64,000 nt of DNA from a virus. Taxonomy: Duplodnaviria; Caudoviricetes. Below the pieces are notes generated by a model. It saw only the letters and a program-made list of their open reading frames with translations, had not been told where the DNA came from and made no database searches. This document shows, one piece after another, positions 1 to 64,000 of the stretch. The DNA lies in IMG/VR virus record IMGVR_UViG_2823592041_000002, positions 32,001 through 96,000 of that record, one strand, 5' to 3'. How positions within the stretch are numbered: position 1 is the stretch's first letter; every line of letters begins with the position of its first letter. Both the position numbers and the translations under genes were made by a program.

Positions 1-319
1 TCCAAAGTTGATCCATAAAAACAAACCTCATTGTTATTGGAAGATAATGTAGGTTTAGTCCAAGAAACCCATTTTTATACCTCTCTATAACAATTGACAT
101 TGGGAAGTAATCATAATATTTTAATTTAGATTTAGTTTTAGCATCATATGTAAACTGATATATGTGACCCCATCTAGCAGTTTTTTCCGTTTTAACTGAT
201 GACTCCTTTACAAGATTTTGAGATATTGATTGACTCCTGTCTCTCATCCACTCCATAGATTTTTCAATCATCGAATTTTTTCTGGAATCATCTTTTTTAA
301 AAAAATCGGATAGACTCAT
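1..319 (-). CDS. gp2: DNA end protector protein (T4 gp2-like), runs off the window edge; not in the ORF track
   Basis: Manual translation from ATG at 319: MSLSDFFKK...YQFTYDAKTKSKLKYYDYFPMSIVIERYKNGFLGLNLHYLP, containing the gp2-type YD.FP and GFLGLNLHYLP motifs; ATGA overlap with the gp4 stop. Confidence 0.85.
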   Translation of the reverse strand, partial: MSLSDFFKKDDSRKNSMIEKSMEWMRDRSQSISQNLVKESSVKTEKTARWGHIYQFTYDAKTKSKLKYYDYFPMSIVIERYKNGFLGLNLHYLPITMRFVFMDQLW

Positions 320-756
320 ATGTTCAATTCCTTTTCGGTTACTATCTTGAACTTCCACCCATACTTCTCACAAAACCTCTGAGCTGATGTCCATTTAGCA
401 TTATTTATCTGCCAAGTTACATTTTCTCTTAAATTTTTTCTTTGTTTGATCCCAAACTTACCACCCTTTGGTTTTTTCACTTGAGATTTTGGTTTTATCT
501 CTATCATTAAAGTTTCTATTTTACCTCTACGGTTTAACTTCTTAACTACGAAATCTGGATAGTATCTGTGAACTTTTCCATCAACAGGTGATCTATATGG
601 GACACTAAATTCTTCCGAACTCCATTCAAGTATAGACTTATGTTCATCGCAGAAAATCATGAATTTTCTCTCCCAAGATGATCTGTATACGATGTTATTT
701 GAATTACCCCTATACTTTTTTTTATTTTTTAATTTATACTTTCCCGTTAATGGCAT
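316..756 (-). CDS. gp4: Head completion nuclease (T4 gp4-like, TnsA-type PD-(D/E)xK fold)
   Basis: YRSSWE, WSSEE, YYPDF, IEIKP and N.AKW motifs; likely start MPLTGKY at 756 rather than 888. Confidence 0.9.
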   Translation of the reverse strand: MPLTGKYKLKNKKKYRGNSNNIVYRSSWERKFMIFCDEHKSILEWSSEEFSVPYRSPVDGKVHRYYPDFVVKKLNRRGKIETLMIEIKPKSQVKKPKGGKFGIKQRKNLRENVTWQINNAKWTSAQRFCEKYGWKFKIVTEKELNI

Positions 757-763
757 ATAAATA
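756..763 (+). promoter_or_regulatory. T4-type late promoter TATAAATA upstream of gp48
   Basis: Exact TATAAATA ~20 nt upstream of the GGGGAG RBS and ATG 785. Confidence 0.7.
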
Positions 764-784
764 TATAGTAATTGGGGAGCATAT

Positions 785-2074
785 ATGGGTTTAAAAGACT
801 TAAAAAATAAATTAAAAAGTGTTGGTGTAGAAACTTCTAACAGATTTCGAAATAAAGCTGAGAAAAATCTGAGAGACAGTTTAATCAAAAATAATATGGA
901 CTACGGAATTCAGAATAATATAAAAAATTCAATCCAGAATGGTAAAATTGAAGTAAGTGATAGAAGTTTAGAAAAAATTGCAAAACAAAATATAAAAGTC
1001 CCAAAATTCTCAACTCCTAAAACAAAATCAGAAATAAAAAACTTTGAAAAAGGGAATGGATCAGAAATTTTACAAAGTGCTTCTGAAATTGGAATGGGTG
1101 GTTCTCCACAAATCATAGACCATCTAAAAGAACAAGTATCCTCTAAAATGGAAGACCTTATTTCGAAAACTAAATCCAAAGTACTCCAACCTTTAAATGA
1201 CAAGGTTGAAAAGAAAATTTCAAAAGCACCAAAGAGTTCAAAAAGTGCTTTTGATAGTAAAAATTCCAATGTAAAAAATCACCCAGCATATAAAACAAAG
1301 ACTAATGCTTATGAATCAAAGGTGGAATATTTTAAATTTGTTGCTGACAATCAACCTAGAATTATATTTGAAATTGACGGTTTAAGGTCTATCGATACTG
1401 AGGATTCACAAGGTAATAAAGCTTCTGGTGGCAAGGCGAGAACTAAAACTGGTGGAGTAGAGCCACTTAAAAAGGTGGCATTCCCAATTCCACCAGGGAT
1501 GTTGACTTCTACTTATGGATTTGTTTATGATACACAAGAAAAAATTGGATTTGATGCTGATTCTATTACCACAAAATTGTCTAAATCTTTTTTAGGTAAG
1601 GCAATGGGAAAGGCAGGTGCAATTGGGGATGCGGTTCTTAGGGAAGAGGGTGTTGCTATTAATCCAAATCAAGAACAAGTTTTTAGTAGTGTTGATTTTA
1701 GAAGTTTGACATTTGAGTTTGAAGTTTTTCCAAAAAATGAAAAAGAATCTGAACATTTGGATAGGGTTATCCACATGTTTAAATATTTCTCATCACCCTC
1801 CAAATCGGGAGATGCTGGTTTATTTTTGAGATATCCAAATTTATGGAAAATAAGTTACAGTGATGGTGTTGGTGGTAGTGCTGGTGTAGCATTTCAAACT
1901 AAACATTGTTATTGTCAGAAAGTTGAAATAGGGTATGGAAGTGCAGATGGGTATATGTTATTTAAGTCCACCAATAAACCAACCTCTGTTAGAATAAGCT
2001 TAGCATTTGTTGAAAATGCTTATATTTTGAGGGATGATATTGGAACAACTTACACTGGGGGAGGTAAGTACTGA
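785..2074 (+). CDS. gp48: Baseplate tail-tube cap (gp48-like) with a long Lys-rich N-terminal extension
   Basis: NPNQEQVFSSVDFRSLTFEFEVFPKNEKES and L.YPNLWKISY motifs; adjacent to gp53. Confidence 0.8.
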   Translation: MGLKDLKNKLKSVGVETSNRFRNKAEKNLRDSLIKNNMDYGIQNNIKNSIQNGKIEVSDRSLEKIAKQNIKVPKFSTPKTKSEIKNFEKGNGSEILQSASEIGMGGSPQIIDHLKEQVSSKMEDLISKTKSKVLQPLNDKVEKKISKAPKSSKSAFDSKNSNVKNHPAYKTKTNAYESKVEYFKFVADNQPRIIFEIDGLRSIDTEDSQGNKASGGKARTKTGGVEPLKKVAFPIPPGMLTSTYGFVYDTQEKIGFDADSITTKLSKSFLGKAMGKAGAIGDAVLREEGVAINPNQEQVFSSVDFRSLTFEFEVFPKNEKESEHLDRVIHMFKYFSSPSKSGDAGLFLRYPNLWKISYSDGVGGSAGVAFQTKHCYCQKVEIGYGSADGYMLFKSTNKPTSVRISLAFVENAYILRDDIGTTYTGGGKY

Positions 2075-2643
2075 TGTCTAAATTTTTTGAATATTATAAA
2101 AAAACAGATTATGAATTGTCAGGTAAATCGTTTAACTTGACCAACATCACTTTGAGATATAAGTTCAAACAAAACCTGACTAAAAATATTTACAACTTTT
2201 ACGATTACACCCTTAAAGACGGTGAGAGGTTAGACCATCTAGCTGATATGTATTATGGTGATAGTAAGTATGTTTGGGTTATAATACTAGCAAATGATAT
2301 TATTGATCCTCAATTTGAAATCCCAAAACCAGATAATGAATTTAAGAAATATGTGGTAAATAAATATGGAACTTGGGATAATGTTGTTAGAGGTGTCCAT
2401 CATTATGAAAGAGTTGCTATATACAGAGACTCCAATGGTTCTAATTCGAAAGTTGCTGACTTAAACCCACCATTAATAATAAGTAAAGAAAAGTATGACA
2501 CACTACTACCAGATGAAAGATTATCAGTCTCTAATTTAGATTACGAACTTGGTTTAAATGAAAGTAAAAGAACTTTAAAACTTTTAGATGTAAGTCAATT
2601 GTCCCTAATCATAAATTTAGTTGAGGAAGTCTTCAATGAGTGA
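2074..2643 (+). CDS. gp53: Baseplate wedge protein gp53 (LysM-like)
   Basis: GERLDHLADMYYGDSKYVWVIILANDIIDP, VHHYE and DYE..LNESKR motifs. Confidence 0.9.
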   Translation: MSKFFEYYKKTDYELSGKSFNLTNITLRYKFKQNLTKNIYNFYDYTLKDGERLDHLADMYYGDSKYVWVIILANDIIDPQFEIPKPDNEFKKYVVNKYGTWDNVVRGVHHYERVAIYRDSNGSNSKVADLNPPLIISKEKYDTLLPDERLSVSNLDYELGLNESKRTLKLLDVSQLSLIINLVEEVFNE

Positions 2644-4018
2644 AACTTTATATAATTTACCATCTGAATATCACATCGATTCAGTTGAACTAAGATCAAG
2701 CGTCAATAACAGATTTTTTGAACTACTATATCTTTATAAGCAGATAACCATAAATGAAGGAATCAACTTCCCATTCATGTATGGAACAATATCCATAGTT
2801 GATACAAATGGGATTATAGAGAACTTACCAATTATTGGAGAAGAGACAATCACTTTCAAGTTGAAAAAGAAAAGTGGTGATAAAAAATATTTCGAAGTTA
2901 AAGGTTCTGTTTATAAAATATCAAATAGAACGAAAGACCCAACAAAAAAAGTTGAATACTATGATTTGGAGTTTATCACTGAGGGCGCTTTGGTGAATCA
3001 GGTCAAGAGGGTTTCCAAAACCTATAGTGGAACTGCATCAGAAGCAATTGAAAAAATAAGTAAAGAATACTTCGAACTTGAAAGAATAAAGAAGATTGAT
3101 GAGGAAAATCCTAAACCGTATACCACAATTTTAATCGAAGATACTATGGATAAAAATAAGATAAACATTCCAAACATGAATCCAATAGATTCAATAGATT
3201 TTCTTTCCGACTATTTTTCATATTCAAAGGGTAGTAAGTCAGACAAAAACCCCTTCAACACGACTTTTAATTTTTTCCAGACCAGACAGGGGTTCTTTTT
3301 CCAGTCAATGGAGAATTTGATACAAGAGGGGTCTAAGGATGTCAAACACGAATATCACCTAATAAATGACATGTTTATAAAGGATGAATCAGTTGTTGTT
3401 GAACAGAATGATATATACACTGCTTCCGAATACAAATTACTAAATTTTTATGATAATTTCGGTTCATCAAACAACGGTTATTATGGCGGAACCAACTTTG
3501 CATATGATTCATTAACAAAAACTTTACATGAGTATAAACTGAATTACAACCAGAAGTTTGATGATATGTCTCATTTGGACAAGAACAACACAAATACTGA
3601 CAAATTCATCTTCAATAAAAAACCAGAGAAGACTTTAATTTTATCTCTATGTACGAACAAAGGTAGAGCTGACGATAAGAAGAATTATATAAAGGACCAT
3701 ACAACAGATGAAATTTTCTATTGTAGAGAAGATGAAGTTGATTTGTTGAAAAACACGAAACAGGAAAGGTTTAATAATGGTTTGGTTGTTGAGATGACGG
3801 TACCTTCCAATATCAATCTAAATGTTTGCGATGTCATTGATTTAAAATTTCCAAGCTTCCAAAGAGAGGGTAATAAAAAAGATTATAGAGATGATAAATA
3901 TTTTAGTGGGAACTATATTGTAATCTCCATTCAGCATGTGATATCAAGTATTGATCAAAAAAGTTGGAATATGGTTGTCACATTGATGAAAGATTCATAT
4001 AAAAGTGAGATAAAGTGA
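2636..4018 (+). CDS. Probable baseplate hub protein (gp27-like position and fold)
   Basis: Lies between gp53 and gp5; GTISIVDTNGIIENLPIIGEE N-terminus and DKYFSGNYIVISIQH C-terminus typical of hub proteins. Confidence 0.6.
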   Translation: MSETLYNLPSEYHIDSVELRSSVNNRFFELLYLYKQITINEGINFPFMYGTISIVDTNGIIENLPIIGEETITFKLKKKSGDKKYFEVKGSVYKISNRTKDPTKKVEYYDLEFITEGALVNQVKRVSKTYSGTASEAIEKISKEYFELERIKKIDEENPKPYTTILIEDTMDKNKINIPNMNPIDSIDFLSDYFSYSKGSKSDKNPFNTTFNFFQTRQGFFFQSMENLIQEGSKDVKHEYHLINDMFIKDESVVVEQNDIYTASEYKLLNFYDNFGSSNNGYYGGTNFAYDSLTKTLHEYKLNYNQKFDDMSHLDKNNTNTDKFIFNKKPEKTLILSLCTNKGRADDKKNYIKDHTTDEIFYCREDEVDLLKNTKQERFNNGLVVEMTVPSNINLNVCDVIDLKFPSFQREGNKKDYRDDKYFSGNYIVISIQHVISSIDQKSWNMVVTLMKDSYKSEIK

Positions 4019-4019
4019 T

Positions 4020-5354
4020 ATGTTTGGTTTTGACCCAGTTTGGTTTATAGGTGTAGTTGAGGATAGGAAAGACCCTTTAAAAGTTGGTAGATGTAAAGTT
4101 AGATGTTTAGGTTTTCACCAACAGGACATTTCAGAATTACCAATTGAAGACTTACCGTGGGCACAGTTGTTGATACCCCCAAATAGTCAAAATGAAATCA
4201 AACCCCCGAAAGAGGGTTCATGGGTTTTAGGTTTTTTCAAAGACGGTAAAAAATGTCAAGAACCCATGATTGTGTCATTGATTCCAGGGATACCAACATT
4301 TCCATCAGAAGATTCAATTGAGAATCAAGGTTTTTATGACAAAGCATCCGATAAGGGTGAGAGACCTTTTCCCCCTGAGAAATTTGAATATAAAACGGAC
4401 GGTTCAAAGGTTAAAATAACTGAAGGGGAATCAGATTTTTATCCACCGAAGAACGAAGGGTATCTTAAACAACCCATCGATGAGCCTGATACACCAAGAG
4501 TTTCAAGGAATGATCAAGATAAGAAATATTTGAATGAAAAAACCAAACTTCCTAAAAATTCACACATTGATAAAGTAAAAGAATGGAGAATTGGTGGAGA
4601 CAATTATGAGAAAGATGGTATAACAAAAGCACTTTCTGAACAAATTGTTGGTGTAAATTCTGCTTACAGTAAGACTGAAAAAATCGATAGAAAATCTGAG
4701 AACGCCTCGGAAAGGAAGGTTGATGGTAAGTTCATAGATGGGGATGATGGTAAAGTTTGGAAAGAAAAGGAAACTGCTTACAGTGCGAAGTACCCATATA
4801 ACAATACTGAACAATCAGAATCTGGACACATATTTGAAATAGATGATACAAGGGGTGCTGAAAGAATACATCAACAACATAGGTCTGGAACTTTTCAAGA
4901 GATACATCCTGATGGTTCAAAAGTTGAAAAGGTTATGGCGGATAATTTCCATATTACCCAACAGAACGAATATAAACTAAATCTGGGGAATTATGAAGTC
5001 ACTATAAAGAAAAACAAAGGTGAACGAGTTGAGGGTGATATATTCGTGCATATCAACGGAGAGAGGTCTTTAAAGATTGATTCCAACTCTCATATTGAGA
5101 TTCTTGGGAATGATACCTATACAACAGCAGGAAATAGGGAACAAACTATAGGTACAGATTCAACCAAAAATTATAAGAAAGAAACTGTAAGAGGTGATAG
5201 GACTGAGGTTGTTGAGAAGGATCATGCTGAAACTGTTAAGGGTAATAGGTCTGAGACTGTAAATGGAACTCACAGTGAATCTGCTGGAGGAACACATAGT
5301 TCTTCAAGTGGTGGAACCATGAGCTTGTCTGCTCCAACTATAAATCTAAATTAA
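4020..5354 (+). CDS. gp5: Baseplate central spike gp5 (OB-fold plus beta-helix, no lysozyme domain)
   Basis: WFIGVVEDRKDPLKVGRCKVRCLGFH OB-fold; YPYN...ESGHIFEIDDT..AERI motif; ~8-residue beta-helix repeats at the C-terminus. Confidence 0.92.
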   Translation: MFGFDPVWFIGVVEDRKDPLKVGRCKVRCLGFHQQDISELPIEDLPWAQLLIPPNSQNEIKPPKEGSWVLGFFKDGKKCQEPMIVSLIPGIPTFPSEDSIENQGFYDKASDKGERPFPPEKFEYKTDGSKVKITEGESDFYPPKNEGYLKQPIDEPDTPRVSRNDQDKKYLNEKTKLPKNSHIDKVKEWRIGGDNYEKDGITKALSEQIVGVNSAYSKTEKIDRKSENASERKVDGKFIDGDDGKVWKEKETAYSAKYPYNNTEQSESGHIFEIDDTRGAERIHQQHRSGTFQEIHPDGSKVEKVMADNFHITQQNEYKLNLGNYEVTIKKNKGERVEGDIFVHINGERSLKIDSNSHIEILGNDTYTTAGNREQTIGTDSTKNYKKETVRGDRTEVVEKDHAETVKGNRSETVNGTHSESAGGTHSSSSGGTMSLSAPTINLN

Positions 5355-5638
5355 CCACCTGCAAAAACATTGCCACTACCATTGGCAGCTGCTGAACCAC
5401 AAGAAACTGGGTCTGATATTCTTCCAAGTTGTTTACTGTTAGAGTTTACAGAAGAACTCCCTGCTGCTAAACTCCCACCATGACAAGGAATTCCGCAACA
5501 ATGCACATTCCAACTATCACCTTGTCTATGAACTGGTATTGAGTTGCAGAAAACATTTGGACTTCCTTGTGCGTTGGGTCTTGGAGGAAAGCAACCATGG
5601 CCTGTACAAATATCACCTTTTCTATGAACTGCTGGCAT
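5351..5638 (-). CDS. PAAR-repeat spike tip protein (gp5.4-like)
   Basis: MPAVHRKGDICTGHGCFPP, GSPNVF, PVHRQGD, GSGNVFAGG; Cys/His metal ligands. Confidence 0.92.
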   Translation of the reverse strand: MPAVHRKGDICTGHGCFPPRPNAQGSPNVFCNSIPVHRQGDSWNVHCCGIPCHGGSLAAGSSSVNSNSKQLGRISDPVSCGSAAANGSGNVFAGG

Positions 5639-5647
5639 ATCTATCCT

Positions 5648-6856
5648 TTAAAAAGCTAAATTGAAGTATGGTTCATTCACTGTTGCAGAGAAAACATTAG
5701 TTACTAGAAACGTCAATCCATCTGATTTAATAATGTCATTAGTATTTATATTACCCAAAACATTTTTTAAATATAAAGTTATATTTTCATTTTCTTGATT
5801 TAGATTCTGCAAGTAGCCCGAAGAATATGTATCAGAACTAAAATCATCGGATTCAAAATAAGTCCCTTTCTCAACTACTCTCACAACCTTACCATCATTA
5901 TCTTCAACTTCTTTTGTGATATTTAACAAACTCCCATTAATGCTTTTTAAATTAACACCTATAATTTTGGTAACTTTTAAATTTTTTGGAACTCCATTTT
6001 CAAATTCACCTAAATGACGTAGATAAGAAATTCCATCATAAAACTTAATACCATTAAAAGTGAAGTATTCGACATCACCTCTTAATATCTGCTCATCCAA
6101 ATATTTGGTTATGAATAGATTTCTTATAGATGAATAATTTCTTCTAACCGTTATTTTAAAAGTTCTTGAGATTGTCATTTCTTCAAAGTCTTCATTTGTT
6201 GAAGGGTCTTTATCGTAAAAGGTTATATTAACTACAACATCAACCTCATGAGAGTTGCCTTGGTCTTGTATTTGATGAAAATTCCCACCAGCAGTTATCA
6301 AACTGTGACCAGACTTATAATAACCGTCTTCTGTATCATACTTATCAAAAGTGAAATTGTCAGGGAGTTTAAATTTATCAACATATTCAGATAAAAAATT
6401 CAACCCTTCACTTCTTGAGTCATTGGGGTCATCCTCATTTGGTTTTATGTAAGTTTTCAGTAATATATTGACCGATTTACCAACCACATCAATAGTTTCA
6501 AACTTATCTATATTTGTAACATTAACTTCTGAAGATTTAATTTCTATTCCAGAAAATATAACTTCCGTCTTAACTGTAGAAAAAATAGGAGTGAAAGAAG
6601 TTTCGGATGAAGTGGTTGAAGTGCCACCAGTTCCACCCTGACTTCCACTTCCTGTAGATTGTTGTGGTGGATTATACTTCAGATTTATTTCAGATTTGAA
6701 GTTTAAAGATTCTAAGGCAACTTTCCCAACATTTTCGAAATTATACTGGTCAAGATTATCGGCTTCATTTTCAAGTATGTATATTTCTTGACCTTCTTCT
6801 TCAAAATCCCCACTCCATTCCCAAGTAGTATTTTCAGAATTCTGGTTAGTTGTCAT
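5648..6856 (-). CDS. Hypothetical protein, probably virion-associated (acidic, beta-rich, Gly/Ser/Thr linker)
   Basis: 402-aa ORF directly upstream of PAAR on the same strand; C-terminal LYLKNVLGNINTND resembles the beta modules in gp7, gp8 and gp14. Confidence 0.55.
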   Translation of the reverse strand: MTTNQNSENTTWEWSGDFEEEGQEIYILENEADNLDQYNFENVGKVALESLNFKSEINLKYNPPQQSTGSGSQGGTGGTSTTSSETSFTPIFSTVKTEVIFSGIEIKSSEVNVTNIDKFETIDVVGKSVNILLKTYIKPNEDDPNDSRSEGLNFLSEYVDKFKLPDNFTFDKYDTEDGYYKSGHSLITAGGNFHQIQDQGNSHEVDVVVNITFYDKDPSTNEDFEEMTISRTFKITVRRNYSSIRNLFITKYLDEQILRGDVEYFTFNGIKFYDGISYLRHLGEFENGVPKNLKVTKIIGVNLKSINGSLLNITKEVEDNDGKVVRVVEKGTYFESDDFSSDTYSSGYLQNLNQENENITLYLKNVLGNINTNDIIKSDGLTFLVTNVFSATVNEPYFNLAF

Positions 6857-7184
6857 TCTCTTCTTCTATTGTTGGAGATAGATTATCATTAAATCTCACA
6901 GAAAAAGGTTCACCAGTTTTAGGATTTCTTGATGTATGATTACTTGTGAGAAATAATTCTTCAGATGTTTTCATATTCAAATCACCCATAATAAGAATTC
7001 TCAAATCTCTATCATACATCAATGTATCTCTTTTTTCAGAAATAGTATCTTCATCAAAATCGAGTTTAGATAGGAAACTGACTAATCTCTCAAGTCTATC
7101 CTCTGGGATTTTAGATAATATCTCTAATATCTTGAGATACTTATCTGCTCTTGTTTCTTCCTTCGTAGCTTCTATTGATTTCAT
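6846..7184 (-). CDS. Hypothetical protein
   Basis: ATG at 7184 overlaps the TGA of the upstream small ORF (ATGA); its stop overlaps the next start, suggesting translational coupling. Confidence 0.65.
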   Translation of the reverse strand: MKSIEATKEETRADKYLKILEILSKIPEDRLERLVSFLSKLDFDEDTISEKRDTLMYDRDLRILIMGDLNMKTSEELFLTSNHTSRNPKTGEPFSVRFNDNLSPTIEEENDN

Positions 7185-7336
7185 CCACAAGCCCCCAACA
7201 ATATCTCACCAGTCCACATTAAAAAGAATGGTGACATCAATAATGCGATTGCGATGTAGATAGTAAAGAACCATCTAAAAAATATTTCTAGATGATTTGC
7301 GACATAAGTGAAACTTCTCTTAAATCTTTTTTTCAT
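7181..7336 (-). CDS. Small membrane protein (51 aa; not in the ORF track)
   Basis: MKKRFKRSFTYVANHLEIFFRWFFTIYIAIALLMSPFFLMWTGEILLGACG; basic N-terminus then a hydrophobic stretch; AGGA upstream; coupled to the next gene. Confidence 0.6.
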   Translation of the reverse strand: MKKRFKRSFTYVANHLEIFFRWFFTIYIAIALLMSPFFLMWTGEILLGACG

Positions 7337-7351
7337 AACTAAAATCCTAAC

Positions 7352-7561
7352 TTATTTCAAATTATCTTCAAACTTATCTAATTCATCTTTCACTTTTTCA
7401 TACTTGTCTTCTAATTTTGCTGCGAATTTAGCATCTAATAAAGACCAAACCAAAAGAATGGTTAATCCCCACATTGCGATATATCCAAAATATTTAATTG
7501 CCATTGATAATAAAAATATACCAATGATCCATATTGCCATCTGTCGTTGTAATTTACTCAT
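7352..7561 (-). CDS. Small membrane protein (two hydrophobic segments, charged C-terminal tail)
   Basis: MSKLQRQMAIWIIGIFLLSMAIKYFGYIAMWGLTILLVWSLLDAK...; GAGGTG RBS before ATG 7561. Confidence 0.7.
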   Translation of the reverse strand: MSKLQRQMAIWIIGIFLLSMAIKYFGYIAMWGLTILLVWSLLDAKFAAKLEDKYEKVKDELDKFEDNLK

Positions 7562-7578
7562 TTTAACACCTCTTACTT

Positions 7579-7609
7579 TATTTATATCATAAAAAAGGTG
7601 GAAAGTCAA
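7579..7609 (-). promoter_or_regulatory. Overlapping sigma70-type (TTGACT-N17-TATAAA, extended TG) and late (TATAAATA) promoters for the inverted cassette
   Basis: Minus strand reads TTGACTttccaccttttttatgaTATAAATA. Confidence 0.7.
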
Positions 7610-7624
7610 TAGAAAAAAAAATTC

Positions 7625-7775
7625 TTGAAAAAAAGTATACTAAGTATTATTATTAATATTTATTATAAATAATATTATATTAAGAGCTTATTAATATATA
7701 TATTTATAAGCTAGCTTATTATATATAATATTTATATATTATACTTATTTATATATAATACTTTAGTATATTTCC
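7625..7775. other. Very AT-rich palindromic intergenic region between divergent operons; includes + strand late promoter TATAAATA at 7664-7671
   Basis: Outer arms TATACTAAGTATTAT / ATAATACTTTAGTATA; inner palindromes AGCTTAT..ATAAGCT, TAAGCTAGCTTA and TATTATATATAATA. Confidence 0.6.
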
Positions 7776-7794
7776 TGCGGAAAAGGTAAAACCT

Positions 7795-8184
7795 ATGAGT
7801 GAAAAAAGAGAATTTAGTGATATATCATTGTCCTTTGAAAAAAATCCTGTAACTGGGGATATAGTAAAAGTGAAGAATGATATTGCTGTTAAACAATCAA
7901 TCAAAACATTAGTTTTAACAGAATTCTTTGAGCCGCCTTTTCAGAAAGGTAAAGGTACTAGAATTAGACAAATATTGTTTGATTTGATTACAGACGATGG
8001 TGCCGATTTACTAAAGCAAGAAATTACAACTGTGATTACAGATAGAGAACCAAGAGCAAACTTAATTGATGTTCTTGTTCAACCAATACCAGATGAAAAT
8101 AGATATATAATAAAAATTATTTTTTCCATGATAAATACTTTAGAACCATTGGAAGTGGAAATGTTTGTTTCTAGAGTGAGATAA
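7795..8184 (+). CDS. gp25: Baseplate wedge subunit gp25
   Basis: FSDISLSFEKNPVTGDI...AVKQSIKTLVLT..FEPPFQ..G..I..LFD and EPR motifs. Confidence 0.92.
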   Translation: MSEKREFSDISLSFEKNPVTGDIVKVKNDIAVKQSIKTLVLTEFFEPPFQKGKGTRIRQILFDLITDDGADLLKQEITTVITDREPRANLIDVLVQPIPDENRYIIKIIFSMINTLEPLEVEMFVSRVR

Positions 8185-8197
8185 ATTTGAGGTTATA

Positions 8198-10033
8198 ATG
8201 TCAAATATTAAAGTAACAGATTTAGATTTTGATATCTTAAAAGAAAATTTAAAAGATTTTTTAAGAGGTCAAGAAGAGTTTCAAGATTATGATTTTGATG
8301 GGAGTGGGTTACAAATATTACTTGACATACTTTCAGCAAATACACACTACAATGCAATTTACCAAAATATGGTTGCGAATGAGATGTTCTTGGACTCAGC
8401 TGTTTTAAGAGAGAGTGTAGTTTCTAGGTCAAAAGCATTAGGGTATACACCAAGTTCAATTAAGTCTGCACAGGTTGAGGTAACTTTAAGTGTTGTTGAG
8501 AAAGATATTTATGAAGACCAACCATCAAGTGTTGCCCTACCTCAGTACTCCAACTTTTCCGCTTCAAAAGATGGGGTAACATACATCTTTCAAAACCTTA
8601 TAGGTCAAACGCTGGCCGATTCTGAGGAAACAGATTCTGGTGGTAGAAAGATATATTCAGGGACATTTACAATCAATCAAGGTATTATGGTTGAACAAAA
8701 TTTTGAAGTTAAATTTCAAGAAGACCCGAATCAAAGATATGTTCTTGATAATCTTAACATTGACATATCAACCTTAATTGTTCGTGTTAAACAAAATCCT
8801 CAAGATTCGAATGCTACTTATGATGTATCAACCTTAGCTGAAAATGTTGTCGAACTTGGACCAAATGATAATGTCTATTGGGTGAATGAAAATGAGTCTG
8901 GTAAGTATGAATTGTTTTTTGGTAATGGTAGAATTGGTAAAAAGTTGTCAGATGGTACACTTATAAAAATTCAGTACTTAACAACATCTGGCCCTATAGG
9001 TAATAATATAGATACTGGATTTACTTTTTCTGATGTAATCAATACATCCACATCGAGTTATGAACTTAAATCCATATCAAGAACTTCATCATCATTTGGA
9101 GGAGCAGAGAAAGAATCCTTGGAGGAAATAAGATTTACTTCACCCAAGTATTACGAAATGCAGAACAGGTCTGTTACAGCACTAGATTACAAATATCTAG
9201 TTCAAAAGAAGTATCAAAATATTGAAAGTATCAAAACTTGGGGTGGGGAAGATAATGATCCAGTATACTATGGTAGGGTGTTCATTTCACTGAAACCAAA
9301 AACGGGGTTCTTCATAACCGATACTGCTAAAAAGAGTATCGTGAATGATATTGTTAAAGATTATAATGTGGTCACTATCGATGCTGAAATAGTGGAACCT
9401 GAATACACCTTCATAGAACTTACAACAGAGGTTAAGTACAACCTTAGAGAAGTTCCCCAAGGTGAAGAGTATGTTAAAAGTTTGGTTCTAAGTTCAATAC
9501 AAAACTTCAATCAAAATAACCTTGGTAAGTTTGACTCATACTTTCGGTTTTCAAGATTGATCTCAACCATTGATGACTCATCCGATGCAATAAAATCGAA
9601 CATATCAACAGTTAAAATAAAAAACAGATTGATTCCAAATTTGGGTATATCATCATCCTATGTTAGTAGGTTTAATGCAGAAGTGAGTCCTGGAACTCTA
9701 TCCAGTTCAAACTTCACTTATGAGGGTATCACCAAATGCTTACTAGAAGATGATTCACTTGGGAACATAAATGTGGTTAGTTTTTCTGGTAATGTTAAAT
9801 TGTCAGTTAAATCAAACATTGGTACGGTTGACTACAATAAAGGTTCCATATCATTAAATGGTTTTTCACCAACAGAGATAACAAACGGTGATGATTATAT
9901 TAATTTAATATTAACCCCTAAGAGTTCAGACTTATCACCTTTAAGGAATCAGATATTGGAAATAGATTCGGAATCTATAAATATTAGTATGAATAATATA
10001 TCGGAACAATTTTTAACTCAAAATGAATTTTAA
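8198..10033 (+). CDS. gp6: Baseplate wedge subunit gp6
   Basis: LDFD.LKENLK.FL...EFQDYDFDGSGL..LLD.L..NTHY, NEMFLDSA and QNRSVT..DY motifs. Confidence 0.95.
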   Translation: MSNIKVTDLDFDILKENLKDFLRGQEEFQDYDFDGSGLQILLDILSANTHYNAIYQNMVANEMFLDSAVLRESVVSRSKALGYTPSSIKSAQVEVTLSVVEKDIYEDQPSSVALPQYSNFSASKDGVTYIFQNLIGQTLADSEETDSGGRKIYSGTFTINQGIMVEQNFEVKFQEDPNQRYVLDNLNIDISTLIVRVKQNPQDSNATYDVSTLAENVVELGPNDNVYWVNENESGKYELFFGNGRIGKKLSDGTLIKIQYLTTSGPIGNNIDTGFTFSDVINTSTSSYELKSISRTSSSFGGAEKESLEEIRFTSPKYYEMQNRSVTALDYKYLVQKKYQNIESIKTWGGEDNDPVYYGRVFISLKPKTGFFITDTAKKSIVNDIVKDYNVVTIDAEIVEPEYTFIELTTEVKYNLREVPQGEEYVKSLVLSSIQNFNQNNLGKFDSYFRFSRLISTIDDSSDAIKSNISTVKIKNRLIPNLGISSSYVSRFNAEVSPGTLSSSNFTYEGITKCLLEDDSLGNINVVSFSGNVKLSVKSNIGTVDYNKGSISLNGFSPTEITNGDDYINLILTPKSSDLSPLRNQILEIDSESINISMNNISEQFLTQNEF

Positions 10034-10035
10034 AG

Positions 10036-13000
10036 ATGGAATATCAAAATAATAAAATATCTGAACTAATAGAGTCTCAACTTCCTAATTTTTTACAGGA
10101 GGATGGCCCAAAATTTGTTAAATTCGTAGAAAAATACTATGAATTTATGGAGACATCAAAATTAGAAGTTTCTTCTACTGAAGAGTTGAATTTAATTTTC
10201 TCTTCTAATACACCGAGTGTTAAAATAAGAGCAAGTCAACAAATAGATGGGTCTGAACACACTAAACATGTTTATGCTGAAGTTCTCAATTCCTACCTTT
10301 TGGAAAATGGTAACTATGTTTTTTATATAAAAGAAAACAATGAGCAAATCCAAGTTTTAAGTGTTTCCGATTCAGATGTACATCCATCACTAAACCCAAA
10401 TGTTGGAATTTTTAATATTGGAGATATTGTATCTCAGGAACAACCTGACAATAAAATCGTTAAAGGTAAGGTGTTACACTTATCAAATAAAACAGTCACT
10501 GTAAAAGAAACTGTTGACGGCCAAGAGGTTGATGTTGACTACACTTTTATTGATAAAGTAGTTGTATTGAATAATTTTACACCCGAAAAAGAATATTTTG
10601 GCATTTTCGATGTAACTAATACAGGAAATGACACTTTTAATTTAGGGAATGGGTCAAGTTCAACTCCAATATTTGATGTCAACTCTCAAGACTCCACATC
10701 AACAAGGGGTTTTTTATCTGGTGATTCAGTTGAAATCCTTACAGGCGACAATGGGTATACTGGTCAATTAGAGGTTATTGATTATATTCAGAATGCAACT
10801 TTGTCATCAAAAAATCTATGGAATTTGCAAGATATTGACAGAACTCTTGATGATTATGTTGATTTCTTTATGAAGGAATATCTAGAAGGGTTTCCATTAA
10901 CATTTCCTAACGAATTTCAAAGTACTGATATTGATGTCGCTGAATTCAAAAAGTTTTTAGTCAAACATTCTAGAGAATTTTATCAGTCAAAAGGGACAGA
11001 GGATTCTTTTAAATACTTTTTTAGAACAATTTTCAATGAAGATGTTAAAGTGAGTTATCCAAAAGATAATGTTTTAAAACCATCTGATAACACCTTTTCG
11101 AAATCAAAAACTATATTAATAAAACCATCCGATGTAACAATTGTTCCGGAAATTGCTTCTCAAAAAATAGTTGGCCAAAGTTCTGGTGTGAGTGCTTATG
11201 TTGAAACTATATCAAGCACCAAAAGAGGTGGATATTTTGTATATGAGATTGCCCTGAATGAATATGGCATTTCCGGTGATTTCTTCGAAGATGAAGATGT
11301 ATACTTGGAAAGTGACCCTTCAACAATTATAGGTACAATTTATTATGGGGTTTCAAGTGTTTCAATTAATGATGTTGAAGAATCCTTCACAGTAGGTGAT
11401 ATTTTTTATATAGACAGATCTGGTGAAGTTATAGATTACACGGATATTCAAAATATAGATAGGGGAGCCCTTATAGAATTGGATGTTTGTAGTGTAAATT
11501 CTGGTAAGATAACTGACATTGAAGTTGTTAATGGTGGTATTGGGTACAGTGTTGGTGATAAGTTGGTATTTGATAATACAAAATGTCTTTCCCCAACTGG
11601 TCCAATTAGACCAATAGAAGCAGTTGTATCTGAGATAACTGAATTTGGCTATTCTATTAATAATCCAAATTTTGATAACAACATAGATGATTGGCAAGAG
11701 GAAATTGCCGGCCAGTATGGTGAAACAGAATGGTCAAATTCGTTTGGTGGAACTTTAAAATTAATTTCATTTCCACCTTTCTATTCGGGGGTATCTCAAC
11801 CAATTAATTATGATTTTTCGGATTTGGAAGGTTTTAAATTAAAATTAAGAGTTAATGTAAAATCTTATACTGGTGAAAGATATCTTAGAATTGGGGTATA
11901 CGATGATTCAACTTCATCTTGGGTTGGTGTTCAATCTTTTCTTGTTGACGGTGTTGGTGAGTATGAAGTTGAATTTGAACCAAGTCAATCTAACAATTTT
12001 TTAATTAATTCATCTATCAAAATATCTTGGGGTGGTCAACCACCTATAGAAGATTTATCATATAAATCTATTTATATAGATGATGTTAGAATAGTTGCTC
12101 CTAATGGTATTGCTATTGAAAATGGTGTTGGGTTAATAAGTAAAATAAATGTTCGTTGTGATGGTAAAGGGTATATTAAGTATCCAACTTTAACGCAAAT
12201 AGGTGATCATAATATAACTTCCGAATCTTTTAATTTAATTGGGAATGATGTTGGAACTCTAAAACAAGTTAAAATCAGAAAAACAGGTATTGGGTATAAA
12301 AGAAGTAAAGTTGAACATTATCTTGAAGATTGGGAAGGTACACAATCAAGTCTGGTTTTGGATAAGACGCAAATAGGTATTGAATTACCTTATCTTAACC
12401 TAAAGATAACAACCCCAAGTGGAGATTTTACAGTTGGTGAAATAGTAAACCACCAAACTCTTGATGGGACTGGTAAAGTTGTATCTTGGGACTCTGGAAC
12501 TGGTATTTTAGTTTTAAGAGAGTATAGTGGTGTTTTTATTAGTGATGGTGATGATATTATTGAAGGTGATGGTTCATCTGAAACAGGAACTGTGGGTACT
12601 GCATCATACAATAAAACCAAATTTAAAATTGGAAACGGCGGGACTGATGTTTGGGCAGATCTAAATTATTCAGTAGCATCTTGGTATGATAGTATATTAA
12701 ACCAACCTTATAACATAAGTCTGGATTTGAATTCCAGTGGAACTGATGATATTGAATTAAATTTTGGTTCCATATTTGATGATGGTGGTAGATTCTTAAA
12801 CAACAACAGTTTTATTTCAGATGTAAAATATATACAAGATTCTTTCTACTATCAAGTTTACTCTTACTTGTTGGAATCTTCTGTTGAGGTTAGAAAGTAT
12901 AGAGACTTACTGAAAAGACTTATTCATCCAGCTGGTATGAATATGTTTGGTAGAATCTCAACTGAAACTGTCAAACAAGTTAAAATGTCTTTCTCCCAAA

Positions 13001-14076
13001 TAAAGACAAATGTTTCAATGGTTATATGGGATTATATTGGCAAACACTCTAATAAACTCATTAGGGATTTTGATTTTTTATATAGTTTGTTGATTCTGGA
13101 TGGTGATGACAGTTCCCCTTATAATTTAGAATTGCAAATGAGTTACACATCTGGTAACTTTGAAGTTGGACAGGGTGTTCAAAATTTCTCTCAAACTCTA
13201 TCAGGGATTTCTAGAATTAGTACAATTGGTGGGGGAAGTTATGATTGTTTAATAGGAGAACAAGGTTCTGGAACTTCATATACAACAGAATTGAAAGTTG
13301 GGGATTTGATAAAAGTTAAGAATAATTGGCCAAGTAGCTACACAACCATACATAAAGTGACTCAAGTGCTTAGTGATAGTGTTGTAAAATTCACACCCTC
13401 CACTGCGTATAACATTAACCAAACAGTTGATGTCACATCAACTAAAGCAAAAGCAAAAGTTAAATCATGGGATAGTGATAATCAAATATTAACATTGGAA
13501 GATATTGTTGGTGATTTTTCAATTTCTACTTGGATACTTCAAGATTTCGATGAAACAAGTTGGAATCCAAATATTTTTTCTTATACTGTTTCGGAATCAA
13601 CACAAGATTTTATTGAAACAGAAGTTGATGGGAGTGATTCTGGTGTCTTGATTCCACAAATATATTATCATGGTTCATATGCTTGTGATTACTTGTACAA
13701 TGAAAATACACATCAAAATTATAGATTTAAAATAAAATATAAGAATTTAAGACCAGGAACACCAAAGAATAATGACTTTTATGATCATAAAATACTAACA
13801 GGAACTGTATCAATTCCACATGATTCTAATTGTGATGGAACTCTCCAATTTTTTACATTAACTGGGGTGGGTACAGATTTTCAAAGTGAATTAATCGTGG
13901 GTGACATGATATCTGTTTTATCAACTCATGCAGACCCAGATAAAAACATTTACCAATTGTTTAAAGTGGTTAGTATAAATAGTAATACAGAATTGATAGT
14001 AAATATTCGTCATACTGACTCAAATTACACAATTTCCAATTCAGAGTTCTTAAAAAGGGAATTAATAGGCGACTAA
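10036..14076 (+). CDS. gp7: Baseplate wedge initiator (gp7-like) with several inserted domains
   Basis: IESQLPNF...FVKFVEKYYEFME, FYQSKGTEDSFKYFFR.IFNE, IQDSFYYQVYSY and LIHPAG motifs; lies between gp6 and gp8. Confidence 0.75.
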   Translation: MEYQNNKISELIESQLPNFLQEDGPKFVKFVEKYYEFMETSKLEVSSTEELNLIFSSNTPSVKIRASQQIDGSEHTKHVYAEVLNSYLLENGNYVFYIKENNEQIQVLSVSDSDVHPSLNPNVGIFNIGDIVSQEQPDNKIVKGKVLHLSNKTVTVKETVDGQEVDVDYTFIDKVVVLNNFTPEKEYFGIFDVTNTGNDTFNLGNGSSSTPIFDVNSQDSTSTRGFLSGDSVEILTGDNGYTGQLEVIDYIQNATLSSKNLWNLQDIDRTLDDYVDFFMKEYLEGFPLTFPNEFQSTDIDVAEFKKFLVKHSREFYQSKGTEDSFKYFFRTIFNEDVKVSYPKDNVLKPSDNTFSKSKTILIKPSDVTIVPEIASQKIVGQSSGVSAYVETISSTKRGGYFVYEIALNEYGISGDFFEDEDVYLESDPSTIIGTIYYGVSSVSINDVEESFTVGDIFYIDRSGEVIDYTDIQNIDRGALIELDVCSVNSGKITDIEVVNGGIGYSVGDKLVFDNTKCLSPTGPIRPIEAVVSEITEFGYSINNPNFDNNIDDWQEEIAGQYGETEWSNSFGGTLKLISFPPFYSGVSQPINYDFSDLEGFKLKLRVNVKSYTGERYLRIGVYDDSTSSWVGVQSFLVDGVGEYEVEFEPSQSNNFLINSSIKISWGGQPPIEDLSYKSIYIDDVRIVAPNGIAIENGVGLISKINVRCDGKGYIKYPTLTQIGDHNITSESFNLIGNDVGTLKQVKIRKTGIGYKRSKVEHYLEDWEGTQSSLVLDKTQIGIELPYLNLKITTPSGDFTVGEIVNHQTLDGTGKVVSWDSGTGILVLREYSGVFISDGDDIIEGDGSSETGTVGTASYNKTKFKIGNGGTDVWADLNYSVASWYDSILNQPYNISLDLNSSGTDDIELNFGSIFDDGGRFLNNNSFISDVKYIQDSFYYQVYSYLLESSVEVRKYRDLLKRLIHPAGMNMFGRISTETVKQVKMSFSQIKTNVSMVIWDYIGKHSNKLIRDFDFLYSLLILDGDDSSPYNLELQMSYTSGNFEVGQGVQNFSQTLSGISRISTIGGGSYDCLIGEQGSGTSYTTELKVGDLIKVKNNWPSSYTTIHKVTQVLSDSVVKFTPSTAYNINQTVDVTSTKAKAKVKSWDSDNQILTLEDIVGDFSISTWILQDFDETSWNPNIFSYTVSESTQDFIETEVDGSDSGVLIPQIYYHGSYACDYLYNENTHQNYRFKIKYKNLRPGTPKNNDFYDHKILTGTVSIPHDSNCDGTLQFFTLTGVGTDFQSELIVGDMISVLSTHADPDKNIYQLFKVVSINSNTELIVNIRHTDSNYTISNSEFLKRELIGD

Positions 14077-14095
14077 ATACATTAGTGAGGATAAA

Positions 14096-15796
14096 ATGTC
14101 TAGTGTTTTAACAAATAAATTCAGAATACATAATGCTAAATCTTTTGTAGAAGGTTTTAGTGAAGCGGAACCAACTAATATTTATACTGCCATAGGGAAA
14201 GTTTCAGAATGGTCCAGTGATGATATATACTCTGGTGCTAATGAAACAACTGAGGAACAAAATCCACCAACTCCATTAGATCATACTCAGAACGAATATG
14301 AGGTTTGGAGAAATATGTTTGCAGCTAAAAAAATTAAATCCACCGATATAACACATGTTATACCGAAGGTTGATTGGGAATCAGGTAAAAGATATTCACA
14401 GTATGGTGATTTGGATGACTCTTTATTATATGATGTTATCAATAGTGACACACCAAAACCTTTTTATGTTGTGACAGATGACTTCAATGTATATAAATGT
14501 TTATTTAATAACAATATAGAATCGAACGATAAACCCATACACACTAGTACAACCCCACAACCATATCCAGATGGGTATATTTGGCAATACATGTATACAA
14601 TTTCTGCCAGTTCTGCATTTAAATTTATGACGGAAAACTTTATCCCAATTCAAACTTTAGATGTAGAACCCGTTGGCGCTGGGAATTGTTCATCTACAAA
14701 CTTACAGTGGAATGTTCAAAATGAGGCCAAAACCTTTGGCCAAGGGAGAATTGATGTAATATCCAGAAGATATGCCTCTGCTGATAGTTCTGGTGATGGT
14801 TATGTTTTTACATCTGCGGTTATATCATCAATATCTAATGTTACTGATGATCCAACTGACGGTGATTTGACAACAATCACTATTACAACTACCTTAAATA
14901 TGTCCAATGGCTATTACGATGGTATGACAGTTTTCAGTCCATCCAGTAGTAAAGCTTTTGTAATAAAGGGTTATACACAAGCAACTGGTGGAGATCAGAT
15001 AGAAGTTTATGGTAATTCCACAGGTCTAACTGGAACCATTCAAATACTCCCAACAGTTGTTGTTGATGGTGACGGAACAGGTGTTCAAGCGGTTCCAGTT
15101 ATGGGTGCTTCTGACAATGCTTCCGATGAGAATCAAATTGATAGTGTTTTAGTATTAAATGGTGGTTCTGGATACACTACCGCAACTGTAAGTTTTGTGA
15201 ATGCTAGTACTGCCACCACCGTAGACGCAAAGTTTGATGTCATTATACCACCAATTGGAGGTCACGGTAGTGATGCTGTCGAAGAACTGGGTGGTTTCTT
15301 TGTTATGATTAATACTAAATTTGAATATAATGAGTCGACAACTGGTAAGAATTTACCTGTTGCAAATGATTACAGACAAATTAGTTTAATTAGACAACCA
15401 AAACTCAATGAAGGTCCAGATTATCTAGATGCGTCATCCGACCTATATATACAGTGTAAAACCTTGATTATTGATACTGGACAAATAGACGATGAAACGA
15501 CTTTTGCCATTGATGAAACTATAACTCAATCTGGGACAAATGCAACTGGAATAATTGTAGATGTTTTAGATGGTGACAATAGTACGAAAGAAATAAGACT
15601 AGTAAATGTTACAGGGACTTTCAACTTAACAAATAGGATAGAAATGTCAACAGGCCTTGGTGCAGATTTAATTTCTAGTATAGTTGATGAAGAATTATTA
15701 AAAAATTCTGGGGATGTTATGTTTGTTGAACAAAGAAGTGGCATTACGAGGAATGAAAATCAAATTGAAGATATAAAAATAGTACTTGAATTCTAG
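14096..15796 (+). CDS. gp8: Baseplate wedge subunit gp8
   Basis: FRIHNA..F, YVVTDDFNVYKCL.N, DGYIWQYMYTI, GGHGSDAVEELG and QIEDIKIVLEF; CTAAATA promoter at 14073-14079. Confidence 0.9.
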   Translation: MSSVLTNKFRIHNAKSFVEGFSEAEPTNIYTAIGKVSEWSSDDIYSGANETTEEQNPPTPLDHTQNEYEVWRNMFAAKKIKSTDITHVIPKVDWESGKRYSQYGDLDDSLLYDVINSDTPKPFYVVTDDFNVYKCLFNNNIESNDKPIHTSTTPQPYPDGYIWQYMYTISASSAFKFMTENFIPIQTLDVEPVGAGNCSSTNLQWNVQNEAKTFGQGRIDVISRRYASADSSGDGYVFTSAVISSISNVTDDPTDGDLTTITITTTLNMSNGYYDGMTVFSPSSSKAFVIKGYTQATGGDQIEVYGNSTGLTGTIQILPTVVVDGDGTGVQAVPVMGASDNASDENQIDSVLVLNGGSGYTTATVSFVNASTATTVDAKFDVIIPPIGGHGSDAVEELGGFFVMINTKFEYNESTTGKNLPVANDYRQISLIRQPKLNEGPDYLDASSDLYIQCKTLIIDTGQIDDETTFAIDETITQSGTNATGIIVDVLDGDNSTKEIRLVNVTGTFNLTNRIEMSTGLGADLISSIVDEELLKNSGDVMFVEQRSGITRNENQIEDIKIVLEF

Positions 15797-15804
15797 TATA
15801 AATA
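15797..15804 (+). promoter_or_regulatory. Late promoter TATAAATA
   Basis: Exact consensus upstream of the 1849-aa structural gene. Confidence 0.75.
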
Positions 15805-15834
15805 GTATTATAATATAAAGTAAGAGGTTTATAT

Positions 15835-18800
15835 ATGGCTAAATATGAAACTAGAAAATTATTAACAGATTTTAATACTAGACCGTACCATGATGATTTT
15901 GATGTAGACAAAAATTTCCTTAAAGTTCTTTTCAAACCTGGAACTGCACTACAAGCAAGAGAGATTACACAACTCCAAACAATCCTAAGTGAACAAATCC
16001 ATAGATTCGGTAATCATATATTTCAAGATGGTTCACCAATCAGAAATGGTACTTTCAACGTTGATGTAAATGTAAAATATATAAAATTAAAAGATCAATC
16101 TGCTGGTGTGGATGTATCTTCTTTTATTAGTGAACTTGAAGGTAGAACTTTGGTTAATAATGAAGGTTCTGAACCAATCATATTTGAAGTTAAGAAAGCT
16201 ATCCCAAAAACTGCAACTGAACCAAATACTATCATAGGTTCTTATAAATCTGGAAGTGTTGAAATTGCAGGAGAGGAAACCCCACTGACGACTCAATCAG
16301 TTCAAGGTAAATTAAATAGAACTGTTGAAGTTGTTAAGAGGGGTGAAGATGGTATAGCATTAGATGCTGAAATAACAGGACCATCCTCCTTAGCGTCTGT
16401 AGTTGGAGATGCTTCCAAATTTATAGACAGTTATGATCCTAATGACCCAGAACACTCGGCAATATTCTATATCTCAGGTTTTTTTCATAGAGTGAAACCT
16501 CAAACTATTGTATTAGATAAGTATGGAAACACCCCAACTTATAGAATTGGGTTGGAAGTTGATGAAAGTATTGTAACTCCTGCGGATGATGCTTCACTTT
16601 ATGACAATGCTCAAGGGTCTTCAAACTTTTCAGCCCCAGGAGCAGATAGATTTAAAATTTCATTAAATTTAACTAAAAAAGAATTACAGGATAGTTCAAA
16701 TTTAATAGATAATAATTCTTGTGACTTTTATGAATTTGTTAGAGTTAGAAATGGTCAAAAAGTAGATCAGATAAAAAATGCTCAATATGCTTACTTGGCA
16801 GAAGAAATGGCTCGTAGGACATATGATGCTAATGGTGATTTTGTTGTTAGAAACTTCACACTAGATATTGATGAATATAGTCAATCAGAAGTTGATGCTG
16901 CTGCCTTATTAAACCCTCCTGTGGATTTAACTGAAAAGTTAAAACTTACATTAGACCCTGGAAAAGCATATGTTCATGGTAGAGAGATTGAAACAATTTC
17001 GACAGTAACTCTTCCAGTAGATAGAGGTAGAGATGAATCTAGGGTCGAATCAGAAAATATAAGTACTTTTGTCGGTAATTACGTTTATGTTGATTTTCCA
17101 GCACAGTTGTTGACTGGTGAAGAATTCCCAACTATCAACTCAAATGAAAAATTGGAAGTCTTTAACAGAGGTGAAGAACATATAGGATCATGCAGAATAA
17201 AACAATTGAGTTACGATTCTGAAGGATATAAATTATCATTTTTTGACTTAAATTTAACATCTGGTTCATCGAAAGATATTAAATCTTTTAGAATTTCGGA
17301 CACCTCTACTGAGGTTGTTTTGGAGGTTTCAGATAAAAGTGAAGTTGCAGGTGGTACAGTAGTTTCACAACAATCAAGAAGCACTTTGTTATTCCCTATT
17401 TCAAAATCTTCTTTATCTGATGTGGAAAATGTTTCTCTTTTATATAATAAATCTGTTATTGCAAATGCATCAAACGATGGAAATAATAATTCATTATTAT
17501 CAATAAGTGTAAATGACCCTGTTCAATTTTTAGGGACAGGTACTTTTATTTATAGTTCTCCAGTGGAACTAGAATTTAATAGAAGTAACTTTATTATTAT
17601 TGATAAGCTTACTGGTGAAAATTACGACACCTTTAGTGTAAATTTTGTTTCCAATGGTCAAGCCAATATAACAATTCCTAATAAGAATTTGGGTGGTCGG
17701 GAATTGAGAGTATTATATAAAGTTCAAACAACAATTCAGAATTCAAAAACAAAAACAAAAACTGCTGACACGATTGTAATTGATAATACTGACCAAATTG
17801 TAATTGATGATGATACTGGCCAAACCAGATTAGATGGTATGAAAATAGTTGGTAAAACAGTTCCTCTTAATGGGTATCCTGATGTTATCAAAATAGTTTC
17901 AATAAAGGGTAGTGATAATGTTGATATAAAAGATCGGTATGAATTTGATAATGGTCAAAGAGATTCTTTCTATGATTATGCTTCATTAAAATTAAAATCA
18001 GGTGTGGTTGTACCCGATTCCAATAGTTTTACTATAGAATTGGAATATTTTCAACACCCTACATCTGGTGAGGGATTTTTCTCGAAAGATTCTTATTCTG
18101 ATGTAGATTATGAAGACATTCCAAATTATTTTTCGAAAAATACTGGTAAATCTTATAGTTTAACAGATGTTATTGACTTTAGACCTACAAGAGATGCTAA
18201 TGATAATATTGCAGGTAGTTTAATACCTTATGGATCAGTAACAGATTTCTTGGAAATTACTTACAAATATTTCTTACCAAGAATTGATAAAGTTGTTGTG
18301 ACGAAAGATAAAGAGTTTAGAGTTATAAAAGGGACATCTTCTGATTTTCCAGTAACACCACCTGATGATCCTAATGCTATGTCTCTATATATTATTACGG
18401 TTCCTCCATACACTTATAATGACAATGATTTAAAAGTTATTCCTATCCATAACAGAAGATATACAATGAGAGATATTGGTATTTTGGATAGAAGAATTGA
18501 GGAACTACAGGCAAGGTCTAATTTAAGACTTTTACAGGAAAAATCTAAGAGTGTCCAGATTAGAAATAATAATGGTGTTGATATATTCAAGAATGGTATA
18601 CTCATTGATGATTTTTCTGGACACAGTATTGGTGATACAAATTCTTCAGATTATAGATGTTCAATAGATTTTGAAACAAATGAATTGAGACCTTCATTCT
18701 ATAGTGATTCACACGAAATTTCTTTTGATTCTTCGGATTCAAATAATATCAACATGGTTAAGGTTGGTCCTTTATTATTGTTGGAACATACAGAAGTTTT

Positions 18801-21384
18801 ACATCAATCACAGCCTGCTGCAAGTAAACCTATAAACTTAAACCCACACAACATGACCTACTGGTTTGGTGAAATTAAAATGAACCCTTCTTCTGATATG
18901 TGGTTCAGTCAAGATTTAAAACCTAGAGTCAACGTTAATGATTCTGGTGAAAATGATGCTTGGGAAAATTTATCAACAAGTGTTTCTTCAGAGTTGGCGC
19001 AAGGTTTTGGAACTCAATGGAATGATTGGGAAGACTTGTGGACTGGTAGAGAAAACTTTGTTTCGAATCAAGAAGCAGACCCATCTTCACTGGTTGAATC
19101 AAATGTTGTTAGATTACAAAATAGAGAGACTCAAAATTATTTGTTTGATGCTGTTGACAAGATCAATGTTGTAGGTTCTGGATTACCAAATAGAATTGAA
19201 AGAGATTTAACAAGTAAGAAAATAGACACCAGTATTGTACCTTTCATGAGACCCGATGAGGTTATTTTCATAGCAACCAACTTAAAACCAAAGACCACAT
19301 TTTATGGGTTCTTTGATGATACTGCTTTAAGTTCGCCTGATATTGAACCTTGTTCTCAGATAGTTGTTACAAACCCTTCTAAAGTTTTTAATGACGGTTT
19401 GTATGACGGTGAAATTATAACTGGTGTTGATGGTGGAACTGCTAGAGTGGTTAAAAATGCAAATGATGGTAGTGGGTTAATATATGTTCAATTACTAACA
19501 GGTACATTTTCCTCTAATGAAACTATCAATGGTGGGACTTCTCTAGTTCAAGCGAAAATAAGTACAATAACAACCCCAACAGATTTAAAATCTGATGCTT
19601 CGGGTTTATTGTGTGGAGTTTTAAATATCCCAAGTTCAGAGACTAGTAAGTTTAGAACTGGCCAAAGACTTTTGAGATTAATTGATAATCAAGATAATGA
19701 TTTGAGTAATTCAGAATCAGTAGCTGAGAGTAGTTACACTTCTCAGGGATTAATGGATGACCCAGAAAATTATGTTGTTTCAACTAGATTACCATTAATC
19801 AAGAGGTCGAATATATGTGATGAACTTTCTGTTTCGAAAGATGTATTTTCCAGAGAGTTGACATCGATTAACAGATGTCTAGATTGGAAAGACCCTCTAT
19901 CACAAACGTTTATAGTTGATCCTGCATCCAACAGAAATGGAGTTTTTCTGAAGTCTGTTGATTTGTTTTTTAAGTCTAAGGATGATACTTTACCAGTTAT
20001 GGTTGAGATTAGACCAACTATTAATGGTTATCCTTCTACATCTACTGTAATCCCTTTCTCGGAAGTTATATTAAATCCTTCTCAGGTTGTTGTCTCAGAA
20101 GGACCAGATGCGTCAGAAGATTCTAATAAGAACACAAGATTCACTTTTGATGCTCCAGTTTATCTGATTCCAGGTGAATATGCAATAGTTGTAAAGACGA
20201 ATAGTAGCCAATATCAAATTTGGAGTGGTGTTGTAGGGAATTCTACACTGAATACAGATGGAAGTTCCGATATACTAAATCCAAAAATATCTAAGCAACC
20301 ATTAGTTGGAAGTTTATTCTCTTCTCACAATTCTGGTGTTTGGGATGCTATTAATAATGAATCTATAATGTTTAGGTTGAATAAATGTCAATTTAACACT
20401 TCATTAGAATCAACAGCAATATTGAATGTCACTGTTCCATCACAGTCTGAGAGTTTTGACTTGTTCAAATTTAATGTGTCAATGCTGAAAAACTTTTTTG
20501 GAAGTCAAAACCCAACTTTTAAATACCAACTTGGAACTTCTAATTTGGTCGAGTTTCATGAAAATAGAAATATTGAATTGTCTAGTAGTAAATCTTTTGG
20601 TGGAAATACAACTCTAAAAATAGAGGCAAAGATTCCAGCATCTTCTAATGTTGATGTTTCCCCTGTTATTGACATGGAGAGGGTAAGTTTAATCACAGTT
20701 GGAAATATTGTTGATGCTGTTCAATATGATGCTTCCGATTTGACTATACAATCTGGGGGAACTGGTTTTTCAACTGGTGAAAAATTATTCTTGACAGATT
20801 CTCATGATAGTTCTAAACAAGCTATTTTCGAAATTCAAGCAACTAATGGTGCTATTACAGGTTTCACTCTATTATCCTCTTCTAAGGAGATGACAAATAG
20901 TGTTAATATTACAAGTAACACCGCTGGACCTGATGATGCGATCGTAATTGCTGATAGTGAAACTTCACCTTCTGGTAGTGTTGCTGATGCTGTATATATC
21001 TCAAAGAGGGTAAACTTACAATCATCATATGAATCTAAGGATATAAGAGTTTACCTTGATTTGTATAAACCAGCAGGAACTGATGTCTATGTTTATTACA
21101 AAGTTGCTAGTACAAGTGATTCTGTTATTTTTGATGATAGGAATTGGTACTTGATGAAACAAGTAACACCAGAGTATGTGGTCTCTGAATACAATAATGA
21201 TTACAGAGAATATGTGTTTGGTACAGATTCTAGTCATAATGGTGTTGAACTTGTACATGACCAATCATTAGTTGATTTTAACGTGTATGCAATTAAGATT
21301 GTTTTGTCTTCTGATAGTAGTGTAAAAGTACCCAAAGCTAGAAATCTTAGAGCAATTGCCCTACAAGAACCTGTTAGTGTATAA
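15835..21384 (+). CDS. Large virion structural protein (VrlC/DUF4815-like)
   Basis: PYHDDFD...LFKPG.ALQARE.TQLQT, APGADRF, RRTYD.NGDF, FDNGQRD, RYTMRDIG and DPLSQTF motifs typical of this family in marine T4-like phages. Confidence 0.8.
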   Translation: MAKYETRKLLTDFNTRPYHDDFDVDKNFLKVLFKPGTALQAREITQLQTILSEQIHRFGNHIFQDGSPIRNGTFNVDVNVKYIKLKDQSAGVDVSSFISELEGRTLVNNEGSEPIIFEVKKAIPKTATEPNTIIGSYKSGSVEIAGEETPLTTQSVQGKLNRTVEVVKRGEDGIALDAEITGPSSLASVVGDASKFIDSYDPNDPEHSAIFYISGFFHRVKPQTIVLDKYGNTPTYRIGLEVDESIVTPADDASLYDNAQGSSNFSAPGADRFKISLNLTKKELQDSSNLIDNNSCDFYEFVRVRNGQKVDQIKNAQYAYLAEEMARRTYDANGDFVVRNFTLDIDEYSQSEVDAAALLNPPVDLTEKLKLTLDPGKAYVHGREIETISTVTLPVDRGRDESRVESENISTFVGNYVYVDFPAQLLTGEEFPTINSNEKLEVFNRGEEHIGSCRIKQLSYDSEGYKLSFFDLNLTSGSSKDIKSFRISDTSTEVVLEVSDKSEVAGGTVVSQQSRSTLLFPISKSSLSDVENVSLLYNKSVIANASNDGNNNSLLSISVNDPVQFLGTGTFIYSSPVELEFNRSNFIIIDKLTGENYDTFSVNFVSNGQANITIPNKNLGGRELRVLYKVQTTIQNSKTKTKTADTIVIDNTDQIVIDDDTGQTRLDGMKIVGKTVPLNGYPDVIKIVSIKGSDNVDIKDRYEFDNGQRDSFYDYASLKLKSGVVVPDSNSFTIELEYFQHPTSGEGFFSKDSYSDVDYEDIPNYFSKNTGKSYSLTDVIDFRPTRDANDNIAGSLIPYGSVTDFLEITYKYFLPRIDKVVVTKDKEFRVIKGTSSDFPVTPPDDPNAMSLYIITVPPYTYNDNDLKVIPIHNRRYTMRDIGILDRRIEELQARSNLRLLQEKSKSVQIRNNNGVDIFKNGILIDDFSGHSIGDTNSSDYRCSIDFETNELRPSFYSDSHEISFDSSDSNNINMVKVGPLLLLEHTEVLHQSQPAASKPINLNPHNMTYWFGEIKMNPSSDMWFSQDLKPRVNVNDSGENDAWENLSTSVSSELAQGFGTQWNDWEDLWTGRENFVSNQEADPSSLVESNVVRLQNRETQNYLFDAVDKINVVGSGLPNRIERDLTSKKIDTSIVPFMRPDEVIFIATNLKPKTTFYGFFDDTALSSPDIEPCSQIVVTNPSKVFNDGLYDGEIITGVDGGTARVVKNANDGSGLIYVQLLTGTFSSNETINGGTSLVQAKISTITTPTDLKSDASGLLCGVLNIPSSETSKFRTGQRLLRLIDNQDNDLSNSESVAESSYTSQGLMDDPENYVVSTRLPLIKRSNICDELSVSKDVFSRELTSINRCLDWKDPLSQTFIVDPASNRNGVFLKSVDLFFKSKDDTLPVMVEIRPTINGYPSTSTVIPFSEVILNPSQVVVSEGPDASEDSNKNTRFTFDAPVYLIPGEYAIVVKTNSSQYQIWSGVVGNSTLNTDGSSDILNPKISKQPLVGSLFSSHNSGVWDAINNESIMFRLNKCQFNTSLESTAILNVTVPSQSESFDLFKFNVSMLKNFFGSQNPTFKYQLGTSNLVEFHENRNIELSSSKSFGGNTTLKIEAKIPASSNVDVSPVIDMERVSLITVGNIVDAVQYDASDLTIQSGGTGFSTGEKLFLTDSHDSSKQAIFEIQATNGAITGFTLLSSSKEMTNSVNITSNTAGPDDAIVIADSETSPSGSVADAVYISKRVNLQSSYESKDIRVYLDLYKPAGTDVYVYYKVASTSDSVIFDDRNWYLMKQVTPEYVVSEYNNDYREYVFGTDSSHNGVELVHDQSLVDFNVYAIKIVLSSDSSVKVPKARNLRAIALQEPVSV

Positions 21385-21387
21385 ATA
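21380..21387 (+). promoter_or_regulatory. Late promoter TATAAATA
   Basis: Overlaps the upstream stop codon; precedes a ~255-nt leader to gp13. Confidence 0.6.
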
Positions 21388-21642
21388 TAAGTGATATGGG
21401 ATAAGTTGAATTCTTTAACGTTAAAAGAAATCATTCTTATATTTTTTATGTTTTATTTTTAGCACTTTAAGAAGTTTTCATTCTATTAATTTTTAAAGAT
21501 AAGTAGGCTTAATTCTGTATAAGGAACGACAAAGCATGGTATGGCTACCAATATACTTTCACAAATCGTTCGGGTCTGGTAGGACTAAAGCGGAAATAAT
21601 TTATGAGGTTTCGCCAAACTTTTGTTTTATAAAGGAGTGGGT

Positions 21643-22389
21643 ATGGCTAACCCTACAAATAGAGAAGAACTGAAACAGTTTTGTTTAAGAAAACTTGGAA
21701 AACCTGTAATAGAGATAAATGTTGCTGACGAGCAGTTAGAAGATAGAATTGATGATGCTCTTAAAATGTATCATGATTTTCATTATGATGGTATTGAGAG
21801 AATTATAATTCAACATGAAGTCACTCAAACAGATAAAGATAATGGTTACATTACAATGAGCGATGCCGTTATTTCTATTGAGAAGATATTAGATCTGAAT
21901 ACAGGTAGTTCAAATGAAATACTATTTGATGCTCAATTCCACATGAATTGGGATGCCCTATACGCTTTTAATCAAACACCATCCCAAATGCAATATTATA
22001 CAGCAACACAAGAAAATTTAAATCTTATCAATCAAATATTAAATGGTAAACAAATTCTCAGGTATAGAAGACATACTGATAAACTTTATATCGATATGGA
22101 TTGGGATAAAATTGAAGTTGGTGGTTACATTGTTATTCAAGCATATCAAATAGTGAACCCCACAGTTTATGAGGATGTTTGGTCTGATAGGTGGTTAAGG
22201 GAATATACAACTGAATTGTTTAGAGAACAGTGGGGTCACAACCTGAGTAAATATTCTGGAGTTCAGATGCCAGGCGGTGTAACTTTCAACGGTGGAGATA
22301 TTCTATCAGAAGCGCAAACAAGATTGAGAGAACTTGAACAAGAACTCCGAGACACTTACGAAGAACCTCCAACTTTTTACATGGGGTAA
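21643..22389 (+). CDS. gp13: Neck protein gp13
   Basis: REELKQFCLRKLGKPVIEINVADEQLEDRID and QWGHNLSKY.GVQMPGGVTFNG; AAGGAG RBS before ATG 21643. Confidence 0.93.
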   Translation: MANPTNREELKQFCLRKLGKPVIEINVADEQLEDRIDDALKMYHDFHYDGIERIIIQHEVTQTDKDNGYITMSDAVISIEKILDLNTGSSNEILFDAQFHMNWDALYAFNQTPSQMQYYTATQENLNLINQILNGKQILRYRRHTDKLYIDMDWDKIEVGGYIVIQAYQIVNPTVYEDVWSDRWLREYTTELFREQWGHNLSKYSGVQMPGGVTFNGGDILSEAQTRLRELEQELRDTYEEPPTFYMG

Positions 22390-22391
22390 TC

Positions 22392-23249
22392 ATGGCAACT
22401 AATCCATATTTTAATAAAAACTATTCTTCACAATCAGAACAAGATCTGTATGATGACTTAATGGAAGAGTCAATCAAGATTCACGGAATTGATGTCAGTT
22501 ACTTACCAAGAGATGTTCAAAAGATAGATTATCTATTCAAAGATGTTGAAGTTTCTCGATTTAACACAACTCATGATATCGAAATGTTTGTTGACAGTGT
22601 TGAGCAGTTTGGTGGCGAAGGTGATTTCTTATCCAAGTTTGGCGTGGAGATTCGTGACACTTTAGAACTTACTGTAATGGTTAACAGATTTGACACTCTC
22701 AATATAGGAAGACCGAAAGAAGGTGACTTGATTTTCTTTCCTTTCAATAAACAACTCTTTGAAGTTATGTTTGTTGAAGATGAACAAATATTCTACACTC
22801 TTGGTAAAAAGTTTGTGTATAGATTGAAATTAGAACTCTTTGAGTATTCTAATCAGATGATTAACACTGGTATTGAAGATATTGATAATATTCAATACAA
22901 AAATGCTTACTCTATTGAACTTACAACTACAACTGGAACTGGTGATTATGTTGTAGGTGAGAATGTTTTTCAAGGTACTGATTTAGCTTCTGCTACTGCA
23001 AAAGGTAGGGTTGCTTCATGGGCAAATAACACTTTAGAACTTATTGATGTTGTTGGTAAGTTTGTGGAAGGTGTAACTGTTGATGGTGACGGCGGCGCAT
23101 CTTATGAGATAGATTTACCAGATAGTTATGAGGATGTTGAACTTGATATGCCAAATGATCCATTATCTGATAATATTGACTATGAAAAAGAAGCAGATAA
23201 AGTGATTGACTTTTCAGAAAACAATCCTTTCTCTGAAGAAGATTTATAG
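22392..23249 (+). CDS. gp14: Neck protein gp14
   Basis: EQDLYDDLMEESIKIHG.DV.YLPR, LSKFG.EIRD, RPKEGDLIFFP and DFSENNPF motifs. Confidence 0.93.
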   Translation: MATNPYFNKNYSSQSEQDLYDDLMEESIKIHGIDVSYLPRDVQKIDYLFKDVEVSRFNTTHDIEMFVDSVEQFGGEGDFLSKFGVEIRDTLELTVMVNRFDTLNIGRPKEGDLIFFPFNKQLFEVMFVEDEQIFYTLGKKFVYRLKLELFEYSNQMINTGIEDIDNIQYKNAYSIELTTTTGTGDYVVGENVFQGTDLASATAKGRVASWANNTLELIDVVGKFVEGVTVDGDGGASYEIDLPDSYEDVELDMPNDPLSDNIDYEKEADKVIDFSENNPFSEEDL

Positions 23250-23272
23250 TAAGTCTTATAAATATATTTGTT

Positions 23273-24115
23273 ATGGCTCTATACAATGAATATTTTTACC
23301 ACAAAACTATTTTCAAAAGCGTTGCTACTTTTGGAACCCTTTTTAACGATATAACTGTAAAACGAAAAACTTCAGATGGTAATACTGTAAAGGAGTTGAA
23401 AGTTCCTTTATCTTATGGACCGAGAAGTAAATTCCTTGCTAAAATTGAAGAATCTGATAAAAATGTAGCAATTACACTTCCAAGAATAAGTTTCGAGATG
23501 TCTGGGTTTTCTTACGATTCTCAACGAAAACTAAACTCACTTGGAGTTCGATATAATACAACAGAAACTGGTTCTGAAAAATCCATGTACAATCCAGTTC
23601 CTTACAATATTGGATTTTCTCTAAATGTCTATGTAGAACATTTTGATGAAGGTTTACAAATAATAGAACAGATTGTTCCCTTTTTCAGCCCTTATCTAAA
23701 CATCCCCTCTAAACTTGTCTATGATGATATGGGAATCGTTGATGACGTTCCAGTATTACTCAATGACGTTTCTTTAGAAGAGAGTTATGAGGGTCAGTTT
23801 GAAGATAAGAGGGTTATTATGTGGAACCTGAGTTTTACCCTTAAAACGAATATATTCAAACCAGTAAAAGAGTCTGATTTAATTCGTCAAGTTGAGACAA
23901 ATGTTATTTCAACTCCAACAGGGGATTCTGGGGAAGTTACTCCTCAAGAAAAACAACAAGCACAAGAATCTGGTTCAAAATCAAAATCTATTACAAAACC
24001 TGGACTTACAGATCAGGGTCAACCAACTACAAAAGAATCTGAATCTGTTCCGAAAGAACAAATTGAAGCAGATGATGATTTCGGTTTCATTGAAGATTTC
24101 CTAGAAGGTATCTAA
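23273..24115 (+). CDS. gp15: Tail sheath stabilizer/terminator gp15
   Basis: YFYH.TI...ATFGTLFN, VPLSYGP..KFL, LPRISFE, PVPYN and QIIEQIVPFF; TATAAATA at 23257-23264. Confidence 0.93.
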   Translation: MALYNEYFYHKTIFKSVATFGTLFNDITVKRKTSDGNTVKELKVPLSYGPRSKFLAKIEESDKNVAITLPRISFEMSGFSYDSQRKLNSLGVRYNTTETGSEKSMYNPVPYNIGFSLNVYVEHFDEGLQIIEQIVPFFSPYLNIPSKLVYDDMGIVDDVPVLLNDVSLEESYEGQFEDKRVIMWNLSFTLKTNIFKPVKESDLIRQVETNVISTPTGDSGEVTPQEKQQAQESGSKSKSITKPGLTDQGQPTTKESESVPKEQIEADDDFGFIEDFLEGI

Positions 24116-24630
24116 TGTCAAAAGATTTCAAAGACATAGAAGAGGTGTTGGATATACTACCAGAAGAATCTGAAATAAAAGACTTGACAGAAGTTGAAGA
24201 AAATAGTATAATAGAAGTTCAAGATGAAAAAGATGAGTTTTCAGAAGAAATGCAAGAAAGTCGCAGAAAAGATTACAAGTTTGCGAGAAAGAATCTGAAA
24301 AATGCTATGGATATTGGAAACGAAGCTTTGGAAGACTTGATAGAGATTGCGAAGAGTTCTCAACAACCAAGAGCATACGAAGTCATAGCAACTCTTGTTA
24401 AGAATGTTTCTGATGCTTCTGATAAACTGATGGATGTAAATAAGAAACTTCATGAGATTGAAATCATCGCAGAACCAGAGAAGAACTTGAAAAATATGGA
24501 TAAACTTGAACTGAATCAACAGAACAATACATACTATGTTGGTTCAACTGCTGATTTACAAGAACTTATCAATAATACTATGTCAGATAAAGAATTGATA
24601 GAAATTGATAAAGATGATGAGGATGAATAA
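24115..24630 (+). CDS. gp16: Terminase small subunit gp16
   Basis: DYKFARKNL, PRAYEV and YVGSTADLQ motifs. Confidence 0.92.
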   Translation: MSKDFKDIEEVLDILPEESEIKDLTEVEENSIIEVQDEKDEFSEEMQESRRKDYKFARKNLKNAMDIGNEALEDLIEIAKSSQQPRAYEVIATLVKNVSDASDKLMDVNKKLHEIEIIAEPEKNLKNMDKLELNQQNNTYYVGSTADLQELINNTMSDKELIEIDKDDEDE

Positions 24631-24822
24631 ATGCCAACTTATGAATATGAATGTACAAATTGTGGCCACAGATTCGAAAAAATACAAAGCATAAATGACG
24701 AACCTCTGAAAACTTGTGTTAAATGTGAGAAGAAGACTTTGAAAAAATTGTTCCATACTTCTGGGATAATATTCAAAGGTTCTGGTTTCTACACAACAGA
24801 CTATAAGAAAAAAGGGAAGTGA
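24631..24822 (+). CDS. FmdB-family zinc-ribbon protein
   Basis: MPTYEYECTNCGHRFE...CVKC...IIFKGSGFYTTDY signature. Confidence 0.88.
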   Translation: MPTYEYECTNCGHRFEKIQSINDEPLKTCVKCEKKTLKKLFHTSGIIFKGSGFYTTDYKKKGK

Positions 24823-26450
24823 TGGAAACTCCCGAACAAGATATAGAACATTTTCAGGGAAATCCTCTTGTTAAAAAAGTTGGAGCTCAAATCCAATTTA
24901 CTAAAGAGCAGATTGAAGAGTATGTTAAATGTTCTCAAGACCCCTTCTATTTTATTGAAAAATATATGAAGATTGTAACCATCGATTCTGGTGTCCAAGT
25001 AATCAAACTCTACGATTTTCAAAGAGAGATGATCAATAAGTTTGTAAATGAGAAGTTTATTTTAGCAAAATGTGCTAGACAGTCTGGAAAGACTATTGGT
25101 GTTGAATCGTTTATCCTTTGGTCTATTCTGTTCAAGGACAACTATCGTGTAGGTATGTTTGCGAACAAGTTTGATACATCCAAAAAGATTCTGAAAGAAA
25201 TCAAATACTCATATGAACAACTCCCTATGTGGCTACAACAGGGTGTTGTTACTTGGAACAAACACAGTATAGAACTTGAAAATGGTTCCTCAATCACATC
25301 ATCCTCAACTTCTGGTGATGCTGGACGCTCAAGAACATACAATTTAGTATTTTTGGACGAGTTTGCCTTTGTTCCAGATTACGTTGCTGCTGACTTTTTC
25401 ACTGCCGTATATCCAACGATATCCTCTGGTAAGAATACGAAAGTTATTATCATTTCAACTCCAAATGGGTTGAACTTTTTTTATAGAATGTGGGTTGAAG
25501 CACAAGAAGGCAGATCAAATTATAAATTATTCGAAGCAAATTGGAGAGCAGTTCCAAGTAGAGATGATGCTTGGGCAGATGAAACTCTCGCTAATGTTGG
25601 AGAAAAAGCATTTCAACAAGAATATGAATGCGATTTCTTAGGTTCATCAAACACTTTGATATCAACCACGAAAATAAAAGAGATGGTGTGGAAAAAACCT
25701 GTGAAGAGGTATCAGGGAGGTTTAGCAATTTATGAAGAACCTAAACCAAGAAACCAATACATAGTCACTGTGGATGTTTCTAGAGGTATAGGGAAGGACT
25801 ACTCAGCATTCACGGTAATAAATGTATCTGATTTCCCATATAAGATTGCAGCAAAGTACCAGAACAATGAAATATCCCCTATGGTATTTCCGAATACGAT
25901 ATATGAAACTGCAACTCACTTCAATCAAGCAATGGTTTTAGTTGAGGTGAACGATATTGGAGAACAGGTTGGGGCAATTTTATACAACGATTTAGAATAT
26001 GAAGACCTTATCATGACTGAACATGGTGGAAGAAAAGGTCAAAGAATTTCTTCAGGTTTTGGTAGCAATGTTTATTATGGTGTCAGAATGACTGGTAATG
26101 TCAAAAAGATTGGTATGGCCAATTTGAAAACTATGATAGAATCGGATAAACTATTGATCCATGATGTAGACATTATTACTGAACTGTCAACTTTTGTACA
26201 AAAACGAAACAGTTATGAGGCAGAAGAAGGTTATAATGATGACTTGGTTATGTGTCTTGTAATTTTCGGTTGGGTCTCAAATCAAGAGTATTTTAAGGAA
26301 TTGACAAACTCTGATATTAGAAAGAAATTGGAAAAAGAAAGGGAACAGGAAATAATGGAGGCATCTTTACCTCCTGGGTTTGTTGTTAATGGTGAAGAGG
26401 AAGAGAGTTTCACTGACTCAGATGGCACAGTTTGGTTTGTTGTAAGGTGA
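24822..26450 (+). CDS. gp17: Terminase large subunit gp17
   Basis: Walker A ARQSGKT, Walker B FLDEFAF, IISTPNG, nuclease DVSRG...DYS and DDLVM. Confidence 0.96.
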   Translation: METPEQDIEHFQGNPLVKKVGAQIQFTKEQIEEYVKCSQDPFYFIEKYMKIVTIDSGVQVIKLYDFQREMINKFVNEKFILAKCARQSGKTIGVESFILWSILFKDNYRVGMFANKFDTSKKILKEIKYSYEQLPMWLQQGVVTWNKHSIELENGSSITSSSTSGDAGRSRTYNLVFLDEFAFVPDYVAADFFTAVYPTISSGKNTKVIIISTPNGLNFFYRMWVEAQEGRSNYKLFEANWRAVPSRDDAWADETLANVGEKAFQQEYECDFLGSSNTLISTTKIKEMVWKKPVKRYQGGLAIYEEPKPRNQYIVTVDVSRGIGKDYSAFTVINVSDFPYKIAAKYQNNEISPMVFPNTIYETATHFNQAMVLVEVNDIGEQVGAILYNDLEYEDLIMTEHGGRKGQRISSGFGSNVYYGVRMTGNVKKIGMANLKTMIESDKLLIHDVDIITELSTFVQKRNSYEAEEGYNDDLVMCLVIFGWVSNQEYFKELTNSDIRKKLEKEREQEIMEASLPPGFVVNGEEEESFTDSDGTVWFVVR

Positions 26451-26518
26451 AAATACCCTAATTTATAAATATCACTGATTGGAAAATAATTTTATTTTTT
26501 TATAAAAAGGAGAAAAAT

Positions 26519-28264
26519 ATGGCATCATTATTAAGTCCAGGGGTCATATCGAGAGAAATAGACTTGACAACAGTTACACCTGCTGTTGCATCTACAGAAG
26601 GTGGTATTGCTATGCATACCCAGTGGGGCCCAGCAGAGAAATTAGTATTAGTGACAGATGAATTAGACTTGGTTGATGTTTTTGGAAAACCAAACAATGA
26701 TAATGCTTCTGATTGGTTCACAGCAAAGAATTTTTTATCTTATTCTGGAGCATTATATGTTTCAAGAGCTCTTCCAGATGGAGCTAGAAATGCAGTTGCA
26801 GGTAATCCATTACAAAACGGAGATGCACCGAGTTCTGCATCAATTAAAAATTTAGACCATTTTGAATCACAAACATATACTATTAATGGTGAGTGGTCAG
26901 CAAAATACCCTGGAGCTCTAGGTGATAGTTTGAAAATTAGTCTCGCTGACAGGTCAACATATGATACTTGGTTATACAAGGATTTATTTTCAGAAAAACC
27001 TGATTATGATGAACTTCACATTGTTGTTGTAGATGAAGATGGTTTGATTTCTGGTGAAAAAGGAATTGTTTTAGAAAAATATGCTTTTCTTTCTAAGTTT
27101 TCAGATGGAAAATCCGAAGATGGGTCTTCCACATACTACGAAAAAGTTATAAATGACTCCTCTGAATATGTTTGGAGTTTAGGTGCTTATGCTGAACTGA
27201 CAGATTGGGGAAAGTTAGCAGATCAAGTTGTCGAATATGGTGCTGACGGTACAGTTTCAAATATTATTGGTGATGCAGGAGCTTTAATGTTATCTCATGA
27301 CCGTGATGGTGATGGAGACCCAGCAAATGATTTAATCAATTCGACACATTCCTTTATAAGTGGAAATGATGGAACTCCAATTCAAGGTGATAGAGTTGAT
27401 GCTCTTGAACTTTTTGTTGACGATGAATTGGTTGATATATCATTTCTTTTAGCTGGTGAAGCTGATATTTCAGTTATAAACAAAATATTTGCTATTGCTT
27501 CTTCAAGACAAGATTGTCTAGGTGTCATTTCACCCGAGAAAGATGATGTTGTAAACGCAATAGACCCAATGGACAATGTAAAAACTTTTAGAGAAACATT
27601 GAATGTTGGTGGATTGAAAGACTTAAAAGGTAGTTTCATGGTTATGGATGATAACTGGAAATACCAATTTGATAAGTATAATAACTTAAATAGATGGGTT
27701 CCTTGTAATGGTGATACTGCTGGATTGATGGCAGAAACTGACATCGAAAGAGCTGCTTGGTTCAGTCCAGGGGGTAGGTCTTTGAAGAATGTTATCAAAC
27801 TTGCTTGGAAATCTAAGAAAGCGGAAAGAGATGTTCTTTATCCTCTAGGTGTCAACTCAGTTACAACTTTTCCAGGAGAAGGAGCAATCCTTTATGGTGA
27901 CAGAACAATGTTGAAAAGGCCTTCCGCATTTGATAGAATTAATGTTCGAAGATTGTTCATTATTTTGAGAAAGACTATTTCAAGAACTGCTAGGTCATTC
28001 TTGTTTGAATTGAACACTGAATTTACCAGAGAAAGGTTCAAGAGTACTGTTATTCCTTTCTTGGAAGAAGTTCAAGGGAGACAAGGAATCACTGATTTCT
28101 TAGTTGTTTGTGATGAAACTAATAATACTGGTCAAGTTATAGATCAAAATCGATTTATAGGTGACATTTACATTAAACCTGCCAGAAGTATTAACTTTAT
28201 TGAATTAAATTTTGTTGCTGTTAGAACAGACGTTGAATTTAGTGAAGTTGTTGGTTCGGTATAA
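26519..28264 (+). CDS. gp18: Tail sheath protein gp18
   Basis: LSPGV.SREIDLT, AWFSP, SAFDRINVRRLF and IYIKPARSINFIELNFVA; TATAAATA at 26464-26471. Confidence 0.96.
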   Translation: MASLLSPGVISREIDLTTVTPAVASTEGGIAMHTQWGPAEKLVLVTDELDLVDVFGKPNNDNASDWFTAKNFLSYSGALYVSRALPDGARNAVAGNPLQNGDAPSSASIKNLDHFESQTYTINGEWSAKYPGALGDSLKISLADRSTYDTWLYKDLFSEKPDYDELHIVVVDEDGLISGEKGIVLEKYAFLSKFSDGKSEDGSSTYYEKVINDSSEYVWSLGAYAELTDWGKLADQVVEYGADGTVSNIIGDAGALMLSHDRDGDGDPANDLINSTHSFISGNDGTPIQGDRVDALELFVDDELVDISFLLAGEADISVINKIFAIASSRQDCLGVISPEKDDVVNAIDPMDNVKTFRETLNVGGLKDLKGSFMVMDDNWKYQFDKYNNLNRWVPCNGDTAGLMAETDIERAAWFSPGGRSLKNVIKLAWKSKKAERDVLYPLGVNSVTTFPGEGAILYGDRTMLKRPSAFDRINVRRLFIILRKTISRTARSFLFELNTEFTRERFKSTVIPFLEEVQGRQGITDFLVVCDETNNTGQVIDQNRFIGDIYIKPARSINFIELNFVAVRTDVEFSEVVGSV

Positions 28265-28281
28265 GATAGGAGAATAGAAAA

Positions 28282-28836
28282 ATGGCTTATTCAATACAGA
28301 ATATTAAATCGAATTTGACAGGTGGGGGAGCACGTTCCGCTCTCTTCAAAGTAACTTTTGACTATCCAGATGGCATTAGTGCTATATCTGGAGAGAAACT
28401 TCAGTTTTTGTGTAAAGCATCTCAAATTCCTGCTTCTACAATAAACAAACTTGAAGTTGATTATATGGGTAGAAAAGTTAAACTTGCTGGGGTTAGACCA
28501 GAATTTGCTGACTGGACTGTAACCATAATTAATGATGAAGATTTTGCTATCAGAAATGATTTGGAAAATTGGATGAATTATATGAACGGTCATGTCGATA
28601 ATGCTCAACGAGTTAATCCTCTTGATTACAAGACTACAGGAAAAGTAACTCAGTTATCCAAAGATGGTTCTAAATTGAGGGAATATAATTTCAAGGGAAT
28701 TTTCCCAACTGAAATTGCTGCGATTGACTTGTCTTGGGATAGTGAAGATCTTGAAGAATTTGAAGTGACTTTTTCTGTTGACTGGTGGGAAGTTGCTGGC
28801 CAGAATTACCCAAAAGGTAATAACGGAACTAGTTAA
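28282..28836 (+). CDS. gp19: Tail tube protein gp19
   Basis: GGARSALF, FLCKASQIP, GRKVKLAG, WTVTIINDEDF.IR and FPTEIAAIDLSWD. Confidence 0.95.
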   Translation: MAYSIQNIKSNLTGGGARSALFKVTFDYPDGISAISGEKLQFLCKASQIPASTINKLEVDYMGRKVKLAGVRPEFADWTVTIINDEDFAIRNDLENWMNYMNGHVDNAQRVNPLDYKTTGKVTQLSKDGSKLREYNFKGIFPTEIAAIDLSWDSEDLEEFEVTFSVDWWEVAGQNYPKGNNGTS

Positions 28837-28860
28837 TAACAGTTTATATAACTATAAAGA

Positions 28861-28897
28861 AGGGTTCTACTAAATAATAGTGGAACTCTTTTTTTTT
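28861..28897 (+). terminator. Rho-independent terminator with late promoter CTAAATA in its loop
   Basis: AGGGTTCTACTA-AATAA-TAGTGGAACTCT followed by a T run. Confidence 0.75.
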
Positions 28898-28912
28898 ATA
28901 TTATTGGAGAAT

Positions 28913-30655
28913 ATGATGCCAAAATTTCTAGGTTATGAATTTGATTTATTCGGTTTTTTAAAAACAGATGAGAAACCTGTACCACCTATATTAAATGAAC
29001 CAAATGACGATGGTTCAAAAATTGTTGAAGTATCACAAGATAAAGATGGGGCGGGTGTTTTCTTCACTTCTGGCACAACACTTAACTATGACAGTTCTTT
29101 TCAAGATGAAAAGGATTTGATAAAGAAATATAGAAATATGGCTTTTCAACCAGAAGTTGATGAAGCTATAAATGATATTGTTGTAGATTCTATTGTTGGG
29201 GATGAAAGGGAAGATACTGTAAAAGTAGACCTCCAAAGAACTGAATGGTCTAAAGGGATTCAGAAGAAGGTTGCTGAAGAGTTCTCAAATGTTCTCGATG
29301 TTCTAGAATTTAGAGGTAAAGGGTTTGAGATGTTCAAGTCTTGGTATATTGATGGTAGGATATTCTATCAAAAAGTCCCTCATAAAGATAGGAAAAAGGG
29401 TTTACATTCTGTCAAGAGGTTGGATTCTTTGAATATTAAGAAAGTAAAAGAAATTACAAAGAAGACGGATAAAGATACCGGTGTGCAGTATATTACTGAT
29501 GTTAAAGAGTATTATGTGTATAGTAAACAATCAAATTACCATCCAGGGTATACATCATCCAATTCAAATGCGACCACAAATATTAAAATCCCTACTGAGA
29601 ATATTGCTTATGCCCATTCTGGGTTGTTTGATAGTGAAAAGGAACAGGTTCTCTCACACCTTCACAAAGCAATGAAGACGTTGAATCAACTCTTAATGTT
29701 AGAGGATAGTGTTGTGATATATCGCATCTCTAGAGCTCCAGAAAGACGAGTATTCTATATTGATGTGGGTAATCTTCCAAGAACAAAAGCAGAACAGTAT
29801 CTTCAAGATATCATGAGAAGGTTTCGAAATAAGTTAGTTTATGATTCATCAACAGGTGAAGTGAAAGACGATAGAAAATTTACCACAATGACTGAAGATT
29901 ACTGGCTACCAAGAAGGGAAGGTAAAACAGGAACATCAATTGAAACTTTACCAGCTGGTTCAAATCTTGGTGAAATGGAAGACGTTGAATATTTCAAAAA
30001 GAAACTTTATAAGTCTTTGAATATCCCAACTTCTAGATTGGAACAGGAAACTGCCTTCAATATGGGGAGAAGTGGTGAGATAACCAGAGATGAAGTTAAG
30101 TTTGCTAAGTTTATTGATAGATTAAGAAGAAGATTTTCCGATGTTTTTTATGACCTTTTATCAACCCAACTTATCATGAAAGGTGTAATGAGTAAAGAGG
30201 ATTGGGAAGAGAATAAAGATAGAATTGAATTTGTATACTCTAATAATTCATATTTTTCAGAATTAAAGACGATGGAATTATTGAGGGAAAGGTTTTCTTT
30301 AGCAACTGATGCGGAATCATATATCGGTGAGTATTTATCTCGAAAATGGATGTATAATAACGTTTTTAAATTCAGTGATGCTGAAATTGCCGCTATGAAG
30401 AAAGAGATTGATATAGAACAAGGTGTTGGTGAAATCACACCGGATGATTTTGGAAATGCTGGTTCCGATTTGTCAAGTTCCGGTGGAGCTCCGTCCACCC
30501 CGCCACGAAAAGCTTTTGAACAACCTGAATCAAATGATAAAACAGTTTTAGGTGAAAGTGATTTGATTTCAAACTTCGAAAGTATAAATAGTTCGAATAC
30601 TAAGACAGTTTCTCAGTTGCTTGAGAGGATGTCTGAAGTTTTGGATGAAAAATAA
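28913..30655 (+). CDS. gp20: Portal vertex protein gp20
   Basis: YRNMA.QPEVDEAI, WYIDGR, IYRISRAPERRVFYIDVGNLP, EDYWLPRREG and ITRDEVKF. Confidence 0.96.
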   Translation: MMPKFLGYEFDLFGFLKTDEKPVPPILNEPNDDGSKIVEVSQDKDGAGVFFTSGTTLNYDSSFQDEKDLIKKYRNMAFQPEVDEAINDIVVDSIVGDEREDTVKVDLQRTEWSKGIQKKVAEEFSNVLDVLEFRGKGFEMFKSWYIDGRIFYQKVPHKDRKKGLHSVKRLDSLNIKKVKEITKKTDKDTGVQYITDVKEYYVYSKQSNYHPGYTSSNSNATTNIKIPTENIAYAHSGLFDSEKEQVLSHLHKAMKTLNQLLMLEDSVVIYRISRAPERRVFYIDVGNLPRTKAEQYLQDIMRRFRNKLVYDSSTGEVKDDRKFTTMTEDYWLPRREGKTGTSIETLPAGSNLGEMEDVEYFKKKLYKSLNIPTSRLEQETAFNMGRSGEITRDEVKFAKFIDRLRRRFSDVFYDLLSTQLIMKGVMSKEDWEENKDRIEFVYSNNSYFSELKTMELLRERFSLATDAESYIGEYLSRKWMYNNVFKFSDAEIAAMKKEIDIEQGVGEITPDDFGNAGSDLSSSGGAPSTPPRKAFEQPESNDKTVLGESDLISNFESINSSNTKTVSQLLERMSEVLDEK

Positions 30656-32013
30656 TGATTGATTTTAAACTTGACATAGATATTGAATCTAATTTATTAG
30701 AAGGTTTTGATAAATCTTTTGAAGATGTTTTTAATATTCAAAATTTTTCTGTTGAGTTGAACGAAAACCCTAAAAATGATATAGATGAAGTTTTTATGGA
30801 AAATTTTAATTTAAATAAAAACTTTTCTATCAATTTAAGTGAAAATGAAATAAAAGATATAGATTCCATTTTTAAAGAAGAGTTTGCGCCAAATCTTGGA
30901 ATGTCTTTTAATATAGATTTGAACCCTATAAAAAATTCAAATGATTCAGATTTTAGAAATCATTTTAAACTTCTTCAAAACTTTTCTATCAATTTAAGTG
31001 AAAATGAAATAAAAGATATAGATTCCATTTTTAAAGAAGAATTTTATCAACCAATTCCAGAACTTACGGTTTTGGAGAATGATATTATTTTACCTGAAAT
31101 CAAAAAACAAAATGATATTTTTGATATTTGTTTAGATTCAATGGGAAATGTTGATGATTTAATTTTTGAAGATTATTTTAAAGAAGATGTGAATTATGAT
31201 TATGGTATCATAAACAAGTTAAAGAAGGATTTGAATAGTAGGAAAATTTTAACTAGGGAAGAGAGGGAACAAATCCCTGAAAATGAGTCCATCATTTCTT
31301 CCATAGAGCTAGATAAAAAGGAAACGCTTTCCATAGAAGAAGATTTGAGAAAATCTGAAAGTGTGATAAAAGAAAACTCTTTTTATAAAATTGTTGAGAT
31401 TGATCAATCTGAATTAAAAAATACCCCAACCAAAGTTGAAACCAGTGTTGATACTTCTTACAGAGAAGAGGTTGACCAAAAAATAATAGACCTTGAAAGT
31501 AAGTATGAAGACCTTCTACAAAAAACAAAAGATGGGTATGAAGATAAACTTAGTAAAATAGTTGACGATTTCTCAAGTTTTAGAAATCATATTACACAAC
31601 AAGTCACTAGAATGTCTTTTATTGCTTCATCTTCTGCTGGGGGTGGAGCTGTTAATATTTTGGATATGGATGATGTTAATAAAACAAATCTTCAAAATGG
31701 TTACGTTCTATCATATAATAATTTTTCCAAGAAATTTGAATTTATAAATCCAGCAAATATAGGTTCTTCTGCATCTTTTGATAGTATGCAAGCAGACGTT
31801 TTCACAATAACTCAAAATGATTTAGATAACTCTTATATAGATTTGTCTGCACCAGCTGACAGTAATTATTATGAATTGTCTGAATTTCATATTAATGGTA
31901 TTGTCAATGTCCATCAAACAAATTATACTTTTTTATCATCAAATAGAGTGGATATTTCAAATCTAATCTTAGATGTCGGTGATATTATCAGAATAGTTTA
32001 TATAAAAACTTAG
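30655..32013 (+). CDS. Hypothetical virion protein: N-terminal acidic repeats, coiled coil, GGGAVNILDMDDV motif, C-terminal beta domain
   Basis: Repeated NFS(I/V)NL.EN...DID..F.E.F; C-terminal domain resembles those of the next two genes; coupled to gp20 (TAATG). Confidence 0.6.
   Translation: MIDFKLDIDIESNLLEGFDKSFEDVFNIQNFSVELNENPKNDIDEVFMENFNLNKNFSINLSENEIKDIDSIFKEEFAPNLGMSFNIDLNPIKNSNDSDFRNHFKLLQNFSINLSENEIKDIDSIFKEEFYQPIPELTVLENDIILPEIKKQNDIFDICLDSMGNVDDLIFEDYFKEDVNYDYGIINKLKKDLNSRKILTREEREQIPENESIISSIELDKKETLSIEEDLRKSESVIKENSFYKIVEIDQSELKNTPTKVETSVDTSYREEVDQKIIDLESKYEDLLQKTKDGYEDKLSKIVDDFSSFRNHITQQVTRMSFIASSSAGGGAVNILDMDDVNKTNLQNGYVLSYNNFSKKFEFINPANIGSSASFDSMQADVFTITQNDLDNSYIDLSAPADSNYYELSEFHINGIVNVHQTNYTFLSSNRVDISNLILDVGDIIRIVYIKT
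30818..31040 (+). repeat. Exact 64-bp direct repeat (30818-30881 and 30977-31040)
   Basis: AAAACTTTTCTATCAATTTAAGTGAAAATGAAATAAAAGATATAGATTCCATTTTTAAAGAAGA twice, 159 bp apart and in frame. Confidence 0.9.
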
Positions 32014-32114
32014 TTTTTTTTAGTTTTACACTCCAAAAGTATTATATATAATTCAAGGTGAAACTTGAAAATATATTAAATTATGTTATATGATTTACTT
32101 TTCAAGGAGTAAAA

Positions 32115-34532
32115 ATGACATTAAAACTTCGAGCTTCTGGACAGGTTAAAAACCAGTCCGTACAGCTTTCGAATCTTGTAAATGTTTCTTCAGGTTCAAT
32201 TCTGGGTAGATCAGAAGATGAATCCGGTGAAGGTGTTATGTCAGCACTTTCAGGTTCCGATGTAAGAAAAATTGCAGAATTACACAATGATGATAATGTT
32301 CAATTTGCTTCAGCATCCTTAACAGGAGCTTTAACAGCATCTTCAAAAACACTTACAGGTGATTTAGCTGCTGCTGATGCTAACCTTTCTGGTGACTTAA
32401 ATGCCACTGGAGATGTTGGCGGTGCAACCGCTACTATCTCAGGGAATTCCACCATTGGTGGAACTCTAGGTGTCACTAGTTCTTTAAGTGCTCAGTCTGC
32501 TTCCATAACCGCAGCTATGTCCTCTGCTACCATCTCAACTAGTTCTGATGCATCTATTGGTGGAGATTTGACAGTTTCAGGAAACTTAACCATTAGTGGT
32601 GACAGTGTCCAAGTAAATGTTGCAACTCTACAAATAGAAGATTCAATGCTAAAGATTGGGAAAGGGAACACTTCAGATACTATAGACTTAGGTTTCTATG
32701 GTCTTTATAATGACGGTTCTGACAAGTATGCTGGTCTTTTTAGAGATCAGAGTGACTCTGGTAAGTTTAAGTTGTTTGATGGTATCACTAGTGAACCATC
32801 TACAACAGTTGCGGATGTTTCCGGAAACAAAGCTACCTTATCTGCTACTATTGAAGGTAATATCACTTTTGATAATGCTAGAACTTTTTCTTTGAGTGGA
32901 GATTTATCAGGTTCTCAGACTTTTGATGGTTCTGGAAACTGTGAAATTGATGCCACTATTGCTGATGATTCTATTGAATTTTCAATGCTTGGATGTGAAA
33001 TCGATGAAGATGACATGGCTTCCAATTCTGCATCACATGTACCTACTCAGCAGTCTGTTAAAACATATTCTGATTCTGAAATTTCATCTTTTGGTCAAGA
33101 TGATTTAGAGGCAAAAGATATGTTGATGGTTGACTCTACAGGTTCTTATGTTAAGGTGAAGGAAGTTAAAACTTATTCTTTAGTAAGTTCTGACGATGAG
33201 AGCAATGATTATGTGACAGTTTCAACAGAGATTGAATCTGAGTTTAAAGAATTATCTCAAGTTTATTTGAATGGTCAAAAATTGAGATATTCATCTGATA
33301 CTGGAACTTCCAATGATTATTGGATTACTGCTACCGATTCTGGTGCTACTAGATATGAAACTGCCTTAACCGCTTCCGATGCAGCTTCAAAAGATTTTTT
33401 TGGATCTGGTGTTGGACTATCTTCTGATGGTCTAGTTTTAGCAGTGGGTGCATCTAGATGGGAAGGTGCATCACCAAATAATCAGCAGGATCAAGGTGGT
33501 GTTTATATTTATGATTGGAATTCTGATAATGAAGAATGGGATCAAAGAGGTTCTGTTATAACTGCGCCAGATGCTGGGAATAACGATAGATTTGGTGCAT
33601 CTACTTCACTGAACTCTGATGGAACTATTATGGCAACAGGTGCTATGTTCTGGGACGATGATGAAACCAACCAAGGCGCTGCATATGTTTTCGAATATAG
33701 TGGAGGTTCATGGTCTCAGAAAGGTTCAACATTATCTCACGACAACCCTACAGCATCTGATTTATTCACTCATGTTTCTATAAGTGGAAATGGTTTAGTT
33801 CTATCTGTAGGCATTTACGCATACGATGGTTCAACGGGTACAGATCAAGGTGCAGTTTATGTTTATGACTGGAATGCTTCAAGTAATGACTGGGATGAAA
33901 GGGGTAATATATTGCTTCCGTCCGATCCTGCAGCTACAGATTACTTCGGTAGAGATACATCTTTATCGAATGACGGTTCCGTTTTGATTGTTGGCTCTGC
34001 TGCATGGGAAGGTGACACTACAAATCAAGGTGCTGTTTATGTTTATGATTGGACAGATACCGATAGTGATGGCACTGCTGATGCTTGGGTTCAGAGGGGT
34101 AATGTCCTAGAAACTGCTGGAAGTGAAGCAGTTAACGATTATTTTGGATTTTCTTGTCAACTTAATAGTGATGCAACTATTATGGCAGTTTCAAAATATC
34201 AACTTGTAAATGGTGGTGGAGATGAAGGTGAAGTTGAATTATATGATTGGAATTCTTCTACAAATTCTTGGGACTTGAGACTTACTATCTCAAATCCATA
34301 TCCAGCTACTTCTGGAACTAAAAACCAATATGGTTTTGGATATAAAGTTTCTATTGATGGTGATGGGGATGTTCTTGTTATTTCTGAAAGAGGTTCTGGA
34401 TATAATAACTTTGCTGGTAGAGTCCAAACATATTCAATATCAACAGAGGCTACAACAGATAAAATAAATTTTAATAATGGTGTAATATCTGAAAATGATA
34501 AATTGGAAATTAGCTATATTATAAAATCATAA
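32115..34532 (+). CDS. Fibre/decoration protein A with an inserted FG-GAP-like beta-propeller
   Basis: Ala/Ser/Gly-rich shaft, DLGFYG, PTQQSVK motif, and six (D.FG....S.DG..L.VG...GAVYVY) repeats. Confidence 0.7.
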   Translation: MTLKLRASGQVKNQSVQLSNLVNVSSGSILGRSEDESGEGVMSALSGSDVRKIAELHNDDNVQFASASLTGALTASSKTLTGDLAAADANLSGDLNATGDVGGATATISGNSTIGGTLGVTSSLSAQSASITAAMSSATISTSSDASIGGDLTVSGNLTISGDSVQVNVATLQIEDSMLKIGKGNTSDTIDLGFYGLYNDGSDKYAGLFRDQSDSGKFKLFDGITSEPSTTVADVSGNKATLSATIEGNITFDNARTFSLSGDLSGSQTFDGSGNCEIDATIADDSIEFSMLGCEIDEDDMASNSASHVPTQQSVKTYSDSEISSFGQDDLEAKDMLMVDSTGSYVKVKEVKTYSLVSSDDESNDYVTVSTEIESEFKELSQVYLNGQKLRYSSDTGTSNDYWITATDSGATRYETALTASDAASKDFFGSGVGLSSDGLVLAVGASRWEGASPNNQQDQGGVYIYDWNSDNEEWDQRGSVITAPDAGNNDRFGASTSLNSDGTIMATGAMFWDDDETNQGAAYVFEYSGGSWSQKGSTLSHDNPTASDLFTHVSISGNGLVLSVGIYAYDGSTGTDQGAVYVYDWNASSNDWDERGNILLPSDPAATDYFGRDTSLSNDGSVLIVGSAAWEGDTTNQGAVYVYDWTDTDSDGTADAWVQRGNVLETAGSEAVNDYFGFSCQLNSDATIMAVSKYQLVNGGGDEGEVELYDWNSSTNSWDLRLTISNPYPATSGTKNQYGFGYKVSIDGDGDVLVISERGSGYNNFAGRVQTYSISTEATTDKINFNNGVISENDKLEISYIIKS

Positions 34533-34654
34533 TAAATAATGTGTTATATTATAAAAAATTTAGTTTTATAGTATGGTGAGTTTATATATAATTATGTGAA
34601 GTGAGAAATATATAATTAAATCATAATTTACATTTTTTTTAAAAGGAGAAAAAA

Positions 34655-36133
34655 ATGGCTTTACAAATTAAGGGTTCTTCCCAGATACAAAATGAATCTA
34701 TAAGTTTGAATAAAATTGCCAACGTCGCTGCTGGTAAAATTCTAGGTAGATCAGAAGACGAATCTGGCGAAGGTGTAATGTCTGCACTTTCTGGTGCTGA
34801 TATTAGAAAAATTGCTGAATTGCATTCTGACGATGCTGTTTCATTTGCTTCCGCATCTCTTTCTGGTGCTTTGTCTGCTGCTTCTGCAACTTTATCAGGT
34901 GATTTAGCTGCTGCTGATGCTAACCTTTCTGGTGACTTAAACGCTACTGGAGATGTTGGTGGTGCTACTGCTACTATCACTGGAAATGCTACTGTTGGTG
35001 GCACTCTAGGTGTTACTAGTTCTTTAAGTGCAGCTTCTGCTGCTATAACTAACGCAGTTACTGCTGCTTCCGCTACTTTGAGTGGAAACTTAGCTGCTGC
35101 TGATGCTAACCTTTCTGGTGACTTAAATGCTACTGGTGACGTTGGTGGCGCTACTGCTACTATCACTGGAAATGCTACCGTTGGTGGTACTTTGGGAGTT
35201 ACTAGTTCTTTAAGTGCTCAGTCTGCTTCCATAACTGCAGCTATGTCTTCCGCTACCATCTCAACTAGTTCTGATGCATCTATTGGTGGAGACTTAACTG
35301 TTTCTGGAGACCTAGTGGTTAACGGTGACAGTGTTCAAGTTAACGTTTCAACTCTACAGGTTGAAGATCCAATGATTAAATTGGGTCAATCAAACAGTGC
35401 TGACAGTTTAGACTTAGGTTTCTACGGTCTTTACAATGACGGTTCTGACAAGTATGCTGGTCTTTTTAGAGATCAGAGTGACTCTGGTAAGTTTAAGTTG
35501 TTCGACGGTATTACTTCCGAACCTACTGCTACTGTTGCAGACGTATCCTCCAACAAGGCAACTTTGGTTGCTACTATCGAAGGTAACATTACTTTTGATA
35601 ACGCTAGAACTTTTTCTTTAAGTGGAGACCTATCAGGTTCTCAGACTTTCGACGGTTCTGGAAACTGTGATATTGAAGCTACCATCGCTGCTAATTCAGT
35701 TGAATTCTCAATGCTTGGATGTGAAATCGATGAAGACGACATGTCTTCCAATTCTGCATCACATATTCCTACTCAGCAATCTGTTAAGGCTTATGTTGAC
35801 GATCAAGTTGCTTCCGCTGGACAGTCTGACTTAGAAGCGAAAGACATGTTGATGGTTGATTCCACAGGTGCTTATGTTAAGGTTAAGGAAATCATCGAAT
35901 ATATCGAGATTTCTTCTGCTAATGAAGCTGAAGTTTCTATCGAAGTTGAAGCTGAATTCGACGAATTATCTATGGTTTTCTTGAATGGTCAGAAATTAAG
36001 ATTTTCTGATGATGCTGGAACTTCCAACGATTACTACTTCGAGAATGATGGATCTGGAGATTTCAAGAAATTGTCCTGTGACATGTTCGAAGTTGGTGAC
36101 GAGATTGAAGTAAGATACTTCATCAAGTCCTAA
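34655..36133 (+). CDS. Fibre/decoration protein B, paralog of A lacking the propeller
   Basis: Long near-identical DNA blocks shared with 32115-33320; internal 186-bp (62-aa) duplication; strong AAAAGGAGAAAA RBS. Confidence 0.7.
   Translation: MALQIKGSSQIQNESISLNKIANVAAGKILGRSEDESGEGVMSALSGADIRKIAELHSDDAVSFASASLSGALSAASATLSGDLAAADANLSGDLNATGDVGGATATITGNATVGGTLGVTSSLSAASAAITNAVTAASATLSGNLAAADANLSGDLNATGDVGGATATITGNATVGGTLGVTSSLSAQSASITAAMSSATISTSSDASIGGDLTVSGDLVVNGDSVQVNVSTLQVEDPMIKLGQSNSADSLDLGFYGLYNDGSDKYAGLFRDQSDSGKFKLFDGITSEPTATVADVSSNKATLVATIEGNITFDNARTFSLSGDLSGSQTFDGSGNCDIEATIAANSVEFSMLGCEIDEDDMSSNSASHIPTQQSVKAYVDDQVASAGQSDLEAKDMLMVDSTGAYVKVKEIIEYIEISSANEAEVSIEVEAEFDELSMVFLNGQKLRFSDDAGTSNDYYFENDGSGDFKKLSCDMFEVGDEIEVRYFIKS
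34904..35275 (+). repeat. Tandem ~186-bp in-frame duplication in fibre B (single copy in fibre A near 32364)
   Basis: TTAGCTGCTGCTGATGCTAACCTTTCTGGTGACTTAAA starts at 34904, 35090 and 32364. Confidence 0.8.
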
Positions 36134-36157
36134 TTTTATTTTTTAAGATATTAGTAT

Positions 36158-36197
36158 TATAAATATCTGGGAGTGGGGTTTTCTCACTCCCTTTTTT
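36158..36197 (+). terminator. Terminator hairpin immediately preceded by late promoter TATAAATA
   Basis: TATAAATA at 36158-36165; GGGAGTGGG-GTTTT-CTCACTCCC-TTTTTT. Confidence 0.75.
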
Positions 36198-36227
36198 AGT
36201 TTAATATATACAATAGGAGTATTTAAA

Positions 36228-36497
36228 ATGAAAGAACCACTTTTCTTAGTTGAAATGTCTCAATCTCAGATTGAAGGTATTATTTCCGCACTTGATAGTG
36301 TAGTTAAAACAAATGGACTTGGAGTAGCAGAAAAATGCGCTCAGATATATAACACATTACTTGCAGCACAACCAAAAGTTGAACCAGTTATTGAACCAGA
36401 AGTTGAAGAGGTTTCCTTAGAAGAAGTTGAGGATGAATTGGAACAAATTATGGAAGTTCCTAAAAAAAGAAAAAGATCTACTAGAAAGAAAAAGTAA
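36228..36497 (+). CDS. Small hypothetical protein (possible fibre-assembly helper)
   Basis: AGGAG RBS; helical ALDSVVKTNGL..AE motif; acidic then basic tail; lies among fibre genes. Confidence 0.55.
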   Translation: MKEPLFLVEMSQSQIEGIISALDSVVKTNGLGVAEKCAQIYNTLLAAQPKVEPVIEPEVEEVSLEEVEDELEQIMEVPKKRKRSTRKKK

Positions 36498-36536
36498 GTA
36501 TATAAATACTTTTGATAATAACTGGGAGTTTCCAAA

Positions 36537-37667
36537 ATGGCTATACCTGAGACATTACCACAACCACAAATAGTTAATGAGTTGAATACTATTGAACAAT
36601 GGCGTCAAAAAACAAACTCCATTATGAATAGGTTGAATTCATTATATACAGAATCTAATAACTTATTGGTTGGTGGTTCAATATATGTTGATAATCTTAA
36701 AACACCAACAGTTACTGGTGATGAAATCTTAATTTGTGACCACCAAACAGGTAAAATAGAAAATTCTGGATTAACTGTTTCTGATATATCTGGTTTACAA
36801 AATGGTAATTTTAATGATATAGGTATAGATGCAGTATCATTAACCTTATCGGGTAATGGGGTTGGTGAAAATCAAAACGTCTTAAATGTTAATGGTGATG
36901 TTGATTTGACAGGGGATGTTAGTATTGGTGGTAGTCTAGATGTTGGTGATAATATAACCTGTACCGGTGATGGTGTTAATTCTGGAATAATCACAGCAAC
37001 AAAATTTGTTGGTGATGGGACTAGTTTAACTTTACCTCCACAAACTTTTATATGGTCATCGGAATCAAATAATACTGATATCTATTATGATCAAGGTAGT
37101 GTAAGAATTGGTAATGGTTCATTAGACCCAGAATTGATTTTACAAGGTATAAATGGAACTACTAGGATACAGAACAGTGGAAACTTTTTAGAACTAGTTT
37201 CTGGTAATAAAACATTCATGAGAAATTCTTTAACAGATGGTGATGTTTATATTGGTAACAGTTCCATTATAGTTGATGTATCTGAACAAAAAGTTGGAAT
37301 TGGAACTGGAAGTTTACCGACAGAAACATTAGAAGTTGGTGGAGATTCTTTATTCTCAGGTGATATTACAGTGACTGGTGATGTTGTATCCACATCCGAT
37401 ATTACACTCAAAGAAAATATTGAAGTTATACTAAATCCAATAGAGAAAGTGAAAGAGTTGAGTGGATATACTTTTAACAGAATTGGCCAAGATAAAAGAA
37501 CTATTGGTTTAATGGCACAGGATGTTGAAAAAGTTCTACCAGAAGCGGTATCATCAAACAATGGAATTAAAAGTCTTGCTTATGGAAACTTAGTTGCTCT
37601 GCTAGTTGAAACTGTGAAAGAACAACAAAAGCAAATAGATGAACTCAGAGAAAAGATTGATAAATAA
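36537..37667 (+). CDS. Short fibre protein with C-terminal intramolecular chaperone (peptidase S74-like)
   Basis: N-terminal NTIEQWRQKTN, VGIGT repeat, SDITLKENI...IGLMAQDVEKVLPEAV...LAYGNLVALLVE; TATAAATA at 36501-36508. Confidence 0.85.
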   Translation: MAIPETLPQPQIVNELNTIEQWRQKTNSIMNRLNSLYTESNNLLVGGSIYVDNLKTPTVTGDEILICDHQTGKIENSGLTVSDISGLQNGNFNDIGIDAVSLTLSGNGVGENQNVLNVNGDVDLTGDVSIGGSLDVGDNITCTGDGVNSGIITATKFVGDGTSLTLPPQTFIWSSESNNTDIYYDQGSVRIGNGSLDPELILQGINGTTRIQNSGNFLELVSGNKTFMRNSLTDGDVYIGNSSIIVDVSEQKVGIGTGSLPTETLEVGGDSLFSGDITVTGDVVSTSDITLKENIEVILNPIEKVKELSGYTFNRIGQDKRTIGLMAQDVEKVLPEAVSSNNGIKSLAYGNLVALLVETVKEQQKQIDELREKIDK

Positions 37668-37682
37668 TAAAAAGGGTTTGTG

Positions 37683-40382
37683 ATGATAGCTAGAATACAA
37701 ATAAGAAGAGATAAGGAATCTAACTGGGCTGCAAATAATCCAATATTGACATTAGGTGAAATTGGATATGATGAGGATACTGAAAAATTTAAAGTGGGTA
37801 TCAGTAACAGTAGTCGATGGAATGATTTACCATATGAATTAGGTCAATGGAAAACTGATGAATCTGGTAATATTTCATATGGTTATGCTAGTGATGGTCC
37901 AGCAGAAGGTAATGTATCTATTAATAATGATTTATTTGTTGGTGGTGACTTAACAGTTAAAGGTACAACCACAACTATCAATACAGAAGTTGCCACATTC
38001 AAAGACGATATAATTCAATTAAATCTTGATGTTGATGATACTGGAATTTACAGTGGAACATTACAATCAGGTTTTGAAGTTAATAGAGGGAATGTTCCAT
38101 CTATTGGACTATCTTCCCAAAAAATATATTGGGATGAGGCGGATGGACCCTCTGGTAGATGGGTTATTGATACTGATCTTAATGTCTTAGGTGACATATA
38201 TTCGAATGGGACTGCTCTTTGGAGACTGAATGGTAATGACATTTATTTTGACAATGGTTATGTTGCTATTGGTTTAGACAATCCATCTTCTGTATTACAT
38301 ATAAAAGATGTTACACCCATAATAACCCTTGAAGATGAAAATAATCCTGCTCATATTTGGAACGTTGGTCAAAATGCAGATAAGTTTTTCATAAATACTG
38401 AAACTGCTGATGATGGTTCAATGTTTTCTATATTGGACGATGGTAAAGTTGGGATTGGAACCAATAATCCATCTGCTAAATTAGATATTATTTCTGATAT
38501 AACTGGAACATCAACTGAAGATTTAAGAATAACAAACAGTACTGTTACTAATCAATGGCATCGAGGAATAGCAGTTCTACATCCAAATATATCAAATACA
38601 AATTCTGGACTAATAATGTTTGGTAATGCTGAGTCTACTGGAGATTCTGGTCACATAAGTTTTAAGAACAGTGCTACAGATGGAGAAGAACAAATTCAAA
38701 TTGGAATATTCAATAAAAATAGTTTACTCAATATTCAAGGAAATGGAAATGTCGGAATCGGAACTGAAAGTCCAGGCCAGATTCTACATGTTGGTGGAGA
38801 TGTTAGGGGTCAGATTTATATAGACGGAACTCCAACACAAAGCCCTACACTAACACTCGATCATACATCATACACAAATGGTCGAAAATGGGTTCTATAT
38901 TCTGGTGGTTCCGCAGCTGAAAATTTTGATATTTATGATGCAACTGCAAATTTGACAAGATTTTCAATAGATGAAAACGGAAATGTCGGTATTGGAACTG
39001 ATGACCCACCATTTGAATTAACTGTTGAAGGTAGAATTTACGCAAGGGATGGAATACATGTTCAAGATAGAAGGAACGCACCCACTGATAACCCAGCTGG
39101 TCCAGGGGATATAGAACCAACAGATTGGGCGCATAAATCAATATCAACATTTTTCACTAACCAAATTTCGGGTTCACCTAATGTTTGGGATTCTGGCATA
39201 ACCGTATCAGGTTGGGATAATACTTCATATAAAGTTTGGCAATTGTTTGCAAATTCAGAACTTGACAGTCTAAACAGCAGTGACGATTTATATTTCCGAA
39301 CTGGTGCTGGAAATACTTGGGGAACTCTACAAAAAGTCTGGACAGATGTCAACTTACCCCCAAGTGCTATGGGTCAATGGACAACTGTCACAAACGGTAT
39401 TAACTATAGTGGTGGTAATGTCGGAATCGGGACAGCTTCACCGAGTAGTAAATTGGACATAAACACTGGAGCAATGAGTGCTAGCATCAAAATAGGTAAT
39501 TTTGATAACGTAGACATTCCCGAAAATACTGACCAATTTGGTGAAGGTACAAAATTAGAATTCATTGCTGACACGAACCCAAAATATTCAGAACATGTCC
39601 CATTTACAGTTGCTTACATGAAAGCAGAATATGATGGTACAGGAGCTGACACTAAAACAGGCGATACAGCTTTAACTTTTGCAACATATGACGGATGGAG
39701 AGGTAGTGCGGCCGGTGTGCTCTCTGAAAAGATGAGGATTAGTTCCTCTGGAAATGTCGGAATCAATATAATATCACCCGAAACAAAATTAGATATTAAT
39801 TCCAATACATTAATAGGTAATGAAACTTTATTGAGATTTAGAAGAGGTGCAACTCATGGTAATTCTGGGTTTAATCAGTATTATAATCTGGATGCAATAT
39901 CTTCAGGAATTAGTCTTTGGGGTTTGAATTTTGGACTCGGAGTAACTAGTGACAGTGACGGTGGAGTTGGTATAAAGTTTGAATCCAGGAACGGTTCGTC
40001 AACGGTATCGGACAAAATTATTTTCAGAACATCGGGTACTAACCAAGTTGATATAGATAATTCTGGTAATTTAACAGCATCAGGAACAATAACATCAACC
40101 TCTGATATCACACTCAAAGAAAATATTGAACTAATATCAGACCCAATAGAGAAAGTAAAAGAGTTAGGTGGATACACTTTCAATAAGAAAGGTGAAGACT
40201 TGAGATTGGTCGGACTAATAGCACAAGAGGTTGAGAAGGTCTTACCAGAAGCTGTCCATGAGAATCAAGAAGGTCTCAAAAGTCTTGCTTACGGAAACCT
40301 TGTTGCCTTACTAGTTGAGTGTGTAAAAAATCAAGATGAGAGAATTGAAAGTTTGGAAAGAACTATAAAGGAAATGAAGTAA
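37683..40382 (+). CDS. Tail fibre protein with VGIGT repeats and C-terminal S74-like chaperone
   Basis: IQIRRD..SNW..NNPIL..GEIGY N-terminal adaptor; several GNVGIGT repeats; knob-like LYFRTG...WGT.QKVW; SDITLKENI chaperone. Confidence 0.85.
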   Translation: MIARIQIRRDKESNWAANNPILTLGEIGYDEDTEKFKVGISNSSRWNDLPYELGQWKTDESGNISYGYASDGPAEGNVSINNDLFVGGDLTVKGTTTTINTEVATFKDDIIQLNLDVDDTGIYSGTLQSGFEVNRGNVPSIGLSSQKIYWDEADGPSGRWVIDTDLNVLGDIYSNGTALWRLNGNDIYFDNGYVAIGLDNPSSVLHIKDVTPIITLEDENNPAHIWNVGQNADKFFINTETADDGSMFSILDDGKVGIGTNNPSAKLDIISDITGTSTEDLRITNSTVTNQWHRGIAVLHPNISNTNSGLIMFGNAESTGDSGHISFKNSATDGEEQIQIGIFNKNSLLNIQGNGNVGIGTESPGQILHVGGDVRGQIYIDGTPTQSPTLTLDHTSYTNGRKWVLYSGGSAAENFDIYDATANLTRFSIDENGNVGIGTDDPPFELTVEGRIYARDGIHVQDRRNAPTDNPAGPGDIEPTDWAHKSISTFFTNQISGSPNVWDSGITVSGWDNTSYKVWQLFANSELDSLNSSDDLYFRTGAGNTWGTLQKVWTDVNLPPSAMGQWTTVTNGINYSGGNVGIGTASPSSKLDINTGAMSASIKIGNFDNVDIPENTDQFGEGTKLEFIADTNPKYSEHVPFTVAYMKAEYDGTGADTKTGDTALTFATYDGWRGSAAGVLSEKMRISSSGNVGINIISPETKLDINSNTLIGNETLLRFRRGATHGNSGFNQYYNLDAISSGISLWGLNFGLGVTSDSDGGVGIKFESRNGSSTVSDKIIFRTSGTNQVDIDNSGNLTASGTITSTSDITLKENIELISDPIEKVKELGGYTFNKKGEDLRLVGLIAQEVEKVLPEAVHENQEGLKSLAYGNLVALLVECVKNQDERIESLERTIKEMK

Positions 40383-40432
40383 GTGTTTTTCCACTTTTAA
40401 CATATTATAAATAAATGTGTGATGGAGTTATT

Positions 40433-40606
40433 ATGAGTAAAAATTTTGAAATAATTGATAATATATCTAAAGGGAATTTATCTAAGGCTAGAGAACTTGT
40501 AAAACTCGTTCTTGACCGCAAAGCAGTTGAATTTCTAGAAAAAGAAAAGGTGAATATCTCAAAAGGTTTTTTAAATGATGAACCTGATGAGACTGGAGAA
40601 GAGTAA
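40433..40606 (+). CDS. Small prohead core protein (gp67-like position)
   Basis: IIDNISKGNLSKA...L..KA.E.LE.EK; upstream of gp21; TATAAATA at 40406-40413. Confidence 0.55.
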   Translation: MSKNFEIIDNISKGNLSKARELVKLVLDRKAVEFLEKEKVNISKGFLNDEPDETGEE

Positions 40607-41158
40607 ATGAAATCTTTAAAAGATCTGAAAGTTGTGGAGGAAGAGGAATCTATTGAAGCTAAGAATTCAAAGACTTTTTCTAATCTAAGAAAGAATTCTC
40701 AAGATGAAATTGTAGAAGCATCTAAAGTTGTTACTGGAAGAGACCAAGAAATAATTGACCAAAATTCTGTGGAAGTTATTGACGGTGTACAAGGTGATGA
40801 TAAATCTTTGGATGAACAAAAAAGTAAACCCAAAAAGAGGAAGAAAAAGAAAAATGTAATATCAGATGATAATAGGTCTACCCTACAATTGGAGGCAACA
40901 TCTAAAAAAGTTGAAGATGTATATTCTCTAATTGTTGAGTCTGTTGAAAAAAATAGAGATAAGAAACTATATTTTGAATCTGATGACAGTTCTTTTGTTA
41001 TAGACCCTAAAGTGTCTAAAATTATTAAAACTGTATACGAAAGTTTAAACAGAGATAATAGAAGAATTATGAGGGATAAGTTGAATGAAAATTTATCATC
41101 CTTCTGTAAAGTACTATCTTTTTCTATATGTAAATTGGGGAAGGTAGAAGAGAGTTAA
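40607..41158 (+). CDS. Probable prohead core protein (gp68-like position)
   Basis: Charged protein starting MKSLKDL..VEE, directly upstream of gp21. Confidence 0.45.
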   Translation: MKSLKDLKVVEEEESIEAKNSKTFSNLRKNSQDEIVEASKVVTGRDQEIIDQNSVEVIDGVQGDDKSLDEQKSKPKKRKKKKNVISDDNRSTLQLEATSKKVEDVYSLIVESVEKNRDKKLYFESDDSSFVIDPKVSKIIKTVYESLNRDNRRIMRDKLNENLSSFCKVLSFSICKLGKVEES

Positions 41159-41159
41159 G

Positions 41160-41810
41160 ATGAAACTGATAAAAGAGTTGATAGAAGAAGAAAACCTTCA
41201 ATTCATTACCGAAGAAAAAGACGGTGAGAAAAGATATTACATTGAAGGTGTTTTTATGCAAGCAGATGTTAAAAACAAAAATGGTCGAGTTTATGGTTCG
41301 AACATGCTTGCTGAAAAGGTTGAAGAGTATTCCAAAAACTTCATAGAAAAAAATAGAGCATATGGAGAACTCGGTCATCCATCAAACCCTTCTATTAATC
41401 TAGAGAGAGTTTCACATAGGATTATTTCATTAAGGAGAGATGGTTCAAACTTTGTAGGTAAGGCTCAAGTATCAAGTACCCCTTATGGTAACATCGTCAA
41501 AGGTCTTCTTGAAGACGGTGGAAAACTTGGTGTCTCATCTAGAGGTCTAGGATCATTAATGAAGGAAGATGGGATATTGAAAGTCCAGAGTGACTTTTTA
41601 ATCGTCACCCCTGCTGATATCGTAGCAGACCCATCTGCACCTGATGCTTTCGTTGAAGGTATTATGGAAGGTCGAGAATGGGTGTGGGATAACGGTATCA
41701 TTCGTGAGAAAACTGTAGAAGATTATAAACAAGTTGTCGAGAAGACTTCATCAAAAGATTTGAAGATGGTGAAGTTGAAATTGTTTGAAGATTTTCTTTC
41801 GAAACTGTAA
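41160..41810 (+). CDS. gp21: Prohead protease gp21
   Basis: IEGVFMQA..KNKNGRVY, GELGHP, GVSSRGLGS and DIVADPSAPDAFVEGIME. Confidence 0.96.
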   Translation: MKLIKELIEEENLQFITEEKDGEKRYYIEGVFMQADVKNKNGRVYGSNMLAEKVEEYSKNFIEKNRAYGELGHPSNPSINLERVSHRIISLRRDGSNFVGKAQVSSTPYGNIVKGLLEDGGKLGVSSRGLGSLMKEDGILKVQSDFLIVTPADIVADPSAPDAFVEGIMEGREWVWDNGIIREKTVEDYKQVVEKTSSKDLKMVKLKLFEDFLSKL

Positions 41811-41866
41811 ATATTAATTATTATAAATAAGATATAATGAATGGAATACATTTAGGAGTATTAAAA

Positions 41867-42988
41867 ATGTCAGAAAAAAGTGAAATTTTAAATGAAGAAG
41901 AAAATATTGAAATTTCGGAAGAAACTACTGAAGAAACTGAAACTGCCGAGACTACAGAAACTGAAACTGAAACTGAAACTGTAGAAGAAGTTACTGAAGT
42001 TGCTGAAGTTGAAATTTCCGAATTAGAAGAAGAAACTACTGAAACAGAAGTTGAAGAAACTGGTGCTGTATTGGAGAATCTTCTAGAAACTTTACCAACT
42101 TCAAAATCAGGTATGGTTCAAACTATTAATTCCATGTTAGCAGAAATGACAAAAGATGAGTTACAATTTAAAGTAAAACATTTGGTTGAAGTTTTAACTG
42201 CTACTGAAAAAGAAATTCTTGAAAGAGAAGGTGGATTGAACTTAACTGATATTGAATTATCTGACGATGTAAATCAACTTTTCGAAGGTGAAGAGTTTGA
42301 TGTAAACTTTCGAAGAAAAGCAACTTTGTTATTCGAAACTGCTGTTGCTAAAAGAGTTGAAGAAGTTCAAGGTAATATCGAAGAAAACTTCAAACAAGAT
42401 ATGGAAGAACAAGTGCTTGACTATAAAGAGAAGTTATCAGAAGCCGTTGATAAACTTTTGAATGCTTCTATTGAAGATTGGCAAGATGATAATAAACTTG
42501 CTATTCATTCAGGGTTGAAATCGGAAATTACCGAAGAGTTTATGAGTGGTCTGAAAACTCTTTTCAAGGAAAATTATATTGATATTCCTGAAGATAAAGA
42601 GAATGAGTATGTGAATCTAAAAGAGATTCATGACAACACATCAATCAAGTTGAATGACGAAATTGAAAAAAATATCGAACTGAAGTCAACTATCCATGAA
42701 CAGAAAAGAGAAATTTTGTTCTGGGAAAACACTCAAGATTTAACGACAGTTGAACGAGAGAAACTGCAAAAACTTGCAGAAAAAATTGAATTTGATAATG
42801 ATGAGGAATATGTTGAAGGGTTGGAGACAATCCGAAAATGTTATTTTTCAGAAAAGGAAGAATCAACTACTGAAGAAAATACTGAAATTGAAGAAGTTGA
42901 AACTCTTCAAGTAGTAGCTGAAACTACTGAAAAACCTAAAACTAAAATTGAAAGATACGCCCAAGACCTTGGGAAGTATTGGAAATAA
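41867..42988 (+). CDS. gp22: Prohead scaffolding protein gp22
   Basis: E/T-rich N-terminus, F..KA..LFE.AV and EEFMSGLK.LF.ENYIDIPE; TATAAATA at 41822-41829. Confidence 0.9.
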   Translation: MSEKSEILNEEENIEISEETTEETETAETTETETETETVEEVTEVAEVEISELEEETTETEVEETGAVLENLLETLPTSKSGMVQTINSMLAEMTKDELQFKVKHLVEVLTATEKEILEREGGLNLTDIELSDDVNQLFEGEEFDVNFRRKATLLFETAVAKRVEEVQGNIEENFKQDMEEQVLDYKEKLSEAVDKLLNASIEDWQDDNKLAIHSGLKSEITEEFMSGLKTLFKENYIDIPEDKENEYVNLKEIHDNTSIKLNDEIEKNIELKSTIHEQKREILFWENTQDLTTVEREKLQKLAEKIEFDNDEEYVEGLETIRKCYFSEKEESTTEENTEIEEVETLQVVAETTEKPKTKIERYAQDLGKYWK

Positions 42989-43087
42989 TAATTGTAAAAA
43001 ACAAATAATATAAATATATTTGTGATGAACCAAGTGTAACTAAGATGTTAGATTCTGACAATCTATACGGAAAAGGAGAAAATTAAA

Positions 43088-44359
43088 ATGAGTTACGAAG
43101 ATTTGTTGAAAAAGTGGGAACCTGTTCTTGAGCACCCTGAGTTTGCTGAGATTAAGGATCCTTACAAAAAGAAAGTCACAGCAATCCTTTTAGAGAATCA
43201 GGATCGTGATATGGAAGAAGCTAAGAATGGCGGATATGGTTCTCTTAATGAAACTACTAACGTTATCGGAAACGGTAATGCTAATGTAAAAACTTTTGAC
43301 CCAGTTCTTATCTCTATGATTAGACGAAGTATGCCAAATTTGATTGCTTTTGATGTAATGGGTGTTCAACCTATGAACGGACCTTCTGGGCTTATCTTCG
43401 CAATGAAGAGTCATTACGATAGTCAAACTGGAACTGAAGCTCTTCATGATGAAGCTAATACTGGTTTTTCTGGTGACGCAACTGCTAATGGTGCTGCTAG
43501 TCCTTTTGATGCTGCGTATGCTGCTGGTTCTGGTATTGCAACTGCTGATGCTGAACTTTTAGGTTCTGGTGCTGCTGGTGCTGGTGATTTTGCTGAAATG
43601 GCAATGTCCATTGATAAGGTATCTGTAACTGCAAAGTCCAGAGCTCTTAAAGCAGAATACACTATGGAATTAGCACAAGACTTGAAAGCAATTCATAATC
43701 TTGATGCTGAATCTGAGTTAGCAAACATTCTTTCTTCTGAAATTATGGCTGAAATTAACCGTGAAATGATTAGAAAGATTAATTTGACTGCTTCCGCTGG
43801 TGCTGCTGACACTCAAACACCTGGAACTTTTGATTTAGACTTAGATTCCAGTGGTCGATGGTCTGTTGAAAAGTTCAAAGGGCTTTTATTCCAAATCGAA
43901 CGAGATGCTAATGCTATTGCTAAGGCTACTCGACGAGGTAAGGGTAATGTTCTTATCTGTTCCTCTGATGTTGCTTCTGCTCTTCAGATGGCAGGTGTTC
44001 TAGATTATAATCCTGCACTCCAGAATAGTTTACAAGTTGATGATACTGGTAGTACTTTCGCAGGTATATTGAATGGTCGGTATAAAGTTTATATTGACCC
44101 TTATGTATCTGGTGTTGAATATTACACTTTAGGGTACAAAGGTTCCAGTGCTTATGATGCTGGATTATTCTACTGTCCATATGTTCCACTACAAATGGTT
44201 CGAGCAATGGGGGAAAACACTTTCCAACCAAAAATCGGTTTTAAAACTCGATATGGTTTGGTAGCTAACCCATTCGCAACCTCTGCTGGAGATGGTGACG
44301 TTGCTAGTAACAAAAAGAACAGTTACTACAGAGCTGTTAAAGTAGATAACTTATTATAA
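43088..44359 (+). CDS. gp23: Major capsid protein gp23
   Basis: KW.PVLEH, LLENQ, FDPVLIS.IRR.MPNLIA, KSRALKAEYT.ELAQDLKA.H, FYCPYVPL and FQPKIGFKTRYG; TATAAATA at 43009-43016. Confidence 0.98.
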   Translation: MSYEDLLKKWEPVLEHPEFAEIKDPYKKKVTAILLENQDRDMEEAKNGGYGSLNETTNVIGNGNANVKTFDPVLISMIRRSMPNLIAFDVMGVQPMNGPSGLIFAMKSHYDSQTGTEALHDEANTGFSGDATANGAASPFDAAYAAGSGIATADAELLGSGAAGAGDFAEMAMSIDKVSVTAKSRALKAEYTMELAQDLKAIHNLDAESELANILSSEIMAEINREMIRKINLTASAGAADTQTPGTFDLDLDSSGRWSVEKFKGLLFQIERDANAIAKATRRGKGNVLICSSDVASALQMAGVLDYNPALQNSLQVDDTGSTFAGILNGRYKVYIDPYVSGVEYYTLGYKGSSAYDAGLFYCPYVPLQMVRAMGENTFQPKIGFKTRYGLVANPFATSAGDGDVASNKKNSYYRAVKVDNLL

Positions 44360-44372
44360 TATTATAATGTAG

Positions 44373-44424
44373 TATAAATAAAAAAACCCTCTTTTCGGAG
44401 AGGGTTTTTTTGCTATTATAAATA
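44373..44424 (+). terminator. gp23 terminator flanked by two late promoters
   Basis: AAAAAACCCTCT-TTTCGG-AGAGGGTTTTTTT; TATAAATA at 44373-44380 and 44417-44424. Confidence 0.85.
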
Positions 44425-44441
44425 TAATAGAGGATTATATT

Positions 44442-44936
44442 ATGAGCTATATTGATAGACAACCAGTTGATAGAAATTTTCTATCTAAAGATAATTTCAC
44501 TGCTGTATTTTCTAATTTTCCAAGTATGGAGTATTTTATTCAATCTTTTGAATTTCCAGGAGTAAATGTTCCAACACTAAAACAACCATCATATTTGAAA
44601 GGCGTTGATGTACATGGTTCACATATTGAGTATGATGATTTATCAATTAGTTTTGCAATCAATGAAGACTTCTCAAATTACCGAGAAATATATGATTGGT
44701 TGGTTAAAACCGGAACACCTCAAAAATTAGAAGACTATCAATCACCAGATGATTTGGATCATTGTACACTAATGATTACATCTAATAATAAAAATACCAC
44801 TTTGAAAGTCAGATTTGATAAAATATTCCCTATAGGACTTTCTTCTTTCACATTTGATACAACTTCAGAACATGATATAGTCGTCGCAACAGCAACTTTT
44901 AAGTTTAACTCAATGACATTTGACGCAAATATTTAA
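44442..44936 (+). CDS. gp3: Tail completion protein gp3
   Basis: NFLS..NF, YF.Q....PG, YDDL...F.INEDF.NY.EIYDW and FP.GLS motifs; follows gp23. Confidence 0.85.
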   Translation: MSYIDRQPVDRNFLSKDNFTAVFSNFPSMEYFIQSFEFPGVNVPTLKQPSYLKGVDVHGSHIEYDDLSISFAINEDFSNYREIYDWLVKTGTPQKLEDYQSPDDLDHCTLMITSNNKNTTLKVRFDKIFPIGLSSFTFDTTSEHDIVVATATFKFNSMTFDANI

Positions 44937-44946
44937 AGGAGTCTCT

Positions 44947-45396
44947 ATGCGAGAATCTATTTCATTAGAAGAAATAGAAAAAATGTGGGAGACTGATAGA
45001 AAGATGTTCCGTGATAAATTATCAGAACATAATCTTGACATCCCAAATCTACACGGTAGGTATATGACAATATATAATACCGAAAGAATATTCAGAAAAA
45101 CTCTTGACCTAAAAAAGAGAAGGCTTTACATGACACTGAGGTCATACTTTTCTGGTACTCTTGATAAAATGACTTTAGACAAACACGGTTGGATTCCATA
45201 TGGTGTTAAAGTTCTTAAATCAGATTTAGATATACACATAGAATCTCACGAATCTTTTTGTGATATCGAAAAGCAGGTTGAAGTGTCTAATATAAAAATC
45301 AATCTACTTGAACAAATTTTACGACTCATTATGAACAGAGGATTTCAAATCAAAAACGAAATAGAACTTGTTAAATGGGAGTCTGGTATTATTTAA
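44947..45396 (+). CDS. uvsY: Recombination mediator UvsY
   Basis: IP.LH.RY, KVLKSD and I.NRGFQIKN.IE..KW..G; upstream of uvsW. Confidence 0.88.
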   Translation: MRESISLEEIEKMWETDRKMFRDKLSEHNLDIPNLHGRYMTIYNTERIFRKTLDLKKRRLYMTLRSYFSGTLDKMTLDKHGWIPYGVKVLKSDLDIHIESHESFCDIEKQVEVSNIKINLLEQILRLIMNRGFQIKNEIELVKWESGII

Positions 45397-45399
45397 TAT

Positions 45400-46881
45400 A
45401 TGGAAATTGTAAAAATCAGAAAAATTAATGAAACATTCATGAAGATAGTGGCTGACCAAGGTGTTATGCGTGATATCTCTGAACATTTCACTTTCTTTGC
45501 TGATAATTACAAATTCATGCAACGATACAAGATAGGTATGTGGGATGGTAAAATACGACTTCTCAATATACTCACAGGAAAAATATATGTGGGTTTATTG
45601 CCTAGAGTATTGGAAGTCTGTGAGAACCTAAACTATAAAGTTGTCTTTGAGGATGTTGATGATTTTTCCCCAAACATTGTAACAATATCTGATTTGGAGG
45701 GTTGGGTCAAAACACTGAACTTACCCTTCCCGCCAAGAGATTATCAAATGAGTTCTCTTCATGATATGGTCACACGTAAAAGAATGGTTGTATTAAGTCC
45801 GACTGGTTCTGGTAAGTCACTTATTATTTATATGTTCATTCAATGGTTTCTTTCTGAATACCCTAATGAAAAACTTATGTTGGTAGTTCCAAATGTAAGT
45901 CTCGTTCATCAAATGTATCAAGATTTCGAAGAATATTCAAGTAAAAATTCTTGGGATGTAGAAAAATATTGTCAGAAAGTGTATTCAGGACAAGATAAAA
46001 ACTTTCAATCCAGTGTTATTATAACCACTTGGCAATCAGTATACAAGTTGAGACCAGTAAAATTTGCACCATTCAAAGCAGTTATATCAGATGAATGTCA
46101 TTTAGCCAAAGCAACATCCCTCATTGCAATCCTTGAGAAGATGAAAAATGCTGAGTATCGATTTGGTACAACTGGGACTTTGGATGATATTAATTTGAAC
46201 GAATTGACTTTGTGTGGGTTGTTTGGGGATGTTAAGAGACATGTTACAACGAAAACTCTGATAGATAGTAACCACCTTTCCTCCTTCAGAATAAAGTATA
46301 TCACTCTTAAATACCCTGAAAACGAGTGTAAAGAAGTTTGTAAAATGGATTACGTTGATGAGATTAATTATATACTGGATCACGAAAAAAGAAATAAATT
46401 TATAAAAAATTTGTGTAAACACTTGCCTGGCAATACCTTAATATTATATACTTATGTTGAGAAGCATGGAAGTGTTTTATCAGATATATTAGAAGATATT
46501 GAAGGTAAAGAAGTGTTTTTTATTCATGGTGGTATCAATGCCAGTATACGAGAAGATATCAGAAATGATGTTGAAGGTAAGGATAATTGCCTGATTGTAG
46601 CATCCTATGGAACTTTTTCAACGGGGGTTAATATAAAAAATCTACATAATGTTATTTTTGCCTCCCCGACGAAATCAAAAGTTCGGTCACTTCAATCTAT
46701 TGGTAGAGGGTTGAGGCTTGGAGATAATAAAGATGGTTGTATCTTATTTGATATCTGTGACAACTTCTGTACAAAGAAAAAGTCAAATTATATGGTCAAA
46801 CATGGTAATGAAAGATTAAAAATTTATTACAAAGAGAACTTTGATATTGAAATGGTCAACGTCAAGTTCACCGAGAAATAA
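45400..46881 (+). CDS. uvsW: SF2 DNA helicase UvsW
   Basis: WDGKIRL, PRDYQ, SPTGSGKS, DECH, ASYGTFSTGVNI and LQSIGRGLR. Confidence 0.96.
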   Translation: MEIVKIRKINETFMKIVADQGVMRDISEHFTFFADNYKFMQRYKIGMWDGKIRLLNILTGKIYVGLLPRVLEVCENLNYKVVFEDVDDFSPNIVTISDLEGWVKTLNLPFPPRDYQMSSLHDMVTRKRMVVLSPTGSGKSLIIYMFIQWFLSEYPNEKLMLVVPNVSLVHQMYQDFEEYSSKNSWDVEKYCQKVYSGQDKNFQSSVIITTWQSVYKLRPVKFAPFKAVISDECHLAKATSLIAILEKMKNAEYRFGTTGTLDDINLNELTLCGLFGDVKRHVTTKTLIDSNHLSSFRIKYITLKYPENECKEVCKMDYVDEINYILDHEKRNKFIKNLCKHLPGNTLILYTYVEKHGSVLSDILEDIEGKEVFFIHGGINASIREDIRNDVEGKDNCLIVASYGTFSTGVNIKNLHNVIFASPTKSKVRSLQSIGRGLRLGDNKDGCILFDICDNFCTKKKSNYMVKHGNERLKIYYKENFDIEMVNVKFTEK

Positions 46882-46906
46882 ATAAATTTTATTTTTAATT
46901 TATCTA

Positions 46907-46935
46907 TTGACTTATGTTATATAATATATTATAAT
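46907..46935 (+). promoter_or_regulatory. Sigma70-type promoter for gp55
   Basis: TTGACT-N17-TATAAT. Confidence 0.8.
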
Positions 46936-46958
46936 ATATATAAAGGAAAAATTATATT

Positions 46959-47543
46959 ATGACTAAAAAAGTAAAACCAAAAGATAAAGTTCACTACGTA
47001 AACAATAAAGAGTTTTATGAAGCAGTGAAAATTCATATTAATCAATGTAAAGTAGCAGAAGAGATGGGTGTTGATTTACCAAGGGTTCCAGAGTATGTTG
47101 GGGAATGTTTCTTCAAGATTGCTCAAAGGATTGCAACCAAACCAAACTTTACAAACTACACATTTAAAGAAGATATGATACTTGACGGTGTTGAGAACTG
47201 TTTGAGGTATATTAGAAACTTCAATCCAGAGAAGAGTAAAAATCCCTTCAGTTATTTCACAACAGTTATTACATATTCATTTCTACGTAGAATTGAAAAA
47301 GAAAAGAAATACACTTACATCAAATTAAAGGCTATGGAAAATGAACTTCATAGACATGATTCAATTGGAAATCTTAATCCCTTCGACACTTCAAATTTCT
47401 CTGTTGATGGTGAAAACATGTATGACAACTTCTTCCAATTCATAAAGGATTATGAAGAATCCAGAAGAATTAAAAACGAGAAGAAGAAGAAACCTAAGAC
47501 TAAAAAAAATAATGATTTGAAATTATTTCTTGACGATAAGTAA
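46959..47543 (+). CDS. gp55: Late transcription sigma factor gp55
   Basis: HYVNNKEF, YVGECF.KIA, PNF.NYT..EDMI.DG.ENC and NPFSYFT...AFLRRI.KEK-type motifs. Confidence 0.95.
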   Translation: MTKKVKPKDKVHYVNNKEFYEAVKIHINQCKVAEEMGVDLPRVPEYVGECFFKIAQRIATKPNFTNYTFKEDMILDGVENCLRYIRNFNPEKSKNPFSYFTTVITYSFLRRIEKEKKYTYIKLKAMENELHRHDSIGNLNPFDTSNFSVDGENMYDNFFQFIKDYEESRRIKNEKKKKPKTKKNNDLKLFLDDK

Positions 47544-47557
47544 CCTTGGAGGGTGTA

Positions 47558-47839
47558 ATGAGTATTCGAGAGTATGAAGGTGTTTTTTATAATTCAGAAG
47601 ATTTTGATGCAACTGGTAGACCTTATGAAGATGCTGTTCCTATAAGAAAGGAAACTGAAGAAGAAAAGAAAGATAGAATTCAGAAGGCACAGATGGCAGA
47701 TGATACACATAAAGATAAAAAAGATTGTAAAAAATCTGGTTGTAATTGTATGAATGAGTATATATTACTTTTTGCTACTAATACTCATGAGGGTGTTAAA
47801 TACGATACCTATGGGTTTGAAATAAAGGATATTTTATAA
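47558..47839 (+). CDS. Hypothetical protein
   Basis: GGAGG RBS; coupled to gp47 (TAATG); contains C...GCNC. Confidence 0.6.
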   Translation: MSIREYEGVFYNSEDFDATGRPYEDAVPIRKETEEEKKDRIQKAQMADDTHKDKKDCKKSGCNCMNEYILLFATNTHEGVKYDTYGFEIKDIL

Positions 47840-48897
47840 TGAAATTGGCTTTAATCACCGACACACATTTCGGTGGTAGAAATGATAGTCAAATTTTCAA
47901 TGATTATTTCTTCAAGTTCTGGGAGGAAGAGTTTTTCCCAACAGTTCTAAAGAAGAAAATAAAAAAAGTGATTCATCTCGGTGATATCTTTGATAGAAGG
48001 AAATTTGCAAATATTAAAACACTGAACTCTTTTAGGGAAAGATTTATTGAATGGTTTGAAAGGAATGGAGTAGAACTTCATATAATTGTGGGAAATCATG
48101 ATGTCTACTACAAAGATACAAACCGTGTAAACTCCCCAAAAGAAATATTTGGTGATAGGTATAAGAAAGTTAAAATCTACGAAGACCCTGAGATAGTTAA
48201 GTTCGGTAAAACTAAAATATTATTCTTACCTTGGATCAATAGAGAGAATGGTGAGAAGTCTATGGAGTTGATTAATTCTAATGAAGCTTCAGTTGTTATG
48301 GGTCATCTTGAACTCAATGGTTTTAAGATGTATAAAAACTCTTTTTGTTATCATGGAATGAATCATACGGTTTTCAATAGCTATGACCTTGTAATGACAG
48401 GACATTATCATCATAAATCTACAGTGGGGAATATTGCTTACTTGGGGAGTACTTATGAAATCACTTGGGCTGATTATAATGATCCAAGAGGTTATCATAT
48501 TTTTGATACAAACACTCTTGATTTGGAGTATTATCAAAACCCTCATAAAATATTTCACAAGATTATTTACAATGATAATGGCGTTGAAACTCTTGATAAG
48601 ATAGTAAAGGACTTCAGTTTTTGTAAGAATAGTTATGTCAAGGTTTTAGTTGAGGCAAAGAACAACCCTTATCTTTTTGATAAGTTTATTGACTCAATTC
48701 AATTACATGAACCTTTTGATTTGTCTATTATTGAAGACTTAAATTTATCCGTTGAAGAAGAGGAGATTGTAAACGAAGCTGAAGATACTGTCACGACACT
48801 TAACAAATATGTCGATGGATTGGATGTAAATGTCAATCTTGATAGATTAAAAGAAGTTCTAATGTCTTTACATAGAGAAGCAATTGATTTACAATAG
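47839..48897 (+). CDS. gp47: Recombination endonuclease subunit gp47 (Mre11-like)
   Basis: DTHFG, HLGD.FD, VGNHD and GHYH phosphoesterase motifs. Confidence 0.95.
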   Translation: MKLALITDTHFGGRNDSQIFNDYFFKFWEEEFFPTVLKKKIKKVIHLGDIFDRRKFANIKTLNSFRERFIEWFERNGVELHIIVGNHDVYYKDTNRVNSPKEIFGDRYKKVKIYEDPEIVKFGKTKILFLPWINRENGEKSMELINSNEASVVMGHLELNGFKMYKNSFCYHGMNHTVFNSYDLVMTGHYHHKSTVGNIAYLGSTYEITWADYNDPRGYHIFDTNTLDLEYYQNPHKIFHKIIYNDNGVETLDKIVKDFSFCKNSYVKVLVEAKNNPYLFDKFIDSIQLHEPFDLSIIEDLNLSVEEEEIVNEAEDTVTTLNKYVDGLDVNVNLDRLKEVLMSLHREAIDLQ

Positions 48898-48903
48898 AGT
48901 ATT

Positions 48904-50613
48904 ATGATAATTTTTACAAAAGTTCGTTACAAAAATTTTCTTTCTACTGGTAATTACTTTAATGAAATAGTTTTGGATAACAGTCCTTCAACTTTAGTCA
49001 TGGGTAAGAATGGTGGAGGGAAGTCAACATTCTTAGATGCTATCTGTTTTGGTTTATTTGGTAAAGCATTCAGAAATATCAATAAGAACCAAATGATAAA
49101 TTCTATAAATGAAAAGGGTACAGTAGTTGAGATTGAATTCTCTATAGGTTCAAAAGAATATATGGTGAGAAGGGGTATCAAACCCAACATCTTTGAAATA
49201 TATCTGAACGGTGAGTTTATTAATCAGTCAGCTGATGCTAGAGATTTCCAAAAGAAACTTGAAAAAACTATTCTCAAGATGAACTATAAATCTTTCACAC
49301 AGATAGTCATTTTAGGTTCCTCTAGTTTTACACCCTTTATGAAACTCTCAAGCAATAATAGAAGGGATGTGATTGAAGATATTTTGGATATTGATATATT
49401 CAGTATTATGAACACACTTCTAAAGGAAAGATCTTCTGTACTTAAAACTGATATGTCACAGAATGATTATGATATTAAGTCTCTCGAATCTGGTATTGAG
49501 ATGAAAGAGGAGTACATTGAGAAATTGAAGGGTACTAAACAAGATAGAGTTGAATCAATCAGAAAAAATATTCAAGATTGTAAGAATACAATATGCGAAT
49601 TACAGCTCCAAATTGATACAAAGATGGAAGAGATTGAGTTGATAGATGTTGGTGATATTGATAAACTGAATTCTGAACTTGAAAAAACTGTTGATATTTT
49701 CAAGAAAATGAAAAACAATAAAGACAGGCTCAAAAAAGAAAACAAGTTTTTTACGGAGAACAATCATTGTAATACTTGTCATCAAGATATCGATGAGGAA
49801 CTTTCATCTGAAATTATATCAAATAATGAGAATAGGATAACAGAATTAGATTCTGCTTTTGTTGAGATACAGAAGATGATATCAGGTGTCAAAGATTCAA
49901 TCAAAGTTGAACAGGATAAAGTTGATACTGTAAATAAAATCAACACGGAAATACTTAATTTGAATCAAGAGATTGGATTTCAAAATAAGAGTATAGAAAA
50001 ATATGAGAAAGAGATTGAGTTCCTTAAAAATAAGAATGATATGATTGATGGGGAATATGAATCCCTAAATAAAATGAAAGAACAAATTCAAGAATCTCAA
50101 CAAAGTAAAGTTGAATTTTTAGAAAGAAATGAGATCTATAATATATGTAGCGTCTTATTAAAAGATTCTGGTATTAAAACTAGAATCATAAAACAATATC
50201 TTCCGATTATGAACAAATTAATCAATGGGTATTTGAATGATTTTGATTTCTTTGCTAATTTCAATCTTGACGAAAACTTCAATGAAGTGATAAAATCAAG
50301 ACATAGGGATGAATTTTCTTATGATTCATTCTCAGAAGGTGAAAAACAGAGAATAGATTTAGCAATTCTTTTCACATGGAGAGAAGTAGCTAGAATGAAA
50401 AACTCTGTAAACACTAATTTACTAATATTAGATGAGGTATTTGATTCTTCACTTGATGCTGAAGGAACAGAAAACTTTATGAAGGTTATGAACACCTTAG
50501 AAGGTAAGGGTCTAAACACCTTTGTAATATCACACAAAACAGATTTATTAGCCGATAAATTTGACAAACAAATTAAATTTGAGAAAATTGGTAACTTCTC
50601 TCACAAAAAATAG
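48904..50613 (+). CDS. gp46: Recombination ATPase subunit gp46 (Rad50/SbcC-like)
   Basis: GKNGGGKST, CNTC hook, FSEGEK and LDEVFD. Confidence 0.95.
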   Translation: MIIFTKVRYKNFLSTGNYFNEIVLDNSPSTLVMGKNGGGKSTFLDAICFGLFGKAFRNINKNQMINSINEKGTVVEIEFSIGSKEYMVRRGIKPNIFEIYLNGEFINQSADARDFQKKLEKTILKMNYKSFTQIVILGSSSFTPFMKLSSNNRRDVIEDILDIDIFSIMNTLLKERSSVLKTDMSQNDYDIKSLESGIEMKEEYIEKLKGTKQDRVESIRKNIQDCKNTICELQLQIDTKMEEIELIDVGDIDKLNSELEKTVDIFKKMKNNKDRLKKENKFFTENNHCNTCHQDIDEELSSEIISNNENRITELDSAFVEIQKMISGVKDSIKVEQDKVDTVNKINTEILNLNQEIGFQNKSIEKYEKEIEFLKNKNDMIDGEYESLNKMKEQIQESQQSKVEFLERNEIYNICSVLLKDSGIKTRIIKQYLPIMNKLINGYLNDFDFFANFNLDENFNEVIKSRHRDEFSYDSFSEGEKQRIDLAILFTWREVARMKNSVNTNLLILDEVFDSSLDAEGTENFMKVMNTLEGKGLNTFVISHKTDLLADKFDKQIKFEKIGNFSHKK

Positions 50614-50642
50614 TTGACAAACATTTCAAAATGTGTCATAAT
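50614..50642 (+). promoter_or_regulatory. Sigma70-type promoter for the gp45 operon
   Basis: TTGACA-N17-CATAAT with TG extension. Confidence 0.75.
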
Positions 50643-50675
50643 AGTAGTATGACATTTAACTAGGAGATCTATATT

Positions 50676-51365
50676 ATGAGTGCAATTTCCGTATCTGAGG
50701 ATACTTTAAGAACCTTAAAAAACCTTGCCAGTATTAACCAGAGTTTACTTTTCACATCTGGTAATACTTTATCCACCATTAACAGTAGTAACAATGTTTT
50801 ATGTACTGCTCAGATTTCAGAAGATTTACCAGCTGAGTTTGGTATCTATGATCTGAATAATTTGTTGGGTACACTTTCTTTATTTAACAATCCACAATTG
50901 GATATTAATTCAACCGATGGTTACATGACTATTCGTGACGGTGAGAATGCTTCAACTACCGTTAAATACACTTTCGCAAGTAGGAATTTGATAAAAGTTC
51001 CACCAAAAAATCATATCGACTTACCGAGTGAAGATGTTTCATTCACACTCGATGCAGACACCTTAGCTAAACTACAGAAAGCTAGTTCTGTTATGGGTCT
51101 CCAGTACCTATTTGTAAACGGTTCTGGAGGGGTTATTACGGTTGAACTGGGTAAACCTAGTGATGCTAATAGTAATCGTTTTAGAATCGTTGTAGGGGAA
51201 ACACCACATGAGTTCTCTTTCATCTTCTTGATGGAGAATATCAAACTTTTGCCAGATGATTATGATGTTGTGATTTCATCTCAATGTATCTCACAATTCA
51301 CATCTGTAAATTCTAACAGAACGTATTGGATATCAACAGAAACTGGTTCTAAATTTAATTCATAA
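50676..51365 (+). CDS. gp45: Sliding clamp gp45
   Basis: T...LKN.ASINQS, FGIYDLN..LG and ENIKLLP.DY.V motifs. Confidence 0.93.
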   Translation: MSAISVSEDTLRTLKNLASINQSLLFTSGNTLSTINSSNNVLCTAQISEDLPAEFGIYDLNNLLGTLSLFNNPQLDINSTDGYMTIRDGENASTTVKYTFASRNLIKVPPKNHIDLPSEDVSFTLDADTLAKLQKASSVMGLQYLFVNGSGGVITVELGKPSDANSNRFRIVVGETPHEFSFIFLMENIKLLPDDYDVVISSQCISQFTSVNSNRTYWISTETGSKFNS

Positions 51366-51373
51366 GGAGTGTT

Positions 51374-52321
51374 ATGAATATCGGTGAAGAGTATATCTGG
51401 GCTCAGAAGTATCGTCCTAAAACAATCGAAGAGTGTATTATTATAGATGAACTCAAAGATAAGTTCCAAAATTTTGTAGAGAATGGAGATTTACCTAATC
51501 TATTACTTTACGGAACTGCTGGGACAGGTAAAACAACTGTAGCAAAAGCAGTATTGGAAACTCTTGGTTGTGATTACATAGAAATCAACGGTTCACTTGA
51601 AGGAAGAAATATTGACACCTTGAGGAACACTATCAAGAGTTTTGCTAGTTCTGTATCTTTTACTGGTGGTAGGAAGTTTGTATTGTTAGATGAGGCCGAT
51701 GGTTTGAATCCTACTTCATTACAACCTGCTTTGCGTGGGTTTATGGAGGAGTTTTCTGCTAACTGCGGTTTCATTCTAACATGTAACTTCAAAGACAAAA
51801 TTATCAAACCATTACATTCAAGGTGTAGTGTAATAAATTTTGTTATTCCTAAAGATAAGAAACCTGTAATGGCCGCTGCCTTCTATAAAAGAGTTTGCGA
51901 GATTCTTGTAAAAGAAGGCGTTGAATATGATAAGGGAGTTGTTGTAAAATTAATACAAAAACACTTTCCTGATTTCAGAAGAGTATTGAATGAGTTACAA
52001 CAATGTGCTAGTTCTTCTGGCGGTATTACCAGTGATGTTTTGATTTCTAATGATGTAGCTATGGATGAACTTATAGTTCATTTAAAGAGTAAGAACTTTT
52101 CAAAGATGCGTGAATGGGTTTCCAATCATGGTGATACTGACCCAGAAAGATTCTTCAGAAAACTTTACGATGGGATGTATGAGTGGATGAAACCTGAGAC
52201 TATTCCAACAGTTGTTGTAACTCTTGCTGAATATCAGTACAAAGCATGTTTTGTTGCTGATCAAGAGATTAATATTGTTGCTTGTCTCACTGAACTTATG
52301 GCTAATGAGGTTTGTAAATGA
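51374..52321 (+). CDS. gp44: Clamp loader large subunit gp44
   Basis: W.QKYRP, GTAGTGKTT, LDEAD, SRC and FPDFRR. Confidence 0.95.
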   Translation: MNIGEEYIWAQKYRPKTIEECIIIDELKDKFQNFVENGDLPNLLLYGTAGTGKTTVAKAVLETLGCDYIEINGSLEGRNIDTLRNTIKSFASSVSFTGGRKFVLLDEADGLNPTSLQPALRGFMEEFSANCGFILTCNFKDKIIKPLHSRCSVINFVIPKDKKPVMAAAFYKRVCEILVKEGVEYDKGVVVKLIQKHFPDFRRVLNELQQCASSSGGITSDVLISNDVAMDELIVHLKSKNFSKMREWVSNHGDTDPERFFRKLYDGMYEWMKPETIPTVVVTLAEYQYKACFVADQEINIVACLTELMANEVCK

Positions 52322-52809
52322 AATTATTTGAAGAACTTGAAGATGAAGTTAAATTTGACGATGAGGATTATTCAAAAGAGAGTTATTGTCCATTTAAGTT
52401 CTTTTTGGGTTCTATAAATATAACCAAAGAGAATGTTTTGTTGGATGATAGTAATGGTAAGATAGAGGAAGCATACAATCCTTTTATTATTAATAAGACT
52501 TTATCATACTTTCCCGATACCATTATGCAGTCCAATACAATGAACCAATTTTTCGATATTGACAAGAAGTTGCAATATGAGTTTTTACTAAATAGTATTA
52601 GAAAGAAAAAAAGATTTAGTAGATGGATTAAGTCAAACATTGAGGAGAATGTTGACACCGTAAAGCAATATTACAAAGTTGGAAACGAAAAGGCTGTTGA
52701 AATATTATCTTTACTTAATGATGAACAAATATCTATAATAAAAAGTGAATTGAGTGAAGGTGGAGTAAGTGGAAGAAGAAACAATAGTACAAGGATTCGT
52801 GGAGATTAA
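52318..52809 (+). CDS. gp62: Clamp loader small subunit gp62
   Basis: YNPFIIN..LS.F.D, LQYEF..N.IRK.KRFS.W and VKQYY motifs. Confidence 0.9.
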   Translation: MKLFEELEDEVKFDDEDYSKESYCPFKFFLGSINITKENVLLDDSNGKIEEAYNPFIINKTLSYFPDTIMQSNTMNQFFDIDKKLQYEFLLNSIRKKKRFSRWIKSNIEENVDTVKQYYKVGNEKAVEILSLLNDEQISIIKSELSEGGVSGRRNNSTRIRGD

Positions 52810-53167
52810 ATTGAGGAAGTCCGAAGATTTTCTGAAGATTAAAGAAACCTTAACAAGAATCGGGATACCTTCTATAAAAGAAAGAAAGTTGTATCAATCT
52901 TGTCATATTTTACATAAAAGAGGTAAATATTATATTGTTCATTTTAAAGAATTATTTAAACTAGACGGAAAAAATACGGAAATTGAAGAAGAAGATATTC
53001 AGAGAAGAAATTTAATTTGTTCCCTCTTAGAAGAGTGGGAGTTGGTTGAATTAGTTGATAAAAATAAAATTGAAGATAAACTTCATATAAAAAAAATAAA
53101 AATAATTCCATTCTCAAAAAAGAGTGAATGGGAACTTATAGCAAAATATAATATTGGTAAATATTGA
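52769..53167 (+). CDS. regA: Translational repressor RegA
   Basis: DFLKIKETLTRIGI, LYQSCHILHKRGKYYIVHFKELF.LDG and W.L..KYNIG. Confidence 0.95.
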   Translation: MEEETIVQGFVEIKLRKSEDFLKIKETLTRIGIPSIKERKLYQSCHILHKRGKYYIVHFKELFKLDGKNTEIEEEDIQRRNLICSLLEEWELVELVDKNKIEDKLHIKKIKIIPFSKKSEWELIAKYNIGKY

Positions 53168-53180
53168 CATTAAATTTGAT

Positions 53181-53281
53181 TCTGACTTTGTGAGGTCAGA
53201 CTTATAAACTAAACAAAGATGCCGATTTTCGGGTCTTTATTACTCAACTTGCTTATTTAAGGAGTTGACCAAGGAGTTATT
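53181..53281 (+). promoter_or_regulatory. Structured hsp20 5' leader, ROSE-like RNA thermometer candidate
   Basis: Three hairpins; the last has UUGCU with a bulged G paired to AAGGAG. Confidence 0.55.
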
Positions 53282-53686
53282 ATGCAAATGTCGAAATTTT
53301 TTGAGTTGGCGATTGCTGACAGTTTTTTAAAGGACAGTTTCAGTTTCAAGGCTGAATCTAGTTATTATCCCCCACACAACATTTTAAAACATAACGATAA
53401 TAAGTTTGTTTTGGAAATTGCTGTTGCTGGTTTTAAACAAGAAGATTTAAATGTCATTTTAGACAAAAACACTTTAATTGTTACAGGTGATAGGAGAAAA
53501 GATCAAAATTCTGATTCTTTTGATTATCTTCATAAAGGTATTGGAACTAGAAGTTTTAACAAATCTTTCGTTTTGGAAAGATATTTAATAGTGAAAGATG
53601 TAAAACTTTCTGATGGGATTTTAAAAATAGTTCTAGAAAGAGTTGTGCCTGAAGAGGAACAACCCAGAATTCTAGAAATAGGATAA
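53282..53686 (+). CDS. hsp20: Small heat-shock protein (Hsp20/IbpA-like)
   Basis: YPPHNI, LEIAVAGF, YLHKGIGTRSF, DGIL.I.L and VPEE..PR.LEI. Confidence 0.93.
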   Translation: MQMSKFFELAIADSFLKDSFSFKAESSYYPPHNILKHNDNKFVLEIAVAGFKQEDLNVILDKNTLIVTGDRRKDQNSDSFDYLHKGIGTRSFNKSFVLERYLIVKDVKLSDGILKIVLERVVPEEEQPRILEIG

Positions 53687-53700
53687 CAAAATTTAAACAC

Positions 53701-53724
53701 GGTGAGGGGGTAAAACCTCTCACC
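53701..53724 (+). terminator. Hairpin after hsp20 (weak U-tract)
   Basis: GGTGAGGGG-GTAAAA-CCTCTCACC. Confidence 0.5.
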
Positions 53725-53732
53725 TATATATT

Positions 53733-54230
53733 ATGATGCACACAAATTTTATTTTATTAATGACAATATTTTTATGTAACAGTTTTTATTCAGATTTTAC
53801 TTTTGAAAAACCCTCAAGAACTGTTGACAGAGTTTTTATCCATTGTAGCGATAGTGACTGGAAACACCACGATGACATTTCTGTTATTAGAAAATGGCAT
53901 GTAGACCAGAACGGTTGGGATCAAGTTGGATACCATTATTTTATAAAAAGAAATGGGACCATTCAAAAAGGTAGAAGTTTAGAACTCACACCTTCAGCTC
54001 AAAAAAGACATAATGTTAGAACAATAGCTATATGCCTACACGGTAGAAAAAAATTCACAAAAAAACAATTTAAATCTTTGAGAAAATTATGCTCAGAGAT
54101 TCAAAAATCATATAAAGGTAAGGTGACTTTCCATGGACATAAGGAAGTTGCTAGAGAAAAAACTTGTCCAAATTTTGATTACGTTAAAGTGTTGAACCTA
54201 GATGGCCACGGACGTATGAAGGGAATATAA
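53733..54230 (+). CDS. N-acetylmuramoyl-L-alanine amidase (T7 lysozyme/Amidase_2 type) with a hydrophobic N-terminus
   Basis: IHCS, I..WH...GW..VGYHY.I, GR, HGH.E...KTCP.F; N-terminal FILLMTIFLC. Confidence 0.88.
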   Translation: MMHTNFILLMTIFLCNSFYSDFTFEKPSRTVDRVFIHCSDSDWKHHDDISVIRKWHVDQNGWDQVGYHYFIKRNGTIQKGRSLELTPSAQKRHNVRTIAICLHGRKKFTKKQFKSLRKLCSEIQKSYKGKVTFHGHKEVAREKTCPNFDYVKVLNLDGHGRMKGI

Positions 54231-54231
54231 A

Positions 54232-54531
54232 ATGAATATTTATGCGATGAGACTAAAAACAGGTGAGGAAGTGATTTTTAGAACAGAGACTAACTTTACA
54301 ACGTTGGTTGAATCTATTAATCAGAATATTCTAATTAAAGTTGAGAAGCCTGTAACTATGTTGCCAGTTGAAAATAAAGTGACTTTTGTACCTTGGGTTT
54401 TCTTTGCAAAAGAAGATTCCTTTACAGTTAGCACACAAGATGTTGTTTTATTTTATCACGCACAAGACCAGATAGAAGGTGAATATAGGAGAATGACTAG
54501 CGGTATTATTACCAGCCCATCTTTAGCATAA
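54232..54531 (+). CDS. Conserved T4-like hypothetical protein (probable Sm-like fold)
   Basis: RLKTGEEVI...PV.M...FVPW...Y...TSGII pattern; lies before gp43. Confidence 0.6.
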   Translation: MNIYAMRLKTGEEVIFRTETNFTTLVESINQNILIKVEKPVTMLPVENKVTFVPWVFFAKEDSFTVSTQDVVLFYHAQDQIEGEYRRMTSGIITSPSLA

Positions 54532-54534
54532 CAC

Positions 54535-54563
54535 TTGACTTTTCCGTTTTATTTTATTATAAT
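54535..54563 (+). promoter_or_regulatory. Sigma70-type promoter for gp43
   Basis: TTGACT-N17-TATAAT. Confidence 0.8.
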
Positions 54564-54583
54564 AGTAAAAGAAAAGAGGTTTT

Positions 54584-57055
54584 ATGCGTTTCTATACGTC
54601 AGTTAATTCCGTCAATGACAAAATGTGTGTCAGAGGTTTTGTCAACGGTAAAAGATTTATTGATAGAGTTCCCTATCAACCTGCTATGTTTATGAAATGT
54701 AATGCAAGTGAGGTTACAAAATATAAAGATATCTATGGCAACCCCCTAAAGAAGATTGTCTTCCAAGGTCTTCAAGAAGCTAAAGATAAGTGTTTCCAAA
54801 AGACTACAAGAGAAGATTATCATGGGATGGCAAACTTTGAGTATTCTTATATTTCTGACAATTACCCAGAAGATATAGAATTTGATCCTAAATTGGTGAA
54901 GAAACTATATCTCGATATTGAGGTTTCTTCTGAGAATGGTTTTCCAAAACCAGAAGAAGCTTCAGAACCTGTAACTGCAATTACGGTTTCTGATGGTAAG
55001 AGGTACTTTGTTTTTGGGTTGAAAGATTACAAACCACACAAAGAGAATATCCATTATAAGAAGTGTAGTTCAGAACATGAATTGTTATATTACTTTGTCA
55101 AGTTTTGGGTTGGTTTTGAGGTTGATATTATTACAGGCTGGAACACTAAGTATTTCGATATCCCATATCTTGTCAACCGCATCAAAGCACTTTTAGGTGA
55201 TAGGGAATCTAAAAAACTGTCACCATTCGGTGTTATTCGTGAACGAACTGTCCAGAAACATGCAAACCTTTCAGTGCAAACTTACAATCTTTTAGGTGTT
55301 TCCGATTTAGATTATCTTGAAATGTACAGAAAGTTTACATTCTCTAATCAAGAAAGTTACAGACTTGATCATATTGCTTCTGTTGAGCTTGGTGAAAAGA
55401 AACTGGACTACTCTGAGTATGAAGGACTTTTTGACCTTTATGAAAAAGACTATCAGAAGTTTGTTGAATATAATGTGAAAGACGTTGAGTTGATTGTTCG
55501 ACTTGAAGAGAAACTTGGTTTCATCGAAATGGTGCAGACGATGGCTTATGATGCAAAAGTGAATTATGATGACACTTTTTATCAAGTTCGTATGTGGGAT
55601 GTTATTATCTTCAATGCACTAAGAAAAAAGAATGTTGTAGTTCCACCAAAAATCAAACAACCAAGTCAACCATTTGAAGGCGCTTATGTTAAAGAACCTA
55701 AGTCTGGATACTATGAATGGGTGACTTCTTTTGACTTGAACTCTCTATATCCCCACATCATTATGCAATGGAACAGCTCACCCGAAACTCTTAAAAGAAA
55801 AAATGAACATGTTACTGTGAATGATTTACTCAATCAGGTCTATGAACCAGACATAAATGACAAGGAGTCTATGATGGCTAATGGTTCTGTTTATGACAGG
55901 ACTAAGACTGGTATTCTACCTGCCCTGATGTCTAAAATGTATCAGGATAGGAAAATATACAAGAAAGAGATGATCAAGTTACAGAAGGAGTATGAGAGAA
56001 CCAAAGACCATAAAACTAAGATGTTGGCAGACAAGTATTACAATCTTCAGTTAGTTAAGAAGATTCAATTGAACTCTGCTTATGGTGCGATTGGAAACAG
56101 GTTCTTTAGATTCTTTGATGTTCGTATTGCAGAAGGTATCACAACATCTGGACAGTTAGTTATTCGATGGGCTGAGAAAAAGATGAACGAGTTTCTAAGT
56201 AAGAGATTTGGTAACGATGAAAAAGATTTCGTAATTGCTTCTGACACAGATTCTCTTTATCTTGATCTTTCGGATTATGTCAAAGAGATGGACACCAAAG
56301 ACAAAACAGAAATCACCGACAAACTGAATTTGATTTCACAGAACGAGATTCAGCCGTACATGGAACAGTTCTATGATGAATTGAAAGATTATCTGAATTG
56401 TCCAAAACAAAAGATGGTTATGGAACGAGAAGTGATTGCTGATCAGGGTATATGGATTGGTAAGAAACACTACGTTCTCAATGTTCTTGATTCAGAGGGT
56501 GTTCGTTATGAAAAACCCAAACTCAAGATGATGGGTATATCTGCGGTGAAGAGTTCCACACCAGCTATCTGTCGTGATAATATTAAGAAGTCGATTGATA
56601 TTTTGATGAATGGTAATCAAGAGGAATTGTTTGATTTTCTTGAAACCGCAAAAGAAAACTTCATGAAAGCTAATCCAGAGGATGTGATGTTTCCAAGGGG
56701 TGTCAATAATCTAAAAAAGTATGCGGATAGGGATACACTTTACACAAAAGGTACTCCAATACATGTTAAAGGTTCCTTGTTGTTCAATAAATACTTAGTC
56801 GAAAAGAACCTTGATAAAAAGTATGAAAAGATAGAAGAAGGTGAAAAGATCAAGTTCTGTTATCTAAAACAACCCAACCCAATATTCGATACTGTTTTTG
56901 CAGTCAAGAATGTCCTACCAAAAGAGTTTGGATTGGAAGAGTTTATCGACTATGAAAAACAATGGGAGAAAGCTTTCCTTGAATCTGTTGAAGATATTGT
57001 TGATGCTAGAGGTTGGAAGACAAAAAAATCTTCAAGTTTGTTTGACTTTTTCTAA
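54584..57055 (+). CDS. gp43: Family B DNA polymerase gp43
   Basis: Exonuclease LDIE, GWN..FD, YN..DV; polymerase SFDLNSLYP, KIQLNSAYG, SDTDS and KKHY. Confidence 0.97.
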   Translation: MRFYTSVNSVNDKMCVRGFVNGKRFIDRVPYQPAMFMKCNASEVTKYKDIYGNPLKKIVFQGLQEAKDKCFQKTTREDYHGMANFEYSYISDNYPEDIEFDPKLVKKLYLDIEVSSENGFPKPEEASEPVTAITVSDGKRYFVFGLKDYKPHKENIHYKKCSSEHELLYYFVKFWVGFEVDIITGWNTKYFDIPYLVNRIKALLGDRESKKLSPFGVIRERTVQKHANLSVQTYNLLGVSDLDYLEMYRKFTFSNQESYRLDHIASVELGEKKLDYSEYEGLFDLYEKDYQKFVEYNVKDVELIVRLEEKLGFIEMVQTMAYDAKVNYDDTFYQVRMWDVIIFNALRKKNVVVPPKIKQPSQPFEGAYVKEPKSGYYEWVTSFDLNSLYPHIIMQWNSSPETLKRKNEHVTVNDLLNQVYEPDINDKESMMANGSVYDRTKTGILPALMSKMYQDRKIYKKEMIKLQKEYERTKDHKTKMLADKYYNLQLVKKIQLNSAYGAIGNRFFRFFDVRIAEGITTSGQLVIRWAEKKMNEFLSKRFGNDEKDFVIASDTDSLYLDLSDYVKEMDTKDKTEITDKLNLISQNEIQPYMEQFYDELKDYLNCPKQKMVMEREVIADQGIWIGKKHYVLNVLDSEGVRYEKPKLKMMGISAVKSSTPAICRDNIKKSIDILMNGNQEELFDFLETAKENFMKANPEDVMFPRGVNNLKKYADRDTLYTKGTPIHVKGSLLFNKYLVEKNLDKKYEKIEEGEKIKFCYLKQPNPIFDTVFAVKNVLPKEFGLEEFIDYEKQWEKAFLESVEDIVDARGWKTKKSSSLFDFF

Positions 57056-57070
57056 AATATATGTTATTAT
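57042..57070 (+). promoter_or_regulatory. Sigma70-type promoter for uvsX
   Basis: TTGACT-N17-TATTAT with TG extension. Confidence 0.65.
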
Positions 57071-57091
57071 AGTTTTATAGGAGTAAAAAAT

Positions 57092-58108
57092 ATGGATTTT
57101 AGTAATATTGTTTCTGCTGCTGGTAATGAGTTTGCACAGAATGCCAGTGATATGGATGAAACACAATCATATATTGATACTGGGAGTTATACTCTCAATG
57201 CAATAATTTCTGGTTCAATTTACAAAGGATTGCCAGGAAATAAAGTTACCGCATATGCAGGGGAACAGGCAACAGGAAAGACCTTTTTTGTTTTCGAGGC
57301 TGTGAAGAACTTTCTACAATCTAATACAGATGGTAGAGTTCTATTTTTTGAAACTGAGAATGCCTTGGAGAAGGGGATGTTCGACTCTCGTGGAATTGAT
57401 TCTTCCAGAATAACTATCTTTCCTGTTGCCACTATTGAAGAATTCAAGTCACAAGCAGTCAGAATACTTGATGCTTATCTTGCTGTAAAAGAAAAAGATA
57501 GACCCCCTCTATTGATGTGTCTTGATTCTTTGGGTATGTTATCAACTGCAAAAGAGGTGAATGATACAACAACAGGTTCTGATAAAGCAGATTTCACAAG
57601 ACCAAAATTAATCAGATCCGCTTTCCGAGTTCTCACCCTCAAACTTGGAAGAGCAAACGTCCCTCTCCTAATTACCAACCATACTTACACCAGTGTTGGT
57701 AGTTTTATTCCTACTCAAACTTCTGCTGGAGGTGGTGGATTAAAATATGCTGCCTCCAGTATTGTCCTTCTGAGTAAGAAACAAGTCAAAGAAGGGACGG
57801 AGAAAGTCGGAAATATAGTAAAGATAAAAATGGAGAAATCCAGATTTACCAAAGAAGGTTCATCTATAGAAACTAAAATTGACTTTGAAAAGGGTCTTGA
57901 TAGATATCATGGGATGATTGAACTTGGTTTAGAAGCAGGAGTATTTCAAAAGAGTGGTAACAGGATTCTGGTCGGAGAATCTAAACTCTACCCAAAAGCA
58001 ATCTATGATGACCCAGAAAAGTATTTCACAAAAGAAATACTTGACACAATAGATGAATATGTGATAAAAAGATATAGTTACGGAACAACAGATACAACGG
58101 AGGAATAA
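57092..58108 (+). CDS. uvsX: RecA-like recombinase UvsX
   Basis: DTGSY.LN, AGEQATGKT, DSLGML, TNHTY, GGGGLKYAAS and KSRF. Confidence 0.95.
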   Translation: MDFSNIVSAAGNEFAQNASDMDETQSYIDTGSYTLNAIISGSIYKGLPGNKVTAYAGEQATGKTFFVFEAVKNFLQSNTDGRVLFFETENALEKGMFDSRGIDSSRITIFPVATIEEFKSQAVRILDAYLAVKEKDRPPLLMCLDSLGMLSTAKEVNDTTTGSDKADFTRPKLIRSAFRVLTLKLGRANVPLLITNHTYTSVGSFIPTQTSAGGGGLKYAASSIVLLSKKQVKEGTEKVGNIVKIKMEKSRFTKEGSSIETKIDFEKGLDRYHGMIELGLEAGVFQKSGNRILVGESKLYPKAIYDDPEKYFTKEILDTIDEYVIKRYSYGTTDTTEE

Positions 58109-59493
58109 TGCGAGTTGAGAGAATCATATTATCGGGGATTCTCAAGAACGATTCTTATAGAAGGAAAGCTTTACCCCATCTTCATGAAGAATATTTTCAT
58201 GATAAAAAAGAATTGAATATTTTTTCAATAGTGAATAAACACATTTCAAAATATAAGAGTGCCCCTGTAAAAGACGAATTATTGACGGAAGTTCAAACAA
58301 TCCAAATGACAGACAAAGATGTTGAAGATTGTCAGGTGATTGCATCTGATCTTTTTGACATTGAAACTTCTGATGAACAATGGTTGTTAGAAAAAACCGA
58401 GAAGTGGTGTCAAGAAAAGTCTGTATATAATGCGGTTATGGAGTCTATTTCCATTATTGATGGTTCTGTGGATAAAAACAAAAACACCATTCCAGATATC
58501 CTTAAACAAGCTCTTGCAGTCACGTTCAAGATAGAACTTGGGCATGATTACATAGAAGATGCTGATGCTAGATTTGAGTATTACAACAAGAAAGACGAGA
58601 AGAAAATACCCTTTGGAATTGACTTGTTCAACAAAGTCACAAGAGGTGGTATTGCTTCTAAGACTTTGAATGTTGTTATGGCAGGAACTAATGTTGGTAA
58701 GTCTTTCTTTATGACTGACTTTGCTTCACATTGTCTTGCTAATCAAAAGAATGTTCTGTATATCACTCTTGAAATGAGTGAAGAAGAACTTGCTAGAAGG
58801 ATTGATGCTAACTTATTAAACATAAAAATAAATGAACTTGATGAAGTCCCTACAACCCTCCTACAAAAGAAGTTAGAGGAAAAGAGTAGGAACATTAAAG
58901 GTAAATTAATATTTAAAGAGTTTCCGACAGGTAGAGGTAGTGCAGCTGATTTCAATAAATTGCTTGATGAACTTGAATTGAAAAAGGGATTCAAACCCGA
59001 TATACTTTTTGTTGACTATATTAACATCTGTGCTTCCTCTACACTTGCATCTAGATTTAAAGCGGACAAGTATTTGTATATCAAAACGATTGCGGAAGAG
59101 TTGAGAGGTTTGGCTGTAGAAAAAGATATTCCTATCTTTACTGCGACACAAACAAATAGAGAAGGTTATGGTGATTCAGACCCAGATTTGACTAATACGA
59201 GTGAATCATGGGGTCTACCTGCCACTGCTGACTTTATGTTTGCGATGATGACAGATGATCAATTGGAAGAACTTTCACAGTTTAGAATCAAACAACTCAA
59301 GAACAGATACAATCGTAAAGACTCTAATAAGAGATTTTGTATTGGGTATGATTTGATGAAGATGAGGCTTTTTGATATTGACGATAGTAATGTAGGTTCC
59401 GTATCTACAGGAGAAGAAGGTGAAACTCCCAGTAATGGTAGCAACTTTCTTCAAAAGAAAAAGACGCTGGATTTCTCTGGAATTTCAGTTTGA
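58108..59493 (+). CDS. gp41: Replicative DNA helicase gp41
   Basis: GHDY, AGTNVGKS, TLEMSEE, VDYIN, IAEELRGLA, TATQ.NR, SES.GLPATAD and KQLKNRY. Confidence 0.96.
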   Translation: MRVERIILSGILKNDSYRRKALPHLHEEYFHDKKELNIFSIVNKHISKYKSAPVKDELLTEVQTIQMTDKDVEDCQVIASDLFDIETSDEQWLLEKTEKWCQEKSVYNAVMESISIIDGSVDKNKNTIPDILKQALAVTFKIELGHDYIEDADARFEYYNKKDEKKIPFGIDLFNKVTRGGIASKTLNVVMAGTNVGKSFFMTDFASHCLANQKNVLYITLEMSEEELARRIDANLLNIKINELDEVPTTLLQKKLEEKSRNIKGKLIFKEFPTGRGSAADFNKLLDELELKKGFKPDILFVDYINICASSTLASRFKADKYLYIKTIAEELRGLAVEKDIPIFTATQTNREGYGDSDPDLTNTSESWGLPATADFMFAMMTDDQLEELSQFRIKQLKNRYNRKDSNKRFCIGYDLMKMRLFDIDDSNVGSVSTGEEGETPSNGSNFLQKKKTLDFSGISV

Positions 59494-59500
59494 GGTTATT

Positions 59501-60094
59501 ATGATAAATGTGATTTTTGATTTTGAATCTTTAGGGTTAAATGAAAATAGTGTATTGTTAAGTTTGGGTGTCCTAGCTTTTGACCCTAGTGATTATGATA
59601 TTGCTGGTGATGGTGTAGAGACAACGTTCAATAAACTTTTACAACAAGGTTTGTATATTAAACTTGACGCAAAAGATCAAATGAGAACTTATGATAGACA
59701 TATAAACAAGTCAACTCTTCTATGGTGGACTGAACAGAATGAAGAAGCTGGTCAAGTACTGAAAAGATGTGACGATGATGTTAAGCTTCCTGATATGGAA
59801 AACCTTCTGAATGAATATCTTGAAATGAACGGTGTTACAAGAAATACACCAGTCTGGTCAAGGGGTTATACAGAACCTATGTGGTATGAATCTGTAAAAC
59901 TCAATCTGAATACTTATGGATCGTTCAGACATTATCAGTATCGTGATATTAGAACTCTTTTGAATGTTTCTATAGAAGATAAATACTTGAGTAGAAACCA
60001 TATAAATACTATTGAACATCCTGTAAGTTTTATAAAACATAATGCTCTACACGATGTATGTTTTGATGCAGTTCAATTTTTATGTACTCAATAA
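59501..60094 (+). CDS. 3'-5' exonuclease, DEDDh family (DexA-like)
   Basis: IFDFESLG, WW..Q, VWSRG, RDIRT and HNALHD; GAGG RBS before ATG 59501. Confidence 0.8.
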   Translation: MINVIFDFESLGLNENSVLLSLGVLAFDPSDYDIAGDGVETTFNKLLQQGLYIKLDAKDQMRTYDRHINKSTLLWWTEQNEEAGQVLKRCDDDVKLPDMENLLNEYLEMNGVTRNTPVWSRGYTEPMWYESVKLNLNTYGSFRHYQYRDIRTLLNVSIEDKYLSRNHINTIEHPVSFIKHNALHDVCFDAVQFLCTQ

Positions 60095-60100
60095 CTAAAA

Positions 60101-60139
60101 AAGTATTGACATTGTAGTCAATATTTGGTATTATAAATA
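60101..60139 (+). promoter_or_regulatory. Sigma70 promoter (TTGACA-N17-TATTAT) with overlapping late TATAAATA and a 26-bp inverted repeat over the -35
   Basis: AAGTATTGAC-ATTGTA-GTCAATATTT at 60101-60126. Confidence 0.75.
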
Positions 60140-60177
60140 CTATATGTGAGAATAAAATACTTACGAGTGATAAAACT

Positions 60178-60235
60178 TAGGTTTACGTATAAAAGCTAAA
60201 AGACCTATTAATGTCGAAAGACGGAAGATTAAATT
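60178..60235 (+). promoter_or_regulatory. Structured 5' leader, copy 1 (diverged)
   Basis: TAGGTTT-N16-AGACCTA stem, TTAA, then GTC-GAAA-GAC hairpin before ATG 60236. Confidence 0.6.
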
Positions 60236-60742
60236 ATGAAGAATGTAATTATTTTAGGCGATGTTTGCACGTTTGATATCAATATTGAACATTTGTTTGA
60301 GTTAAACCCTTATGATGAAGATGAAATAGTGAGGCTTCTAGGGTTTCCAGAGGAGTTAATTCGATATTGTTCTGGGTTGATTCCATTACATGTTGTCAAT
60401 GCATTATACTCAATTCCAGATGATCAATATTCATTACAAACAATCGCTGATGAAATGGATTTATCTTACGGCAACATTATTTCAAAAAACATTGGTGATC
60501 TTAGTTATCTCGAATTGGGTAGTTGTGGGTTCAGTTCCAGTAGTTCCAAAAATATTTGGCAGAAATCTAAAATAGACACCAATGGTGTTTATAAAAGCCA
60601 TTGCGGCGATCCAGATTTAGATTACAAAATGAAAATAACCGACACAAACAATAAGTTTGAATTCATTTTATATCCATATTCGATAGTAGGATTAAGAGAT
60701 ATGAACAATCTGTCCGATTATAAGATAGCGAGATTTGATTAA
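60236..60742 (+). CDS. Hypothetical early protein
   Basis: 168-aa ORF with its own promoter and leader; GLIP...G.Y...DPDL...YPY.IV...ARFD. Confidence 0.7.
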   Translation: MKNVIILGDVCTFDINIEHLFELNPYDEDEIVRLLGFPEELIRYCSGLIPLHVVNALYSIPDDQYSLQTIADEMDLSYGNIISKNIGDLSYLELGSCGFSSSSSKNIWQKSKIDTNGVYKSHCGDPDLDYKMKITDTNNKFEFILYPYSIVGLRDMNNLSDYKIARFD

Positions 60743-60762
60743 ATTAAAATAAATTTGAAAAA

Positions 60763-60796
60763 AAGTATTGACAAGTGATTGAATACTTGTTATAAT
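60763..60796 (+). promoter_or_regulatory. Consensus sigma70 promoter TTGACA-N17-TATAAT with a 26-bp inverted repeat over the -35
   Basis: TTGACA at 60768-60773, TATAAT at 60791-60796; AAGTATT-N12-AATACTT at 60763-60788. Confidence 0.85.
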
Positions 60797-60814
60797 AGTA
60801 TATGTAAAAATAAA

Positions 60815-61129
60815 AAAATCTAGGTTTAAGTGTGAAAGCGAAAAAACCTATTAACGTTTAACGCAAAGGATAAAAATTATGGCTAGGCCAAAATCTAAAG
60901 AAACAATGGAAAAATTTACAATGTGTGTGCCGAAAGAAGATCTCAAAAGATATGAAGAGAACGGTGCTAGTATAGGATTGACACGCAATTCATATATCAG
61001 ATTTATGACACAATTAGGAGAAGAAACATACTCTAAAATGAGGAATAAATAGAAAAATTTACAATTGACAAAATCTAGGTTTAAGTGTGAAAGCGAAAAA
61101 ACCTATTAACGTTTAACGCAAAGGATAAA
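60815..61129 (+). repeat. Exact 60-bp direct repeats (60815-60874 and 61070-61129), leader copies 2 and 3
   Basis: AAAATCTAGGTTTAAGTGTGAAAGCGAAAAAACCTATTAACGTTTAACGCAAAGGATAAA twice, 255 bp apart. Confidence 0.95.
60879..61052 (+). CDS. Ribbon-helix-helix (CopG/Arc-like) DNA-binding protein, 57 aa; not in the ORF track
   Basis: MARPKSKETMEKFTMCVPKEDLKRYEENGASIGLTRNSYIRFMTQLGEETYSKMRNK; alternating beta strand KFTMCV-P, helix, G-L-T-R-N-S-Y-I-R turn and helix; AAGGA RBS. Confidence 0.72.
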   Translation: MARPKSKETMEKFTMCVPKEDLKRYEENGASIGLTRNSYIRFMTQLGEETYSKMRNK

Positions 61130-61131
61130 TT

Positions 61132-62256
61132 ATGACGAATGTTAAATTTTTAACTTTTACGGATGCAGAATTTGAATCGTACATTGACGGTCCGTATGTA
61201 AAAAAGCTTTGGGATAGATACACCAGTCTTATGGATTTCAAGGACTGTATTCCCGATTTGGAGGATTCGGAACTTGTAAAGATTTATTGGATGTCTAAGG
61301 ACACAATATTGGAAGATTCCCATCTACATAGTACAGTTTTCAGACAAGCTTGTATTCGAGATGAGGATGTTGCAACCAATGAAAGTAGAGTCGCAACTCT
61401 ACGTGGCTCGTTTATTAGATCTGGATGGAGTCCAAATCCAGAAGAATCTATGCCTATCGTCGCATCCGATGGGCCAGGAACCCCATTAGAGTTTCAAGAG
61501 GGTCGAGGAAGAGTTCAGGCTAATATTGAGGGTGAAACACCTCAAGGTTGGATACCTGTTGCAGAGTTTAGAAAAAATAACCTAATACGAGATTCTCTTA
61601 CCAACAGTTTAAGATATGGTTTTTTAACCAATATAGTTGATAAACCAAAAACTGGTGCAAAGATGGATGACTACGTACCAGCTCTTATGAAAGCAATTAA
61701 AGCTGGTGTCGTGAATGAAAACTTGGAAGATGTGAAAAAATACCTGATAAATGAGTTATTGTTTTCAAAAGTGTTTCCTCACACTGCATCCGCAACCAAA
61801 ACAGCTAAAAAAGCTTTGAAGAGAAAATCTGAGTCTGAGTTCGTTTTAGAAAGGATGGAACTGGATGATGTTAAAGTTTGGGGTTCACGAAACCCTAAAA
61901 TAAAAAATCTATCTGGTAAAGTATTTTACATTCGTTCCAACAGTAGAAAGGCTTTAAATTCTGCCTTGGAAGAAATTTTACATTACTTGCTTAACAATCC
62001 TTATGAACATGTTAATATTGTGTTCTACACAACTGAGATAGTATACTCAAAAGCGAAAGAAGAAGTTCAGAAAGCTCAAAAACGAGTTGATGATTGGTGG
62101 AATAACTTTCATAAAGTTGCTTTTGCGAGTTTCTTTAGTGGTTCTAACCTTGTAGTCATTCCAGAAGCTAGGTACACTATTTTGGGATGTGTTCCTCAAT
62201 TTGTACTTAAACATGATATTAATGGGAACTCATTAGTCCCAATTAAACAGTACTAA
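61132..62256 (+). CDS. ParB/Srx-like N-terminal domain protein
   Basis: Q..IR, L..SF...GW, MPIV and EGRGRVQA (GxxR box), followed by a helical region. Confidence 0.55.
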   Translation: MTNVKFLTFTDAEFESYIDGPYVKKLWDRYTSLMDFKDCIPDLEDSELVKIYWMSKDTILEDSHLHSTVFRQACIRDEDVATNESRVATLRGSFIRSGWSPNPEESMPIVASDGPGTPLEFQEGRGRVQANIEGETPQGWIPVAEFRKNNLIRDSLTNSLRYGFLTNIVDKPKTGAKMDDYVPALMKAIKAGVVNENLEDVKKYLINELLFSKVFPHTASATKTAKKALKRKSESEFVLERMELDDVKVWGSRNPKIKNLSGKVFYIRSNSRKALNSALEEILHYLLNNPYEHVNIVFYTTEIVYSKAKEEVQKAQKRVDDWWNNFHKVAFASFFSGSNLVVIPEARYTILGCVPQFVLKHDINGNSLVPIKQY

Positions 62257-62263
62257 TGCCATT

Positions 62264-62296
62264 GAGAGAGTGATCAACTTGATCACTCTCTCTTTT
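62264..62296 (+). terminator. Rho-independent terminator
   Basis: GAGAGAGTGATCAA-C-TTGATCACTCTCTC-TTTT, a perfect inverted repeat. Confidence 0.85.
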
Positions 62297-62340
62297 ACTA
62301 GCCTTTTAATTAATAGTGTCATTTCTAATAGGCATAATTC

Positions 62341-62393
62341 TTGATATTTCACCCTCAAATATAGTATAATAGAATATAGTGAGAGACTAAATA
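62341..62393 (+). promoter_or_regulatory. Sigma70-type promoter (TTGATA-N18-TATAAT) and late-type CTAAATA
   Basis: TTGATA at 62341, TATAAT at 62365; CTAAATA at 62387-62393. Confidence 0.55.
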
Positions 62394-62411
62394 GTTAGTG
62401 AGAGTTTTGAA

Positions 62412-63692
62412 ATGAGTTATTCTATACGAAAATATTTGAAAGAAGATGTCCTTGTTGAAGCAAAAGTAAACAAGAATTTACATCTTGAACACCTTGAAGA
62501 CAATCCACTCAATTTTGGTTATACTGGAATATCTAAAACAATAGATTTCCTAAACGCAACTATTGGTTTATTGTCTGGTTCTGCAAACAAGAGTGTTGAT
62601 GTCACTGTCAAATATGATGGTGCTCCTGCAATATTCTGTGGTACTGACCCAGAGGATGGTAAGTTTTTTGTTGGAACCAAATCAGTATTCTCCAAGAATG
62701 CTAAACTTGTTAAACGGGAGTCCGATTTAGACAAATATGGGTTCTCTGGACAACTCAAAGACAAACTATCCATTGCTCTCAAAGAACTCCCTAAATTGGG
62801 TATTGAAGGGGTCTTACAGGGTGATATGATGTTCACATCTGATGACATCACAACCAAAAAGATAAATGGTGAACCTTACATCACCTTTCAACCAAATACT
62901 ATCATGTATGCTGTTCCTAGCAATTCTGATCTTGCTTCTAAAATGTTGAAGTCTAAAATCGGGATCATCTTTCATACTACATATTCTGGTGATAAACTGG
63001 AAGACATGAAAGCATCTTTTGGTGCTAATGTTTCAAAATTGAACAAAGTCAGCTCAGTTTGGGTTGATGATGCATTTTATAAAGATGTAACTGGATCACT
63101 TTTCTCTGAAAAAGAAACTTCCGATTTAGAGAAAAAGATTGCTAAACTCCAAAGAGTTGGTAATGCTATTAGTAAGAAGTCTATGAATAATATTCTTTCC
63201 GTTCACGATGAATTGAAAACTTCTGAACTTGGTGCTGGATTGAAAACATATTTCAACTCAAATGTTAGAAGAGGTATTTTGCCAAAGTCTGGTGTTACTG
63301 GAGTGAATAACTTCCTTATTCATTTTGGAAATCATTTTGAAGATAAAGTTATCGCAAAAGTAAAACAAGAAAAGACAAAGAATCAGAAGAAGGAAAGAAA
63401 ACAACAACTCCTAAACCTTCTAATCAAGGAAAAAGTTGCACTAGCTAACCTATTAGAATTCATGTTATTGACGATAGATTTGAAGAACTCTGTGATAAGA
63501 AAATTAGAAACAGGAGTTAATTCTAAAATGGAAACTTTTGTAGTTGATAATAAAGGTATCCGAGTTACAAAACCAGAAGGATTTGTTGCTATTGATAAAC
63601 TATCTGGTGGTGCTGTAAAGTTCGTTGACAGACTTGAATTCTCCCAATTAAATTTCACAGTTGACAAGAACTGGTCTAAAGTCTCATCGTAG
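62412..63692 (+). CDS. Conserved marine T4-like protein (DUF6267-like) with ligase/nucleotidyltransferase motifs
   Basis: KNLHLEHLED, motif I TVKYDG, motif III-like VLQGD, motif IV PEGFV and motif V VKFVDR. Confidence 0.65.
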   Translation: MSYSIRKYLKEDVLVEAKVNKNLHLEHLEDNPLNFGYTGISKTIDFLNATIGLLSGSANKSVDVTVKYDGAPAIFCGTDPEDGKFFVGTKSVFSKNAKLVKRESDLDKYGFSGQLKDKLSIALKELPKLGIEGVLQGDMMFTSDDITTKKINGEPYITFQPNTIMYAVPSNSDLASKMLKSKIGIIFHTTYSGDKLEDMKASFGANVSKLNKVSSVWVDDAFYKDVTGSLFSEKETSDLEKKIAKLQRVGNAISKKSMNNILSVHDELKTSELGAGLKTYFNSNVRRGILPKSGVTGVNNFLIHFGNHFEDKVIAKVKQEKTKNQKKERKQQLLNLLIKEKVALANLLEFMLLTIDLKNSVIRKLETGVNSKMETFVVDNKGIRVTKPEGFVAIDKLSGGAVKFVDRLEFSQLNFTVDKNWSKVSS

Positions 63693-63724
63693 TATAAATA
63701 GTTATAAATTATTAGGAGAGTAAT

Positions 63725-64000
63725 ATGACAGTTTATAGACCTTTCACTGAGAAACTTGGAGCATCAGACCCAACAACTTTTATCGGTAATGCCGGAGAAC
63801 TTTTTTACAATGCGGATACTCAACAAGTTTTCATTTCCGATGGTTCAACTCCTGGAGGTATTCCAATTGCTGGTGGTGGTGGGGTTCAATCTTCAATAAC
63901 AGATGGAACAAGCACTTTATCTTTTGATAGTAATAATAGAATTTCAATAGATACTCACATTATACCAGACACTAATGCTGCTTATGATTTAGGTAACGCT
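63725..64000 (+). CDS. Fibre-like structural protein, runs off the window edge
   Basis: MTVYRPFTEKLG...FIGNAGELFYN...ISDGSTPGG...HIIPDTNAAYDLG; TATAAATA at 63693-63700 and AGGAG RBS. Confidence 0.7.
   Translation, partial: MTVYRPFTEKLGASDPTTFIGNAGELFYNADTQQVFISDGSTPGGIPIAGGGGVQSSITDGTSTLSFDSNNRISIDTHIIPDTNAAYDLGNA

Follow-up and report, generated by a model that had tools for sequence, protein, structure and literature searches.

The window, by which we mean the whole 64,000-nucleotide stretch of phage DNA that was analysed, carries on its plus strand an optional cassette of early genes, about 2.26 kb long and placed between an exonuclease gene and a DUF6267 gene (Table 1). The host genome is that of a marine T4-like myophage of the uncultured pelagiphage/Melnitz-like branch, and the record from which the window was taken comprises 136.9 kb, estimated as 76% complete. 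The three reading frames called in the first-pass annotation were confirmed, as were a copy of one leader before each of them and an intrinsic terminator closing the unit, whose hairpin folds at -21.1 kcal/mol (z = -6.9). The cassette is built of PeSL-like units, in each of which an A-rich upstream tract leads to a near-consensus sigma-70 promoter, whose -35 box or spacer is covered by a stem-loop, and then to a leader and a Shine-Dalgarno sequence. The sequencing runs listed for the stretch include no RNA run.

Table 1. Features of the cassette and its right-hand border (window coordinates)
Feature	Position	Strand	Remarks
Accessory early-gene cassette	60096..62355	+	Insertion relative to closest relatives
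P1 sigma-70 promoter	60101..60134	+	-35 60106-60111, -10 60129-60134, TG-extended
Leader copy 1	60178..60222	+	Degenerate HP1 60178-60207, small HP2 60213-60222
168-aa gene	60236..60742	+	Function unassigned; lineage-restricted
P2 sigma-70 promoter	60763..60796	+	Includes inverted repeat 60763-60788
Identical 60-nt direct repeats	60815..61129 (60815-60874, 61070-61129)	+	Flank RHH gene
Leader copy 2	60821..60863	+	Two-tier HP1 60821-60850, HP2 60855-60863, then Shine-Dalgarno AAGGA
57-aa probable ribbon-helix-helix (RHH) protein	60879..61052	+	Under P2
Leader copy 3	61076..61118	+	HP1 61076-61105, HP2 61110-61118
374-aa ParB/Srx-fold protein	61132..62256	+	Core cargo of cassette
Intrinsic terminator	62264..62298	+	Closes cassette; hairpin 62264-62292, 13 bp
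DUF6267 gene promoter	62341..62370	+	Right edge of variable site; kept in cassette-less relatives

The cassette and its genes

The site between the exonuclease and DUF6267 genes is hyperplastic. In the closest relatives (L068 and L069), whose helicase, exonuclease and DUF6267 genes are 97-99%, 93-94% and 96-97% identical to those of the window, the cassette is absent and the exonuclease stop runs directly into the DUF6267 promoter; the 78 nt from the exonuclease ORF to the DUF6267 start contain that promoter alone. Other cargo occupies the site in L067, L070 and L147. Contigs from one natural sample (X4) leave the window sequence at positions 60095 and 62355 and continue as cargo of the L067 type, and this sample holds both the cassette form and an other-cargo form of the site. 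The empty site in the closest relatives and the different cargo elsewhere thus identify the cassette as an insertion, as in PeSL-type shuffling, and this insertion/deletion polymorphism supports the earlier view that the module is a separate early unit, complete in itself.

In T4-type phages, a PeSL cassette consists of an A-rich tract, a near-perfect sigma-70 early promoter, a stem-loop that may reach over the -35 box or the spacer, a Shine-Dalgarno sequence and an ATG; such cassettes are found in hyperplastic regions, beside ORFans by which closely related phages differ (Arbiol et al., 2010, PMC2839356; Comeau et al., 2014, PMC4122927). In one subclass the stem-loop overlaps the -35 box (Arbiol et al., 2010, PMC2839356). 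Termination of transcription at the stem-loop and the formation of mini-circles are further properties of PeSL cassettes. The comparison with these elements had been made already in the first-pass annotation and is apt (PMC2839356; PMC4122927): P1 and P2 are near-consensus sigma-70 promoters with an AT-rich upstream tract, each has a stem-loop within the promoter (60101-60126 and 60763-60788), the site is hyperplastic, with genes differing between close relatives, and the repeats flank single small genes. Unlike PeSL elements, the cassette has AT-rich, weak stem-loops (-7.5 to -9.6 kcal/mol) rather than G-run/C-run terminators, and it adds to the PeSL definition a leader some 80-100 nt long whose hairpin is specific to the gene family, most other early promoters of the genome having leaders of about 15-30 nt. 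If confirmed, PeSL-type shuffling would occur in this uncultured marine branch of T4-like phages.

The 374-aa protein was previously called ParB-like, and a ParB/Srx N-terminal fold is indeed present. The ParB-like domain spans residues 44-170 approximately and contains a GRGR motif (G124, R125, R127); it is followed by a helical, HTH-like domain (175-237) and an alpha/beta C-terminal domain (242-370). In an alignment of 28 sequences (A1), G124 and R127 of this GxxR-type motif never vary, and R125 is conserved to at least 90%. Relatives were recovered by exhaustive HMMER search, which was needed since a word-indexed protein search with the 374-aa protein returned nothing. A related-locus search with the window protein or P0002 gave no match. 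No Pfam family, ParB_N (PF02195) included, matched the protein at E up to 1, and one of the 28 relatives reaches ParB_N at E = 0.033; the relatives match ParB-like PHROGs at 1e-5 to 1e-7, and a Foldseek search against the PDB gave weak ParB rows only (E about 0.04). The family is widespread in ocean myophages and uncharacterised. ParB-family proteins that act outside partition include KorB (8qa8), PadC (6ryk), Noc and HerB/YfjB (bioRxiv 10.64898/2026.07.07.736705), and they share with the 374-aa protein a ParB/Srx N-domain and, after it, a helical domain resembling DNA-binding ones. The cassette protein differs from them by the missing ParB_N match, a different alpha/beta C-domain and the lack of a ParA. 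Immediate expression on entry of the mobile element would be a further likeness to HerB (bioRxiv 10.64898/2026.07.07.736705), and KorB regulates its own operon. Judged from sequence, the likeness to ParB CTPase clamps appears to lie in the motif alone.

The protein encoded by the 57-aa gene is probably an RHH protein, as had been proposed. It resembles Arc/Mnt, CopG, NikA and the RHH antitoxins in its size, its probable strand-helix-helix pattern and its nearest language-model and fold neighbours; unlike them, it has no significant profile match, with none in Pfam and a weak one to NCBIfam VapB (E = 0.02, 15 bits where the cut-off is 60), and no conserved partner gene. Its sole relative found (L022, 86% identity) lies in another context, beside an unrelated gene and after a small leader hairpin, on a 542-nt contig that has no ParB-like gene. 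The 168-aa protein had no match in Pfam, PHROG or PADLOC, and its homologues (77-91% identity) are confined to close relatives, where the gene stands beside another large gene (L149-151) or alone (L147).

The leader hairpin

Copies of the leader occupy 60159-60231, 60802-60874 and 61057-61129. The second and third agree at every position over 60 nt, copies 1 and 2 share 62% identity, and the third, which no separate promoter precedes, is part of the transcript from P2. The core pattern of the leader occurs three times in the window, against none in 100 shuffles, and just three times across the whole 136.9-kb record. Recombination between the identical 60-nt repeats would delete the RHH gene; no such joint appeared in contig-level data, which would miss rare variants. 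Taken singly, the leaders have unexceptional folding energies (z = -0.1 to -1.0), and the evidence for the predicted structure is comparison with other phages, not thermodynamics.

In this comparison the window leader is the local version of a two-tier hairpin (stem of 6-9 bp, internal loops rich in A and C, tip GC-N3-5-GC), which is followed by a second small hairpin and precedes the ParB-like genes of more than 20 marine T4-like phage lineages (loci L004-L063). In nearly every member of the family the hairpin ends 23-40 nt upstream of the start codon. Tip and loops are kept across lineages with unrelated stem sequences. In 22 rows aligned in register (A5), one of them leader copy 2, pairing holds in 91.4% of the cells, whereas shuffles give 58.5% and slid partners 30-39%; the covariation score of 0.842 compares with 0.199 and was reached by none of 500 shuffles, and both sides change in all eight of the outer pairs (8/8). 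The motif was found in 26 of 31 regions upstream of ParB-like genes and in 11 of 135 upstream of other ORFs at the same loci. Since the hairpins had first been found by a pairing-based finder, the evidence for the hairpin carries some selection bias despite the controls.

A first covariance model (R1) was too narrow, being dominated by one stem family, and was replaced by a second (R2). Within the window R2 scores on the two identical copies only, copy 2 giving the best match (19 bits, E = 0.03), and at E up to 1 it detects neither copy 1 nor the hairpins of Prochlorococcus phage P-SSM3 and L052. In phage contigs of 236 kb and 256 kb, its sole match lies directly upstream of the ParB-like gene. 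A match in another phage (G003), inside an 89-aa ORF, was treated as chance. Rfam gave no relevant leader match, with E allowed up to 10 for the window and up to 1 for the loci of 12 relatives. Being gene-linked, covarying and absent from Rfam, the hairpin is a candidate for a new cis-regulatory RNA motif, which, if confirmed, would be tied to the ParB-fold family of ocean myophages. The leader being a conserved structured element, the RNA-level control proposed earlier is plausible.

A sister cassette on contigs of 2.1-2.7 kb (L149-151) links the leader to the large gene. It keeps P1 and P2 (97% and 96% identity in L151), the inverted repeats and the 168-aa gene (86%); it encodes an unrelated 375-aa protein in place of the ParB-like one, both leaders contain a different hairpin, and there is no RHH gene on these contigs. 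The hairpins were thus swapped along with the large gene while the promoters and the 168-aa gene were kept, so the type of leader follows the large protein. This natural swap offers a direct and cheap test of what reads the leader. The 375-aa protein belongs to phrog_15918, a family whose leaders vary widely in four cultured phages, and the matching leaders within the sister cassette could have come from gene conversion alone.

The promoters and their inverted repeats

The two consensus promoters with a common 26-nt inverted repeat over the -35 box, described in the first-pass annotation, were confirmed. P1 (60106-60134) matches the sigma-70 consensus at 11/12 positions and P2 (60768-60796) at 12/12; in both, TG precedes the -10 box and an A6-7 tract is present. 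The repeat, AAGTATTGAC-N6-GTCAATACTT, occurs with one mismatch at 60101-60126, where it spans the -35 box, and with two at 60763-60788; as RNA they fold at -9.6 and -7.5 kcal/mol, respectively. A late-promoter-like sequence, TATAAATA, lies by P1 at 60132-60139. A promoter-plus-spacer pattern search of viral contigs gave no match.

The earlier reading of these repeats was that an RHH dimer, bound to them at the -35 boxes of both promoters, represses its own gene together with the 168-aa and ParB-like genes. RHH autorepression is common, the 57-aa protein is probably of this class and is encoded under P2, and the repeat is common to exactly P1 and P2, with no third match in the window against a chance expectation of 0.01 matches. 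Several findings weaken the link. The repeats persist in the sister cassette, on whose short contigs no RHH gene was found. A near-identical, P2-like promoter, sharing 26 of 29 positions from -35 to -10, precedes a distant ParB-like gene (L005), and within 4 kb on either side no called gene is annotated as RHH, a statement about the annotation, the genes themselves not having been searched for RHH. The sole RHH relative found belongs to a different context, and one homologue of the 168-aa gene (L147) has neither leader, RHH nor ParB-like gene. A stem-loop over the -35 box is a described PeSL subclass, and the P2 repeat pairs at just 8/10 positions, is overlapped by further repeats and is accompanied in the spacer by an alternative repeat, ACAAGT-N8-ACTTGT. 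We therefore regard an RHH-operator circuit as unlikely. Since RHH and 168-aa genes occur elsewhere without the ParB-like gene, the three-gene circuit claimed in the first-pass annotation largely gives way to genes that occur independently.

The leader as a putative operator

The pattern of the cassette suggests a small regulatory unit centred on the leader rather than an RHH-operator circuit. Most probably the leader is an operator that works after transcription and is linked to the large protein, and the inverted repeats of the promoters are stem-loops of the PeSL type. Autogenous control usually shows itself in a small structured 5'UTR element, near the ribosome-binding site and inherited with its gene, and phage translational operators are known from the hairpin operator of T4 gp43, the gp32 leader and the RegA targets. 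The cassette leader shares these properties with them. It differs in that the putative regulator has a ParB/Srx fold, being neither polymerase, ssDNA-binding protein nor RegA, that the element is common to three genes, and that its role as an operator is predicted.

The steps would be as follows. Recombination or gene conversion would have supplied the extra leader copies. In the mRNA, the hairpin would serve as an operator controlling translation or message stability and would be recognised by the large protein of the cassette, which would thus exert feedback on its own synthesis and on the genes with the same leader. The inverted repeats of the promoters would attenuate read-through and supply homology for recombination, with no dedicated RHH operator. 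For this explanation as a whole, an optional cassette of PeSL construction whose leader is an mRNA operator read by the large protein, we put the chances at about even. Against it stand the GU tip of the window hairpin, where the consensus has GC, the failure of R2 on copy 1, the leader hairpin of the RHH relative on its ParB-less 542-nt contig, and the R2 match of 25 bits in the coding region of the other phage (G003). A broader proposal, that the ParB/Srx-fold family is a structure-specific RNA-binding autoregulator of which each variant moves with its own hairpin as a matched pair, is more tentative, and we doubt it more than we believe it. To our knowledge, ParB/Srx proteins are known for DNA or nucleotide binding, not for RNA binding, and this also weighs against the operator reading. 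If the proposal is true, RNA recognition would be a new activity of the ParB fold, extending it to post-transcriptional control, and copying of the hairpin onto other genes could recruit accessory genes into a small existing regulon.

The hairpin might instead be a passive or general element (a 5' stabiliser, an RNase site, or a ribosome standby or enhancer site working through host factors or a general phage factor such as RegA) that PeSL recombination has homogenised. In cyanophage relatives it begins a few nucleotides from the predicted transcript 5' end, RegA is encoded by the phage, PeSL recombination is documented, and the identity of copies 2 and 3 suggests recent conversion. An element of this kind is difficult to reconcile with a motif that in large contigs is found essentially before the ParB-like gene alone, keeps its tip and A/C-rich loops despite unrelated stems, and changes type with the large protein while the promoters and the 168-aa gene remain unchanged; we hold it improbable, to the same degree as the RHH circuit.

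Somewhat less probable still is that the element works as DNA, a parS- or OB-like loading site from which the ParB-fold protein would repress the adjacent promoters in the manner of KorB. Sites of the parS type typically adjoin parB, the protein combines a ParB/KorB fold with an HTH-like middle domain, the cassette holds several copies, and the site type changes along with the large protein. The details of the hairpin argue for RNA. On the sense strand its pairs include 14 G-U and 2 C-A, and the sense strand outscores the antisense by 7-10 bits with R2. Both internal loops are G-poor and A/C-rich on one and the same strand, which sets the element apart from a true palindrome. The gap between its arms varies from 12 to 19 nt, and its distance to the start codon is constrained.

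The toxin-antitoxin-like or partition/carrier-state module suggested earlier was rejected as very improbable: RHH proteins are common antitoxins, with the weak VapB match in keeping, and ParB proteins are partition proteins, but the cassette has no toxin of a known family (Pfam, PHROG and PADLOC searches, the last with zero matches), the RHH gene is dispensable in the sister cassette and also occurs without these neighbours, no ParA-type ATPase (AAA_31) was matched in the 76%-complete record, the closest relatives lack the cassette, and homologues of the 374-aa protein occur in lytic cyanomyophages such as P-SSM3. Several homologues of this protein are adjoined by DNA methyltransferase genes.

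A variable site before the DUF6267 gene

The three-gene module is evidently an insertion. In the closest relatives, two contigs (L068 and L069) whose three flanking proteins are 93-99% identical to those of the window, the exonuclease ORF and the DUF6267 start are 78 nt apart, with nothing but the DUF6267 promoter between them. Other cargo occupies this site in L067, L070 and L147, and in one marine sample flank-matching contigs leave the window sequence exactly at 60095 and 62355, passing into cargo of the L067 type; the cassette is present in the same sample on low-depth contigs. Insertion and alternative cargo at one site are the behaviour described for the promoter-early stem-loop (PeSL) cassettes of T4-type phages, which combine a strong sigma-70 promoter with a Shine-Dalgarno sequence and a stem-loop that can extend over the -35 box, and which shuffle ORFans within hyperplastic regions (PMC2839356, PMC4122927). 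The cassette as such is of this known, PeSL-type kind.

The surrounding IMG/VR record (136.9 kb, 33% G+C) has as its nearest named DNA relatives Methylophilales phage Melnitz, Pelagibacter phage HTVC008M and T4-like cyanophages. Matched by more than 600 viral contigs (L066-L146 among the loci compared), the DUF6267 gene is very widespread and forms the conserved edge of the variable site, whose content varies even where the DUF6267 proteins are 96-97% identical.

Features of the cassette and its flanks (window positions)
Feature	Position	Description
DnaB-like helicase gene and Rv2179c-like exonuclease gene		upstream of cassette
P1	60106-60134	near-perfect sigma-70 promoter, TG-extended
Leader copy 1	60159-60231	
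P2	60768-60796	near-perfect sigma-70 promoter, TG-extended
Leader copy 2	60802-60874	
Leader copy 3	61057-61129	
Terminator	62264-62292	strong
DUF6267 gene	62412-63692	downstream of cassette

Promoters, inverted repeats and the RHH gene

The leaders, promoters, inverted repeat and terminator of the first-pass annotation are all present in the sequence. A whole-genome scan found about 25 early promoters of the P1/P2 kind; leaders are 80-100 nt long at P1 and P2 vs 15-30 nt at nearly all others, and the 26-nt inverted repeat occurs at P1 and P2 only. The 57-aa protein is probably a ribbon-helix-helix (RHH) protein, on four weak but concordant lines: a sequence pattern that, together with AF2 helices, fits this fold; Atlas neighbours in CopG, NikA and RHH_1 clusters; a weak VapB match; and enrichment of RHH proteins among fold matches.

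The annotation proposed a circuit with the RHH protein acting on the inverted repeats and additional control by the RNA leader. This interpretation held in part, and its RHH-operator circuit found no comparative support: a sister cassette (L149-L151) retains the inverted repeats of both promoters and has no RHH gene on its short contigs. The three cassette genes are separable, as judged from this sister cassette and three other arrangements. In L005, the ParB-like gene behind a P2-like promoter (26/29 positions, -35 to -10) has only 26% identity, and no called gene in the flanks carries an RHH annotation. Behind the sole RHH relative (L022, 86% identity) lie its own promoter and then an unrelated 63-aa gene. 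A homologue of the 168-aa protein (91% identity) stands alone before DUF6267, without the leader; homologues of this protein are confined to close relatives. The RHH gene itself is a recent passenger, with an identical leader repeat of 60 nt on either side. A circuit of RHH protein and operator could still operate.

A T4-late-type box (TATAAATA, 60132-60139) overlaps the P1 -10, is shared with L151 and is absent from P2; given this box, the 168-aa gene might be expressed late as well. In cyanophage relatives (upstream regions of L021, L024, L029 and L047-L054), the ParB-like gene has an early promoter that lies within an intrinsic terminator, a compact terminator-promoter composite: the repeat at -35 is a genuine terminator hairpin, whose loop holds the -35 TTGAC and whose T-run acts as the spacer.

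A leader hairpin linked to ParB-like genes

Leader copies 2 and 3 are identical over 60 nt, and the leader pattern has three matches in the whole record and none in shuffled sequence; the folding energies of individual leaders are unremarkable. Comparison with other phages marks the leader as an RNA structure that is old and gene-linked. ParB-like homologues on unrelated contigs share one hairpin architecture in their 5'UTRs, with a 6-9 bp outer stem of wholly variable sequence, A/C-rich internal loops of 3-5 nt and GC-N3-5-GC at the tip. The hairpin stops 23-40 nt short of the start codon, and in most cases another small hairpin comes after it. An alignment of 22 such hairpins, anchored on the fixed flanks of the GC...GC core only, was gapless except in the loop; 91.4% of its pairing cells can pair, vs 58.5% when shuffled and 30-39% with slid partners, and double changes occur at all eight outer pairs. 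Since the hairpins had been chosen with a pairing-based finder, a source of selection bias, the same descriptor was run on other ORFs of the same loci: it matched 26 of 31 ParB-like upstream regions vs 11 of 135 others. The covariance model (R2) also retrieved hairpins outside its seed (L050 and L057), and on each of two large contigs (236 and 256 kb) it has a single match, directly upstream of the ParB-like gene. An Rfam search gave no matching family.

The excess of G-U over C-A pairs (14 vs 2), the A/C-rich character of both internal loops on one and the same strand, an R2 score 7-10 bits higher on the sense strand and the variable arm spacing favour an RNA element rather than a DNA palindrome.

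In one relative (L055, 1248-1472), four tRNA genes precede a manA RNA (RF01745, 177 bits) whose end lies 2 nt short of the ParB-linked hairpin (1443-1472), so that the ParB-like gene has two adjoining structured RNAs upstream of it.

Joint exchange of hairpin and large protein

The sister cassette shares P1 and P2 with the window at 96-97% identity, inverted repeats included, and the 168-aa gene at 86%. The large gene encodes an unrelated 375-aa protein (phrog_15918; ParB-like signal weak), and each of the two leaders has a different hairpin in place of the original one, built of a CGTAATG stem and an A-rich loop of 12 nt, between conserved sequences on either side. As promoters and 168-aa gene were kept while hairpin and large gene were swapped, the leader type goes with the large protein, not with promoters or 168-aa gene. 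Mainly for this reason, we propose that the leader is read by the cassette's large protein; the alternative explanation is gene conversion between adjacent leaders. New here are the conserved ParB-linked hairpin and its exchange jointly with the large protein; both can be put to a direct test.

Dam or N6/N4 methyltransferase genes follow several homologues of the 374-aa ParB-like protein, and DNA methyltransferase genes of these types often adjoin ParB-like or phrog_15918-family genes (L004:4840-5691, L015:3610-4488, L017:2395-3264, L155:1-224), recalling phage ParB-methylase fusions. In P-SSM3 the ParB-like homologue adjoins the major head protein gene. The 136.9-kb record contains no ParA-type ATPase. 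In Prochlorococcus phage Syn1 (L153), a homologue of the sister 375-aa protein is encoded between regA, immediately upstream, and hsp20, downstream. The window has its own RegA translational repressor gene (52799-53158; PF01818, E = 7e-44), whose product is a general candidate RNA-binding factor in this phage.
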